A stretch of 60,032 bases of DNA, filler included, from Squatina squatina (lineage: Eukaryota), in the NCBI GenBank assembly GCA_031763465.1. It is 3 parts of 3 records of this genome, joined end to end, with 100 filler letters (N's around TTAATTAATTAA, not from the genome) between each part and the next. Parts side by side here need not be neighbours in the genome. Positions count along the whole stretch, not along the records: positions 44,284 to 60,032 come from JARFOE010000001.1; 2 more parts are not named here. The stretch is one strand, 5' to 3'. This document shows positions 1 to 60,032 of the stretch, piece after piece. The notes beneath the pieces were generated by a model. It made no database searches and was not told the DNA's origin. It was given only the letters and a program-made list of their open reading frames with translations. How positions within the stretch are numbered: position 1 is the stretch's first letter; every line of letters begins with the position of its first letter. The translations under genes were made by a program, and so were the position numbers.

Positions 1-342
1 AGTTGGGGAGGAGGCTCCCAACAGTGCGGTGAGCACCGTGTTGACGGTGCTGTCGTTTCTGACCAGGTCGAATCGTTGGCTCCTCTCGTCGTACAGGACG
101 AGGGCGGAGTAGAAGCCAGCTTGAAGCCGGCTGCGGGGCTCCTCGGCCGGGATGATGTGCTGCAGACTGACGGAGCCTTTGGCTCTGCGTTTGACGATGG
201 TGTTGCAGCGGACGTTGAGTGAGCCGCTGATGTGACAGGCACTGTAAGCCAGGAACGATCTGCAGTCCAGAATCAGGCATTTCCGCCCGACCTGCCTCAA
301 GAACCGCTTCACCTGGCTGCACTCAACATCCGACACCTCCAT
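1..342 (-). CDS. DUSP4: Dual-specificity MAP kinase phosphatase (DUSP4/DUSP1 subgroup), first coding exon, rhodanese/KIM domain; runs off the window edge
   Basis: Manual translation: MEVSDVECSQVKRFLRQVGRKCLILDCRSFLAYSACHISGSLNVRCNTIVKRRAKGSVSLQHIIPAEEPRSRLQAGFYSALVLYDERSQRFDLVRNDSTVNTVLTALLGASSPT. LDCRSF, NVRCNTIVxRRAKGSVSL and YDERS match DUSP4/DUSP1. Exact paralog uncertain. Not in the ORF track because there is no stop in the window. Confidence 0.85.
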   Translation of the reverse strand, partial: MEVSDVECSQVKRFLRQVGRKCLILDCRSFLAYSACHISGSLNVRCNTIVKRRAKGSVSLQHIIPAEEPRSRLQAGFYSALVLYDERSQRFDLVRNDSTVNTVLTALLGASSPT

Positions 343-469
343 CTTCACCAGACCCCCGCGATCCGCATCTGGCTGCTGGCTTTGGTTTGTACAGAAATAA
401 AACACAACCAGCGCCCGTATCACGGACTCCAACACTGCTGTGGATTCCCAGGGGAGCGCTGGCCACTCC

Positions 470-540
470 TTCCCCTTTTATGCACTCATCTTATGAATGG
501 AGCACGGCTTCCTAGCCATGTATGGACAATGACGTGTCCA
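470..540 (-). promoter_or_regulatory. Proximal promoter of the DUSP gene: TATA-like CATAAAAG and CRE-like TGACGT
   Basis: Minus-strand CATAAAAG at about 476-483 and TGACGT at 530-535, roughly 140-190 bp upstream of the ATG. Immediate-early MKP genes are CRE-regulated. Confidence 0.5.
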
Positions 541-619
541 TCACGGGGTAGCTCCATACTGGGCACAGGGTCAACTGTTACTCTAACACAGCTCTGTATA
601 AACACAGAGATCTAAAGTC

Positions 620-874
620 AGTATATACACACATAGAGACACACACAGATACACACTCAGGTATACACATACATAGAGATACATACACCCAGATATACAC
701 TCAGGTATACACACACATATAGATGCACGCACAGATACCTAGGTATACACACAGAGATACAGACACACAGATACACACTCAGGTATATGCACACAGAGAG
801 ATACACACACACACGGATTCACACTCAGGTATATACATACAGAGGTACACACACACAGATACACACTCAGGTAT
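620..874. repeat. CA/GA-rich minisatellite, unit about 42 bp
   Basis: (C/T)AGGTAT recurs at about 658, 702, 740, 780, 826 and 868, with ACACACAGATACACACT between; truncated by a gap. Confidence 0.9.
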
Positions 875-2929
875 NNNNNNNNNNNNNNNNNNNNNNNNNN
901 NNNNNNNNNNNNNNNNNNNNNNNNNNNNNNNNNNNNNNNNNNNNNNNNNNNNNNNNNNNNNNNNNNNNNNNNNNCAGTAGACTTAAAAAGGGCCTTCTTC
1001 ATCCAGATCTGCTTTCTGACATACAATGTTGGGGAAACTGCTCCGGCTTTGGTCACATAGATTATGATGAGATCTGGGTCCCTTGAGGTGTGGCTACCTC
1101 ATAAGGCACTCCAACCTATGTGTACCTTGCGTGGTAGATTTTATGAGTTAATGCTGCCATTTTGGAGCTTTGCATGTTAGGCGGACAACTCTCCCTCCAT
1201 TCTGATCTCCATGCCCAGCTTCCTGATATGCACTTCATCTCCACGAAACCCCGTGTCCCCCACATAAATATTACAAGATTGATATTTTCATGTTCTACTA
1301 CAAATGTCACTTAGTCTCCTTGCTGTCTGTCATGTCTTTCCTACTTAACATTTCTGCTTCATTGTGGTAACCATGCAAGTAAACATACATTACCTCATGG
1401 CTCGTTGAAGAATGACAAGTTTAATGCCAAGCCAAGTAACTGATAATGAATAGTATTTAATTAGAGTTGGCAACCAGGCTGTAGTTAATCAAAAGACCAG
1501 CAAATGACTTGTTTGCCTCTGGGACACAGCTTTAAATCCCTACACATAACAGAGTGAACTGATCAATACAGTAATGACTTTGCGGATTGACTGGCCTGGT
1601 TTCACTACAATAGGAAATCAATATTTCATCATTGCCAGTTTTAAAAAAATGTCCCAGATGTGACATGGTGGCATGAAAAACAACTGTCTTGCTGCATCTT
1701 TTCTTTATTTTGTGAGAGATGCAATTTATCCTTTAAAAGAATCTTCACTCCAAAATTCTTAGCACATTCACCTTTTAAGGATGTTTCCACAGACACAACC
1801 AAATGCAACAATTGTCAAAAGAGCTTGTTATCCCAAAGTATGGGTGAGCATTGTCAGTTTTAACCTTGACTTCTAACGTGTGTAGAGTCTAATATTAAAT
1901 GTCTCAGCTGAGGGCTCTCAGTGGGTTTTACTGTCCTTGTACTCTGACAGCTCTTTGTTTACATATGTCACCCCTGTCCTCTTCCATATCCTTGTATACA
2001 CAAGCATTGTTCAAACACCAGATAAAACCAATCATGAATGATTTTCACTGAACATATTGAAGACTCACAGAGGTTTCAAGTTTAAAGTAGTTGTTTTGGA
2101 TGGATTGGAACATGCCTTCAGCGTCCAAGCTGCAGCCTTTGGGTCATATGCTTCCAACAAGTGTGAGCAATCCAATCCTATTTGATCTTACCCTTCTGAC
2201 TCTGCCCTGAATTCTGTGGGGCTGGAGGTCTGGAAAGGGCTGTTCCGTGCACTTTTGCCTCATTGGTGGATAAATCCCAAATCGGAATAAGAGATCTGTT
2301 AGCGTCAGCAACTGGAGATAGCTGGGTATTAATGGGAACACAGTCCGAAGCTTAACAGCCTAGAGTTTGCTTGGTTGTGCCCCATTTTTGATTTCAGTGG
2401 TGTGTAAGTTAGGAGGGTTCCACAACCACCCAGCGATCCACTCAGCCAGATAACCGTCCCAACAGTGAAGGTGCAAAATACTACCAATCCTCATCTGGGA
2501 GAAACAGAGAGTACTTTGAATAGTAAATCTGGCCAGTCAGTCTCCTCCATTGAGATAGCAAATTGAACACCCAATTTAATTTTAAACACCTCTCTCTCCC
2601 TCTCCATTCTTTCGCCTTCTTACACAAACAACTCTGCTCTTTTCGCTCCCCTTCTCTCTTTGCCTATTCCTATCTCTGCGGTCAGTGATTGTTACAGGTT
2701 TCAAAATGCAACCTAATAAAACAGCCTTAGAACATGTAGTGTTAAAGCTATGCANNNNNNNNNNNNNNNNNNNNNNNNNNNNNNNNNNNNNNNNNNNNNN
2801 NNNNNNNNNNNNNNNNNNNNNNNNNNNNNNNNNNNNNNNNNNNNNNNNNNNNNNTGAGTGTTGCTGATTTTGTGTGTCTTATCGACAAAACTTAAAAATG
2901 CAAGTCTCAGTTTCTTTCTTCTGAAGAAA

Positions 2930-3262
2930 TGTTTTTACATTTATATAGCACCTATCTATACATTTCTGTAACAAGTTAGCAACCAATTCATCTGTTTTTC
3001 ATGGTGCTGACTGAGGGATAAATGCTGGCTAGGACATAAGGAAAACTACTGTGTTCTTTGTCTAAATAGTGCGGTGGGATCTTTTATATCCACCAGGTCA
3101 CGTGGTCAAGGCTTTGGTTTACCGTATCTGAAAAACAGCAATTCCGACAACACAGCACTTCCTCAGTACTGCACTAGGCTGTCAGCTAGATTATGTGCTC
3201 ATGCCTCGAGTGGGGCTTGAACCACAACCTTCTGACTCACGGGTGAGTGCGCTCCCATTGAA
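2930..3262 (-). mobile_element. SacSINE1-like (Deu-domain, tRNA-derived) SINE
   Basis: Reverse complement matches the copies at 19890 and 31860 (head GGTTCAAGCCCCACTC, core CAGTACTGAGG..GTGCTG, tail GCTATATAAATG). Confidence 0.75.
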
Positions 3263-3544
3263 CTAAAGTCGGCAGCTGTTCGTTCAAGTCTAAAATGAAG
3301 TCATATGTTGAGGTTTTGCATCTTTTCCAAAATGGAAGAAAGTTCCTGTGAAAGCACAGGATAGATATAATCGATTTACAGAAAGGTTTTTGGCTTGTTT
3401 CCTTTGCTCGCCATCAGAACTTTACGTAGATATTAGGGCTACTGAAGTGCTCCCAAGACTGTAGGATGTGAAGACTTGGCTAATGAGAAAATTCTAAAAT
3501 TGACGACTGCTTAAACACCCTGAGTATATCCATGGGTGTTGGTA

Positions 3545-3961
3545 TCCCTGCTGACCTACATTGGTTCCCAGTTAAGCCAGGTCCCTATTTAAAATTTCTC
3601 ATCCTCATTTTCAAATCTCTCCATGGCCTTGCCCCTCTATCTCTAATCTCCTCCAGCCCTATAATCTCCGTAGATGTCTGCGCTCCGCCTATTCTGGCCT
3701 TTTGAATATCTCCGATTTTAAATGCTCCACCGTTAGCATGCCTTCAGCTGCCTAGGTCCTAAGCTCTAGAATTCCCTCCCTAAGTCTCTCCGCCTCTCCA
3801 TTTTTCTTTCCTCCTTTAAGATGCCCCTTAAAGCCAACCTCTTTGACCAAGCTTCTGGTCACCTGCCGTAACATCTCCTGTATGGCTCTCTCTTTAGATA
3901 ACACTCCTGTGAAGTGCCTTGGGACATTTGGTTACGTTAAAGGTGCTATAAGTTGTTGTTA
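3545..3961 (+). mobile_element. L2 LINE 3' fragment
   Basis: CTGACCTACATTGG..AAAATTCTCATCC..CCATGGCCT, ending in a (GTT)n tail; same as copies at 13785 and 42833. Confidence 0.8.
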
Positions 3962-6033
3962 TTTCAGCTTTCAACACAAGTAAAGAAATGAGCTAACATC
4001 GTTTGTGCAGTTTAAATAAAACTATTTGCATTATGAAGTTTGGCAATTACACGCTGCAGGCTAGTTGGGTCATGTGACGATGTCGGCGAGTTAATCAGCC
4101 TGTGTTCTGGACATTTAGATTGACTGCCCTGAATTGCTAATTCCATTCAGACTGAACCAAGACAGCTATTAGCTGGAGGCTGGACTTTCTGTATTTGATT
4201 TCCACCGCTGGTAAACAGGAAGCTCATGCCAGCTGTGATAATGGAATTATCCAGTGCCCCTCAGCACTTTATTCGCTCCCCATCAGACAGGCTTTCTGAA
4301 CACAGCAGGACTGGCGACATAGCTTGGAATATCCCCATTTCACTGCGATCATTCGGGTTTCTTCCAAATGCAATTAGGATGGGATTTTGATTATAAATAT
4401 TTCCTGTTAGCTTCAATCTGCATCATGAATGAATACAGCCTGTTTTACATTTGAGAGGAGACCTCAGCTCTATATATTTTTTGTTGCATCAAATGTTAGT
4501 TCAACAATCACAAATCCACATCTCAATCTTTGATTTTGTATTGCACGTCCTATTGTAACTTTCTAACATCAGTGCTATGCCATTGTAAATGTGGAAGCTG
4601 AACCAAGCTTGCAGATGATACTGAAGAGTAGCACAGATAAATAAAGTATCAAGTCTGTGTTTAGTTTAGGGTTAACTACATAGTACGTCAGTTAACTATA
4701 AAAAAGTACCACTAATTAAAAGAAATGTATTAAACAGCAGAAGTGACAGTAGAGTTACACATGGAAATGTTGAACTATACGCTCTTCAGAATACTATTTC
4801 CCAACAGGAAATGCCAAATATGTTTAGAAAATTTTCCTCTCTTTTAAAAAGCAATGAGATGACTAATGAGGTGATTTCTTCAGACATAGACCAGGGAGGC
4901 TGTTCCTGATATGGAGGTATCACGTCCTGAGTGCATTCTACAGGCTTGTGTAGTGCATCAGTGATGTTAGTGGTGATCCAAAATGTGAAGGGAAACAGGC
5001 ACCTTCAGCTGCATGGAAGATCTTGCAACTGTTTCACACACCTGGCAGGACACAACAGTGCACGTTTTAAATATATTCTCCCACAGCGCAGAACAACTCA
5101 TTGAAAAGACCAGGTGGTGTGCAGTTTTATGCAGGTAGTGTTGGATCATAGCCACACCGACCTCAGTGGTTTCTATGGGCCTACACGTATGTGTCCACAA
5201 CACAAGATAATGACAGGACATCATATGTTCCACGCATATGTGTGTGCAGGCGGCAGTTGGTAAACCATGCTTATCATCACAGCAGCACGTATGTGAATTA
5301 TTCTGCCTAAGTCTTTCAGGATATTAAAATCAACGTAAGATCCGGTGTAATTTATAATCAAGTCAGAATCATGTATTTGTTTGTCATATCATCAAAAAAC
5401 ATTATCATCAAANNNNNNNNNNNNNNNNNNNNNNNNNNNNNNNNNNNNNNNNNNNNNNNNNNNNNNNNNNNNNNNNNNNNNNNNNNNNNNNNNNNNNNNN
5501 NNNNNNNNNNNNGACTCATTTTAAGTGGGGAGGCTATTTGAAAGGATCACAGAGTTATCTGTAATATATACGGTTACAATTTTTCTCGAGTAAAATTACA
5601 TTTACCATTCATTTAATCATTCAAGACAGATATTCTTATTTTATAATATCAAGCTACTACATTACTATATGCTTATGACTTTGTGTTGTGGTTCTATCAG
5701 TCGCTACAATATATCTTAGCATTTACATAAAATGTCCATTCGCTGAGCTGTTGCATAAAGAGTTTCACCAAGGTCATGATATAAATAGTGCATAAGTGGG
5801 GCTAATTGCACTTAGACGCTGTCTCATTACACTGATTGCCTAGGTTGACTGGCATCAGAGCACCTTTGTTGGAACATCTGGCATCCTGTTTACATCCTGT
5901 GGATTAAAACAATCTCTTCCTGTTCCATTAGTAGAGTCTGTGTCATCCTGAAAACTCCACCACTGACATTAGACACACTGCAGTTTTATTGATGACATGT
6001 TAACAACAACAACTTGTTATTTATATAACAACC

Positions 6034-6145
6034 GGTAGCTTAGCGATTATGTTACTGAACTAGTAATCCAGAAGCCTGGACAAAAATCCGCAGACTTGAG
6101 TTCAAATCCCACCATTTAAATTCAGTTAAATAAATCTGGAATTTG
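6034..6145 (+). mobile_element. 5' part of a second tRNA-derived shark SINE
   Basis: CTAGTAATCCAGA..GAGTTCAAATCCCACC B-box-like head; reverse copy at about 32900-33040. Confidence 0.55.
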
Positions 6146-6624
6146 AAAAAAATATATAAAATTCATCTCCTTTTGNNNNNNNNNNNNNNNNNNNNNNNNN
6201 NNNNNNNNNNNNNNNNNNNNNNNNNNNNNNNNNNNNNNNNNNNNNNNNNNNNNNNNNNNNNNNNNNNNNNNNNNNCAAAGTTGGGAAATGACCCCTTCGA
6301 TGTCATTGCCATATTTGGTTTAAAAGACTCACTACTGACTCTGAAGTTACAAGGTTCAAACTATTTTAATAAAGATATTTTCTACAGTAAAATGAAGACA
6401 CTAGATATATTTTCTTACTCAGTCCTTCAAAGGCAAAAACAAAACAGTTGTGCACATTTGATGCATATGCGAGTACAATACTGATAAAATCACACGCTGA
6501 ATTATGACACAATTTCATCCCACTGTGGTAGTGAAGTTATCAGATTTGCACTCTTGTACACACAGATCATTGACTGATGATGTGTTGAACTATCAGTGAT
6601 TTTGACATCAGTTGATCGAAAGCA

Positions 6625-6765
6625 CTATGTTTTGCAGGTACATGATGTGAACTTAATTTTGGGGTCTTCAGTGGGCCGGGAGACAGGGAGCCATTTGTAT
6701 TCCAGACTTTGATTGGGAGGGTCCAAATCCCAGCAGTAATGATTGAGCAAATATCCAACAGCTGT
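6625..6765 (-). CDS. Terminal exon of a cytochrome P450 (CYP26/CYP120-like, possibly CYP16 family)
   Basis: Acceptor ttttctattttattttgaag, then TAVGYLLNHYCWDLDPPNQSLEYKWLPVSRPTEDPKIKFTSCTCKT*. The LLxxYxW...YKWLPVSRP pattern fits a post-heme P450 C-terminus. Confidence 0.7.
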   Translation of the reverse strand, partial: TAVGYLLNHYCWDLDPPNQSLEYKWLPVSRPTEDPKIKFTSCTCKT

Positions 6766-6847
6766 CTTCAAAATAAAATAGAAAAGCACATGAGACATTT
6801 CAATCATAGGAAAGAAGAATTAAGTAATAAAATAAACAGGGGTGAAT

Positions 6848-7137
6848 TTAAGCCCTCCCAGAGACTTTGTGCAATGGAGAGCACATACAAGGGTAATTTC
6901 ACAGAGTCACAGTTGAAAAAAGCACAGGTTACAAATTGGGTAACTCTCTCCCCAAAAGGCTGTGGATTATGGGCCAAATGAACCTCTCAAGGCTGAGATT
7001 GATAAATTTTTGTTTGGTAAGGGTATCGAGATATGGAGAAAAGGCGGGTTCATGGGGTTGAGGTACAGATCAGCCATGATCTGATTGAATGGTGGAACAG
7101 GTTCAAGGTGCTGAATCGCCTACTCCTGTTCCTATGG
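6848..7137 (+). mobile_element. CR1 (HER1-like) LINE 3' end
   Basis: GATCAGCCATGATCTGATTGAATGG..CCTACTCCTGTTCCTATG tail. Confidence 0.8.
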
Positions 7138-8221
7138 GTTTAATAATGTAGCACTGACTTGCTCCCTTCAAGCCCAGCTCCCTGCTGGCAGTGTGCGATC
7201 AATGGCTTTATCGTATAGGGAATTCAGCCATATAGGTCTGTATGCCTGATACCCAATCCACATGAATTTCCGGCCAGTGCTGATCTCTGTGTCCGAATTC
7301 CTGATCAGCAGTTCTGTTACATGAAGCTCAGTGAATAAATCATAAAATGTACTTCAAGAAAATAACGTGTCAGCCTAGGACTGCAGCCTTCAGTACTGAC
7401 ACACGGGACTTGCTAGGACCACAGACCAACGCATCAGAAGCCTGCTCCATGGTATGCTGCGTGCACTCCAATGTGGATAGGAAGTGTGTAGCACACAAGG
7501 CTCATTAGGCCATGGGTTCCATTTAAGTTTGGGGTTCTCGCCATAATGCAACTGGAATGCATGTCATCCTGGATGGCTCTCACTTTGTAGTAGGGCCACT
7601 CAGCATTTTTCAAATATTTCTTTGGTCTCCAATAGTCAATTTGCAGAAGGGGGCTTTTAAACTTGTGCTGCTTCAGTGGGGCAGCTAAGAGCCCTTGAAC
7701 GGCAGCTGGTGTGCAATATTCAGCCCCCAATCCCATATCACCCCAGCAAGTTTGGTGCTACACGCACAGAGCACCACAAATGTAGTTAAATAAGCTGATG
7801 TCATGTTCTCGTACAAGGTCAGCTAATTTGGATGCAGTCACATACAACACCTCACCAGCTCTGCACTGGAACCATAGGGTCAGCCCCACTGTGTTACTGA
7901 ANNNNNNNNNNNNNNNNNNNNNNNNNNNNNNNNNNNNNNNNNNNNNNNNNNNNNNNNNNNNNNNNNNNNNNNNNNNNNNNNNNNNNNNNNNNNNNNNNNN
8001 NATTCATGTCATGCAAAATGTTAAAAATTTCAGTTCACAAAAGATGTGAGTTTGCATATCGAAATTTTCTTTTGCTGTGTTGAGAGAGAGCCCAAATTGT
8101 AATAGTGCACTGCTGCTGATTGGACCTAAAAGGGAAAGAAAAATAACCAAAAAAGAGAAAACAGAAAGCAGATAGTGAGATAAAAATGTCCTATTTATCC
8201 TTCAATCGGCATCAGTAAAAC

Positions 8222-8385
8222 AGACGATATTGTAAATTATTTCATTGCTGTTTGTGGGCCCTTGTTGTGCGCAAATTGGCTGCCGTGTTTCCTACATTAC
8301 AACACTGACTACACTTTGGCTGCAAAGCACTTTGGGGCATCATGAGGTCATGAAAGGCATTATATAAATGCAAATCCTTTCTTTC
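8222..8385 (+). mobile_element. SacSINE1-like SINE, 3' part
   Basis: ATTGCTGTTTGTGGG..CAAATTGGCTGCC..GAGGTCATGAAAGGC..TATATAAATGCAA. Confidence 0.75.
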
Positions 8386-8765
8386 TGTAATTTGGATTAA
8401 TGCTGAAGGTTAGCTATGTGCCATGCTTTCAGTGTAGGAAGCAAGTAATCTAGGAAAGGGTTAACTAGTCAAATGCTAGAAATCTAGGTAGAATTATATA
8501 TTTGAGCATGTGGCACTAGCGTCGAGTCACTGCTCTGTTGTTGAATTTGTAGCTGATGAAGCACAACCAAATTAATATTCATAAGCTCATGCAGATTAAT
8601 TCTGCTATGTTTGTGCAGTTGGCATTTTGCCTTTTTAATTAATTCTGTTGCAGTTCAGATGCATTAGCATTGCGCAGAAAGGAGAGTCTGCTGAGCAGGA
8701 TCGCTAGGCCTGCCACAGAAACAATCCCAATTTTCCTTCCATTATCTTAAATGGTAGAGAAATAT

Positions 8766-9440
8766 GGGGCTAGAAATTGATGGGCGCCACGCTGAAAACG
8801 TGCACGGTGTGGGAGCCGGCATTTCTCTCGCCAGCACTCGGCCTGCCCCTCCCGGAATTCAGCGATCCGGGGTGCCTGCGAGTCGTAGGTCGCTACTGGG
8901 GCAGCAGGCTTTGGACGCCGGTGTTGTGGCTTCAACGCCACATCATCAGCATCAGAAACGCCGCGTCAGCGCAGCACAGCCAGGCCTCCCTTAAAGGGCA
9001 GGGCTGCCGGCCATCGTGACAGTGCCCTGAGGTTGGACACTGGGATCCAGCTGAGGGCCACCATTTTCGACCGATGACGAAGTCGGCCAAAAAATAAAGA
9101 TTGCGGCCGGAGGCGCAGACGCCCTCCCCTTTAACAGGCCTGTTGCAGCGACAGGTTTTACTGTCGCTGCAACCGACCTGTGCTGCGGCCAGTTCCCGCG
9201 GGTGAATTTTGCCCGCAGGATGCAAACTAAGCGTCGAGGGCATTGCAGCTGTTTTGATGATGTCACGTGCAGACCAGCCACGAAATTCAGCTGGGCAGGC
9301 GAGAAGGCGTTTGCACGCCAGCTGAATTTCCCGGGAAGCAAGAGGGGCACCTCACAACGCCATTTTTTTTCTTTTTAATGTCCCATTAACACCCCTCTGA
9401 GGTGCTTCTGGGACATTACAGGAGCTCAATTTTGACCCCC
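8766..9440. mobile_element. GC-rich non-autonomous DNA transposon (PIF/Harbinger-like MITE)
   Basis: Imperfect terminal inverted repeats GGGGCTAGAAATTG ... CAATTTTGACCCC, CpG-rich interior; related ends at 18719-18856 and about 58990. Confidence 0.6.
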
Positions 9441-9599
9441 TAGTATCTGCATCAAACACGCCCAGGTCACTTGTAACATGAGTTAGATTCGGGGTAATCC
9501 TCCTCTACTCCACCCCCAGCAAAGAACAATAACCCAAATCTCCTGCTGCACCAGTTTGACATTCTTTCCGCTCTTGATTTCTAAGTGAGAGTGACGACT

Positions 9600-10437
9600 A
9601 ATGAGCACTAAATTTATTTAAATGATAAGAAACTAGGAACAGTAGAGGTCTAAGGAGATTAGGTGCCCCATATACACAGGTCATGAAAACGTTAGTAGCC
9701 AGATACAAAAAAATAATCAAAAAGGCAAATAGAATGTTAGCCTTCATAACTAGGGGGCTAGAATATAAACAGGAGGCAATTTTGTTACAGTTATACACAG
9801 CCCTGGTTAGACCACAAAGGTATACAGTTCCGGGCACCGTGCCCTCAAAAGGATTGATTGGCCTTGGAAGCAATGCAGCACAATTTCACTAGAATGTTAC
9901 CAGCGCTCCATGTGTTAAATTATGAGGAAAGATGACATAAACTAGGTTTGTATTCCCTGGAATATAGAAGGTTAAGAGGGGTGATTTGATTGAGATTTTT
10001 AGGATTTTGAAAGGAATTGATTGGATAGATAGAAACGTTTTCTGCTGGTGGGGGAGGTCTAGGNNNNNNNNNNNNNNNNNNNNNNNNNNNNNNNNNNNNN
10101 NNNNNNNNNNNNNNNNNNNNNNNNNNNNNNNNNNNNNNNNNNNNNNNNNNNNNNNNNNNNNNNAGCCATTTAGGACGGAGATGAGGAGAAATTTCGTCAC
10201 CCAGAGAGTGCTGAACCTGTGGAATTCTCTACCACAGAAGGCAGTTGAGGCCAACTCATTAAATATATTCAAGACGGAGTTAGATATAGTTCTTATGGCT
10301 AAAGAGATCAACGGATATGGGGAGAAAGCAGGGACAGGGTACTGAATTTCGATGATCAGCCATGATCACATTGAATGGCGGAGCAGGGTCGAAGGGCCGA
10401 ATGGCCTACTCCTGCTCCTATTTTCTACGTTTCTGTG
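9600..10437 (+). mobile_element. CR1 LINE ORF2 3' fragments (spanning a gap)
   Basis: KKANRMLAFITRGLEYK..LYTALVRP, FRTEMRRNF..RVLNLWNSLP and the HER1-type tail. Confidence 0.9.
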
Positions 10438-10486
10438 ATTTCATATAGTTGCCATCTTTTCCCATTCACCTGAATTGAAGCCTTAC

Positions 10487-10626
10487 CATGCCAGTGCTGC
10501 GTTGAAAGCTGTGTAATCTCTTTGGAGAGTGCTGCAGATTCCTCTGCATCAACATTAAGAAAAATTCCTAGCACCAGTTCTGTAGCCAAACGTTTGAACA
10601 GAGAGTAAACAGCAACAGGCTCACTG
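10487..10626 (-). CDS. Internal exon of the same cytochrome P450 (E/F-helix region)
   Basis: Branch/acceptor tctaactcttattctaccag, donor G|gtaagg, 140 nt open: SEPVAVYSLFKRLATELVLGIFLNVDAEESAALSKEITQLSTQHWH(G). Resembles the CYP26-like PVxVY..K.L...LG helix. Confidence 0.7.
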
Positions 10627-10885
10627 CTGGTAGAATAAGAGTTAGACATCAAAACTCAATAATAGGACAAGCAGTGTATTTAAAACATCTTGTGGTAGAA
10701 TAACTGGCAAAAACCAGTTTCACAGGATATCTGCCAATCTTCTGCTGGGAGACCGTGTGAAAATTCTGTCTTTGTGTGTTTTTTTNNNNNNNNNNNNNNN
10801 NNNNNNNNNNNNNNNNNNNNNNNNNNNNNNNNNNNNNNNNNNNNNNNNNNNNNNNNNNNNNNNNNNNNNNNNNNNNNNNNNNNNN

Positions 10886-11012
10886 TACTAAACGTCCCAC
10901 AGCGCTTCACAGGTGCGTAATCAGACAAGAATTTACACTGAGCCAAAGGAGGAGACATTAAGATAGGTGACAAAACGCTTGGTCAAAGGAGGTAGGTTTT
11001 AAGCAGCATCTT
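10886..11012 (-). mobile_element. L2 LINE 3' fragment
   Basis: Reverse complement of the L2 tail (CCTCCTTTGACCAAGC..GTGAAGCGC..GGGACGTTT). Confidence 0.65.
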
Positions 11013-11169
11013 AGCACAAGCTAGACACAGCGTGAAGCTCTCTGTGCACTGCCCCAACAATGAGCATAAGCCCTGGCTTCAGAAGAGCAGCCCCTGTGAC
11101 TTTTTTTGCATTTCCCTATTAACAGGTTTGCCAATTTACAGACAGTTTTGGGATGCAGACTCAGGACTA

Positions 11170-11975
11170 TTAGGAACTAGTTTAAGACTACATTACTCAA
11201 GTTTGCAGATGATACCAAACTAGGAGGGGCAGTGGAATCAGAGGAGGCAGATCAGAAATTACAGAATTAGCTGGACAAAATGCATAAGTGGCAGTTGAAA
11301 TTTCACAGACAGCCGTAAAAGTGCTGCAGGTGGGCAACACCTACTCCCCTGAATAGTGTTGAAATAGCTAAGATGCAGTTTTGAGAAATTAAGGGGTCTT
11401 AGCAGACTCATCATGCCCAACTAATGCACAGGAAGAATCAACAAAGCCAGCAGAACTATACAGCCACAACACTAGAATACAAGTCAGAGGAAGTCATGAT
11501 CACATTGCACAATGCTCTCATCACGCCACACTCCTGGTCACAGAGATATTCAAGCTTTGGAGGTAGTATAGAAAAGCCACAGGATGATTTACATTTGGAA
11601 GATATCAGTTATGAGAAAACACTGGAGAAACCTTGGCTTTTCAGCCATAAAAGGAGGCATCTGAGAGGTGATCTTGGAGAGGTAGATAAAGTAGTTATGG
11701 GAATAGTAAAGGTAAATTCAGAATACTGCTGCATAATGCAAGAGTAAGATTGGGGAACACGGGTTGAAAGCAATAAAAGAATGATTTAAGACTGATGTCA
11801 GGAAATTCTTCTTTACACACAGAGTGATATACACCTGGAATGGACTCCCAGATAGAGCAGGAGAGGTATAAATCCAGGATTCATTTAAGGACCAATTGGT
11901 TGGGGGGGCTTTAAGGTCACTCTAGATGGATTAATCAAGATGGGCCAAATGGTCTTCCTCATTTGTAATTGTCTA
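11170..11975 (+). mobile_element. Older CR1 LINE 3' fragment
   Basis: Degenerate KFADDTKLGG, LEYKSEEVM, LRGDL and FFTHRVIYTWNGLP motifs. Confidence 0.8.
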
Positions 11976-12339
11976 CTTGTTTTACATAGGTCTGTGAAAT
12001 GACAAATTCAACGAGAATAAGCAATAAATATATTTGTCACTGTGGGGTCAATTTTAAGCCGACCTGCCTGGCAGGGAGGCAGGTAAAATTTGTTAGAAAA
12101 AAATACATGAAAAAAAACCTTGAAGCAACACAATAATCCGTAGTTTTATAGCAAAATTACACAACTTAAAAACAGTTCCATAGTATTACATGGGTGCAGG
12201 AGCAAACTGAAGCAGGAAATCTGGAGACCCAATTTAAGGAGAGGCACTACGCAACCCAATTGCATGAATCTTGAGGCCTTGTGGGCAGTATGACTNNNNN
12301 NNNNNNNNNNNNNNNNNNNNNNNNNNNNNNNNNNNNNNN

Positions 12340-12351
12340 TTAATTAATTAA
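12340..12351. other. Artificial six-frame-stop scaffold linker TTAATTAATTAA
   Basis: Flanked by exactly 44 N on each side (100 in total); identical structure at 44228. Confidence 0.95.
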
Positions 12352-13784
12352 NNNNNNNNNNNNNNNNNNNNNNNNNNNNNNNNNNNNNNNNNNNNCCTTC
12401 ACGCCACCCGAAGCATTCATTGCACAGTGTCAGGTACAGTGATGCACAGTTAAGCCTCAGGGTAGTTTTCTGCGAAGCTGCAGTGTCCATTAGTGCGCGG
12501 GTCGTAGGCACTGCTGTTGTGAATCCGACAGCTGCACCGCTCGCAGGGCCAGGGGTAGAAGTAGTTGGGGGTGAAATGGCAGTCTTTCCTGCTCTGATGT
12601 ACGCAAGGGCTGTTTCTGTCCGATTAGCCCTCAGAGCATCTGAGGTGACTCGACGGCACTGAAATGCTAACTTTGCCCTCTGTGGGGTGCTGCCAGAAGT
12701 TCAGGGTCTGGAGATAGACTTTCTTTTGTGCTCGTTTGAAAAAAAAAAGCCCAGAAAAATGATGCTAACAGTATCAGCAAAGACAGGATTTTCTCGCTCA
12801 ACGTAGCCAAACATGTTTCAAACCAGCTCAGATGCTTAATTTTCTAAGATTCTCAAAGCGTGTATCATAAATGATTTCGAGTAAATTCTAGTGCAGCACA
12901 ATGAACAATCATTGTGGATGACATGCCCTTTAGCAACCCATATATACTGATAATGTTCTGCATCAATGTTCACAGATCTTATAGTCTCCTGATATTTGCC
13001 TGTTTCATCAAAGCGGTACTAATGAATTTTATAGTAGCACTCATGAGTAATGGCATATTATAAAAGTCAAGTTATTTCAGATACATAGATTTCATGATTC
13101 TTCTTGATCTCCAAACAAACCGCAGCTCAAAAGTGCACTTATGCAGAAAGTAATAAAAACATTAGCTTTCCTCTTGTTAGCTGATATATATCTTAAAGTG
13201 CATTCGAGCATACTGTGCTGCTTCCTTATGCGGGACCAGAACAATGGGGCGGTAAAGGACCCCACCTGTCCTGGGGCCAATTCGAGTGGCCGGGGACGGG
13301 CTGCAGCATTCGTGACCTCACAGCTAGGGGTGCGCCGCGCTGGCAGTGAGGGTCAGGTGAGCGGCCTTGGTGACTGTCACCGTTCCGGGTAAGCGTAGCG
13401 GGGCAATGCTAAACAAGCATTGTTACAGCACTGAACTGGTGGTGANNNNNNNNNNNNNNNNNNNNNNNNNNNNNNNNNNNNNNNNNNNNNNNNNNNNNNN
13501 NNNNNNNNNNNNNNNNNNNNNNNNNNNNNNNNNNNNNNNNNNNNNTATTTTTTAAACTTTATCCAGCAGTTGTGCACCCACTGATTCCATTTTCCTAGCA
13601 TTCCACTGACTAATTGAGAATGCTAAAGAAACAGATCGGCCAGATATATCAGTCTTGTACTTAGGCCGAGAAATTGGGGGCAGTAACACTTGCGAGACAC
13701 GAGACTTTGTACCAGGCGCCGAGGCCTCGTTTCTCACTGCCCTCGAAAGGAAGTGGAGTGACAAAGCAAGTGCCCCACTTCCTT

Positions 13785-14242
13785 CAACTCACCCATCACC
13801 CCTGTGCTCTCTGACCTACATTGGCTCCTGGTTTAGCAAAGCCTCGATTTCGAAATTCTCATCCTTGTTTACAAATCCCTCCATGGCCTCCCCCCCCACC
13901 CCCTCCCCTCTCTATCTCTGTAACCTCCTCCAGCCTCACAACCCCCCGGAGTTATCTGCACTCCTCTAATTCTGCACTCTTGAGCATCCCTGATTATAAT
14001 CGCTCAACCATTGGTGGCTAAGCTCTGGAATTCCCTCCCTAAGCATCTCTGCCTTTCTACCTCTCTTTCCCCCTTCAAGACGCTCCTTAAAACCTACCTC
14101 TTCGACCAAGCTTTTGGTCACCTGCCCTAATTTCTCCTTATGTGACTCGGTGTCATATTTTTGTCTCATAATACTCCTGTGAAGCGGCTTGGGACATTTT
14201 ACTACTTTAAAGGCGCTACATAAATACAAGTTGTTGTTGTTG
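13785..14242 (+). mobile_element. L2 LINE 3' fragment
   Basis: CCATCACCCCTGTGCTC..CTGACCTACATTGG..ACAAGTTGTTGTTGTTG. Confidence 0.85.
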
Positions 14243-16112
14243 CAAACTGCTAAAATGACCGCAAGATTATTTTATGAACTGGCATTTTGTTAAAAGTGAA
14301 ACAGTGATAGCGACATGCCCTTTATCTTTCCTTATTTAATGCCTGGTTGTTATACAGCACCTTATTCATCGAGTCCTTGCAATAATTTCTGCCGTCAAAT
14401 GATGACTTGCACCATCCACCATTAAATTATGCAAGAAATAAAATGATTTTACTGGGCCAATCGTCCAACCATAGCAAGAAAGTAAAAATATAAATTATAA
14501 TAATCTATTTGAAGTTCCACTGGATAAAGCCTGTCTTTATGGCTGTGCAAAGAGAGTGGAATGTAACATTTATCGTACTGGCAATCTCTCTCAGTAATGG
14601 CACCAGCTGATTTATGAGCAACGTGTCAGCGTTCTCAATCATGCACTGCGCACCGAGCAGAGTGGCAGAAGATGCATAGGGATCAGCAGAGCTCTCAGCC
14701 ATCTTGTCAAAAGACTCATATTTTTCACTGTCAGTGCTTCTGTTCCCAGAAAATACATCTGGCAACCAAGTGCACTGCACAATAAAGTTTAGAATACAAT
14801 CGCAGGGGTAAATTTTGCAAAGCTCCATCAGCAGTGCAATGCTGTGGTGCTGGGTTTATCTATATATTAAAAAAATCTGCCATTAGATTCAGTGTGTTCT
14901 GCCCTTTTTGCAACAGGGGAATCCAGGAGGTTGGTTGCATTTGNNNNNNNNNNNNNNNNNNNNNNNNNNNNNNNNNNNNNNNNNNNNNNNNNNNNNNNNN
15001 NNNNNNNNNNNNNNNNNNNNNNNNNNNNNNNNNNNNNNNNNNNGAAGCTTCCGATCGCAATTTCAGGGCCACTATTTCTGCTGCTTACATCAGGATAGGT
15101 TGCTCACTCTGACATGCTATCCCACATATTCCATGCGTCGAGCATTGGTTCATAGAAAGTGTAGGCTTGCCTTTGGATGCTGACTTTTGCTGTGAGCAGG
15201 ACTAATGAGTGTTGGGAAACTAGGCCAAAATATAAGCAGGAGCAATTAAGCATTGGCTTTAAAGGGACATGTTGCGTGTGTAGCTAAACTTCACAATTGT
15301 ACTCCGGCACCCCCCGGGCTCCCATGAAGGATCAGTTCGCTAATGCAAAACACCGGTTGCCTGCCTACCCAAAAGACAAACTACCTGGCCAAAACAATGG
15401 ATAGCTGCCACTATAACATGAATCCTTGGACAGAAGAGGATATAGAGATTAGAGTTATTCAACTGTACCAGAATGACCTTATCTTAATTAGAACAAAATA
15501 AGGCTCAGGATGGATGAATTATTGGAAAGAAAAGTGACACAACATATGATTTGCCCTTTGCAGTCGGTGTATTAGGTAAGCCAGCAAAAATGCAGTTCAT
15601 CATTCCCTGTTCCATTTGCAATGATTGAATACCTTGTTACACTTTAATATGCTGCATATCCTTAGGTTGAGTTATATAAATGTACATTCACTTTTTGGAT
15701 TATCTTTAGTCAGTTGGTCGATGATGATCTAATAGACTTCAAATAACCCTCAATGGGTTAACAGCTGACTTAAATGACAACATCTGTAGCAATAAAAAAA
15801 CAAATCCTTGCTCAAAATAACTTTTTTCTATCAGGAATTTTATTGTCATTTTTTTGCTAAGCAGTTTTTGAAGGGTGAAGTTTTCTCTCCACATATCTCT
15901 GAAGAATCAGATTTTCTCTGTTTGCTATTCGTGGCAAAATTATAAGTGCGTTCTTTATACTCACACTTAACGGTTCCACTATAAATAGTGAATGGAGGGT
16001 GGCGCCCCCGTGNNNNNNNNNNNNNNNNNNNNNNNNNNNNNNNNNNNNNNNNNNNNNNNNNNNNNNNNNNNNNNNNNNNNNNNNNNNNNNNNNNNNNNNN
16101 NNNNNNNNNNNN

Positions 16113-16238
16113 GACGGTTGGGACCAGGAAATTGGAAACTGTTAAAGTGGCAGAGGGCATCGGAAGAGCCACAGATGTAGGTGGGAAGAGACTGGACAAG
16201 GGGAGAAAAAATAGAGTCTAAAAAGGAGGAAATCAAAT
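16113..16238 (-). mobile_element. Penelope-like element RT fragment
   Basis: ISSFLDSIFSPLVQSLPTYICGSSDALCHFNSFQFPGPNR resembles the PLE RT segment just before TMDVxSLYT. Confidence 0.7.
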
Positions 16239-18718
16239 GATCAATTAGTGACTAATTGGTATATTGTAGTGAATAATTCAATGCACAAACAACAAAGTGC
16301 ACCATTCTGACATATGACTTTGGTGTTCAGGAATTACAAACCTTTATCCACTGGGGAATTAAATTAGGTGTTTGCATTTATGCTATTGCATTTTTTTTGT
16401 TGTTCGAAACATTTTAACCAAAAAAGCTGGGACGTTGGAACACCCCGCAGCCATTATGCATCTTCTATTTCTAGGTTAGTATTGATGGGTTCTGCCTAAT
16501 AGTTTCAGCTGATAAATGCGGTAGTTTCATTTGCACAAGAGTCCCAGTTAGCAAGCTTTAAACTGCATTCAGATTGAATGATATGTTTGATTATAGGACG
16601 CTGCAGTACTTCATGTAATTGTGAATTAAGAAAACCAGCTGAGGTTTGATATTTCCAAAGTTCAGTTGTCTTCAAAGCAAATCCGCCACAACTGAAGTGG
16701 TGAGGCAGAATTTAAACGCTCAGCCAAGATGCGGGAGATTGCCACAGATTGGATCAATACACTAAAGATTCACATCCCAATCAGCAAGCAGAAAGAAATT
16801 CATGCCAGTCAGGGAGAACAGATGTTAATGATACTTCCCATCATTACGAGAAGCCATTGTGGCCAGATTGCACGCTAACCCAGTGGCCAAAATATTCCTG
16901 CAGGAAAGAAGATAANNNNNNNNNNNNNNNNNNNNNNNNNNNNNNNNNNNNNNNNNNNNNNNNNNNNNNNNNNNNNNNNNNNNNNNNNNNNNNNNNNNNN
17001 NNNNNNNNNNNNNNNCAACCGTTCCTCATAAGACAATCCCTTCCATACCCGGAACCAATCTAGTGAACCTTCTCTGAACTGCCTCCAATGCAAGTATCTC
17101 CTTCCTTAAATAAAGGGGTCAATGTTCATATTTAGTTTATGAATTCATTCTGTCATGTTGTTTGGATTGCTTGGGATCAGTATGGCAAAGTCACAAACCA
17201 CCTGTGGTACAGAATTAATGGAAGGTAACAATAATTCTATAAGCACCTTATAGTGTACAGTCAAACCTTTCTGACTCTAGGTTTACAGCTTAGTGTTATG
17301 CTTAAGCATCTGTGCAGTAGAGTTAATGACATCAATGAAGTAAACAACTTCCCTCTATAATATTTTTCCGCTCAAACATTAATGAGCTCTAATTGTAGTG
17401 CTGAAGTATTTTTTTTTATTGAGGATGGTTAATGACACTGTGATGAAAATGAATACTTGCACCGTCTCGCTCTGTGAGCAGTAAACCGCGTGCAAATATA
17501 TGAATGTGGAAGCTGCAGAGTCAGTGAAGGTGCCTGGAGATATTAACATCTGTGTGACTGCAGCAACCATTTTACAATTCAGTGGACCTTAAGCAAACCA
17601 CAGATAGAAATCTGTTCAGTACACAAATTGGATTTTAACGTACGTTCAATTACTGCTTATGTTCCAGCTGTTCAGAATCGCTGGAACAGAACTAGAGCAA
17701 TGTTCTTTTCATGGGATGCACACACATAGTGGGAATGTCTTATTCCTTTCAGTTAGACCACAGTTCTCTGCCAGTCACTAATGGAACTACTGACAGAAAG
17801 AACAACCTGCATTTGTGTTTATATAACCTATTTCACGACTTCAGGACGTATCGAAGCGCTAACCTACCAGATACATAATCACAAAGATGGACATGACAGG
17901 ACTTTAATTTACCTGTACCATGCATTGTGCTCTGTTNNNNNNNNNNNNNNNNNNNNNNNNNNNNNNNNNNNNNNNNNNNNNNNNNNNNNNNNNNNNNNNN
18001 NNNNNNNNNNNNNNNNNNNNNNNNNNNNNNNNNNNNTTTATAGTCTCTGAAAGGCAGCAACAAATCATACAGATCATTATGGACACATCAGTGCAGTCAC
18101 AAGGCTAAATTCACAGGGAGTCCAGGTGTTTTGAAGCTATGAGCAGAACTTGGCATTTTCACAGAAAGTTCTCGAGGTGTTTAATGACTTCCTTTTCATA
18201 GAAGCGCTGTGTTTTTTTTTTGAAAGACACTGATAAACCTTTCTGGAAATTTGCAGTGTTTATTAGTGCTGAGTGAGTGATTGCACCCCCTGCAGATTTT
18301 TAAGAAGCTTTTTTATCACATGGAACTTAAGCTCGCGGTAGACGATCTCAGTGAATATTTATGTGGCCAACAACTGCATGCACCAGCAATTATCTATCAA
18401 TGTGAGGAAAGGTTAGAAATTAAATTACTGCGGCATCTGACTCCTACAGTGAGTATAATTGAGTATCTTTGTTACTTCCTTCATTACTATATTTAATAAG
18501 AGCTAAATAATAGGGGTACTTTGGTGAAAAGAGGCTTGAATATGAACAGAGGCAGTAATGCACTTTCTGTTGACGATCAGTTATCTATTTGGCGGTACAT
18601 TAAAATTGTCTCTTCTGGNNNNNNNNNNNNNNNNNNNNNNNNNNNNNNNNNNNNNNNNNNNNNNNNNNNNNNNNNNNNNNNNNNNNNNNNNNNNNNNNNN
18701 NNNNNNNNNNNNNNNNNN

Positions 18719-18856
18719 CCGGGCCAGGCCTTTGCACCCCGGCAGAATTTCCCGGGAGGGGAGTTGGTCGCCGCTCGGCGCCATTTTGTCCAGTTTCACC
18801 CCATTAGCGCCCCTCAGAGTCACTAACGGGGTGCAACTGGAAATGAATTTCTAGCC
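18719..18856. mobile_element. End of a Harbinger-like MITE (same family as 8766)
   Basis: Ends AATTTCTAGCCC, the reverse complement of GGGCTAGAAATT at 8767. Confidence 0.6.
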
Positions 18857-18881
18857 CGTGATCCTGTATTACTACAACTGA

Positions 18882-18903
18882 GTGTGTGTGTGTGTGTGTG
18901 TGT
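18882..18903. repeat. (GT)n microsatellite
   Basis: About 11 GT units seen directly. Confidence 0.95.
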
Positions 18904-19889
18904 AACATAACATGTAAAGCAACCAAAACAAAAAAGAACAAGAAAGCCGTCTAACATGACTCACCAGGCATTGTCCTTAGAACAAACAAATGGCACTGAG
19001 AAACACTCAGAGGCTGTAGAGATTTATGGGATGTTAAATAGCGCATGAAACAGATATGGATGGCAAACAGCACCTGCCACAAGTCACATTCCTGATGATA
19101 AAATAAAATTTTTAATGGTACATTAGCATCTTGTGCAATGACAAATGTCCCAGATTGGAAGGTATGAATGAGTGCAGAAGAGGGCCATTGCATAACGCTA
19201 TTGCAGGGAAGAAACTCATATTTCATCCCCTCTATCTTATTTCTGCATATTGACTTTATTACTCCTAAAAGCACTTCTCTAAATCGTACTCAGGTGTTCT
19301 GATGATCAGCACTTATTTCTGTTTTTAACGTTTTTACGTTTTTTGCCTGCTCCTGTACATTATACTAATTAAAACTCCAGACCGCTGCTTTTTTTAAGTA
19401 TAATTAACATTACATTTGTCGCGTGGAAGAAACAGATCTATCTTACGTTGAGAATACTGGGCTGCGCTAAACATTATAACCTGACGTGATTTTACCCTCT
19501 TGATTTAATTTGTGCTATTTCTAGACACATACTCCATTTGCCAAAAAAAACCCAATAAATCTAAAAGCATTTGTCATTTGTTAATTAGAAATATTCCAGA
19601 GCTCGTAGACTTATTATCTGATCTTTGTCATTAGAAGTCATTGAAATCTTGCTTCTAAAATAAAGCCAGCAATTTGTTCGGCCTTTTGAAGTCATTTTAC
19701 TTTATTTAAAAATTATTTTCGCTATAGCACTTGTGCAGTCTCACAATACATCACCACATTAGTCAATGGAGCTCTTCCATTCGCCAATCGGACTGTAGTT
19801 ATACATGAGACACAACTACCAGCTCTGGTGCTGCTGTTTCAGCCATTTGACTGCACCCAACTTTAATAACTGATTGCAAATTAATTTGA

Positions 19890-20306
19890 CGTCAGCTGTG
19901 GCTCAGTGGACTCACCTCTGAGTCAGAAGGTTGAGGGTTGAAGTCCCACTCCAGAGACTTCAGCCCCATAATCCTGGCTGACACTCCACTGAGGGAATGC
20001 TGCACTGTCGGAGGTGCCGACTTTTGGACGAGATGCTTAACCGATGCCCCGTTTTCCCCTTCAGGTGGATGTAAAAGATCCCATGCACTATTTCGAAGAA
20101 GAGCTGGGGGAGTTCCCCCCAGTGACCTGAACAATATTTATCCCGCAATCAAATCTTTAAAAAGAACAGATAATCTAGTCATTTATCAGATTGCTGTTTC
20201 TGGGGCCTTGCTGTGTACGAGTCCTACATTACAACTGACTACACCTCAAAAGTACTTCAGTGGCTGTAGAGCATTTTGGGACGACATGAGGTCATGAAAG
20301 GTGCTA
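19890..20306 (+). mobile_element. SacSINE1-like SINE, near full length
   Basis: A-box GTGGCTCAGTGG, B-box-like GGTTGAAGTCCC, Deu core CAGGTGGATGTAAAAGATCCCATG, tail GAGGTCATGAAAGG. Confidence 0.85.
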
Positions 20307-20607
20307 CTACTACTACTACGGGAAAAGCTTATAATGGGATGTTTTGTTCAGCAATCCATTCGATGGCCTCCTGAGATGACGAGTGGAGAAATGAGGCACC
20401 TCCCGCAACAGATCTTCGTGGGCAGGTTGTTGTGACGTGTTCCATGATCTGGGACTCGTGGCCACTGTTGCACTTTGGGTCGTCCCTCGCCTTCCACTTG
20501 TGGAGCAGGCGGCCGCATGGTCCGTGGACATCGACAGCGGATTCGGTCGAGTGCCGTCCCCTGTCTTCATTGGAGGTCGAAGTCAGGGATCTCTGCTGTT
20601 GGGTCAG
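20307..20607 (-). mobile_element. 5'-truncated Vingi/Ingi-type non-LTR retrotransposon end with (TAG)n tail and TSD
   Basis: Translation DPTAEIPDFDLQ*RQGTALDRIR / HGPCGRLLHKWKARDDPKCNSGHESQIMEHVTTTCPRRSVAGGASFLHSSSQEAIEWIAEQNIPL*. Flanked by TGAAAGGTGCTA (20295) and TGAAAGGCGCTA (20608). Confidence 0.75.
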
Positions 20608-21572
20608 TGAAAGGCGCTATGAAAATTCACATTTATTTATTGATTAATATTAAAAAATATTTAACCACTGTAAAATCCGGCGATTACATGCTTCTTGCTA
20701 CTTTATGTGGAGTCTTACATAGGATATATGACACAGAAAAGGGTCATGTGGCCCAACCAGTCCATGCCGGTGTTTATGCTCCACTCGANNNNNNNNNNNN
20801 NNNNNNNNNNNNNNNNNNNNNNNNNNNNNNNNNNNNNNNNNNNNNNNNNNNNNNNNNNNNNNNNNNNNNNNNNNNNNNNNNNNNNNNNAATGGCGGCATT
20901 TGCATTTTTACACCATTGCTGTAATATTTATGGTGAAGCATCAGCTCTGTCCCATTAACCTTACTTGGTAAGCCGAAGACTGATTACATTGGAGCTTTTA
21001 ACAAATTGCAGTAAAATATTAGTTTCAGTCAGAAGAAACCATGATTTTCCTGACCTATCAGGTATTTCCTACAGCAGTTGGCATCATGGATGTTATGTTC
21101 CTGAAATCTATCCTTCAAGTAGTTAAGTCTTTCACACATTTATTTTGTCAATTTCTTGATAAGCGCTAAGATAACAGGGTGCTGGAATTATGCCAGCTTG
21201 TCCCAGTTTCCAGGCAAGGGATATTTATGTTCTTTGCGAGCACAGACCCATATCTATACTGAAAGTGATAGTGAAATTGCTGAAGGATGCTTTTTTTTCC
21301 ATCATCCCCCTATGTCTTCATTGATAGATATATTTCCAATTAGATTTAATCTCATTTCTGCTCAAGTATCATAACTGTTTGAACAGCCTTCAGAGCTCTG
21401 GGTAACTTTTCAAGGACAATGCATTTTAAGGTCCACCAATACGGTACATTCAGAATTATAATGATTATTTTATTCACAATAAATGATTGATATACGTAGA
21501 CTGCTTAGAAACAGTGATTCAAAATTCGTGGTACATCAACGAGAAATATTCTCATCGAAGCGGTATTAATGC

Positions 21573-21672
21573 AGTTCTGACGAAGGGTCAACGACCTGAG
21601 ACATTAACTCTGTTTCTCTCTCCACAGGTGCTGCCTGACCTGCTGAGTATTTCCAGCATTCTCTGTTTTTTT
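21573..21672 (+). mobile_element. Penelope-like terminal repeat with degenerate hammerhead motif
   Basis: AGTT CTGACGA AGGGTC-AAC-GACCT GAGAC ATT AACT, followed by CTCTCCACAG..GCTGCCTGACCTGCTGAG. Confidence 0.65.
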
Positions 21673-22099
21673 TTAACATTAATGACTGTCTAACTATTTT
21701 ATACCACTCCACAGTTNNNNNNNNNNNNNNNNNNNNNNNNNNNNNNNNNNNNNNNNNNNNNNNNNNNNNNNNNNNNNNNNNNNNNNNNNNNNNNNNNNNN
21801 NNNNNNNNNNNNNNNNGTTCATCCACTGAAGCTGCCTCTGGCGATTCCTAGCCTGACCTCTTGCCTAACAGTTAATCTTTCTTATCTCCTGAAGAACATG
21901 ATAAAAGGCCGCAGACTGGATTCTTTCAATTGATGATCAATAGCACCCAATTCCTTTGCTGAAGGACAGTTCTTCCCCTTGTACACATGTTCCACGTTCC
22001 CTATTCCAACATGTATTAATTCGTAGTAAAAATCCATTCTGTACAGGTGTTTAATTCAATACAAGGTGCGAATAGCTCAGCTGAGGCGGGTTGTTTGGG

Positions 22100-22225
22100 A
22101 ACCTAGGGATATGGAGATCGAGCGGGAAATTGGAGTCGAGGTCAAGGATCAGCCATGAACTTGTTGAATTGTGGAGCAGGCTCGAGGGGCCGAATGGCCT
22201 ACTCCAGCTCCTAATTCTTATGTTG
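22100..22225 (+). mobile_element. CR1 LINE 3' end
   Basis: GGAGCAGGCTCGAGGGGCCGAATGGCCTACTCC tail. Confidence 0.8.
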
Positions 22226-24379
22226 TTACGCTACAGTGTTCCATTGCAAATAGAAGCAAGATTTTCTGGCTTTCTGCTCCCCGGGTCGTGATTGTCCATT
22301 CAATCCTTTCAATGAGCAGAAAATCACGGGTTACAGAGCAGCTGAAGGGAAAATCTCCCTTCCATATTGTTGAAACTAGTAGCAACTGTGTAAGCTTAAA
22401 CAATTTGGGGAAACATTTACCCATCGTAAGATTAACAATGCTAACAATACAGTTCTGTTGTAAGAAATGCCATTTTTGCCCTTTCAAAAATAATAATCAA
22501 ACATGCTCTAGTTTGTAAAATTGTAACCCAAGGCAACAGTTTGCCTTTCAAATTTCATAATGTTGCGTGGAATAACGGGATGTAAGCATTAGATACAACA
22601 GCTGTGTGCAAACTGGAAGAAAATACTTGTATTTGCCATTGAAGTCAGCTTATTCAATGATGTTGTAGATACTGAATGTCAGGTCAGGGAAAAATTGTCA
22701 AGAACAAATTGGATTTTCTGTTAGCACTGAATCTTGTTATTCATCAATCATAATTAGAGCTGGATTATACAGTTCTTTTCCTTCCACATTCTATTGAAGT
22801 CTGCTGAAACTCCATTGTTAGAAATAATTCCCCTGCTCTCATTCAATGCCTTCAAATCAATTGCCTTCCATCACCATCACGGCATTGCAGGTTTATTTTC
22901 ATATCCATATGTTGCAAGCTGTAATTTGCCTTTCCAAACTAGAAAGTCCACAGCACGATTTCCTCGTGCAGAGTTCCAGAGGTAAAAATTGTCTGGAATT
23001 GATTAAAAACAAATAGAATGTCCCACTCAGATTGACACAAATACTTGAGTTGCAACTGAGGCTGGGTTTCATTTCTTTTCGAGGGAAATTACTGGTAGTG
23101 TTTTTAAAAAAAAAATATACAACCCATTTTGTTAACATTGCAAGACGATTCGGAAACATAGAAAAGGCCCAGAGACGATCTGGTTCAAAAAGCTATCCAG
23201 TTGTTAATGGTTTAGTGCAAGAGGCATCAGTTGGACTGTGCACAAGGAGGAGAATCAGACAGGGAGGATCACACACCCATCACAGAGACCATCTGATTTT
23301 AATCTTTCCTCCAGCTAGCTGATGGTTCATGATCAACACCGAATAGGAAAATCTCATACGGTCTTACAGCACAGAAGGAGGCCACTCAGTCCATCGCACC
23401 TGTGCCGGCTCTTTGAAGGAGCTATCCAATTAGTCCCACTCNNNNNNNNNNNNNNNNNNNNNNNNNNNNNNNNNNNNNNNNNNNNNNNNNNNNNNNNNNN
23501 NNNNNNNNNNNNNNNNNNNNNNNNNNNNNNNNNNNNNNNNNTCATTTAAGGGTAATTAGGGATGGGCAATAAATGCTGGCCTTGCCAGCAACGCCCACAT
23601 TCCAGGAATCAATAATAAAAAAAGAGGAGCATGGCATTTCCCCAAGTGTTTTAGTCAATCGGGCAGCACCATTTCTAATAACAGCTGCCACATTTGCCCA
23701 GATAAATAAACTTCTCTCTCATACATTAAAGGATAATTTTAATCTCAATATACGCCTCCCCCCAATTGTTTTATTCATCCATAAGGCTGCATTTAAAGAT
23801 CAGAGGCAAATTTTATAAAGTGCAATTTTGGAAGCTCGTTCAGTAGTGGGTGGGTTAACTTAATTGCTTATATTTGGCACTATAAATGAATAGTTTATCT
23901 ATGGCTGGTGTGTTAATTGGAGTCACCATATAATTTATTATGGGTGATAAAGGTTGCTGCTGCAGTAATTAAACAACAATTAGACTAGTAATTACATTGA
24001 TGAAATGTACCAAGTTAGAATGTTTCCTTGCATTTGAGGAGTGCTGAACATGGCCAGTGGACAGACCTGTTTAAACTATGGTTTGATAGCTCAAGTCCCT
24101 GAGAAAAGTGTTTCCAGAGATAGCCTTTATGCTACAGGAGGGAATTGTAAGATCGAGGTTTTGCTGACTTATTTGAAATAATTTAAAATGATTATCATGA
24201 AATGCCTATGGTGCTGTACGTTTTATACACAATCTCAAGTTAAATCAGCTGTAATGCACGAAACAGAACTGCAACATGTNNNNNNNNNNNNNNNNNNNNN
24301 NNNNNNNNNNNNNNNNNNNNNNNNNNNNNNNNNNNNNNNNNNNNNNNNNNNNNNNNNNNNNNNNNNNNNNNNNNNNNNN

Positions 24380-24582
24380 CCCGTTTTTTTACCCAAATGT
24401 CCCGGTGTCCCGACAATTCTATCAAAAAGCCTCAAATGTCGTGGTTTTTTTGTAGTCAGGATGGAGACCTGGCTGCACGTGCGCAGTCTCGGAGGAGCCC
24501 GGACTGCGCGCGCGCAATCTCTCGACGCAGCCGGCAGGTAAGTTTTGTCCCGGTTTGACCTTCCTAATATCTGGTCTCCCTT
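24380..24582. mobile_element. hAT (Tip100-like) non-autonomous element end
   Basis: Repeated TGTCCCG subterminal motifs and end ATCTGGTCTCCCT (reverse complement AGGGAGACCAGAT, like AGGGTGACCAGAT termini). Confidence 0.45.
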
Positions 24583-25535
24583 GCTATGATATTACTGAAA
24601 TGTATTTCTGTAGCAAGAAATACACCAAGCACTGGCTTGTCATCAATGTGTCAACTTCAGATAGACATCAAAATCAACATAATTCTTTAAAAGATTTCTT
24701 AGCAGTGATTCCTTGATTAAATACAAGTTGCAGAAGAAAATTACAACGGCTTTTCTACAAAGCAACTGCTGCAAGCTCTCAACGTCATTACATTTATCTC
24801 CTATCTTGAATATGGGAGAAGAACTGGGAAAAAAGGACACTTTAGAATTGAGTGGAACAGTGGTGACATTACTGTGAAGGTGAACACAAAGTGACCATGA
24901 TTTTCTTGCAAGCGGACATCCGTCAACTAATTCAATGGCTGACAGCACTGCTTTCTGTAAGCTTAAATCCAAATTTACCGACAATTTTTAACAATAAACT
25001 ACATTGCAACCTATGCTCCGCATAAAACAAACCAACGATTTTGTCAATCAAAAACCAGTTAGGGTTCCCAAAGCTTCGGCATTTTTCACTATTAACTGAA
25101 ATAAACAGCTTTCTTGTGTNNNNNNNNNNNNNNNNNNNNNNNNNNNNNNNNNNNNNNNNNNNNNNNNNNNNNNNNNNNNNNNNNNNNNNNNNNNNNNNNN
25201 NNNNNNNNNNNNNNNNNNNAAGGTACTTAACTCCTGCATCCAGCAGCCCCCGCCTTGCTGTCACTGCCAAGTTTCATGAATTGTGTGAAACCCGTCCACA
25301 TGCAGTTAAAAACAGAATGGAGGTTAAAAAAGAGGCTTCCAGCCTCATTATAATATTTAAATTGACGTTGCGCCTCCTGGCAGCGGGTTGGTCATCCATC
25401 GTACTGCCCATCCTGCTTCCCATCCCATCTCCATTAAAACCTGAAGTGGGCGGTTTGGAGGCAAGTTCAGGTCTGGAATCCCATTTTTAACAACTTAACT
25501 ACCCCATGCTCCAAACTCATCCATATTTTATAGGT

Positions 25536-25745
25536 TGTTATGTTGATTGAAGGATAAATATTGGCCAGGACACCAGGGATAACTCCCCTACTCTTCTTTG
25601 AAATAGTGTCAGGAGATCTTTTACGTCCACCTGAGAGAGCAGACGGGGCCTCGGTTTAACGTCCCATCCGAAAGACAGCATCTCCGACAGTGCAGCACTC
25701 CCTCAGCACTGCACTGGGAATGGCAGCCTAGATTATGGGCTCAAG
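25536..25745 (-). mobile_element. SacSINE1-like SINE fragment (Deu core)
   Basis: GATCTTTTACGTCCACCTGAGAG..CCGACAGTGCAGCACTCCCTCAG. Confidence 0.8.
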
Positions 25746-28700
25746 CCATTGGCTGACACTTAAGGGAATACAAACCAAGTTCATTCAACCTGTCCTCATC
25801 ATTTAACCCTTTAAGAGCTTGACATCATTCTTTTTGTTCTACGCTGTACCCCCTCCAAAGCCAGTTTTGCACCCAGGTGACAAGTTAAGCCCCTTCCCCC
25901 ATGTGATTTGTCTTTGTACTGATAAAGCATCAATTATTCTTAAGAGGTTTAAGTAGCTTAAAAAAAAGCCTTCAGAAGATTTGTATCACCATAATACTGA
26001 TCAAATAAAAATAGCATTTAAGAAAGGAAAATTGGGCCAAACATTATTGCATTGCATAGAATTACACAGAATGTGCAGCACAGAAATAGGCCATTTGGCC
26101 CAACTGGTCTATTCCAGTGTTTATGCTCCACTCGATCCTCCTCCCGCCCCTATTTCGTCTAACCGGATTAACATATACTTCCATTGCTTTCTCCTTCGCC
26201 CTTATCGAGCTTCCCCTTAAATGCTACACTTTATGGTTACCTGGTTCTTTTCATACCCACAGCTGTTTATTTGAAGGTAAACTTCCCAGATTCTTTCTGA
26301 ATAAGGCACAATAATGAACAAATACAATCGACAAAGTGTGCTCTATTGGCAGGTCGACACATGAGCAACGTGCTCAGCCAACACCTCTANNNNNNNNNNA
26401 TTCGCGAGTTAAATGAAGTTGTCAATACTTAATCAGATGTTTGATGGAAAGGATCCATTAGCCTTAAGATGACATTAGCTTAGTAATCTTGGAGAAAAAA
26501 AGGAGGTCTTGCTTCCGCACTCTGCTGCTGTTAATGGTCAATGTCTCCTTGCTTCCCCAGGCTCAGTTCTGTCGGAGTGTTCTCCAGAGAAGCTCCTGAC
26601 CTTTATTACTTCTAAAGGAGTTTTGTTGTCCTTCGATGACTAAATGTGTTTTGAGAAGCTCACAAAAGAACATAGCCTCAGCAGAAAAAAAAAGGGAAAT
26701 ATTTTATTAATGAGTGCTTTCAGAATATTCCGCTCTTAAAATGGAGCTTCCACATCTGCTCCAAGTGATGCCCTGCAGTAGGCTTTGTTGACTATTGTTA
26801 CAGCTTTCAAGTCCCAAAGGAGTTGGAGACTTTAGCCAGATCATTATACGTGGTTTGTGCAAAAGTATTGAGCATCCCTTGGAGAAAGTAATGGTCGGCT
26901 GTTTCATCCACAGCAACTTTGTTGGTGGCCAAAGCTGGCTGGCGGAGAAGCACTGACCTCGGAGCTGTAAGGCAGTCCAGAATTCAGTGTACTCCTTTGG
27001 CAGCAAGTTCACAGCAGCAGAAAACAAAAAGCCACGCTCTTTAAAAAGCAAAGCCAAAAAAAAAAAGCAAGATTCAAAGGACACAGTATGGACTGACGCT
27101 TGAAAACATTACGAATGCAGGACCCAATTTTCAAAAACGGCCCAGAAATTGCGATGTCTCCCCCTGGGGAGACATCGCAAAAGCCAGTTACGGGGCTGTA
27201 CATCGTAAACTTCTGGACAGATCCAACGCCGAGGCTGTGAAGCCCATCCCCAGCGCTGAGCTTTGTGATATTTTTGCAAAGTTTTCTGCTGGGGATCTCT
27301 TGAAATTTTTTACGCATTGTAAAACCTAGCGTATCTACTTGGTTTTAACATCGTAAGAAATGTTCAAAAATTTTAATTCAAAAAAATTAATGGGACATTA
27401 CTTTAAAACCATTCCCAGTGAGGTAAGTATGTTTTTAAATATTTTAAAAGATGTTTTTTTTAATTGAAAAATTTATTATTTGTTATTTATCTCCTTTTTA
27501 TTAAATTTTAATCTTAGAATAGATTTGTGATGTGTTTGGTGNNNNNNNNNNNNNNNNNNNNNNNNNNNNNNNNNNNNNNNNNNNNNNNNNNNNNNNNNNN
27601 NNNNNNNNNNNNNNNNNNNNNNNNNNNNNNNNNNNNNNNNNAAGAGTTGTATCTGGCACCTTAAATATATTTTAAAATGCCCACCACCACTGATTCATGC
27701 AAGGGTAAAGTAACTTTTGCCTTTGAGCCCTGTGCCCTTGAAATCCATTCCAGAACATAATTACGGTCACAGGATATAAATTAAATAAATAGGTTTATAT
27801 GAGGGCTTTATTACCAAAGTCTTAGGATGGTGAATTAATTGGCTATAAAAATATGGGACAGATCTCAGATTTAACCTGAGGTACTAATTCTTTGTCACAC
27901 AATGAAGAAGGATTTTTGTAATAGTTTTAGGCTTTCTATCAGGCCCAGCTGTGCCAATTTATTAATGGGGAGTTGCTCGCTATCTGATGCTGTGCAGAAC
28001 GCTCGGCCTGGATACCATCAGCTAATTCTCTGTTACAAGGTGAAACTTAGAACAGATGCCACATTTCAATCAATGGATATAATCTGTTCCGCAAAGTTAT
28101 TCTTACAGGAGAAAGATAACGGAGGGACAAGAATGTCTGGTCTGGTCTCCTTCGATAAAAGCAATGAGGAAGCAGTGATCTGAGCAGCACAAAGCTACAA
28201 GCAGTAATTAACTAAATGCAGGGTTGGAGCACAAACACTGTTTATTGATTTCACTGCCACAGGACCTGTTTTAATAAGTTTGCACTTACCGATACCAGTA
28301 TTATTCAATCAAATGATCAATGTATAGATGATGTGAAATTTTTGACGAATACATATTCAAAGCTCTCCGACTATATAGGATTGATTTTGCATATCTGCAC
28401 TTCAGAGTGTGATACTTCATGCCCCATGAACCACGGGCAGAAAAATGCCAGTTGTGGCCAATGAGTAGAATAACCGTTGAGGAAATTCACGCACATACGG
28501 CTGGAGTTCCTGCTCAATTGCATTAGCTTTTTGGGCACAATTTGCTGGCTACCAGCATAGAGTCAGTTGTGGCTCAATGGGTCGTGCCCATTCCTCTCGG
28601 TCCGAAGGTTGTAGGTTCAAGTCTCACTCCAGGGACTTAGGGAACATTAAAAAAAAAGGTGCAGAAGTAGGCCGTTCAGCCCTTCGAGCATGCGCCACCA

Positions 28701-31700
28701 TTCAATATGATCATGGCTGATCATGCAACTCNNNNNNNNNNNNNNNNNNNNNNNNNNNNNNNNNNNNNNNNNNNNNNNNNNNNNNNNNNNNNNNNNNNNN
28801 NNNNNNNNNNNNNNNNNNNNNNNNNNNNNNNAAAGTAGGCCTTAATGCAGCCTCAGTGAGTTTCTATCCTGAAATAGGCAGCTGGTCTGGCAGGTTGTCA
28901 CCATCTCTGCCAAGCACTTTCTTGAAACCTTCCTATGTTCTGTTCGATGAACTGTCTAGGTCCAAAGCACTTTGGACTGAGATCAGTATACTTTGATAAA
29001 ACAGACCAATTATGAATTCTAGTTTTGCAATATCGACAATCTAGAGCATCAGAAAAAAAGTTCTCTAGTGGAAGCATAGCAATGCAGTATCGAAAGTGTG
29101 CAATATTCAATTTAAACCTGTCAAGTTATGTTGATTAATAACCATTGGGGAAATCATAATGTGCCTCTGGACAGAATTATATTGCGTATATTTCTTTCGC
29201 TAAGAGTCAAAGTAATTATGGGAAGATTTATCAACTATAGCTATTAAGTGAATCATATGACAAATATAATATGTCACCCCGCTGCAACTTTTATGAAGTA
29301 TTTATTTGAAATTTCCTAAAACTTATTCCTCTATGTTAAGGTAAAGGTAAATGACCCTAGTTTGATGGCATATAGAAATGGAANNNNNNNNNNGAATCAA
29401 ATCATCGCTATCAAGTTAATGTGGAGTAAATGGCTCTGCATAATTGCAGTAGACAGATTGATTCTTCTATAATTTTTGACCGCAGTGTAGGCTACTAAAG
29501 CGGGAGCTTTCACGAAGACTTTGGAAATTGACTTTCAATCATACTTTATTTACCTGCTGCATGTAAAAAGATTAAAGGACCATGCTATAGTTGGGGAAAT
29601 ATATTGAATGCAAAGTATTACACCTTCCCCGCCTCCGTAAGAAAGAAAGACTTAGGACGCCCAATTGGCACNNNNNNNNNNNNNNNNNNNNNNNNNNNNN
29701 NNNNNNNNNNNNNNNNNNNNNNNNNNNNNNNNNNNNNNNNNNNNNNNNNNNNNNNNNNNNNNNNNNNNNNNCATTCTGGTTCTTCTTTCATAGCGGCTAA
29801 AAAAGAAACCTCTTTAATATCTGGCGTAGAGTTCTGCATATTTTTTGTGGCGTGCTATGAATTCCCAAATGCGGGTTCTTCTGGTTAACACAGAGCAATG
29901 TGTCCTTTGGTGAACACTGCCGCACATCCTGCGCGCTTTAAAACAATGATCTGCAAAAAACAATAGTAGCGTCGAAGGAATTGGATCAGGCTGCAATATG
30001 CTGTAATTGGAGTGCCCATCTGAAAGCCTATTGATGGAACTTTCTCTCAGTTTGCACTCCAGAGTAATGGAATTGCTGCTGAAAGAATATGGGAAAATTC
30101 AAAATCTTTAAGGAACAATGAATTGTAGAGGGCAGATTGAATTACGGGACACTGGTGAACCACTTTCATAGATGTTTCATCCATCATTATCACAATCTTC
30201 TGGCAGTATTAAATAACCAAAGATTGTGAAGAGCCAGAGATCAATAAGAACTTCTGTGTCAGTGGAAGACCTTGCCTTTCTGTAGCTCCAATAAGCCGTT
30301 CATAAGAACATAAGAAATAGGAGCAGGAGTAGGCCATTCGGCCCCTCGAGCCTGCTCCGCTNNNNNNNNNNNNNNNNNNNNNNNNNNNNNNNNNNNNNNN
30401 NNNNNNNNNNNNNNNNNNNNNNNNNNNNNNNNNNNNNNNNNNNNNNNNNNNNNNNNNNNNNCATCAACTGCCATTAATGGAAGAGAGTTCCAAACTTCTA
30501 CCACCCTTTGTGTGTAGAAAGTGTTTCCTAATTTTACTCCTGAAAGGCCTCTCTCTAAATATTTCATACAAGTATTTTGCAATATGTTGCTGGAAATAAG
30601 ATATTGAATATATAACCCAAACACATTGGCACAAAGAAATAAGGGAAAGAGATCAACCTTATTTATAGTCCACCCTAGGAAACGTGCTGTCGGTGTTTTG
30701 TGAGAATCAGATTCCTCGTGACATCGCAAGAGTGATTCTCTTTAGAAATCACTTAAGTAAAACACTGTAAATACCACATCGCAGTAACACTGTTGACAGA
30801 TGGTCACAACGATGTCTTAGCAATCAAAACTGAAATTTGTTGGCATCCTATTCATAAACTATGCATAATATTTTTGAACCGGTGTCATCAGTGACAGAAT
30901 CATCTAATTTTCTCATTTAATTTCAATAATTGCATGCAAGACATGACATGACCGCTAACTACAATGGTAATGGCCTGTGTAACATGGATGAGTCCATTAC
31001 AGTTTGCCTCACACAATTACACACTACTGTCAACCGACTCCAGTTCAGTCGGGAATGTAATCTCTGTAAATAGAGTGACATGTTTACTGCAAATAGATGA
31101 TACTTGCCTCATTTCCATTCCAGCTCATAGGCTGCCAACCTGTGTGGCAGCAGAAGAACTTACATTGTGTTTGACTGCGTCTCATACTGGAGTGGAGTTT
31201 GACAGTGAGGGAATTAAAACACTAATAAGTAAAGATACAGTTTCATTAAGGAAATGTCTTGGTTCTGTTACATGCAGAGTATGGTGCTATAATTAAGATG
31301 CAGTTATTATAATAATTGCGTATTATTAATTAGAAGTCATTAAATTACTTAGCTCTGTGCTGCCCACTTAGGAATGGCCTCTATCAAATTATTCATGCCG
31401 CTCAGTCATTCAAATTTAACAGCACTTGATTTGATAATCGCAGAGTGGGCCATCCACATANNNNNNNNNNNNNNNNNNNNNNNNNNNNNNNNNNNNNNNN
31501 NNNNNNNNNNNNNNNNNNNNNNNNNNNNNNNNNNNNNNNNNNNNNNNNNNNNNNNNNNNNTGTTATTACCGCACTACTGCCATTTGCTCCGTCTATGTTC
31601 CACTTCAGACGTGCTCCTCACTGAATTCACCCCTAAGTGTCTGGTCCATCTACGTGTGCCTACAAGATCTACATATTGTCCCTTGTGAATGTCTTATTTG

Positions 31701-31859
31701 TCCTTTTTATAATATTACCTGCAAATTTTACATAAAATATATTCACACACACTAGATGCTAGAAATGGCAAGGGTACCCAGACCAAACCTTGTGTATTTT
31801 TCCCTTCACAGTTAGCAGAGAAAGGAGGGTTTCACTCCTTCAGCCTCTACTTTTGCCCC

Positions 31860-32280
31860 CTCAGCTGTGGCTCAGTTGGTAGTCCTCTCGAAGGTTGTGG
31901 GATTTCCCCCACTCCAGAGACTTGAGGACACAATGCAGGCTGGTGCTGGAGTGCAGTAGTGAGGGAGCCCTGCACTATCTTTTGGATGAGGCGTTAAGCT
32001 GTCTGATATACCAGGTGGATGTAAAAGATCCCATGCCCCTGTTTGAAGAAGAGATCTGCCAATATTTATCTCTCAACCAACATCACGAGAGCTTATTATC
32101 TGATCAACATCACCTTGCTGTTTGTGGAACTTGCTGTGTGAAAATTGGCTGCTGCGTTTTCTACATTACAACAGTGGCTGCATGTCACCTCACTTCAAAA
32201 GCGCTTCATCAACTGTGAAGCACTTTGGGACATCCTGAGGTCATGAATGCCACTGTATAAATGCAAGGCTTTCTTTCTTC
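31860..32280 (+). mobile_element. SacSINE1-like SINE
   Basis: Same head, core and tail as the 19890 copy. Confidence 0.8.
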
Positions 32281-32430
32281 AAGTANNNNNNNNNNNNNNN
32301 NNNNNNNNNNNNNNNNNNNNNNNNNNNNNNNNNNNNNNNNNNNNNNNNNNNNNNNNNNNNNNNNNNNNNNNNNNNNNNNNNNNNNGAGTACATTCTATGC
32401 CCTTGCTATCCAACATGGAGAATTACTGAT

Positions 32431-32770
32431 TCATCAGCTGAGGGAGGGCAGTAGGTGGTTTCTTTGACCATGTTTGACCTGAAGCCAAGAGGCTTCATGG
32501 AGCCCAGAGTCAATGTTGAGGACTCCCAGAGCCACTCCCTCCTGACTGTATAGCACTGTGCCAGCACCTCTGTCGGTGGGACAGGACATACCCAGGGATG
32601 GTGATGGAGGAGTCTGGGACATTAGGTGAAAGATATGATTCGATGAATGTGACTATGTCAGGCTGTTGCTTGACCAGTCTGTGGGACAGCTCTCCCAATT
32701 TTGACACAAGTCCCCAGATGTTCGGAAGGAGGACTTTGCAGGGTTGACTGAGCTGGGTGTGCCATTCTTG
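32431..32770 (-). mobile_element. Non-LTR retrotransposon AP-endonuclease fragment
   Basis: SKLGELSHRLVKQQPDIVTFIESYL..ITIPGYVLSHR / GVALGVLNIDSGLHEASWLQVKHGQ, frameshifted. Confidence 0.75.
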
Positions 32771-32784
32771 TTGTTGCTTTTCAA

Positions 32785-33045
32785 TAGCCAGGCCATCTCA
32801 GAGGACAGTTAAGAGTCAAACATATTGCTGTGGGTCCAGAGTCACAGACAGGCCAGATTTCCTTCCCTAGTGGACCAGATGGGTTTTCACAACAATCCAG
32901 TAGCTTTTTATTCCAGATTTATTTAATTAACTGAATTTAAATTCCACAGCAGCTGTGGTGGGATTTGAACTCATGTCTCTGGATCAATAGTTCAAGCATC
33001 TGGGTAACTAGTCCCACAACTTAACCACTACGCTAACAAGTCCCC
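32785..33045 (-). mobile_element. tRNA-derived SINE (same family as 6034)
   Basis: TTCCAGATTTATTTAA..GGTGGGATTTGAACTC is the reverse complement of the 6034-6145 head. Confidence 0.6.
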
Positions 33046-33144
33046 AACTTCCTTCAATTTTAAGCCTTTCCATACCAATTAACTTTTAATACTAAGCTAA
33101 CTCCAATTCCTACCTTAGTATTTTGGACACTTCTGATTTCTAAC

Positions 33145-33300
33145 AGGGCAAATGGGGCCTTGGTTTAACATCTCCTCTGAAGGGTGGCACCCCCAACAAT
33201 GCAGCACTCCTTCAGTACTGCACTGCAGTGTCAGCCACGATTTTGTGCTGAACCCACAACCTTCTGACTCACGGCCAAGAGTGCGTGCAGCCAAGCTAAC
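33145..33300 (-). mobile_element. SacSINE1-like SINE fragment
   Basis: GCAGCACTCCTTCAGTACTGCACTG..CAACCTTCTGACTC. Confidence 0.7.
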
Positions 33301-35137
33301 ACAAAGGTTGATTTTTAATTCCTTGTCATTGTGCTCACATTTGTTACATTTTGTTTATATTACTTTGGTCGGTTGGGGTGAGAAAAGAATGCAAATTGTT
33401 GGAATGAAGAATTATTTGATTATAAATAAGAATTACTTTACCCTTTGGAGCTGAACTGATTTGCTATTCCATGAAATCCTTTTTGCTCAGTTTATGATGG
33501 TATGTTATTAATGTACTAAAAGGTTTGGGAGGCGTAGTCTAGTCAATCAAGACAAGAATTGTCTAAAGAAACTGATAAACCATTGAAAGCTTTATGGTTA
33601 TTCATGCAAATCTGGCTCCAATTTATTTTGGATGACCAATAGTCAGAATAAATTTCTTGATGCACAGCTACAAAACACTCTACTTAAATTTGAGTCAGTC
33701 CACCACTTGAATACTGAAAGCATAGCAACTGCATGATATTTTTACTTTGTATTAATCCATACAAAAACTATATTTTTTGGTGGGCTAAGAGTGCCATCTT
33801 GAGCACTGCTGTATGTAAAGGACAACAAAGTATAAGCAAATCGTTTTCTTTCCAAAGCACCAGTACAGTGCAGTCTTATTCCACCCAAGAATAACATTTC
33901 ACACACATCAGCAAAAACAAGGCAGAATAGAGGCAGATTATGGAAAATGGATGAAGAATTTTGATTGATGATTTGGGATTAGGAAGGAGTTGATGTGTGG
34001 AATATCTGGGATGTTTGATAGGATAGCAGTACAGAACATTCTCTTAAATTGGTAAAGTTAGAGTGTGAGTTTGAACTATAGAGGCTAAATAATTCAACTG
34101 TTTTTATAACATGAATATAGTCATTGTATGCGGGTATTTAATCACGGAGACTACTGCTGTGATCTGATTAGCTGGTTGCAGAGTATAAAGCTGGATGAGG
34201 ATAGTATAATCCATGCTAGAATCTATTTTGTAGAGTTTCAGAGATAGGGCAGGACTGGCACTTCTGTACAAGATAGAAGACCAGGCCACAAGATCTTAAG
34301 CCACTCTAAAATCAATGGGCAGACATCTGATTGGCAGTGCCCCTTTAAAACTGGAGTATGAGCCTATAATTGTATGTTTAAAAGTGGAGCGGGATTCAAT
34401 CCCACAACCGTCCGACACAGGTGAGAGTACTTACCCACTGAGCTGACATGCAAGCATTGCTGCCGGGATTGTTTACCAGGTCTGAGTTGGCAGCATTCAT
34501 TCCCCTCACTCGCTACCCGCAAAGTAACGCCCAGGGGATAAGACTGCAGATGTTTTTATCTCTGAATAAGAATTTAGCACCTATTCGATGCTTGACTTAT
34601 ATGCACGGTCAGACAACAGTCAATGAATTCAATTGCCTCATTAGCTCTTGTGACAGGAAGAAGTATAGTTATCTTAAAATATCTGCTCTTCCTCAAAGTC
34701 GGCCAATAAAATACAAATGAGCCATTTACAAACTGTCTGAGACAGACTCTCTTCACAGTCACAAAATGATCACTAATTAAACAAATTAATACAGTAAATA
34801 ACAGATTGCCGTAAATAAATGCCATTAGCGGAACCTGAATAGTTTACAGTTGTGCTGTCATTTTTCAACATGAGTACAAATCAAAGGAAAATGGTCTTTT
34901 AATTAGTTCCACAAGCAGTGGACAAGTAATTTGTATCACTTTTCCCCCTTCATAATGACTTTGAATTAGTGTCATCAATATTGTTGAAAAGAAATAAGGG
35001 GAGCCATAAATTTAGTCGCACTGTGGACCTTGAATTANNNNNNNNNNNNNNNNNNNNNNNNNNNNNNNNNNNNNNNNNNNNNNNNNNNNNNNNNNNNNNN
35101 NNNNNNNNNNNNNNNNNNNNNNNNNNNNNNNNNNNNN

Positions 35138-37135
35138 ATCAACCTAGTGAACCTTCTCTGAACTGCCTCCAATGCAAGTATATCCTTCCTTAAATAAGGG
35201 GACCAAAACTGTGCACAGTACTCTAGGTGTGGTCTCACCTGCGCCCTGTACAGCTGCAGCAAGACTTCCCTGCTTTTATACTCCATCCCTCTTGAAATAA
35301 AGGCCAACGTTCCATTTGCCTTCCCAATTACCTGCTGCACCTGTGTTTCATATACGAGGACCCCCGAATCCCTCTATGCCACAGATTTCTGCAGTCTTTC
35401 TCCATTTCAATAATATTCTGCTTTTCCATTCTTCCTACCAAAGTGGGTAACTTCACATTTTCCCACATTATACTCCATCTGAAAAGTTTTTGCCCACTCG
35501 CTTAACCTATCTATATCCCTTTGCAGACTCTTTGTATTGACCTCACAACTTGCTTTCCCATCTATCTTTGTATCAGCAGCAAATTCGGCTGCAATACATT
35601 CGCTTCCTTCATCCAAGTGACTAATATAGATTGTAAATAGTTGCAGCCCTGGCACCGACCCCTGTGGCACCCCACTAGTTACAGATTGCCATCCTGAAAA
35701 TGACTGCTTTATCCCCACTGTTTTCTGTTAGTTAGCCAATCCTCTATCCATGCTAATATATTACACCCAGCATGAGCCCTTACCTTATGCAGTAACCTTT
35801 CATGTGGCACCTTATCGAATGCCTTTTTGGAAAACCAAATACACTACATCTACCAGCTCCCCTTTATCCACCCTGCTCATTACTTCCTCAAAGAACTCGA
35901 ATAAATTTGTCAAACACGATTTCACTTTCATAAAACCATGTTGACTCTGCTTGATTATGTTGTGACTTCTAAATGTCCTGCTACTACTTCCTTAATAATG
36001 GATTCTAGCATTTTCCCAATGACAGATGTAAAGCTAACTGGCTTATAGTTACCTGCTTTATGTCTCCCTCCTTTTTTGAATAGGGACGTTACATTTGCGG
36101 TTTTCCAATCTGCTGGGACTTTTCCAGAATCTAGGGAATTTTAGAAGATCACAACCAATGCATCCACTATCTGTGTAGCCACTTCTTTTTACGCCCTAGG
36201 ATGCAAGCCATCAAGTCCAGGTGACTTGTCAGCCTTTAGACCCATTAGTTTGCCTGGTACTTTTTCTCTTGTGATAGTGATTGTTTTAAGTTCCTCACTC
36301 ACTTTTGTCCCTTGATTTTCTACTATTACTGGAATGTTTTTAGTGTCTTCTACTGTGAAAACAGATACAAAATATTTGTTCAATTCCTCTGCCATTTCCT
36401 TGTTTCCCATTATTATTTCCCCGGTCTCATCCTCTAAGGAACCAACATTTACGTTGGCTACTCTTTTCCTTTTTATATACTTGTAGAAGCTATTACTGTC
36501 AGTTTTTATATTTCTTGCTAGTTTACTCTCATAATCTATTTTATCCCTCTTTATTAATTTTTAGTCATCCTTTGCTGGTTTCTAAAAACGTTCCAATCTT
36601 CTGGCTTACCACTAATCTTCACAACATTGTATGCCTTTTCTTTCAATTTGATACCATCCGTAACTTCCTTAGTTAGCCATGGTTGGTTCATTCTTCTCTT
36701 AGAGTTTTTCTTTCTCACTGGAATATATCTTTGTTGAGCGTCATGAAATATCTTAAATGTCTGCCACTGCTTATTACCATCTTACCTTCTCATCTATTTT
36801 CTCAGTCCACTTTAGCCAGCTCTGTCTTTATACCTTTATAATTGCCTTCATTTAAGTTTAATATGCTAGTTTCAGACCCAAGTTTCTCACCCTCAATCTG
36901 AATGTGAAATTCTATCATGTTATGATCACTCTTCCCTAGAGGATCCTTTACTATGAGATCATTAATTAATCCTGTCTCATTATACATTACCAGATCTAAA
37001 ATAGATTGCTCCCACAACGTATTAAGAAACTGTCCCAAATACACTCCATGAACTCGTCCTCAAGGCGACTTTTGCCAATTTGATTTGTCCAATCTATATG
37101 AAGCTTAGAATTGCCCACGCTTATTGCAGTAGGGT
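35138..37135 (-). mobile_element. CR1 LINE ORF2, about 2 kb decayed fragment (EN C-terminus to RT)
   Basis: Serial broken ORFs: LGKSDHNMIEF, KADKSPGLDGLHPR, SGVPQGSV, FAADTKI, VRPHLEYCAQFWSP. Confidence 0.95.
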
Positions 37136-37869
37136 CTGGTTTAGGAGAGAATGATGGATCTGGTGCAATGGCACTGTACCCCACCTGGATAGGCTTCCCT
37201 TAATGTGGAGGGGTCCAATGAAATATTAGGCTTTAGTAATTTAAGCTAATGGCAGTGACTGCAGGACTAATATTTTTGCATATCTGTAATTTCAGCACTT
37301 CATCATACAGTGTGGGACTAATAATGTAACCACAGAGCTGTCGGAATATAAATAAAAAGCAAGCACAAGCACATTGCAACTAAGTGATACAATCAGTTAC
37401 TGAGGCTGTCGCCATGTGTTATACAAGGAGATGAATATTCACTGGAATAATTATGTAAATACCAGGAATAAATTAATATACTTAAGGGCCAGTATAACTG
37501 TTCCCTGCTGTCTGTGTGACTTCATCTTGCTTCTATTTACTGTGTTCAGAAAGAACCCTGTGACTGCACAGCAAATCTTCCAGTTATTGAACCATCGACT
37601 ATCAGCTCCACAACTGTTCCCGCAGCGATTATAATTCACATTTTAACCATTGTACAGAAAGCGAAATAAAGATCAGAACGTACACATGGGATTAAGGGAG
37701 AAGCTGAAATATCAAACAAACTTTAAAAAATATATATATTTTTATTATTTTAAAAATCATGTAATTTCTCAATGTTCTTCTGAGGGAATGAGACTCCACA
37801 CTTCTAAAATTAGTTTTCCAGGGCCAGAGAAGTTGTTCTGCAGTAATTCTGACTTAGCACGGCATTAAA

Positions 37870-38158
37870 AACTCAGCTGCCCCTGAAAGAACAAGGCTTA
37901 GCATTTTCATTGGTATTTACATCGAGAATAGTGCGTAAAAAGTTGAAATTGACGTCGAATCACTGATTCTGTGCCGATTGCATCTGCGAAGACTGCAACA
38001 GCGCACCCTGTGGAGGAGCAGGGTATCACCGAAAGCAATTACTGGATTTCTGCATTTAACTGCACATGTGCGAATGCCAGAAGTTGCATTCAGTTTTACA
38101 CAATAATGACAGCGGATGCTGACAGTTTCGCCGTCATTACAACTGCAAATTCAGGACC
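37870..38158. mobile_element. MITE-like repeat end (second copy at 39580-39716)
   Basis: Shared CTGGATTT..GAAG(T/C)TGC..AATGAC..CAGTTTC..CGTCATT..AAAT..CAGG(A)CC end. Confidence 0.5.
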
Positions 38159-40694
38159 ATTATTTAAGTAACTTCCAGTGCACTTGAGTCCATCCACTGT
38201 CTATGATTGAATTTACTGTTGGGAAGAATGACCACCTAAACTAAGATAAGTCTTGAATCGTACTCCTGATAATATATGTTTTCTAACATTAACATCAAAT
38301 AGTAACAAATGACTTTTGGGATTCAGGCTTNNNNNNNNNNNNNNNNNNNNNNNNNNNNNNNNNNNNNNNNNNNNNNNNNNNNNNNNNNNNNNNNNNNNNN
38401 NNNNNNNNNNNNNNNNNNNNNNNNNNNNNNCAGCATCCAAAAAAAACAAAATTCTCCTAGTGATTTTATAATTTGGAACACACTACTCATCTATTTCAAT
38501 TCCACATGTTTTCAATCAGCTGACATGTGAACTCACTGTTCTCAGGTTTGTGTAAAAATAGGACCATCAATAAATAAACGGCAGTAAAACTTAAATAACA
38601 TACAAGATAAAATAGTAGAATTAAGCAATGACAAAAATGTGAATGAAGGGAAATCACATTTGCTTTGTTTTAAATTTTAATCCAGGATTTATAAAAGGCA
38701 AAAGTATAGAATATTTGAAGGGCGAAAGCCTATTCTCCTCCTTCTTTTCATGAGTGGCGGAGACCCTAAATACTGTAGGTAATTTAACATTCTGTATTAG
38801 AATACAGCCCATATCTCTTGTAGTGAAGTTTAAAGACTGGAGGATTGATATAATCCTTTCCCAAGTGACAGTCATAATGCTCTACTAACAGTGATAGTCT
38901 TACCTTGTGAATGACAATACCAGGATACAGTTTTACATTGAATTGAAATGCATTTTTCATCTTGTTCAGGTTATTCATACATAATGCATTTTAAAAGTAC
39001 ATAAACTCATATTTCTTAAAAAATATTTTCTGACTCTGTCTCTAACAATTTATAAAGAGTCAGAACATTATGTATAATTCATATGCTGTCAGTAGGCTGG
39101 GCATAAATCATCGATTTGATTACATAAATACATTAAATGTCTCTTCTAAAAATATTTTTAACCCTATATATATATATGTGGCTGTAAGCAAATGGTCAGA
39201 ATGTTATATGTAGACTTGCTAGCTATTCCCTCCAGTATACATTGAAATAAAACACCTCCTGAGTTTTCTGTTAAGTTAGAACAACATGCATTTATATCGC
39301 GATCCTCACATATCTCAGAGTGCTTTACAGTCACTCAGAGGCACACAGAATCATAGAACCGTACAGCACAGAAGGGGGCCATTCGGCCCACAGTGCCTGT
39401 GCTGGCTGTTTGAAAGAACTCTCCAGTTAGACCCATTCCCTGCGCTTTGCCCACAGCCCTGCAACTAATCTCGCAATTTNNNNNNNNNNNNNNNNNNNNN
39501 NNNNNNNNNNNNNNNNNNNNNNNNNNNNNNNNNNNNNNNNNNNNNNNNNNNNNNNNNNNNNNNNNNNNNNNNNNNNNNNGCTGACTGAAACTTCTGGATT
39601 TCTGTGTTTATCCGCGCGTGCGCTGACTCCGGAAGCTGCTGTCACTTTCAGAGGAGCAATGACGAGGACGAACGCTGGCAGTTTCAACGTCATTCCCGTC
39701 ACAAAATCCCAGGCCATTAACTGTGCCATGTAGGAACAGGGCAGCTAAAAATGCAAAGAGGCAAGCGATCATTTAAAGTGAAAGAGGTGAAGGATGACCC
39801 AACCCGTCCTTGTAATACCCGGGCACACGATAATTCCTATTTAATCATTCAGTGAAGGAGCATGGTTTGCGATCCTTGTGTACATAGTATTAAATGCTCA
39901 GATTCTGTTAAACCTTTAGCTGATTAGTCTAGGGGGAAAAAAAGCTCTTCTAATCTGCCGATTCTCCGGAGGCTGTGTGCCTTCTGGAGGTCAAAGGGGT
40001 GGCGGTGAGGGATCCTTTCTTTGTCATTGTGGTAATCCTTTCTGCCACAGAAGGCCTTTTCCTTTATCCTAATGACATTTGCTGTTAATCTCTGAGGAGC
40101 AATAGTTTGGCTGTGCAACTGGGTTGAATCAGCGGTAATCTGCCTGGCTGCCGGTGCCCTATAGCTGACATTTAATGAAGTTAATGTATTAAAGTATTAA
40201 ATGATCTTGCGTTTAATTAATTTCCTCTGTGAGTCTGCTTCACATATAATTAGAGGCAGCACCAAAAAAGTTTGAAATAGTGACTGATTAATTGAAGCGT
40301 GACGCGTCTTGGCACTTTGAGACCCAGCGCCTGTTGCTTCGTCCTATTAGAATTCCAAAACTGTACCAGTTTGGTGTAGGTGAGACAAAAAGAGACGTAA
40401 ATCTGTCTTATTTACTTCTTGAATTCAATGAACGGTTCTTTCGCACAACTGTTTCAACTGCAGAATATGACCTTTATTGTAATAACCAATTTAAACATTC
40501 ATTCAATATTTACCACTTAGCCTTTTGTTCAATAGATAATTTCCTCGAGGTACATTTAATGAGACGTATCTTGTAGGAACTATTTGTCCTAAAGTTGTGT
40601 CGCAAGTAAAATAAAGTGTGAGGCAAAAGGGCGAATGTGACCTTTAAAGAGGTTCCTCTGCGCACGAGTTTGTTTTCCAACTATTGATGCACGT

Positions 40695-41007
40695 AACATA
40701 AGACCATAAGAAATAGGAGCAGGAGTCGGCCATTCGGCCCCTCGAGCCTGCTCCGCCATTCAATGAGACCATGGCTGATCTTCTACTTCAACACCATTTT
40801 CCTGCACTATCCCCATAGCCCTCGATGCTTTTAGAAATCTATCAATCTCCGTTTTGAATGTAATCAAGGACTGAGCCTCCACAGCACTCTGGGGTAGAGA
40901 ATTCCAAAGATTTTCTATCCTCTGAGTGAAGAAATTTCTCCTCATCTCAGTCCTAAATGGCCGACCTCTTATCCTGAGACTGTTACCCCTCATTCTAGAC
41001 TCCCCAN
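40695..41007 (-). mobile_element. CR1 LINE 3' end
   Basis: RGRPFRTEMRRNFFTQRIENLWNSLP plus tail. Confidence 0.9.
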
Positions 41008-41329
41008 NNNNNNNNNNNNNNNNNNNNNNNNNNNNNNNNNNNNNNNNNNNNNNNNNNNNNNNNNNNNNNNNNNNNNNNNNNNNNNNNNNNNNNNNNNNNN
41101 NNNNNNGCTGTGGATCTTAATAGTCTGCTGCAACTTTCTCTAGGCAGCAGCCTGCTTCCCTATCAATTTCTGCATCTTGTATTTTCAGGTCATGCACGCT
41201 TGCAACCTTATTTCTCTGTCTTTCTAGAAAGCCATCCAAGGATGATGGAGGGTGCATAATTTTTCCCGAAGAGCAGGGATGGGAATGAATCTGAATCTGT
41301 GACCTGAATAGTTATGTTGTTTTACACAG

Positions 41330-41445
41330 ACTGGCAAGCATAGCAAATATCACTGGGGATTTCACATTTGGTACAGCGCCAAGCTACTTCTATGCAGTGG
41401 TTCAGCAGCGTCGCAAGCTTTGTGACTTCCATTACAAGGAAGAGG
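41330..41445 (+). other. Unidentified candidate exon
   Basis: Acceptor gttgttttacacag and strong donor G|gtaagt; one open frame, LASIANITGDFTFGTAPSYFYAVVQQRRKLCDFHYKEE. Protein not recognised. Confidence 0.3.
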
Positions 41446-42832
41446 GTAAGTATCTCTTTGCATCACCTTGGTAATTATTGAATTTTTAAAGAGGTTGTGT
41501 GAATGGTAATAAATTAATCCCCTCGTATAGCTGGCATTTTAAATCCTCCTCGTGGTTCATTATTTTCATGAGCAAAGCTTTTTGCTTTTATCTATATTCA
41601 CATGTACAGGTCTTTTCTGTGCAGACTGCTTTTGTATTCACTTTGATGGGTTTGAAGTTCAAGGTTACTGAGAAATCCAATGCTATGTCACTTGCAACAC
41701 ATTACTTTTCTCCTTTCCTTCTGTATCAATACATGTTATGGCATAATTGCAGACAAATATTTCTCCTTTCCCTTGTAATAGTTGCTCGCGCTTTCAGATA
41801 GGCTTTTACAGATGCTGTTATTTATTAGTCGAAGCTTATCACAATTATATTTTACAGTAATGAAAACCTATTTAAGCCAGGAAAGGTCTGAGAGGTCGCC
41901 TTATAGAGGCATACAAGACAGTTACAGAAATTAAAGAAGTAAATTCAGAATNNNNNNNNNNNNNNNNNNNNNNNNNNNNNNNNNNNNNNNNNNNNNNNNN
42001 NNNNNNNNNNNNNNNNNNNNNNNNNNNNNNNNNNNNNNNNNNNNNNNNNNNCTCAGCCTTCTATTTTCTCGCGAAAAGAGCCCCAGCTTGTTCAGCCTTT
42101 CCTGATGAGTATAACCTCTCAGTTCTGACATCATCGTTGTAAATTTTAATTGCATCTTCCCCAGTGCCTCTCGATCCTTTTTATAATATTGAGACCAGAA
42201 ATGTGCACCCAATGAAGTAATCCTTCAGTAAAAATTTTTAATTCAACAAATTTGGTCGATAAGATGTAATTTTTGAGTGTTTGTATTATTGATTATATAG
42301 CCTACAGCCTACAGAATGGTAGGAGTATAAAAAATGTTTACATGCCGACAGTTTCATTTTCCCCCTTTCCTGAACACCCACTGGTCATAATCTGATTAAT
42401 TTAAACCACCCCTGATCCTTCCAGTAATCTAGTATTAAATGCAATCACATTTCCCTTGAGAGTGACCTAGATAATTATCTTTAACTGAAGTCGCAGGCTA
42501 CAGTTTATTCAAGCGACTACAAATAGTCAGCCATAACTGTGTGTACAAAAAATTATCACCTAAAGACAGTCTGATATAAAACAAGATTAACAACATTTCA
42601 AATAGAAATGGACTCTGGATTCTCCTCCAGGCCCCACAAGGAAGCCTCAGGCCTCCCTTGTTCTGGGCTCCTCCAATCACAGCCAAGAAGTTTCCACCCA
42701 CCCCAACCGAACCAATTAATTACTTTTTAAAGGATAGTTGCTGTTGGTATGAAGGCAAACAAAGCAGCCAATTGCACACCGCAAAGTCCTACAAACAGCA
42801 TATTAGATGAACGACCAGTTAATATGTTATTT

Positions 42833-43243
42833 TCATCTCATCCGTGCCTTTGTTACCTCTAGACTTGACTATTCCAATGCTCTCCTGGCCAGCCTCCGTA
42901 AACTCAGCTGCCCGTGTCCTTACTTCGCACCAACTCATGTTCACCCATCAACCCTGTGCTCGCTGACCTATATTGGCTCCCGGTTAAGCAATGCCTCGAT
43001 TTTAAAAATTCTCATCCTTGCTTTAAAATCCCTCCATGGCCTCACCCATCCCTATCTCAGTAACCTCCTCCAGCCCTACAACCCTCCGAGATACCTGCGC
43101 TTCTCCCATTCTGGCCTCTTGAGAATTCCTGATTTTAATTGCTCCATCGGCGTTGGGTGTGCCACCAACTGCCAAGGCCCTAAATTTTGTAATTCACCCC
43201 TTTAAACCTTACTGTTTCTCTACCACTCTTCCCTCCTTTAAGA
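42833..43243 (+). mobile_element. L2 LINE 3' fragment
   Basis: LIRAFVTSRLDYSNALLA motif of L2 ORF2. Confidence 0.85.
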
Positions 43244-43824
43244 NNNNNNNNNNNNNNNNNNNNNNNNNNNNNNNNNNNNNNNNNNNNNNNNNNNNNNNNN
43301 NNNNNNNNNNNNNNNNNNNNNNNNNNNNNNNNNNNNNNNNNNNCCATGATCATACTGAATGGCGGTGCAGGCTCGAAGGGCCAAATGGCCTACTCCTGCA
43401 CCTATTTTCTATGTTTCTATAAAACTGTTGTGTCCCTCTTTAAATAGAAAATCATTGTCTGTCTCTGTCTGTCTTTCCCGATGTTCTTTTAAAAATTTTC
43501 TTTCAAATATTTATTCACATTTTTAAAAGCCATTATGGATTCTGCTTCCACCACTTTTTCTGGTAGTCACATGTTCTAACAAACCTATGCATAAAAAAAC
43601 TCTTAACCTCACCCATTATCCTTTTAGTGATCTTAAAATTCAGTTACCAATGCAAATAGTTTTTCCTAATTTATGTTCAGACTTGAGGTTTTAATAGCTT
43701 TACTGGATCTCTTAAACTTTTTTTCTAATAGTTTTCCAGAATTTAAAATAAAATCTATTACTTATTAACCCCAGAAGATGGAGTTGTGGAATATAAACTG
43801 TACCAGAGGATGATCAGACAACAG

Positions 43825-43910
43825 AGCACCATCTGGTGATGTGACAGGGAGCTGTTATAGGCCAGTGGAGATGTTAATGTTTGAAGTCCCATTAGAGCGC
43901 CACCTAGGGG
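43825..43910 (-). promoter_or_regulatory. Two co-oriented CTCF-like motifs
   Basis: Minus-strand TCACCAGATGGTGCT (43825-43839) and CCCCTAGGTGGCGCT (43896-43910) versus the CCAC/GxAGG/ATGGCGC consensus. Confidence 0.55.
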
Positions 43911-44227
43911 TGTAACCAATAAGTGTTGCTATTTTAATGTTGGTGTTCCTATAGGAAATGTTTCCATCGCAGGTTTCAGTGAACACTAAGAATTGTAATC
44001 TATAGATGTACTTGTATCTACTCAGACTTTTACAGATCTGTATCAGCTTGCTCAGAAGGGAAGAACTTTCAAAATGTGTGTAGGAGGGAACTGTGCCCCT
44101 CATTTCATTAAGTCTTTAGGAAGATTCATTTATTAGCAAGGCCTTGAGAAGCGTAACTTGTAGCAAGTTGATTTGAAGGTACTNNNNNNNNNNNNNNNNN
44201 NNNNNNNNNNNNNNNNNNNNNNNNNNN

Positions 44228-44239
44228 TTAATTAATTAA
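44228..44239. other. Artificial six-frame-stop scaffold linker TTAATTAATTAA
   Basis: N44-linker-N44, as at 12340. Confidence 0.95.
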
Positions 44240-45230
44240 NNNNNNNNNNNNNNNNNNNNNNNNNNNNNNNNNNNNNNNNNNNNATGGCCGCCCAGTGTGC
44301 ACCTGAAAACAGGGCCAGCAGATGAAAATCCAGGGAGGCAATCTCTCAGCCACTCCTTTGACGCCCAAGACCCACCTGATGTGATATTTCAGGCAGGCCG
44401 TTAAATGGGTAAGCAGCCCAGCCGCCAGAAACAGGCGCAAGGCTGCTTAAAGATACAAATCAGGGTCATACATGTGGCGCATGTTCTGCCTACCAGATCT
44501 TGAGTGGCCTAACCAGTGGTCTTTAATAGGACCACTGAAGGCCGCTCAAAAAAAAAAGGCCTAAAATATTTTAATTTTTATTTTTCTGGACCAGGAGTAA
44601 CAGCATTGCTTTTCTTGGGCCTACAAGAAAAAAAAAATATCCAACGGCATTTTCACAGCCCCCCTCGCCACCAACCCCAAGGATTGCCTCCTCTCCCAGA
44701 CTCACCCTGCTGGCCGATTTCCCACCCTCTCTGAACGGCGAGCTGCAGCAGTCGCTGGCAGCCTTTAAATGAGCCCGAAGCCAAATTTGGATTGGGCCTC
44801 AGGCCAGCACAGACCATTGTGCAGAAAAGTCGCTCTGGCAACTTTGTACACCTTTTGAGTGCAAGTCGAATTGCTCGACTCCCAACTTTTGCTGTGACAT
44901 AATTTGGTTCCCCTGGTGTCCGTAACACTCTGGTTTCTCAACCAAGTAGCTGCTGTTTATGTGCAAACCTGACAGTGGATAGCAACAAACTAGTTAACTA
45001 TGGAATCAAAGTCAAGGCCAATTCTCACCACATACCTAAACATTCCAGCTGGAGTCACCAGATAGTGGTCAGGGTGGAAACCCAGTTTATTTTCCTTTTC
45101 TTTCCTGGTGACACTGAGATCAGCTAACTAATTATGGAACGGGGACTTTCCTGGTCTGTATGGCTCAGTGCCACATCACACGTTGCATTTACTGTACTTA
45201 CTGTTAAGAGCTGTAACAGAGAGACTCCTA

Positions 45231-45392
<162 letters not shown>

Positions 45393-45996
45393 TTAACAAA
45401 ACACAGTCATTAATATTTCACAAGACATTGCTAGAAGAAACAAAAAAAGTGAAGAATTGTTTCTGCCTTTGAAAAAGAACTTATGACCAGTTATTATACA
45501 CCTAGTTTACAAGGAGCCTATAGCAATGATGAACATGTTATAATAATTACCTGATAACCATATCGGCGTACTCAGTGTGCTGCTTGTACCAAAGTACTTT
45601 GTTGCAAGCTTTGGCACCTAACATATTATTGATCAAAAGCAAAATACTCACTGAAAATCATAACTATAACTCTCTCAATAGCCAAATGGGCAAAAGGTAC
45701 CATCCAATCTATCACAAAGCCATATGACACAGAAGATCCTAGGTTCCATTTCATTCTTTGTGCGGAGTTTGTTAAATTCAGCCCGGGCAGCAGGTGTGGG
45801 TGTTGCAATTGGCCTTAGCTTTCTGGGCCAGTCAGTGGAAAAAGTCAGCCAGGATTTCCACTCATGGTTAAAAGTGTGTATTTGTGGCTGCCAGCTNNNN
45901 NNNNNNNNNNNNNNNNNNNNNNNNNNNNNNNNNNNNNNNNNNNNNNNNNNNNNNNNNNNNNNNNNNNNNNNNNNNNNNNNNNNNNNNNNNNNNNNN

Positions 45997-46875
45997 TTCA
46001 ACTACTCTCTGTGGTAGCGAGTTCCATATTCTTAACACTCTTTGGGTAAAGAAGATTTTTTCTGAATTCCTTACTTGATTTCTGAGTGACTAACTCAGAT
46101 TGCTGATCCCTAGTTTTGCCCTTCCCCACAAGTGGAAACACATTCTCTATGTCTATTCTCTATGTCTACTCTTACCAAAATCTTTTATAATTTTACAGAC
46201 CTCTATTAGGTCACCCCTTAGCCTTGGCTTTTCAAGAGAAAAGGGACCCAGCCTGTACATCCTTTCCTGATAGAACCTTGCAGTTCTGGTATCATCCTTG
46301 AAAATCTTTTTTGCACCCTCACAAGTGCCTCTGTACCTTTTCCAAAATATGGTGACCAGAACTGCACACATTACTCCAAGGGTGATCTAACCAAGGTTCA
46401 ATATAGGTTGACCATAACTTCCCAACTTTTCAATTCTATCCCTCTGGAAATAAACCCTAGTGCTTAATTTGCTTTTGTTATGGCCTTATTGACCTGCATC
46501 GTAACTTTTAGTGAATTGTATATTTATACTCCCAGGTCCCTTTGCTCTTCTACCCCATTTCGATTCTTGTTATCCACATAATATGTGACCTCCTTATTTT
46601 TGATACCTCACACTTAACTGCGTTGGAATTCATTTGCCAATTATACGCCCATTCTTCAAGTTTATTAATGTCTTCTTCTAACTTGTTGCAGCCCTCCTCG
46701 GTGTTGACTATCCCCACCCCCAATTTGGTGTTGTCTGCAAATTTAGAAATTTGTGTTTGTGATTCCAAAGTCTAAATCATTTTGATCCCAAAGTCTAAGT
46801 TATGAACAACAGTGTTGTTCCTTGTGGGACCCCACTGCCCACTTCCTGCCACTCTGAATAGCTACTCTTTACACC
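45997..46875 (-). mobile_element. CR1 LINE ORF2 fragment
   Basis: SGVPQG, SKFADNTKLG and LRGDLIEV motifs. Confidence 0.9.
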
Positions 46876-47971
46876 NNNNNNNNNNNNNNNNNNNNNNNNN
46901 NNNNNNNNNNNNNNNNNNNNNNNNNNNNNNNNNNNNNNNNNNNNNNNNNNNNNNNNNNNNNNNNNNNNNNNNNNNCCCATGGCAATTGATATGCACAGTG
47001 GGAAATTTATGAGTTAGCCCTGCCCCGCTGCCCCCCCCCCCCCGCCCCCCCAACTCCTGATCTCGGCAAAACCAGTAGAAAGAACACGGTGATAGACCAT
47101 ATAGTTCAGGCTAAAATCTAGAATGTGGGTGGAATGATCCTTGTACCTCTCGCCCCTAAAATTAATCATTCAAACCCTGTTAATGTGGCGCTAATATCCT
47201 TGGAGTCCTCAAGGTGCCATTCTAGTGAGTTGTCATTTCATTACTTATGACATGATATAACAATGCTAATAAATCCTGGCACGTTCACACAGTGCACTCT
47301 TATCCTATAATGTGAGTTATTTTGGGTCATATGTTTATTACTGAGAGCAATCTATTTGGACAGGACTGTGTATGATGGCTGTTGTGATAAATGAAGAATT
47401 ATTGCAGTAGTTGGGCATGTTGAATATAACACTTCACTGTGCACTTTGTAAATATTTTGACATAAAATGTGGTTGTTTAAATAGTGTGTTTAATGGCATG
47501 AATTCCAGAGGGGTTTGGATAAGACGGGTGTTGTGGTTTGAAAAGTTCTTTCAAAGGCTTTGAAGTAAAATTTATATTTTTAACAGAGAATCTGTGGGTG
47601 AGAATGAGGGAAATTTGACTTATGATTGTACATCTGTTGTAGCTTTTTAATTTTCTTTCAACTTTAGTGTGTTCAGCTGCTAAGGAGGAAGAGGGAAAAT
47701 AAAAAAGGGGAAGAAGGAGAGTTATTCACTTATGTTTTGCTTATAGTTGCCAAAGGTAATTGCTAATTCCTTACACCTGTAAGACAGGCTTAATTGCTAA
47801 CACGTATGAAAGAAACACACAAACAAGATGGATACAAAAGCAACAGTATTTACATACATGCCAAACTGCATACTTATCTACAGAATTTTGACTTCCCAGA
47901 GCAGAATGTATTAACTCTCTCTATATGCAGCTTACATTTTGACAAAGGTGGTGACCATATGCTTCACTTAC

Positions 47972-48138
47972 CATCATCAGCTGATTTTTTAGTTAATTTT
48001 GGATACCGTTGAAACTTGACATAATAGTAGCTTTCATACTCCATTAGGATGGTTTCCAGGTCAATATTATCACAAACTTCAAAACGTCGTAATCCTAGAC
48101 TGGTTTCTTGTTCCAATGTATTTGCCGTATCTATATAA
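47972..48138 (-). CDS. KATNAL2: KATNAL2 N-terminal (LisH-region) exon
   Basis: ctcattcaatag|..|gtaagt, 167 nt: (G)[55 protein letters not shown]. Confidence 0.95.
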
Positions 48139-49033
48139 CTATTGAATGAGAGAGAGAGTAAAGAAGGGAAAGATAAATGTGTTTTGACTGTATGGTTTAG
48201 ACATGCCTAAAACAGACACTGACAGAACTGTTCCACTCCAAAGAAAATTTTGAAAAGCAAAAAAAAATTTAAATTCTATTCTGCCTGCTGACAGGAATTG
48301 CAAAATTTCCATNNNNNNNNNNNNNNNNNNNNNNNNNNNNNNNNNNNNNNNNNNNNNNNNNNNNNNNNNNNNNNNNNNNNNNNNNNNNNNNNNNNNNNNN
48401 NNNNNNNNNNNNTCCCTGCTTTCTCCCCATATCCCTTGCTCCCTTTAGCCTTAAGAGCTATATCTAACTCCTTCTTGAATATATTTAATATTGTATCGTG
48501 TGATTATCAGGATAGTAGAAGATAAACTGGATGGTCTTTTTTCGTCTAGCAATTCCTGTGTCGGTGATTCACCAGTAGTTTTGTCAATAATATTGGCTCC
48601 CTTTCTCTTTCCCTGGGCTGTGGGTTTAAAGAGAACTTTGATTTTACATCATTTAAAATTAATGTGAAGATAACTTCATTTGAATGCTGAAATGTATCCA
48701 ATTTAAATCTGAGCGACAGTAAATTGCTGTAAATTCAACCTAGCATGTTTACGTATGAGTTGAAATAGAATTTATATAGTACACAAAAGGAATGCAAGTA
48801 TTCACTGGCCTAATGTGATAAAGCTAAGGAGATTCTAGGTCCCACAGCATTTTCCAGTTTCAAGATAACAATTTCTTTAGATTGTGTCACAGTAAGCATT
48901 GAATACAAAATGACTTGATTAGTAAGTTAGTATTTTTCTCAATATTAAGAGTTATAGATTTAAAAAGTTAGTAACACTAAGCAATGATGGTAGATGAAAA
49001 TATTTAGTTTCACTGCTTTTTTTTATCTTTCAG

Positions 49034-49505
49034 AATATGGTTTCCAGTTTTCGTGTATCAGAACTTCAAGTGCTATTAGGTTTTGCCGGTCGTAACAAAA
49101 GCGGTCGCAAACATGAACTCCTTGTAAGAGCACTACACTTGTTGAAGAGTGGCTGTAGTCCAGCTGTTCAGATCAAGATTAAGGAACTGTACAGACGCCG
49201 TTTTCCTAGAACTATTGAAAGCCTTGCTGACTTGTCAGCCATAAAGTCTTCTGTTTTCTCTTTGGACAATAACCTCCCAGCTGACTCTGAGTTAGCCTCA
49301 GGCATTGCGCAGTCTTCGGCATCCACATCGGCCACACCTCAACCGTCATCTCCACTGGTTAGCCCTGTGTTACTGCATGAAACTAAACCGAATATAGAAA
49401 TGCAAGAGGCTTCACCCTCCATCCATCCTGTCCATCCAGATGTCCAGCTGAAAAGCATACCCTTTTATGATGTGTTGGACGTGCTTATTAAACCTACAAG
49501 TCTAG
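49034..49505 (+). CDS. PIAS2: E3 SUMO ligase PIAS2, exon 2 (SAP domain to start of PINIT)
   Basis: tttcag|AAT ATG..CTA G|gtgag; NMVSSFRVSELQVLLGFAGRNKSGRK..KSGCSPAVQIKI..PVHPDVQLK..FYDVLDVLIKPTSL. Confidence 0.97.
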
Positions 49506-49911
49506 GTGAGTTTTAATATTCAAACATTACAGTAACAGAGTAAAGGAATATTTTAGCCAGACCCAAAAAAAAAAGTATCTCCTTTAAGCTTTTCTTTCCT
49601 AAAGGCAGCTCCACAGGTGGTGAAACTTCGAAAAACTTGCTCATGTGATGGTGGACTTTAAGTGTTAGTAGGTTATTTGTCTATGACCGTCATAGCTGAG
49701 ATGTTTACCTGATTTGCACTTGTTCAGTTTAACAGGCACAATCTATATAGTTTGATTTTGCAGGTAACAGAAGCCACATCAACATCTTAATTGGGGATTN
49801 NNNNNNNNNNNNNNNNNNNNNNNNNNNNNNNNNNNNNNNNNNNNNNNNNNNNNNNNNNNNNNNNNNNNNNNNNNNNNNNNNNNNNNNNNNNNNNNNNNNA
49901 TTTGGTTCCAG

Positions 49912-50002
49912 GTTTTGCCTCGCAGAGACGAGCTGTCCCCAGGAAGACAATTATCCTAATAATTTGTGTATAAAAGTAAATGGAAAACTTTATCCATTGC
50001 CG
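49912..50002 (+). CDS. PIAS2: PIAS2 PINIT-domain exon
   Basis: ccag|..|gtaag, 91 nt: (R)FCLAETSCPQEDNYPNNLCIKVNGKLYPLP. Confidence 0.95.
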
Positions 50003-52004
50003 GTAAGTTTAAAACTAATTACAAAAAAATGTGTATTTTTGCGGGGTAGAAGTGGTGAATGAATGCTGTGCTGATTATGAGAGCTGTTGGTGCTGGAAGA
50101 ATGGAATGTTTTTCGACTCAGGCACCTACAATCTACCATTGTGCACTCCCAGGTAAGGTAAAGAATGAGATAAACGCAAGGTAAAGCTTTGTGCTGAGAG
50201 TGCTTAAAATTTTAGACCATTAATCTGGGCTATTTTCAGACCTACAGCAACATTTTAAGTTTATAATGAAACAGTGGTTTAAGGTTTTAAACAGAATTGC
50301 TTGTAGGGAAACCGTGGTAGAAACAGAATGTGTAATGAAAGGGAAATGGATAAATATTTAAGAGAATAATTTAAAAGCGTATGGGGAAAGGGCAGGGAAA
50401 TGTACTTCACAATGGACCAAATGACCACCTTCTGTGATGTAGAAGTCTATAATTCTGTGCAAAGAAATAAAGCATTACAAGCTGGCAACACATTGAATAA
50501 GTACATCACATCAGTGTCCAGCCATTTTCATCAGGGTCACTGGTTAGCTGTCAGAGTGAGAACCCTGCCCAGGGCACTGCAACCTCAGCTGAGTACAGCT
50601 AACCTAGCACAGCNNNNNNNNNNNNNNNNNNNNNNNNNNNNNNNNNNNNNNNNNNNNNNNNNNNNNNNNNNNNNNNNNNNNNNNNNNNNNNNNNNNNNNN
50701 NNNNNNNNNNNNNGGACGGAGTGGTACTGTTTTAACTTTTTAAATTGTAGAACTGGGTTATTATTCTTACCTTCCAAAGTATGATTGTACATATAGCCAA
50801 TATGAAAATCCCCAAGAACAAACTGATTGCAGTAATTAATACTGCTACTTTATTTTTTGGTTTTGGAATACCAAGAACCTTGTTGACCTGCAGCATTCAC
50901 AGAGACTTGCCCAGTGCAGCACTTCCTTGGATGAGTATGGGAACAAGAATGGACGGCGGGAACTAAGAGTTTGAATCTGAAGTCTTGTCTGAAATACCTG
51001 GCCAAAGTGGGTTTCAGGTATTGTGGAAGCAGAAGAAAATTGTAATGTGTTCTGTTGCGGTTAATGTAGTGTAGTTCCATTTACGGCCACCAATGAAATT
51101 CACAGTAAGTTTTTATTCTCCTGACAGTTGACTCTGGATATCCACGCCCCTCCTCAAAAATATGCTTTGTCTCTGTAACAGTTCAAATAATTGGTGCTTT
51201 ATTGTGAAGAATATTATAGCCTCAGCCACTGTCGAAGAACAACATCCTTTCATATTTACTGAGGTTAAATGCTGTAATCCTGTCTCAAATGCAATAACTG
51301 AGCCACAGGTTAACATCTTTAGGATAAGATATTGTAATAATCAGTTCTGAGATTTAACTCTCTTTATTGATGATTAAATTACATGTAAGCTTGTACAGTG
51401 TTTCCAGGATGGCAAAAAAAAAATCATTTTTCTTTTAACGGTTTCCATTCCTTTTTTAAAATTTAAATGTGCAGTTTTCTGATCTTTGAAAAATGATATA
51501 ACATCACTCAAAATTGCACGGCAAACATAAATAATTATCAGACATTCTTTCCGGAAGTAGTAGGAACACAGAACTTTTCACTGACAGTATATCGGCAACC
51601 TGAGGCTGACAATTTATGCTAGTATTACCTGAATCTTAATTGTGAACCAATAGTCATTTTGATCAGCAGTGGTAAGATTTGGAAACCGATACCAGTGATT
51701 GTTATTGTTTGCNNNNNNNNNNTTGGCAAGCAAGCACATTTAAAAGGGATTGGTTACTGCCATAAGTTGAGTTTGAGTTTTCCAATCAATGTTTGCTTTG
51801 AAAAAGGTCTTTGACTACAGGACAATGTTTTTTATTTTGTAGTATCACAGCCCTTTAATCCAATTTTTTTCCCCAATTCTATTTCTGAACTTTTTGCAGT
51901 TGGCTAAGGCTAAGAGGATGCCAGCTGACAACATATGAGTGTGTACGAGGACTGACTGTTTGACTTTTGTACCTTCTCCTATTCTTTATCTAATTACCTC
52001 TGTT

Positions 52005-52149
52005 GCGCTCATCCATTTTAGAAACACAGATGTGCTGGTAACCCGCTCCCCTGCCTCTCCACCCTCGACTGCAACAAGTGTGAGGAGCTATTGAACTTCT
52101 TTATCACTAAGATTATGACCATCTGTTCAGCCGCATCCCTCCCTTCTCT
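52005..52149 (+). mobile_element. L2 LINE ORF2 fragment
   Basis: ..STLDCNKCEELLNFFITKIMTI.. typical of L2 ORF2. Confidence 0.55.
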
Positions 52150-52249
52150 NNNNNNNNNNNNNNNNNNNNNNNNNNNNNNNNNNNNNNNNNNNNNNNNNNN
52201 NNNNNNNNNNNNNNNNNNNNNNNNNNNNNNNNNNNNNNNNNNNNNNNNN

Positions 52250-54572
52250 CTATAAATAATCATTGAATAAAGACTTTAACTAATTAAATAAATAAAATAA
52301 GGCTAGACTAAGATATGGCAGAGCAGATTGTGTATCTGGACTGCTGTATGTGGGACTTTGTGAACAGCGAGACAGGCCCGAGCAAACACGTCTGCAGGGG
52401 GTGTCTCCATCTCGAATCTCTCCGTCCCAGAGTCACTGAGCTGAAGTGTGAGTTGGAGACACTCTGACGCATAAGGGAGGGGAGGAATTTCTGGAAGGTC
52501 TTATCCAGAATACAGTCATACCCCAGAGGAAAGCACAGGTTCAGGAAAGGGAGGGTGTGACTGTTAGGCAGCCGCGTAGTGGGTATTTAGGAGAGGTTGA
52601 GAAGGAAGTCCCGCAGATACTGGTCATGTCCAAGAGATACGATGTAGTCGCTACCTTTGAGGACAAGAAAGGCGGCAAAGAGGATATTCACAATGCAGAC
52701 CAAGGCACCGTGGTTCAGAAGGCTGTCCAACAGGGTGGGGAGGTGCGGGGGGTTGGGCGAAGAGCAGAATAGAAGTGTTGAAGTGATTTGGGAGCTCTAT
52801 AATTAGGGAGATATATAGCGTCCTCTGCAGCCAAGAATGAGAATCCCGAAGGGTATGTTGCCTGCCCGGTGCCAGGGTAAGGAATATCTTACAGCAGCTG
52901 GAGAGGAACTTGAAAATGGAGGGGGTAAATCCAGTTGCCGTGGTTCATGTTGGAACAAATGACATCGGTCAGAACAGGAAGGAGGTTGTGCTGAAACAGT
53001 ACCAGGGGTTAGGTCTAAATTAAAAAGCAGGATCTCGTGGATAATAATCTATGGATTATTGCCCGAGCCACGTGCAAGTTGGTGTAGAAACAGTCAGACC
53101 AGGAGAATTAACACGTGGCTCAAGGGCTGGTGTGGGAAAGAGGGGCTCCTTTTCATGAGACACTGGCACCAGTACTGGAACAGGAAGGAGCTGTCCCAAT
53201 GGGACGTGCTCCACCTGAACTGGGATGGGATCCGGGTCCTCACGGAAAGAGTAAATAGGGAGGTGGCAAAGTCTTTAAACAATAAGATGGGGGAGGGATC
53301 TAGAAGAAACATCGAAACATAGACATAGAAAATAGGAGCAGGAGTAGGCCATTCGACCCTTCGAGCCTGCCCCGCCATTCAATATGATCATGGCTGATCA
53401 TCCAAATTCAGTCCCTGCTTTCTCCCCATATCCCTTGATCCCTTTAGCAATAAGAACGATATCTAACTCATTGTTGAATATATTCAATGATTTGGCCTCA
53501 ACTGCCTTTTGTAGTAGAAACGTAACCAGCCTAAATATAAACAAAAGAGAAAACGGAGAGCACAGGAAAGAAAAAGTACATTGATGGCAAGGGAATAAAT
53601 ACAGATATAGAACAGGAGTCTAAAAAGATGGTTAAACATGGAGTGAAAGGCTATCCTATTAAAAATGAGTTAAACTCCCTGTACAGCAATGTACACAGTG
53701 TCCGTAATAAAACGCGGGAGCTGAGGCAATTATGTGTTGTGAGGAACCAAACACATTAGGGATTACTGAGACATGGCTACAGAAAAATCAGGAATTAAAC
53801 AATGCAGGGCATAACATGTATAGAAAAGATAGAAAGGGAAAAAGGGGAAGTGGAGTTGCTGTACTTATTCGGGTTAATAAAATGACAGTAGATAAAGTGA
53901 TGCAGCTATCAGCAAGACAAAACGAAATCCATATGAATAGAGATAAAAGATAATAAAGGATCATTCACACTGATAGGCGTAGCCTACAGACCAGCTAATA
54001 GTGGAAGGGAGTTGGAGGAAGAAGTATGCAGACAAATTAGGGAAATGAGTAAAAAAAACATAGAATAATCATCATGGGGGATTTCAACTGCCCCGATATT
54101 AATTACACAGAAGAGGTAGGTAAAGGAGATAAAGAAATGGAGTTCCTACAATGTGTACTGCACTCCTTTCTAACCCAATATGTAAAAAGACCAACAAGCA
54201 AGGATTCGCTATTGGATCTAGTAATGGGGAATGAACAGAGCAGATAAGATATGTAAAATAGGGGAACATGTGGGCAATAGTGACCATAATGTTATTCGCT
54301 TTAAGATGATAATTAAGAAGGACATAAGTATGATGAAAACCAGTAATAGATTGGAGAAACGCTGATTTTGAGGGGCTGAGAATGGAACTTGGGAAAATAA
54401 AATGGGCAACAATATTGGCAAAAAAACGATGTAGAACAGCAATGGGAAACATTTCAAACAGTGTTCAACAGAGTGCAGGAACAATATATTCCGCTAAAAG
54501 GAAGGAACAAACTAAACACTAATGAGACTTGGTGGATGAATAAAGCCAGAAGGAAACAATTGAGGGTAAGGA
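52250..54572 (+). mobile_element. 5' half of a decayed CR1 LINE: ORF1 (zinc-finger/zipper + SGNH esterase) and ORF2 endonuclease
   Basis: ATG at 52315: MAEQIVYLDCCMWDF..HVCRGCLHL; VCCLPGARV, VHVGTNDIG; then GITETWL, YRP, MGDFN, SDHNVI. Many stops and frameshifts. Confidence 0.9.
53305..53517 (-). mobile_element. Younger CR1 3' end nested in the 52250 element
   Basis: GAAACAT(A/C)GAAACATAG tail and GGAGTAGGCCATTCG; TAGAA on both flanks. Confidence 0.85.
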
Positions 54573-55222
54573 AAACATAGAAAATAGGAGCAGGAGTAAG
54601 AGCAGGAATAGGCCATTCGGCCCTTCGGGCCTGCTCCACCATTCAATACGATCATGGCAGATCCTCTTTCCCACTTTCTCCCCATATCCCTTGATGCCTT
54701 TAGTATCAAGAAATATATCGATCTCCTTCTTGAATATATTTAATGACTTGACCTCCACGGCCTTCTGTGGCAGAGAAGTTCCACAGGTTCACCACCCTCT
54801 GAGTGAAGAAATTTCTCCTCATCTCAGTCCTAAATGGCCTCCCCCGTATCCTGAGACTGTGACCCCTGGTTCTAAACTCACCAGCCAGGGGAAGCATCCT
54901 CCCTGCATCTCGTCTGTCCAGTCCGGTCAGAACATCAGAAGTTTCAATGAGATCCCCTCTCAATCTTCTAAACTCCAGTGAATACAGGCCTAGTCGACAC
55001 AATCACTCCTCATACGACAGTCCTGCCATCTTAGGAATCAGTCTGGTGAACCTTTGCTGCACTCCCTCCACGGCGAGAATATCCTTCCTCAGATAAAGAG
55101 ATCAAACTGCACACAATACTCCAGTTGTGCTCTCACCAAGGCCCTATATAATTGCAGTAAGACATCCTTGCTCCTGTACTCAAATCCTCTTGCAATGAAG
55201 GCCAACATACCATTTGCCTTCC
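54573..55222 (-). mobile_element. Younger CR1 3' fragment
   Basis: RLGLYSLEFRRLRGDLIET..FRTEMRRNFFTQRVVNLWN plus tail. Confidence 0.92.
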
Positions 55223-55539
55223 NNNNNNNNNNNNNNNNNNNNNNNNNNNNNNNNNNNNNNNNNNNNNNNNNNNNNNNNNNNNNNNNNNNNNNNNNNNNNN
55301 NNNNNNNNNNNNNNNNNNNNNNATTTTGTTTTTATTAACAAAGGACAGCATACATTACGTTATCTCCGTGTATAAGCCCAGTGAGGCTGCCCAGGCAGGT
55401 CACTGACTATAAATAAGAGCAGCTCTTGTTTATCTCACTGTCACATGTCTGCAGTTCCAGCGCTCTCTGTGTAACATCTGCTGCTATACTGCAAGAAGTG
55501 AAGGAGTGAGCGGAATTGAGTTCACATAATGTTCTGAAG

Positions 55540-55821
55540 GACAAGTGCATGATATTTATAGCCACTACTTTTTGACTGTAATTTTGTCGAGGTGGTTATC
55601 ATAGGCGGGGAAGCCAGCTGTGCCAACGAAAAAATTATCCGAGCAGCGGTTTTCAAGATATAGCCTCGGGCACTTTTCGGAGGTCACTCAGCAGGCCTAC
55701 ATTTGGGGGCTCGTAGTTCACAAACCATCATAGTTACGACATCAAACCTACACATTTATATTGAAGAAACTTGCATTGAACCGAGGAACATTTTTTTTTT
55801 ACCATATGCCGAGAGATCCCT
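55540..55821. mobile_element. Kolobok-like DNA transposon end
   Basis: Ends ..GAGAGATCCCT|TTAA (reverse complement TTAA|AGGGAT), the TTAA + RR terminus typical of Kolobok. Left limit unknown. Confidence 0.4.
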
Positions 55822-55825
55822 TTAA

Positions 55826-56860
55826 CCCTCGCACCGACGGGGGTCTGAGCCAACATAGAACCGACGGTGGGGGCGGATAACCGCCCCCCCCTACAGAGAT
55901 CTCGAAAACTACTCAACGTATCGAGAAGCGGAAAACGGCGTTAGGTAGGCCGTGACGAGTACTATAGAAAATATAAAGGTGATTTTCTGATCAGGTCAAT
56001 ATTGAGGTCACCAGAGGTCAAAACAGGTCAAATTTTCCTATATTTCGAGTAAATTGAACATTGCGTCACATAATCCGGGCTAGCTCGGTAACTAAGATAG
56101 CTATAATTAAACGGTAAAAAGCACTGGAAAGCCCTTGAAACGCTCTTTCGCGTCTATGTCCTCAGATTTGAGATCGGGTCAATAGTTGAGGCTCCAGAGG
56201 TCAGGAAAGGTCAAAATGCTAAATTTCGCGGAAAAAGTGTTTTGCTAATAACTTTTTATTTATATAAGCTAGAGCAAAACTTTTGTCACCATCGTGTTTC
56301 TCTCGTCACGGCGCATCGAATGATCTATCGGATGACCTAGCTAGGTCAAATTCGAAAATTTGACCTGACCTGACCTGAGGTCATGTCAAGGTCAAGTCAA
56401 ATTTGATATCACTTGATGACGATCGATAAGAGAAACAGAATGGTGAAAACCCTAGCACTCTACCTCACGTAGAAGACGAGTTATTGTACAAAAACCAAAT
56501 ATGCCCTGGGGCACATTGGATTTGACCTCAAAGAGGTCACGGAAGAAAATTATAATATGCATTCTTCTACATAGCTCCAAAATAGTCATATTGATGAATA
56601 GTTAGCTGTTATAACAATTCCACCAAAATCACACCATGGCCAATTCAAAAGTATGGATTGAAACTCCATGGAAATGTGCCCTTTCTCAACACATGACTAA
56701 AATGATATTCTTGTTTTTTGCTGAATCTATTTTTTCACATTAATTTATGTTCTTTCTATAAATGTTGTAAAAAAACACTTCATGAAAAGCAAACATCACA
56801 AACTCAAACCACCAGCAATTGTGAAGGCTATGTCGTTAGTGTCATTTGTTATAGGTGAAC
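55826..56860. mobile_element. piggyBac-like (TTAA|CCC) CpG-rich element with AGGTCA repeat array
   Basis: TTAA|CCCTCGCACCGACGG, a second ACCGACGG, a GGGGGCGG-ATAA-CCGCCCCC hairpin and 15 AGGTCA/TGACCT hexamers. No matching right end found. Confidence 0.55.
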
Positions 56861-56864
56861 GTGG

Positions 56865-57075
56865 AAAATCATAATATGATTAGGCAGAGTCAACACAGTT
56901 CTATGAAATGGAAATCATGTTAGACAAATCTATTACAGTTTTAAAGAGGGTGTAACTGACAGGGTAGATAAGGGAACCAGTGGATGTAATATATTTGGAT
57001 TTTCAGAAACGATTTGATAAGGTGCCACGCAAGAGGTTGTTACACAAGATTAGTGCTCATGTGATTGGGGGTAAT
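56865..57075 (+). mobile_element. CR1 LINE RT fragment
   Basis: VDVIYLDFQKRFDKVP motif. Confidence 0.9.
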
Positions 57076-57376
57076 NNNNNNNNNNNNNNNNNNNNNNNNN
57101 NNNNNNNNNNNNNNNNNNNNNNNNNNNNNNNNNNNNNNNNNNNNNNNNNNNNNNNNNNNNNNNNNNNNNNNNNNNCAGTATCTTGGAGCGCTCAAACCGC
57201 ATGCAATCGTGCCGCCTCTTGCTCCACCTGTGCTCAGTTTAAGTATTATGCAGAGAAGAAAACCATTCATAATCGCTTTGTCCCTAGACTTCCAACGAAG
57301 TGGCTAGCACTGTTAGAGTTGATGATACAACGGCGTGTGAATCTGTTTTTAAGAATGTGATCTTTATTTGCTGCAG

Positions 57377-57469
57377 ATACTTTGAGTTGCACGAAGGCCC
57401 GTTTGAGTACAACTCCTCAACATGCCGGAAGCTACGAAATGAGATCATGGAGGTGAAGATACTTTCCAT
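57377..57469 (+). CDS. ST8SIA5: Alpha-2,8-sialyltransferase 8E, exon 2
   Basis: tgctgcag|..|gtaagt, 93 nt: (R)YFELHEGPFEYNSSTCRKLRNEIMEVKILS(M); matches ST8SIA5 YFEFYEGPFEYNSTRC..EVKVLSM. Confidence 0.93.
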
Positions 57470-57539
57470 GTAAGTCACTGACTTCAAAGGCAGAGGTTCT
57501 CATGAAAATCGTATTTTAAAAAAGGCATATGATAAAAAT

Positions 57540-58146
57540 GGACAGAGTGACAATATGTAGAAGAAATCTGAGAATTGTGAAAGATACAGGAATGAAGCAA
57601 AAAGAGAGATTAGAAAAGCTGAAAGGAAGTATGAAAGGTGGATCAAAGAAAATTGGGCAGCAGCACAATGGGATCACTTTGAGGAAAAGGGGGCCATCTT
57701 ACACTTGAAAGCGAGGAAATAACAGATATGCTTTATATAATATATATATATAGTATCAGGTTTTTTTAAGAGGAATGTGATAGTGGGTCTGTGGGAATAC
57801 CTGAGGAGCCATTACTCGTGGTAAATATTGAAAAGGACTCTTTAAAATGTTATCTAAATTAAAAATAGAAAAGTCACCAGGTCCAGAATGCATGTATCCT
57901 GAAAATACTGAAGCTGTTGGAAAGTAAATAGCAGAGACACTAAACATAATTTTTCAAACATTTTTGGAAACCAGAATTATGTTAAAGAACAGGAAGGGGT
58001 AAGCCTGTTCCACCATTCAATGACATTATGGCTGACCTGCGACCTAACTCCATATACTCGCCTTTGGCCCATATCTCTTAATACTTTTGGTTAGCAGAAA
58101 GCTATGAATCTCCGATTTAAAAATTAACAATTGACCTATCATCAAT
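57540..58146. mobile_element. Degenerate CR1 fragments (plus-strand ORF2 remnant, then minus-strand 3' end)
   Basis: AKREIRKAERKYE and LKIEKSPGP remnants, then the reverse complement of a CR1 tail. Confidence 0.6.
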
Positions 58147-58419
58147 NNNNNNNNNNNNNNNNNNNNNNNNNNNNNNNNNNNNNNNNNNNNNNNNNNNNNN
58201 NNNNNNNNNNNNNNNNNNNNNNNNNNNNNNNNNNNNNNNNNNNNNNCACATGTATACATATGTGTGTCTGTGTAGATCTATGCATGTAAAGAATAAATGA
58301 GACTTTGATTCCATTCATCTGGGTTGGATTTCAAATGTAGCTTTATACTGTCGTGACAAAAATCCATGCTGCCCAGTCCTTGTTATCTATAATTGGTTTT
58401 TGGGGTTTCCTCTTCATAG

Positions 58420-58532
58420 GAAATGCCATATTCACGCTCCCAGTTTAAGAAATGTGCAGTGGTTGGGAATGGAGGAATCCTGAAGAACAGCAGGTGCGGG
58501 AACGAGATTGACTCTACAGATTTCGTGTTCAG
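58420..58532 (+). CDS. ST8SIA5: ST8SIA5 sialylmotif L exon
   Basis: catag|..|gtatg, 113 nt: [37 protein letters not shown](R). Confidence 0.95.
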
Positions 58533-58989
58533 GTATGACGGAGCAGAGCCCTTCCTTGTGCTACAGTGGAACACACAAATCTTCAGGGAATGCTTTCCAG
58601 AAAATAAATGTCTAAATGTTCATTACATCTATAGAGATATGGGTCCTGAAATTCTGCTGACGTTCTCCTAATCTCTGGCCATAACGTCGGTGGGAGATCG
58701 GAGGAACCCCAGAAGAAACAACGTGAATGGCTGAACATGACAATATGTGTTGTTTTTCTGGGATTTCCATTTGTTTCCCGCTGAAGTTATAACGAGAGAT
58801 CAGGAGAAGCCCCGCAGAATTTCTAGGTCATGGTCACCATATCTGGGAGTTTTTCTAAGTTCTGAAAAGAGATTAAGGAGGTTGGGTTGCCCAGTGAAAG
58901 TTTTCAAGATTAAAGGAAATTGACAAAATTGACCGAAGCAATATGTTGACTGTGGTGAAAGGCTCACACAACTTTTAAAGATTAATTCA

Positions 58990-60032
58990 GGCCACTTGCG
59001 CTTCCTGTTAGTGCCCCTGGGGATGCTAATGGGGGCCAAACCTTTCGCCCATGCACGGCGCCGCTATCGACTCCTGCGAAAATCCGCGGGAGGTTCACAG
59101 CGGCATGAACTGGTAGCACCCCAGGCCGCCGCGCCGGCGATGATGATGTCATCACCATGTGCAGTGACCCGTTTTCACCCCGGAGCAGAAATTCAGGAGC
59201 GCCCCCCCTCCTGAAGCTTTGCTGGGCGATGACAGCAACAGCTTCAGTGGGTGTGTACCGGGCTGCAGGCCACTCGTGGGCTGCTAGTTAAAGGGGAGGT
59301 GGCAAGCACGAAAAATCGGCTGACTTACCAGTCGCATCTTTCAACACGAGGTCCGTGCCACAATCTGGCAGCCCGGCACTCTGCTTGAGTGCTGGGGTGA
59401 TGCCATGGCACTCCGCTCCCGCAGAGTCTGCAGCTCAGCCCGCCACACGGCAGCGCTACGTATGCTGCGCCCGGTGACGATGATTCTCCACTGCAATCCC
59501 TGTCTCCAGCGCCTGCGCCCCTTTCCCCATGCTTCCACTCTGGTCTTCCCCCTAGGTTTCTATCCATCCTGGATATGGCTGCAATCAGAGTCTGCAAGCT
59601 GCTGTTCACAGCAAACATGCACTTTTTTGACTGGTGCATTTGATGCCGTATGTAGATGACCATCCTTTCCATGAAAGAGCACATCTAGCCATTGCCTGCG
59701 ACATCGTGCTGCTCATATTGGAGATGGACTGCTCCAATCTCTGCACCATCGAGCACATCGCAGTTGAGAAAGCTGCCAGAGCCACCTAAATTTTTTGTTG
59801 CTCCTCAAGAATCATCTTTGTCGACAGTCCCCGAGGTTCAGCATCTGCGTCTAGCTGAGCAAAGTTTGGAGCATCTTGGACCCTCCGAGGAGGACTATCC
59901 ACTGCTGCCCCTGTCTCCACCATCTGCCCTTGCTCACTTGTGATCTGTGAGACGAGTGACAACACTAGTCTCTCTCTTACTGGACCCACTGAAATGTGCG
60001 TATCTGCACTGGTGCTGGGTGTGCATGTATCA
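58990..60032. mobile_element. GC-rich Harbinger-like element (same end family as 18719), possibly with a decayed internal ORF on the minus strand
   Basis: GTTAGTGCCCCTGGGGATGCTAATGGGG matches the reverse complement of 18790-18835; minus-strand helical remnant ILEEQQKI*VALAAFSTAMCSMVQRLEQSISNMSS. Confidence 0.5.

Follow-up and report, generated by a model that had tools for sequence, protein, structure and literature searches.

A CpG-rich composite of two TTAA-abutting repeat ends in a Squatina squatina scaffold, probably of contaminant origin

In the description of the coral CMITEs (PMC2872659), piggyBac elements are characterised by a TTAA followed by a CC[C/T]T terminal motif, whilst Kolobok elements are described as having a TTAA target and ends of the form 5'-RR...YY-3' (PMC9587614). 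Cryptons, as set out in PMC3212892, lack terminal inverted repeats, have direct repeats of 4-6 bp at their termini and encode a tyrosine recombinase. Two accounts of transfer between vertebrates are also relevant here. A survey of horizontal transposon transfer demanded five copies per clade as a guard against contamination (PMC7070016), and segments described as having passed between teleosts contain donor transposons that are found once in the recipient and many times in the donor, each transfer being corroborated by a second species or a second assembly (PMC12107551).

We analysed a 60,032 nt stretch of the Squatina squatina genome (assembly GCA_031763465.1), referred to throughout as the window, in which positions 55569-56598 appear to be two non-autonomous DNA transposon ends lying head to head on one TTAA. 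These are ordinary ends of non-autonomous DNA transposons, to which the names Kolobok-like (left) and piggyBac-like (right) can probably be given. The right piece resembles piggyBac and the CMITEs, as described in PMC2872659, in having CCCT after the TTAA, at 55826, in being non-coding and in being abundant in an animal genome; it differs from the CMITEs described there in comprising one end only, in its size (at least 773 bp as opposed to around 100 bp) and in its richness in GGTCA/TGACC, the comparison being one of features rather than of sequence. As regards the terminal inverted repeats of 12-19 bp that piggyBac has at both ends, together with a duplicated TTAA, the contig contains neither a GGG-TTAA end, this copy being cut off at 56598, nor a second TTAA partner. 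The foreign piece as a whole encodes no open reading frame longer than 77 aa, and the longest has no Pfam match; no piggyBac transposase was found, and the right piece is filed as piggyBac-like only, non-autonomous at best.

The left piece has CT before the TTAA (AG on the minus strand), which is the RR/YY pattern described for Kolobok (PMC9587614), at the sole end present. It is unlike the elements of that description in that the other end is absent, there is no transposase, and no long terminal direct repeats in the style of KolobokP are seen. When the outer ends, which are cuts rather than family termini, were checked for the direct repeats of Cryptons, any such repeats were not above chance.

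The locus is like the transfers of the vertebrate survey (PMC7070016) in that a transposon is far more alike between organisms than would be expected, if the holders are distant, and unlike them in being a single truncated composite that bears no mark of transposition; the main text of that survey does not contain the words shark, chondrichth or cartilaginous. With the teleost segments, as described in PMC12107551, it shares a donor transposon that is single in the recipient and present in many copies in the donor; those segments, however, carry genes, whereas 55569-56598 is without a gene and is found in one assembly. No comparable case was found by title or by the start of the abstract among open-access papers, a search on which no claim of absence from print is based.

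Two transposon ends and their flanks

The region had been picked out in an initial annotation, at 55826-56865, as a foreign-looking element without CpG depletion. The excess of CpG is confirmed by counting: 55826-56480 contains 37 CpGs, giving an observed/expected ratio (o/e) of 1.16 at a GC content of 0.44, against an o/e of 0.43 for the window. The best 655 bp segment at the locus reaches 1.22, the highest value among 548 gap-free segments of this length, the best elsewhere being 0.85. The density of GGTCA/TGACC that had been remarked upon is equally clear, there being 16 occurrences in 55826-56598 as opposed to 1.2 +/- 1.1 (maximum 5) in 1000 dinucleotide shuffles, whilst the TTAA-CCCT start and its pair of G/C hairpins (55822-55910) also stand, with modest support (z -2.2; 3 of 200 shuffles equal it). 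There is no tandem repeat or satellite at the locus, and no Rfam match anywhere in the window. Other CpG-richer stretches of the window, at 8500-9400, 40200-40850 and 58950-59550 (o/e 0.75-0.85; two of them GC-rich), are probably host repeats.

The limits first drawn, by contrast, are wrong, the foreign piece being 55569-56598, which extends 257 bp further to the left and stops 267 bp before the neighbouring LINE. Contigs from the four public sequencing runs compared (X1, X8, X9 and X16) depart from the window sequence at 55569 in two of the four, among the rows listed, and at 56598 in all four; left of 55569, contigs of X1 and X8 carry on with other letters, whilst right of 56598 all four runs carry on with identical other letters. 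These divergences fix the limits of the foreign DNA and indicate that it is cut off inside its families on both sides. The whole piece contains 49 CpGs (o/e 1.04).

The sequence at 55818-55829 reads CCCT-TTAA-CCCT, with the TTAA common to both element ends at 55822-55825. Left of it, the Kolobok-like repeat occupies 55569-55821 on the minus strand; this is the terminal 253 bp of the repeat, cut off at 55569, with 11 CpGs (o/e 0.92), and parts of 55569-55795 are covered by contigs in all four compared runs. From the TTAA, 55821 would be the true end of the left family, an assignment that is less sure because one X9 contig leaves the window sequence at 55795, before the terminal 26 bp (55796-55821). 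The piggyBac-like repeat occupies 55826-56598 on the plus strand, as the first 773 bp of its family from the CCCT start, with the G/C hairpins, the GGTCA/TGACC sub-repeats and 38 CpGs (o/e 1.08), and is cut off at 56598. The start of the right piece is an end of the family, since 55826 is the very first position of one X8 contig and one X1 contig reaches 55822 from a different location. A subterminal motif, ATCTYGAAAAC ... GAGAAGCGGAAAACGGCG, lies at 55892-55944 on the plus strand, and an inverted copy of its first part is present in the left piece at around 55639-55649; the opposite orientation of ATCTYGAAAAC in the two halves shows that they face one another.

A single element with paired ends was considered and rejected, as there is no target duplication, there are no terminal repeats and both ends are cut short. 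The best candidate for a target duplication at the outer junctions is 4 bp, which is equalled by 735 of 1580 random pairs, and no inverted repeat was found between the two outer ends, whose score is equalled by 32% of random pairs. Neither intact termini nor a target-site duplication, as would be expected of a transposition product in the shark, was present, and the family continues past both limits. Hence the piece has the character of a scrap of donor chromosome rather than of an element inserted into the shark genome by transposition, and the earlier description of one element integrated next to a CR1 gives way to that of two truncated element ends beside an untouched LINE.

The LINE itself, a 5'-truncated reverse transcriptase fragment that we take, as did the initial annotation, to be of CR1 type, lies at 56866-57075 on the plus strand and runs into a gap; it is 74% identical over 214 columns to 35760-35968, beside which an open reading frame matches RVT_1 with an E value of 5e-5, below the Pfam cut-off. 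It had been argued that an ungapped contig continues into this LINE. Positions 55323-57075 are indeed free of gaps, but the foreign piece makes no contact with the LINE, from which it is separated by 267 bp of host-like DNA. This right flank (56599-56865) is unique and AT-rich, with two CpGs (o/e 0.28), whilst the left flank (55323-55568), which has no other copy in the window and meets the foreign piece at a gapless junction, contains four (o/e 0.36); together they have six CpGs, as against 18 expected at an o/e of 1. Order-2 Markov scores place both flanks (left 12.9, right 7.2) in the range of the host (10.4 +/- 7.6), the metagenome set scoring -12.7 +/- 10.8 and the parts of the foreign piece -3 to -17; the test is rough, since the set used for comparison differs from the donor and since, under an order-1 model, the final third of the right piece scored as host-like. 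Neither flank matches two ST8SIA5 and 150 PIAS-like proteins, against which a coding role was sought. A TATA-like sequence, TATAAATA, is present in the left flank at 55400-55420.

That the surrounding window is chondrichthyan-like is evident from two exons of ST8SIA5, at 57375-57470 and 58420-58533, which are 88% and 95% identical, respectively, to alpha-2,8-sialyltransferase 8E of two carpet sharks. The first of these, on the plus strand, is in the contig following 55323-57075 and marks the scaffold as chondrichthyan-like. Two exons of a PIAS-family gene, presumably PIAS2, the usual neighbour of ST8SIA5, were found at 49031-49507 and 49910-50002, such that the PIAS-family (49031-50002) and ST8SIA5 (57375-58533) exons follow one another in order on the plus strand. 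The greater part of both genes is lost in gaps: the scaffold comprises 45 pieces with a median length of 1049 bp, separated by 46 runs of N, and the 100 bp gaps at 12296-12395 and 44184-44283 consist of 44 N, TTAATTAATTAA and a further 44 N, TTAATTAATTAA being an artificial linker that has a stop in every frame and marks joins made by software. With no more than two exons recovered per gene, the gaps must conceal much DNA, and the contig 55323-57075 is placed by scaffolding alone.

The repeat family in other organisms

A search of public sequencing runs with 136 words from 55560-56865 gave at least 20 holder rows from 14 studies, under 11 organism labels, among the matches listed; none of these was an RNA holder. 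Nine of the labels correspond to single 2023 studies, which may represent one campaign. Organism A holds between 0.47 and 0.64 of the words in four studies, the latter value, that of run X1, being the maximum among the matches listed and equivalent to around 0.8 of the words inside the foreign piece; runs X19 and X20 hold just 0.06 and 0.05, respectively. Contigs from four of the 20 rows were compared with the window at 85% likeness, namely X1 (organism A), X8 (B), X9 (C) and X16 (J), a comparison spanning four of the 11 labels and leaving out seven.

In X1, 31,346 contig records fall on the piece, of which 7983 have a likeness of 99% or above, 11274 of 95-99%, 8039 of 90-95% and 4050 of under 90%. 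The family is therefore large and diversified in the sample of organism A, and the summed depth should not be read as a copy number. One X1 contig joins position 56200, within the right-hand family, to 55822, where that family starts at its TTAA; in the donor, one copy has apparently inserted into another.

The other three runs, which have other labels and come from separate 2023 studies, contain just 21 (X8), 10 (X9) and 42 (X16) records, the pieces listed having depths of around 4-41 in several variants, a pattern that suggests trace DNA. The likeness to the window copy over 608 bp is nonetheless high, with 14 differences in X8 (97.7%) and 10 in X9 (98.4%). On 55991-56216 these three runs contain sister families with GGTCA sub-repeats, at low depth and with loose ends after 56038, as in X1; this is a miniature of the repeat set of organism A under three other labels.

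None of the contigs listed bridges either junction or the TTAA. Both flanks and the ST8SIA5 exon are uncovered in all four runs, which, given that the filter drops records, fits holders that are not sharks but is no proof of this, and cover of the LINE is limited to a short patch at around 56951-57026 in X1 and X16. At 55855, 55868, 55965 and 56553 the window copy has alleles that are rare in X1 (1-8%), and it consequently looks like one locus rather than the consensus of a contaminant. At 56541, 56552 and 56563 it agrees with the X1 majority against X8, X9 and X16, which argues that it did not come from the trace source seen in those three runs.

The mutations separating the copies indicate the kind of genome in which they arose. 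C>T or G>A changes account for only 10 of the 47 variable places in X1, although CpG takes in 98 positions; the ratio of transitions to transversions there is 19/28 (0.68), as opposed to 306/221 in 13 repeat pairs from the window (Fisher p = 0.02, the pairs being older and not independent). In those pairs, 39 of 102 CpG columns have decayed in the partner and 24 are kept in both. The lack of excess change at CpG in the X1 family points to a genome that leaves its repeats unmethylated, as in those invertebrates whose repeats escape methylation. Of the 40 differences listed for the window copy, a listing that leaves out 18 rows, none is due to CpG decay, although up to three of the X1 places could be of this kind. 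Against the X1 majority, 11 of its 14 differences are transversions (p = 0.011), whilst the absence of CpG decay among these 14 is not in itself significant (around 0.34, by hand arithmetic) against the 7.4% share (39/527) of CpG in host repeat changes. Taken together, the lack of CpG decay and the excess of transversions indicate that the window copy diverged outside a shark-type genome.

The suspicion that the DNA is of foreign origin thus holds up, in that near-identical sequence constitutes a large and varied repeat family in the run of another organism, without CpG hypermutability. The donor was probably an animal whose repeats go unmethylated, most likely an invertebrate; the barnacle or mollusc suggested at the outset is a tentative attribution.

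Contamination or capture

We judge 55569-56598 to be, with somewhat better than even chances, contaminant DNA joined in during the assembly of a gappy scaffold. As a feature of the shark genome the foreign piece is more likely not real, and horizontal transfer into the shark is unproven. Two abundant, TTAA-targeting non-autonomous transposons would have met head to head on one TTAA in the donor genome, and the window piece would be a scrap of that chromosome which, having no paired termini, could not move as a unit. Donor DNA may have entered the shark library through co-extracted tissue or carry-over between samples, and the assembler or scaffolder would then have fused the scrap to shark sequence in a mis-join. 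Contamination is favoured because the scaffold is gappy, traces of the family occur in all three of the other organisms compared, there is one copy, and there are signs of neither transposition nor ageing. As a single copy (in 60 kb), the piece would not pass the five-copy filter described in PMC7070016, nor the second species or assembly described in PMC12107551. Against contamination are the two seamless junctions into host-like flanks, each of which is longer than a short read, so that contamination requires either a chimeric join on each side, or a single join and a donor with CpG-poor flanks; furthermore, X8, X9 and X16 might represent relatives, or genuine carriers of the family in low copy number. 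The original argument that an ungapped contig favours integration hence still weighs through these junctions, although, from its sequence, the piece does not appear to support a single integrated element. A two-sided mis-join is uncommon, as is germline capture in a shark, and the weighing of such base rates is a matter of judgement.

The same junctions favour the main rival reading, a very recent capture, by which a 1.03 kb fragment of donor chromosome bearing both transposon ends would have been end-joined into a break in the shark germline without a transposase, leaving a single inert copy. This is a tentative reading, and on present evidence an unlikely one. It would account for a contig that has no gap and is host-like on either side of the piece, and for the private alleles, which are like those of one locus; end joining would give just such an absence of target duplication and termini, and a unique insert would be easy to assemble from short reads. 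There is a precedent in the segments described as moving with donor transposons between teleosts (PMC12107551). Yet the placement and junctions are known from the assembly alone, in a scaffold that is gappy, the family is at trace level in three of three other organisms compared, and, there being no CpG decay among the differences listed, the fragment can have spent almost no time in a methylated genome. Sharks also fertilise internally, and germline captures are rare, which we counted against it. A classical transfer, in which both families invaded the shark lineage, amplified and met at a TTAA there, the copy later being trimmed on both sides, is improbable. It draws on the near-identity to the family of another organism, and on the seven of 11 listed organism labels outside the comparison, but would need two transfers or a ready-made composite, and two deletions besides, all without CpG decay in any of the 40 differences listed; the 60 kb contain no other copy, and there is neither an autonomous partner nor an open reading frame. 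Finally, it is very hard to credit a native chondrichthyan repeat, inherited vertically and CpG-rich through its youth or through an unmethylated promoter region, with organism A being a cartilaginous fish: GC-rich repeats elsewhere in the window do reach an o/e of 0.75-0.85, but many family copies of under 95% likeness keep their CpGs, the transition to transversion ratio of 0.68 is unlike that of the window's own repeats, and the composition groups with the eukaryote-type metagenome loci, not with the host.

If contamination, which we prefer, is correct, the locus is a warning that the high-copy repeat of one organism can appear as a trace in other runs, and that a stray repeat in a gap-free contig can pass the test of being flanked by host DNA that is applied to candidate transfers. 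Capture, if true, would give a rare and direct example of chromosomal DNA passing from an invertebrate into the germline of an internally fertilising shark without transposition, with the head-to-head ends as a donor-formed fingerprint proving that chromosomal DNA, and not a mobile element, had crossed. The donor would then be identifiable at around 98% identity, the date would be bounded by the missing CpG decay, and the route, whether parasite, prey or virus, would become testable.

A motif in common with metagenome loci

No plasmid or phage match was obtained by blastn of 55323-56865, and the exact motifs were absent from the viral sequences and prokaryote genomes scanned. Apart from the runs above, the one further link is a motif of around 45 bp, the subterminal one at 55892-55944, which was found, at the same spacing, in the repeats of 11 (L001, L002 and L004-L012) out of 12 metagenome loci, which come from two assemblies; the twelfth, L003, was dropped as a bacterial-looking chance match with a GC content of 0.62. 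Upstream of the search seed, 10 of the 11 loci agree at 15-17 of 30 bases, whereas only 0.5% of random 30-mers reach 15. The loci are like the window piece in being TGACC-rich, with a CpG o/e of around 1.0-1.35, and unlike it in that nothing aligns past the motif and the element ends differ. As they come from two assemblies only, they do not constitute 11 independent cases. Their DNA looks eukaryotic: one of them (L006) contains a C2-domain exon (E = 5e-17), for which a springtail protein (46%) is the nearest named match.

The 45 bp motif is common to the window piece and to at least two abundant TGACC-rich repeat types of these loci, which differ elsewhere. The motif is possibly a protein-binding module that has been swapped among non-autonomous elements.

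Follow-up and report, generated by a model that had tools for sequence, protein, structure and literature searches.

Exact nuclear-receptor half-sites arrayed in a probable non-coding DNA transposon fragment of Squatina squatina

What would make a DNA transposon that encodes no protein retain so many exact nuclear-receptor half-sites across deep divergence? The question is raised by a 60,032-nucleotide stretch of the Squatina squatina assembly GCA_031763465.1 (the window), which consists of 47 pieces, most of them joined by 100-N gaps. One piece, 55323-57075, carries a dense array of the hexamer AGGTCA. We regard the array as a real feature, borne by a transposon, whose apparent family-wide conservation matters more than this locus.

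The half-site array

Fifteen perfect AGGTCA/TGACCT hexamers lie within 547 bp (55993-56539), all of them at the positions given in the initial annotation of this DNA.

55993, 56005, 56015, 56025, 56198, 56208, 56343, 56378, 56389 and 56534, plus strand: AGGTCA half-sites, exact match
56333, 56361, 56366, 56371 and 56523, minus strand: half-sites, exact match

The hexamers at 56361, 56366 and 56371 overlap by one base, so that the array holds at most 14 non-overlapping sites. Taken group by group, the pairings are DR6, DR4 and DR4; DR4; ER4; IR12, a minus-strand DR4 (56361/56371), ER1, ER6 and DR5; and finally ER5, for a total of four perfect DR4 and one DR5. The initial annotation had listed DR4 and DR5 pairs, which are indeed present, but it missed the minus-strand DR4, and what it called a perfect palindrome at 56333-56348 is an everted repeat, ER4. 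Of the RGKTCA direct repeats typical of response elements, spaced 4 for TR and 1, 2 or 5 for RAR, the window copy has the four DR4 and the one DR5. There is no DR0 to DR3 in this copy, and its closest inverted pair is IR12, hence no IR0, IR1 or IR3. ERE, TREpal and IR1 layouts were considered and set aside, as none occurs in the window copy (though IR0 fits 8/44 relatives).

The density of sites is far above chance. In 5000 dinucleotide shuffles of the 547 bp the mean is 0.29 hexamers and the maximum 4, and the rest of the window has 42 sites per 55,379 bases, or 0.41 per 547 bp (Poisson P for the array about 1e-18); both figures agree with the earlier estimate of fewer than one. Outside the array, four-letter hexamers reach at most 7 copies in 547 bp. 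Nine of the sites read on as GGTCAA, and TCAAGGTCA lies at 56386. A spacing of 10-12 nt is found only inside clusters: Rayleigh R is 0.19 at 10.5 nt, 0.22 at 10 nt and 0.53 at 10.2 nt, the last being one among five periods tried. We rejected array-wide 10.5-bp phasing on the R of 0.19.

The carrier element and its relatives

The array very probably lies in a fragment of a non-coding transposon that starts with TTAA followed by CCC. The carrier is likely a non-autonomous DNA transposon, 0.9-1.2 kb long when complete, with ends of the piggyBac type; the right one is absent from the window. That a transposon carries the array had been proposed in the initial annotation, and the proposal is backed by relatives that map collinearly and by family ends at TTAA. 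The parts of the element are as follows.

55822..55825, no strand: TTAA target site at the left tip, from the sequence; the fit to relative P0030 begins here
55826..55843, plus: left terminal repeat starting CCC, a piggyBac-type end; from its reverse-complement fit to the C-terminal codons of P0040
55860..55891, plus: second copy of an 11-nt terminal direct repeat (27-nt spacing; repeat D13), then a G/C palindrome at 55866-55891
55993..56030, plus: cluster 1, four AGGTCA (DR6, DR4, DR4), 168-205 bp from the tip
56172..56234, plus: cluster 2, a diverged duplicate of cluster 1, with GGGTCA, one decayed site and the DR4 at 56198/56208
56237..56338, plus: left arm of an imperfect inverted repeat inside the element, in ungapped pairing with 56394-56495
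56333..56348, no strand: everted repeat ER4, TGACCT-AGCT-AGGTCA
56361..56394, no strand: central cluster, with overlapping TGACC triplet, ER1 and DR5 (DR0 in relatives)
56394..56495, minus: right arm of the internal imperfect inverted repeat
56523..56539, no strand: distal everted pair ER5, the last detected part of the element; homology stops near 56550

The junction at 55822 reads TCCCT, then TTAA, then CCCTCGCAC. Counted from this tip, the half-sites sit 168-714 bp inside the element; AGGTCA was not found in the first 167 bp, and the terminal repeat does not recur internally. Cluster 2 matches cluster 1 at an offset of 183 bp with 79% identity. The two 102-bp arms of the inverted repeat flank the central cluster and pair at 60/102 bases, with a score of 30.6 versus a shuffle maximum of 16.1 (n=200), and the DNA fold of this region has a z of -6.3. 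The window copy appears to be without its right part in the assembly, because 20/51 relatives continue past 56670 and homology stops near 56550; a right-end partner of the terminal repeat was not found in the window. The element occurs there as one copy. Its CpG observed/expected ratio, 1.16 over 55826-56500, is the highest in the window, compared to 0.20 just to the right and a median of 0.39 (391 windows).

Searches for coding capacity in the element found none. The longest stop-free frame has 77 codons, no frame matches Pfam, and there is no Rfam, phage or plasmid match; a word-based protein search with the 77-codon frame and the ESM Atlas likewise gave no match. A transposase for the family was not found among 124 + 110 window frames, nor in longer proteins (0/7590 candidates).

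We looked for relatives in predicted-protein sets, using the 77-codon chance frame of the element as the query. With phmmer there were 6 matches, of which 4 lie along 55881-56550 in collinear order and run on across stop codons of the window; a profile search gave 56, none with a Pfam domain, of which 51/56 map by tblastn onto the same interval of about 670 bp. The other 5/56 have no tblastn match to the window, and 12/56 lack the central anchor and hence fall outside the 44 relatives used for site-by-site counts. Identity of the mapped relatives to the window is mostly 30-50% in translation, and many match both strands of the inverted repeat. The relatives fall into 19 clusters at 70% identity. 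One of them, P0003, aligns ungapped over 55984-56412, through the window's stop codons, and 0/5 alignment members match Pfam. We read these relatives as spurious translations of what would be one non-coding repeat family. Two further proteins, P0001 and P0004, translate tandem repeats of no relation to the element, and every count excludes them. The set P0002-P0058 amounts to dozens of spurious repeat translations in public predicted-protein sets, one cluster having 76 members, and a reader might take them for a new family of proteins.

Several relatives bear on the ends of the element. From TTAA at 55822 onward, the codons of P0030 fit with 14 mismatches in 20 codons, the best of 106,492 positions; upstream of TTAA the fit drops to background (1.54 mismatches per codon). 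A 4-residue word in P0030 is repeated at 9-codon spacing, matching the place of the 11-nt direct repeat. At the C-terminus of P0040, 7 codons match the left tip in reverse complement, with a single mismatch among 21 (the best of 110,002 positions tried). P0044 stops in that register too, and its codon there is compatible with TTAA; the next residue of P0040 misfits an intact TTAA. These terminal stretches were picked by eye, and their plain protein alignments are not above shuffles (45 against a maximum of 45, 41 against 48, and 30 against 41). Projected element lengths are 1172 bp from P0040 and 905 bp from P0044. The inverted termini and the 0.9-1.2 kb length of the family are inferred from the codons of these relatives. 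Past 56550, one of 12 distal parts aligns just above shuffles (43 vs 42), a hint at a possible match between 56507-56570 and a later cluster in the relatives. The C-terminal 20 residues of P0025 depart from the family sequence at a point compatible with TTAA-CCCTCG, as if a related element had entered an internal TTAA; the alignment is not above shuffles.

The ends invite comparison with piggyBac-like elements and their non-autonomous derivatives (Bouallegue et al., PMC5381638; PMC5861402 on T. ni piggyBac), which share the TTAA site, the CCC tip, a short terminal repeat with a direct repeat close by, and, some 180-200 bp in from the left tip, a cluster of repeats. In contrast to them, the present element has no transposase gene, its internal motif is AGGTCA rather than the terminal motif, and it has at least 15 sites across its body together with a 102-bp internal inverted repeat. 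In the piggyBac-like elements described in PMC5861402 one transposase motif recurs at both ends and at a left internal site; here no motif common to these three places is found, AGGTCA being absent next to the left tip. A terminal inverted repeat starting C or CCC is found for the family, its inverted copy coming from the codons of two relatives, but not for the window copy, which has TTAA on the left and lacks the right end. Against the six-base piggyBac motif C[CAT][CAT][TGA][TAG][TGA], the element's CCCTCG fits 5/6 and misses position 5; according to the same source only the first C of piggyBac termini is highly conserved (PMC5381638). We therefore file the element under piggyBac-type ends, a provisional label, with superfamily membership unproven.

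Other classes fit less well. Like a MITE, the element has no coding capacity (a longest frame of 77 codons, no Pfam match, homology running through stops), but the projected 905 and 1172 bp exceed the usual MITE length of up to 600 bp (PMC3879986). Kolobok and T2-MITE elements also use TTAA (PMC6004289, PMC9587614), but Kolobok termini are RR..YY (PMC9587614), whereas the array element starts CCC. Crypton was dropped, as Cryptons are without terminal inverted repeats (PMC3212892).

Half-sites and spacings across the family

Judged by codons, half-sites appear better kept among relatives than the rest of the element. At codon positions 1-2, mismatches to the window amount to 53/318 (17%) in half-sites versus 821/2074 (40%) elsewhere (18 of 19 cluster representatives), a contrast that leans upward because matches were found via shared words that include half-site regions. 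Left out of this comparison are the central cluster, where the register differs (189/340), and the inverted-repeat core, which was chosen afterwards (132/480). Taken together, these translated sequences make it fairly likely that the hexamers are kept as putative binding sites.

Spacing and half-site counts in relatives report the codon compatibility of translations rather than the DNA of the relatives, and the spacing counts lean upward as well. Counted in this way by cluster (n=19), the commonest pairings are DR0 (16), ER1 (16), ER7 (15), ER4 (14) and DR4 (12), followed by IR6 (8), IR0 (6), IR5 (6), DR6 (4) and DR5 (3); shuffled sequences reach at most 1-4 clusters. The family backbone inferred from these codons would be DR0, ER1, ER4 and DR4. 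In the site-by-site test of 44 relatives the ER1 count is circular, as the anchor itself encodes ER1.

Individual sites differ in how far their spacing is shared. At the position of the window's DR5, DR5 fits 0/44 relatives and DR0 fits 41/44; by these codons, the DR5 is private to the window copy. The ER4 at 56333-56348 fits 32/44 relatives and 13/16 clusters, or 31/42 relatives with another anchor, and its spacer letters vary. In cluster 1 the first DR4 register is present in 16 relatives, the first half-site being degenerate in 5 of these, and the third site varies among DR3, DR4, DR5 and loss. In cluster 2 an RGGTCA DR4 fits 9/17 covering relatives (7/12 clusters), and DR3 and DR5 fit 0/17. 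For the distal pair, ER5 fits 13/26 relatives (2/7 clusters) and ER6 fits 4/26 (3/7 clusters). The initial annotation had asked whether spacings are conserved among copies: judged by codons, the DR4 and ER4 registers appear to be kept in part (9/17 at cluster 2; 32/44), and DR5 fits no relative at its place (0/44).

Candidate binders and the locus

We tentatively propose, as the best explanation of the array and as a possible rather than a probable one, that the hexamers are family-wide candidate sites for host orphan nuclear receptors. The array would likely serve the transposon and not the neighbouring genes. Orphan receptors that tolerate varied spacing or bind DR0, among which are COUP-TF and TR2/TR4, would load on the clusters and, once loaded, would help the element to reach germline chromatin, or to pair its ends there, without T3 or retinoic acid. 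Complete copies would move through cuts at their TTAA ends, made by a piggyBac-type transposase provided in trans, and the window copy, without its right end in the assembly, would be immobile. A host receptor is favoured as the binder because the word is an exact nuclear-receptor half-site, with known spacing rules for TR and RAR (PMC1785376); because the terminus has no hexamer, in contrast to the motif that piggyBac-like elements have both at their ends and internally; because hexamer arrays recur in unrelated repeats; and because the commonest layout, DR0, is the site of GCNF (NR6A1), a receptor that binds DR0 of AGGTCA and is expressed in germ cells (PMC10909835). Against this proposal, the window copy has no DR0, just two unrelated repeats with such arrays were found, and both the GGTCAA extension at nine sites and the position of cluster 1 favour a transposase as the binder.

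The two repeats are a nested insert in KolobokP-8N1_DrPo-I and a contig from a bacterial genome record, L001. The ends of the former look, in our own estimation, Helentron/HINE-like. It has 10 TGACCT per ~190 bp by our count by eye (PMC9587614, supplement 3) and resembles the present array in that perfect TGACCT copies are packed densely into a mobile repeat that does not code, with the same AAATT flank; it differs in its mostly DR0/DR1 spacing and in having no TTAA-CCC ends. We read DrPo as Dreissena polymorpha, a species listed in PMC9587614, and no discussion of the TGACCT array was found in the available text of that paper. The other repeat, spaced at 370 bp, carries the AGGTCA motif and has no match to the element family. 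It came from a scan of prokaryotic genome contigs that gave 4 exact 18-mer matches, a number within chance; the other three (L002-L004) resemble ordinary GC-rich coding DNA and were set aside. L001 has 37% GC, no frame of more than 124 codons, AGGTCA runs at 187-225 and a repeat at 1-160/371-531, and looks like eukaryotic repeat DNA binned with a bacterial genome.

A rather unlikely but live rival is that the family's own piggyBac-type transposase binds the hexamers, as internal sites, through its cysteine-rich domain, and that their likeness to receptor sites is coincidental. Cluster 1, at 168-205 bp from the tip, occupies the place of the piggyBac left internal site LI178-227 (PMC5861402), and sites occur in both orientations, with inverted pairs IR5 in 6/19 and IR6 in 8/19 clusters. 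Direct and subterminal repeats are frequent in piggyBac-like elements (94/157; PMC5381638). The GTCAA of the T. ni motif TGCGT(c/a)AA is found at 11 places in the element where 1.25 are expected, a count that is not independent of the array, but the full TGCGT(c/a)AA is not found there. Nor does any hexamer lie in the terminal 167 bp, whereas in the elements described in PMC5861402 the motif is common to ends and internal site; the same hexamer is arrayed in unrelated repeats, and no autonomous partner was found in the window frames or the longer proteins searched. The initial annotation had offered transposase-binding sites as its alternative, in the form of subterminal repeats with a phasing of about 10 bp; the binding sites survive as a rival, but the phasing fails beyond the clusters and the sites are internal (168-714 bp) rather than subterminal. 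We think it improbable that the hexamers arose without selection, as a 5-nt GACCT/GGTCA unit slipped and was duplicated within the element. The overlapping TGACC triplet, a 5-nt GTCA-type insertion that converts DR0 to DR5, the duplicate at a 183-bp offset and the variable third-site spacing would all follow from such a process, which accounts for variation and not for conservation: half-sites are better kept than spacers and flanks in relatives only about 40% alike in translation, and the ER4 and DR4 registers stay while spacer letters change.

A further alternative concerns the provenance of the element and not its identity, namely that the assembly brought foreign DNA, or a false join, into a contig with repeat ends. 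The highest CpG ratio of the window, the lack of a second copy in it and its 47 pieces with mostly 100-N joins point that way, but the contig runs gap-free into CpG-poor DNA and a LINE fragment common to the rest of the window, the CpG signal would be the same after recent insertion or in unmethylated DNA, and there is no phage or plasmid match; we give this alternative little credence. Least credible of all, and in our judgment highly improbable, is the initial reading of the array as a ready-made cassette that would make PIAS2 or ST8SIA5 respond to T3/LXR and retinoic-acid signals. The element is CpG-rich, and by published spacing rules (PMC1785376) its four perfect DR4 and one DR5 are predicted to be bound in vitro by TR/RXR and RAR/RXR. 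Yet no relative (0/44) fits DR5 at that place, family layouts are dominated by DR0, ER1 and ER4 (DR0 and ER1 in 16/19 clusters each), the array is inherited from the transposon with nothing specific to the locus, and the contig lies between gaps, its position relative to both genes not fixed by the assembly. As a hormone switch for neighbouring genes the array therefore matters little: its DR5 is an accident of the window copy, and the gene link is unproven.

If host receptors bind the hexamers, they would be cofactors of cut-and-paste transposition, and such elements would seed clusters of sites at insertion, in contrast to Alu sites, which arise by later mutation. Alu elements likewise carry perfect receptor direct repeats (DR2/DR4), but they are retroposons with one pair each, mostly created by CpG decay after insertion (PMC1785376), whereas the window element belongs to a DNA transposon family in which several clusters are inherited and CpGs are intact. 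If instead the transposase binds, it would have converged on the receptor half-site. A bolder extension of the receptor proposal, which we regard as unlikely, is that a non-autonomous piggyBac-type family and unrelated repeats would in parallel recruit GCNF/COUP-TF as transposition cofactors, and that one copy entered the host genome recently, bringing about 15 sites at once. No description of receptor half-site arrays in DNA transposons was found in the literature searched, which included few subscription journals and no Repbase Reports, and Repbase and Dfam may well hold the element family already.

The surroundings of the array comprise a left neighbour, a LINE fragment and, on other pieces, exons of two host genes.

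55323..55821, minus: unrelated left neighbour ending in TCCCT, then TTAA; its end fits RR..YY with TTAA (PMC9587614)
56866..57075, plus: LINE fragment at which the contig ends; shares 74% identity with 35760-35968 (214 bp)
58420..58532, plus: sialyltransferase exon with sialylmotif L, 113 bp with AG/GT borders, two gaps downstream of the array piece
48998-49513: SAP exon
49901-50059 (frame): PINIT exon

The end of the left neighbour resembles the Xenopus XKol terminus in Table 5 of PMC6004289, and no partner end was found in the window; with low confidence, 55323-55821 is possibly one end of a Kolobok-type element sharing TTAA. Two TTAA-targeting elements may thus share one target site at 55822. 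The last 240 bp of the neighbour are also CpG-rich (0.93). Between the element and the LINE, 56551-56865 is AT-rich and CpG-poor, and no repeat, domain or clear homology was found in it. The sequence matched by the LINE fragment, 35760-35968, adjoins an RVT_1 match at 35410-35727; we take the fragment to be CR1-type. By its SINE and LINE repeats, with 5 matches of one repeat word, the window resembles DNA of a cartilaginous fish.

The exon at 58420-58532 covers positions 49-87 of Pfam Glyco_transf_29 and residues 96-130 of ST8SIA3 chain 5bo6_A. It had been called ST8SIA5 exon 2, but it encodes sialylmotif L and is a mid-gene exon, presumably the equivalent of human exon 5. The paralog names PIAS2 and ST8SIA5 are our assumption from synteny, since domain matches show only SAP, PINIT and GT29. 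Among 124 plus-strand frames of 44284-60032 there is no SP-RING exon and no other sialyltransferase exon, a search in which short exons could be missed, and a motif search of 49500-60032 gave no other PIAS/ST8SIA exon and two chance four-letter matches on the other strand. With the contig between 100-N gaps, the link of the array to ST8SIA5 made in the initial annotation is unproven; the array might lie in an intron of either gene, between genes, or out of place.

Elsewhere in the window, the open frame at 1-477 (minus) matches a rhodanese-like domain (E 1e-5) and probably belongs to an exon of some other host gene. At 12340-12351 and 44228-44239, 12-base A/T-only pieces between 44-N gaps resemble assembly or masking marks. 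A decayed LINE at 52250-54580 (plus) has an esterase-like ORF1 (GDSL, weak) and endonuclease remnants, interrupted by SINE-like repeats, and two GC- and CpG-rich stretches, 8700-9400 and 58980-59500 (CpG observed/expected 0.7-0.85), are possibly copies of one GC-rich repeat.
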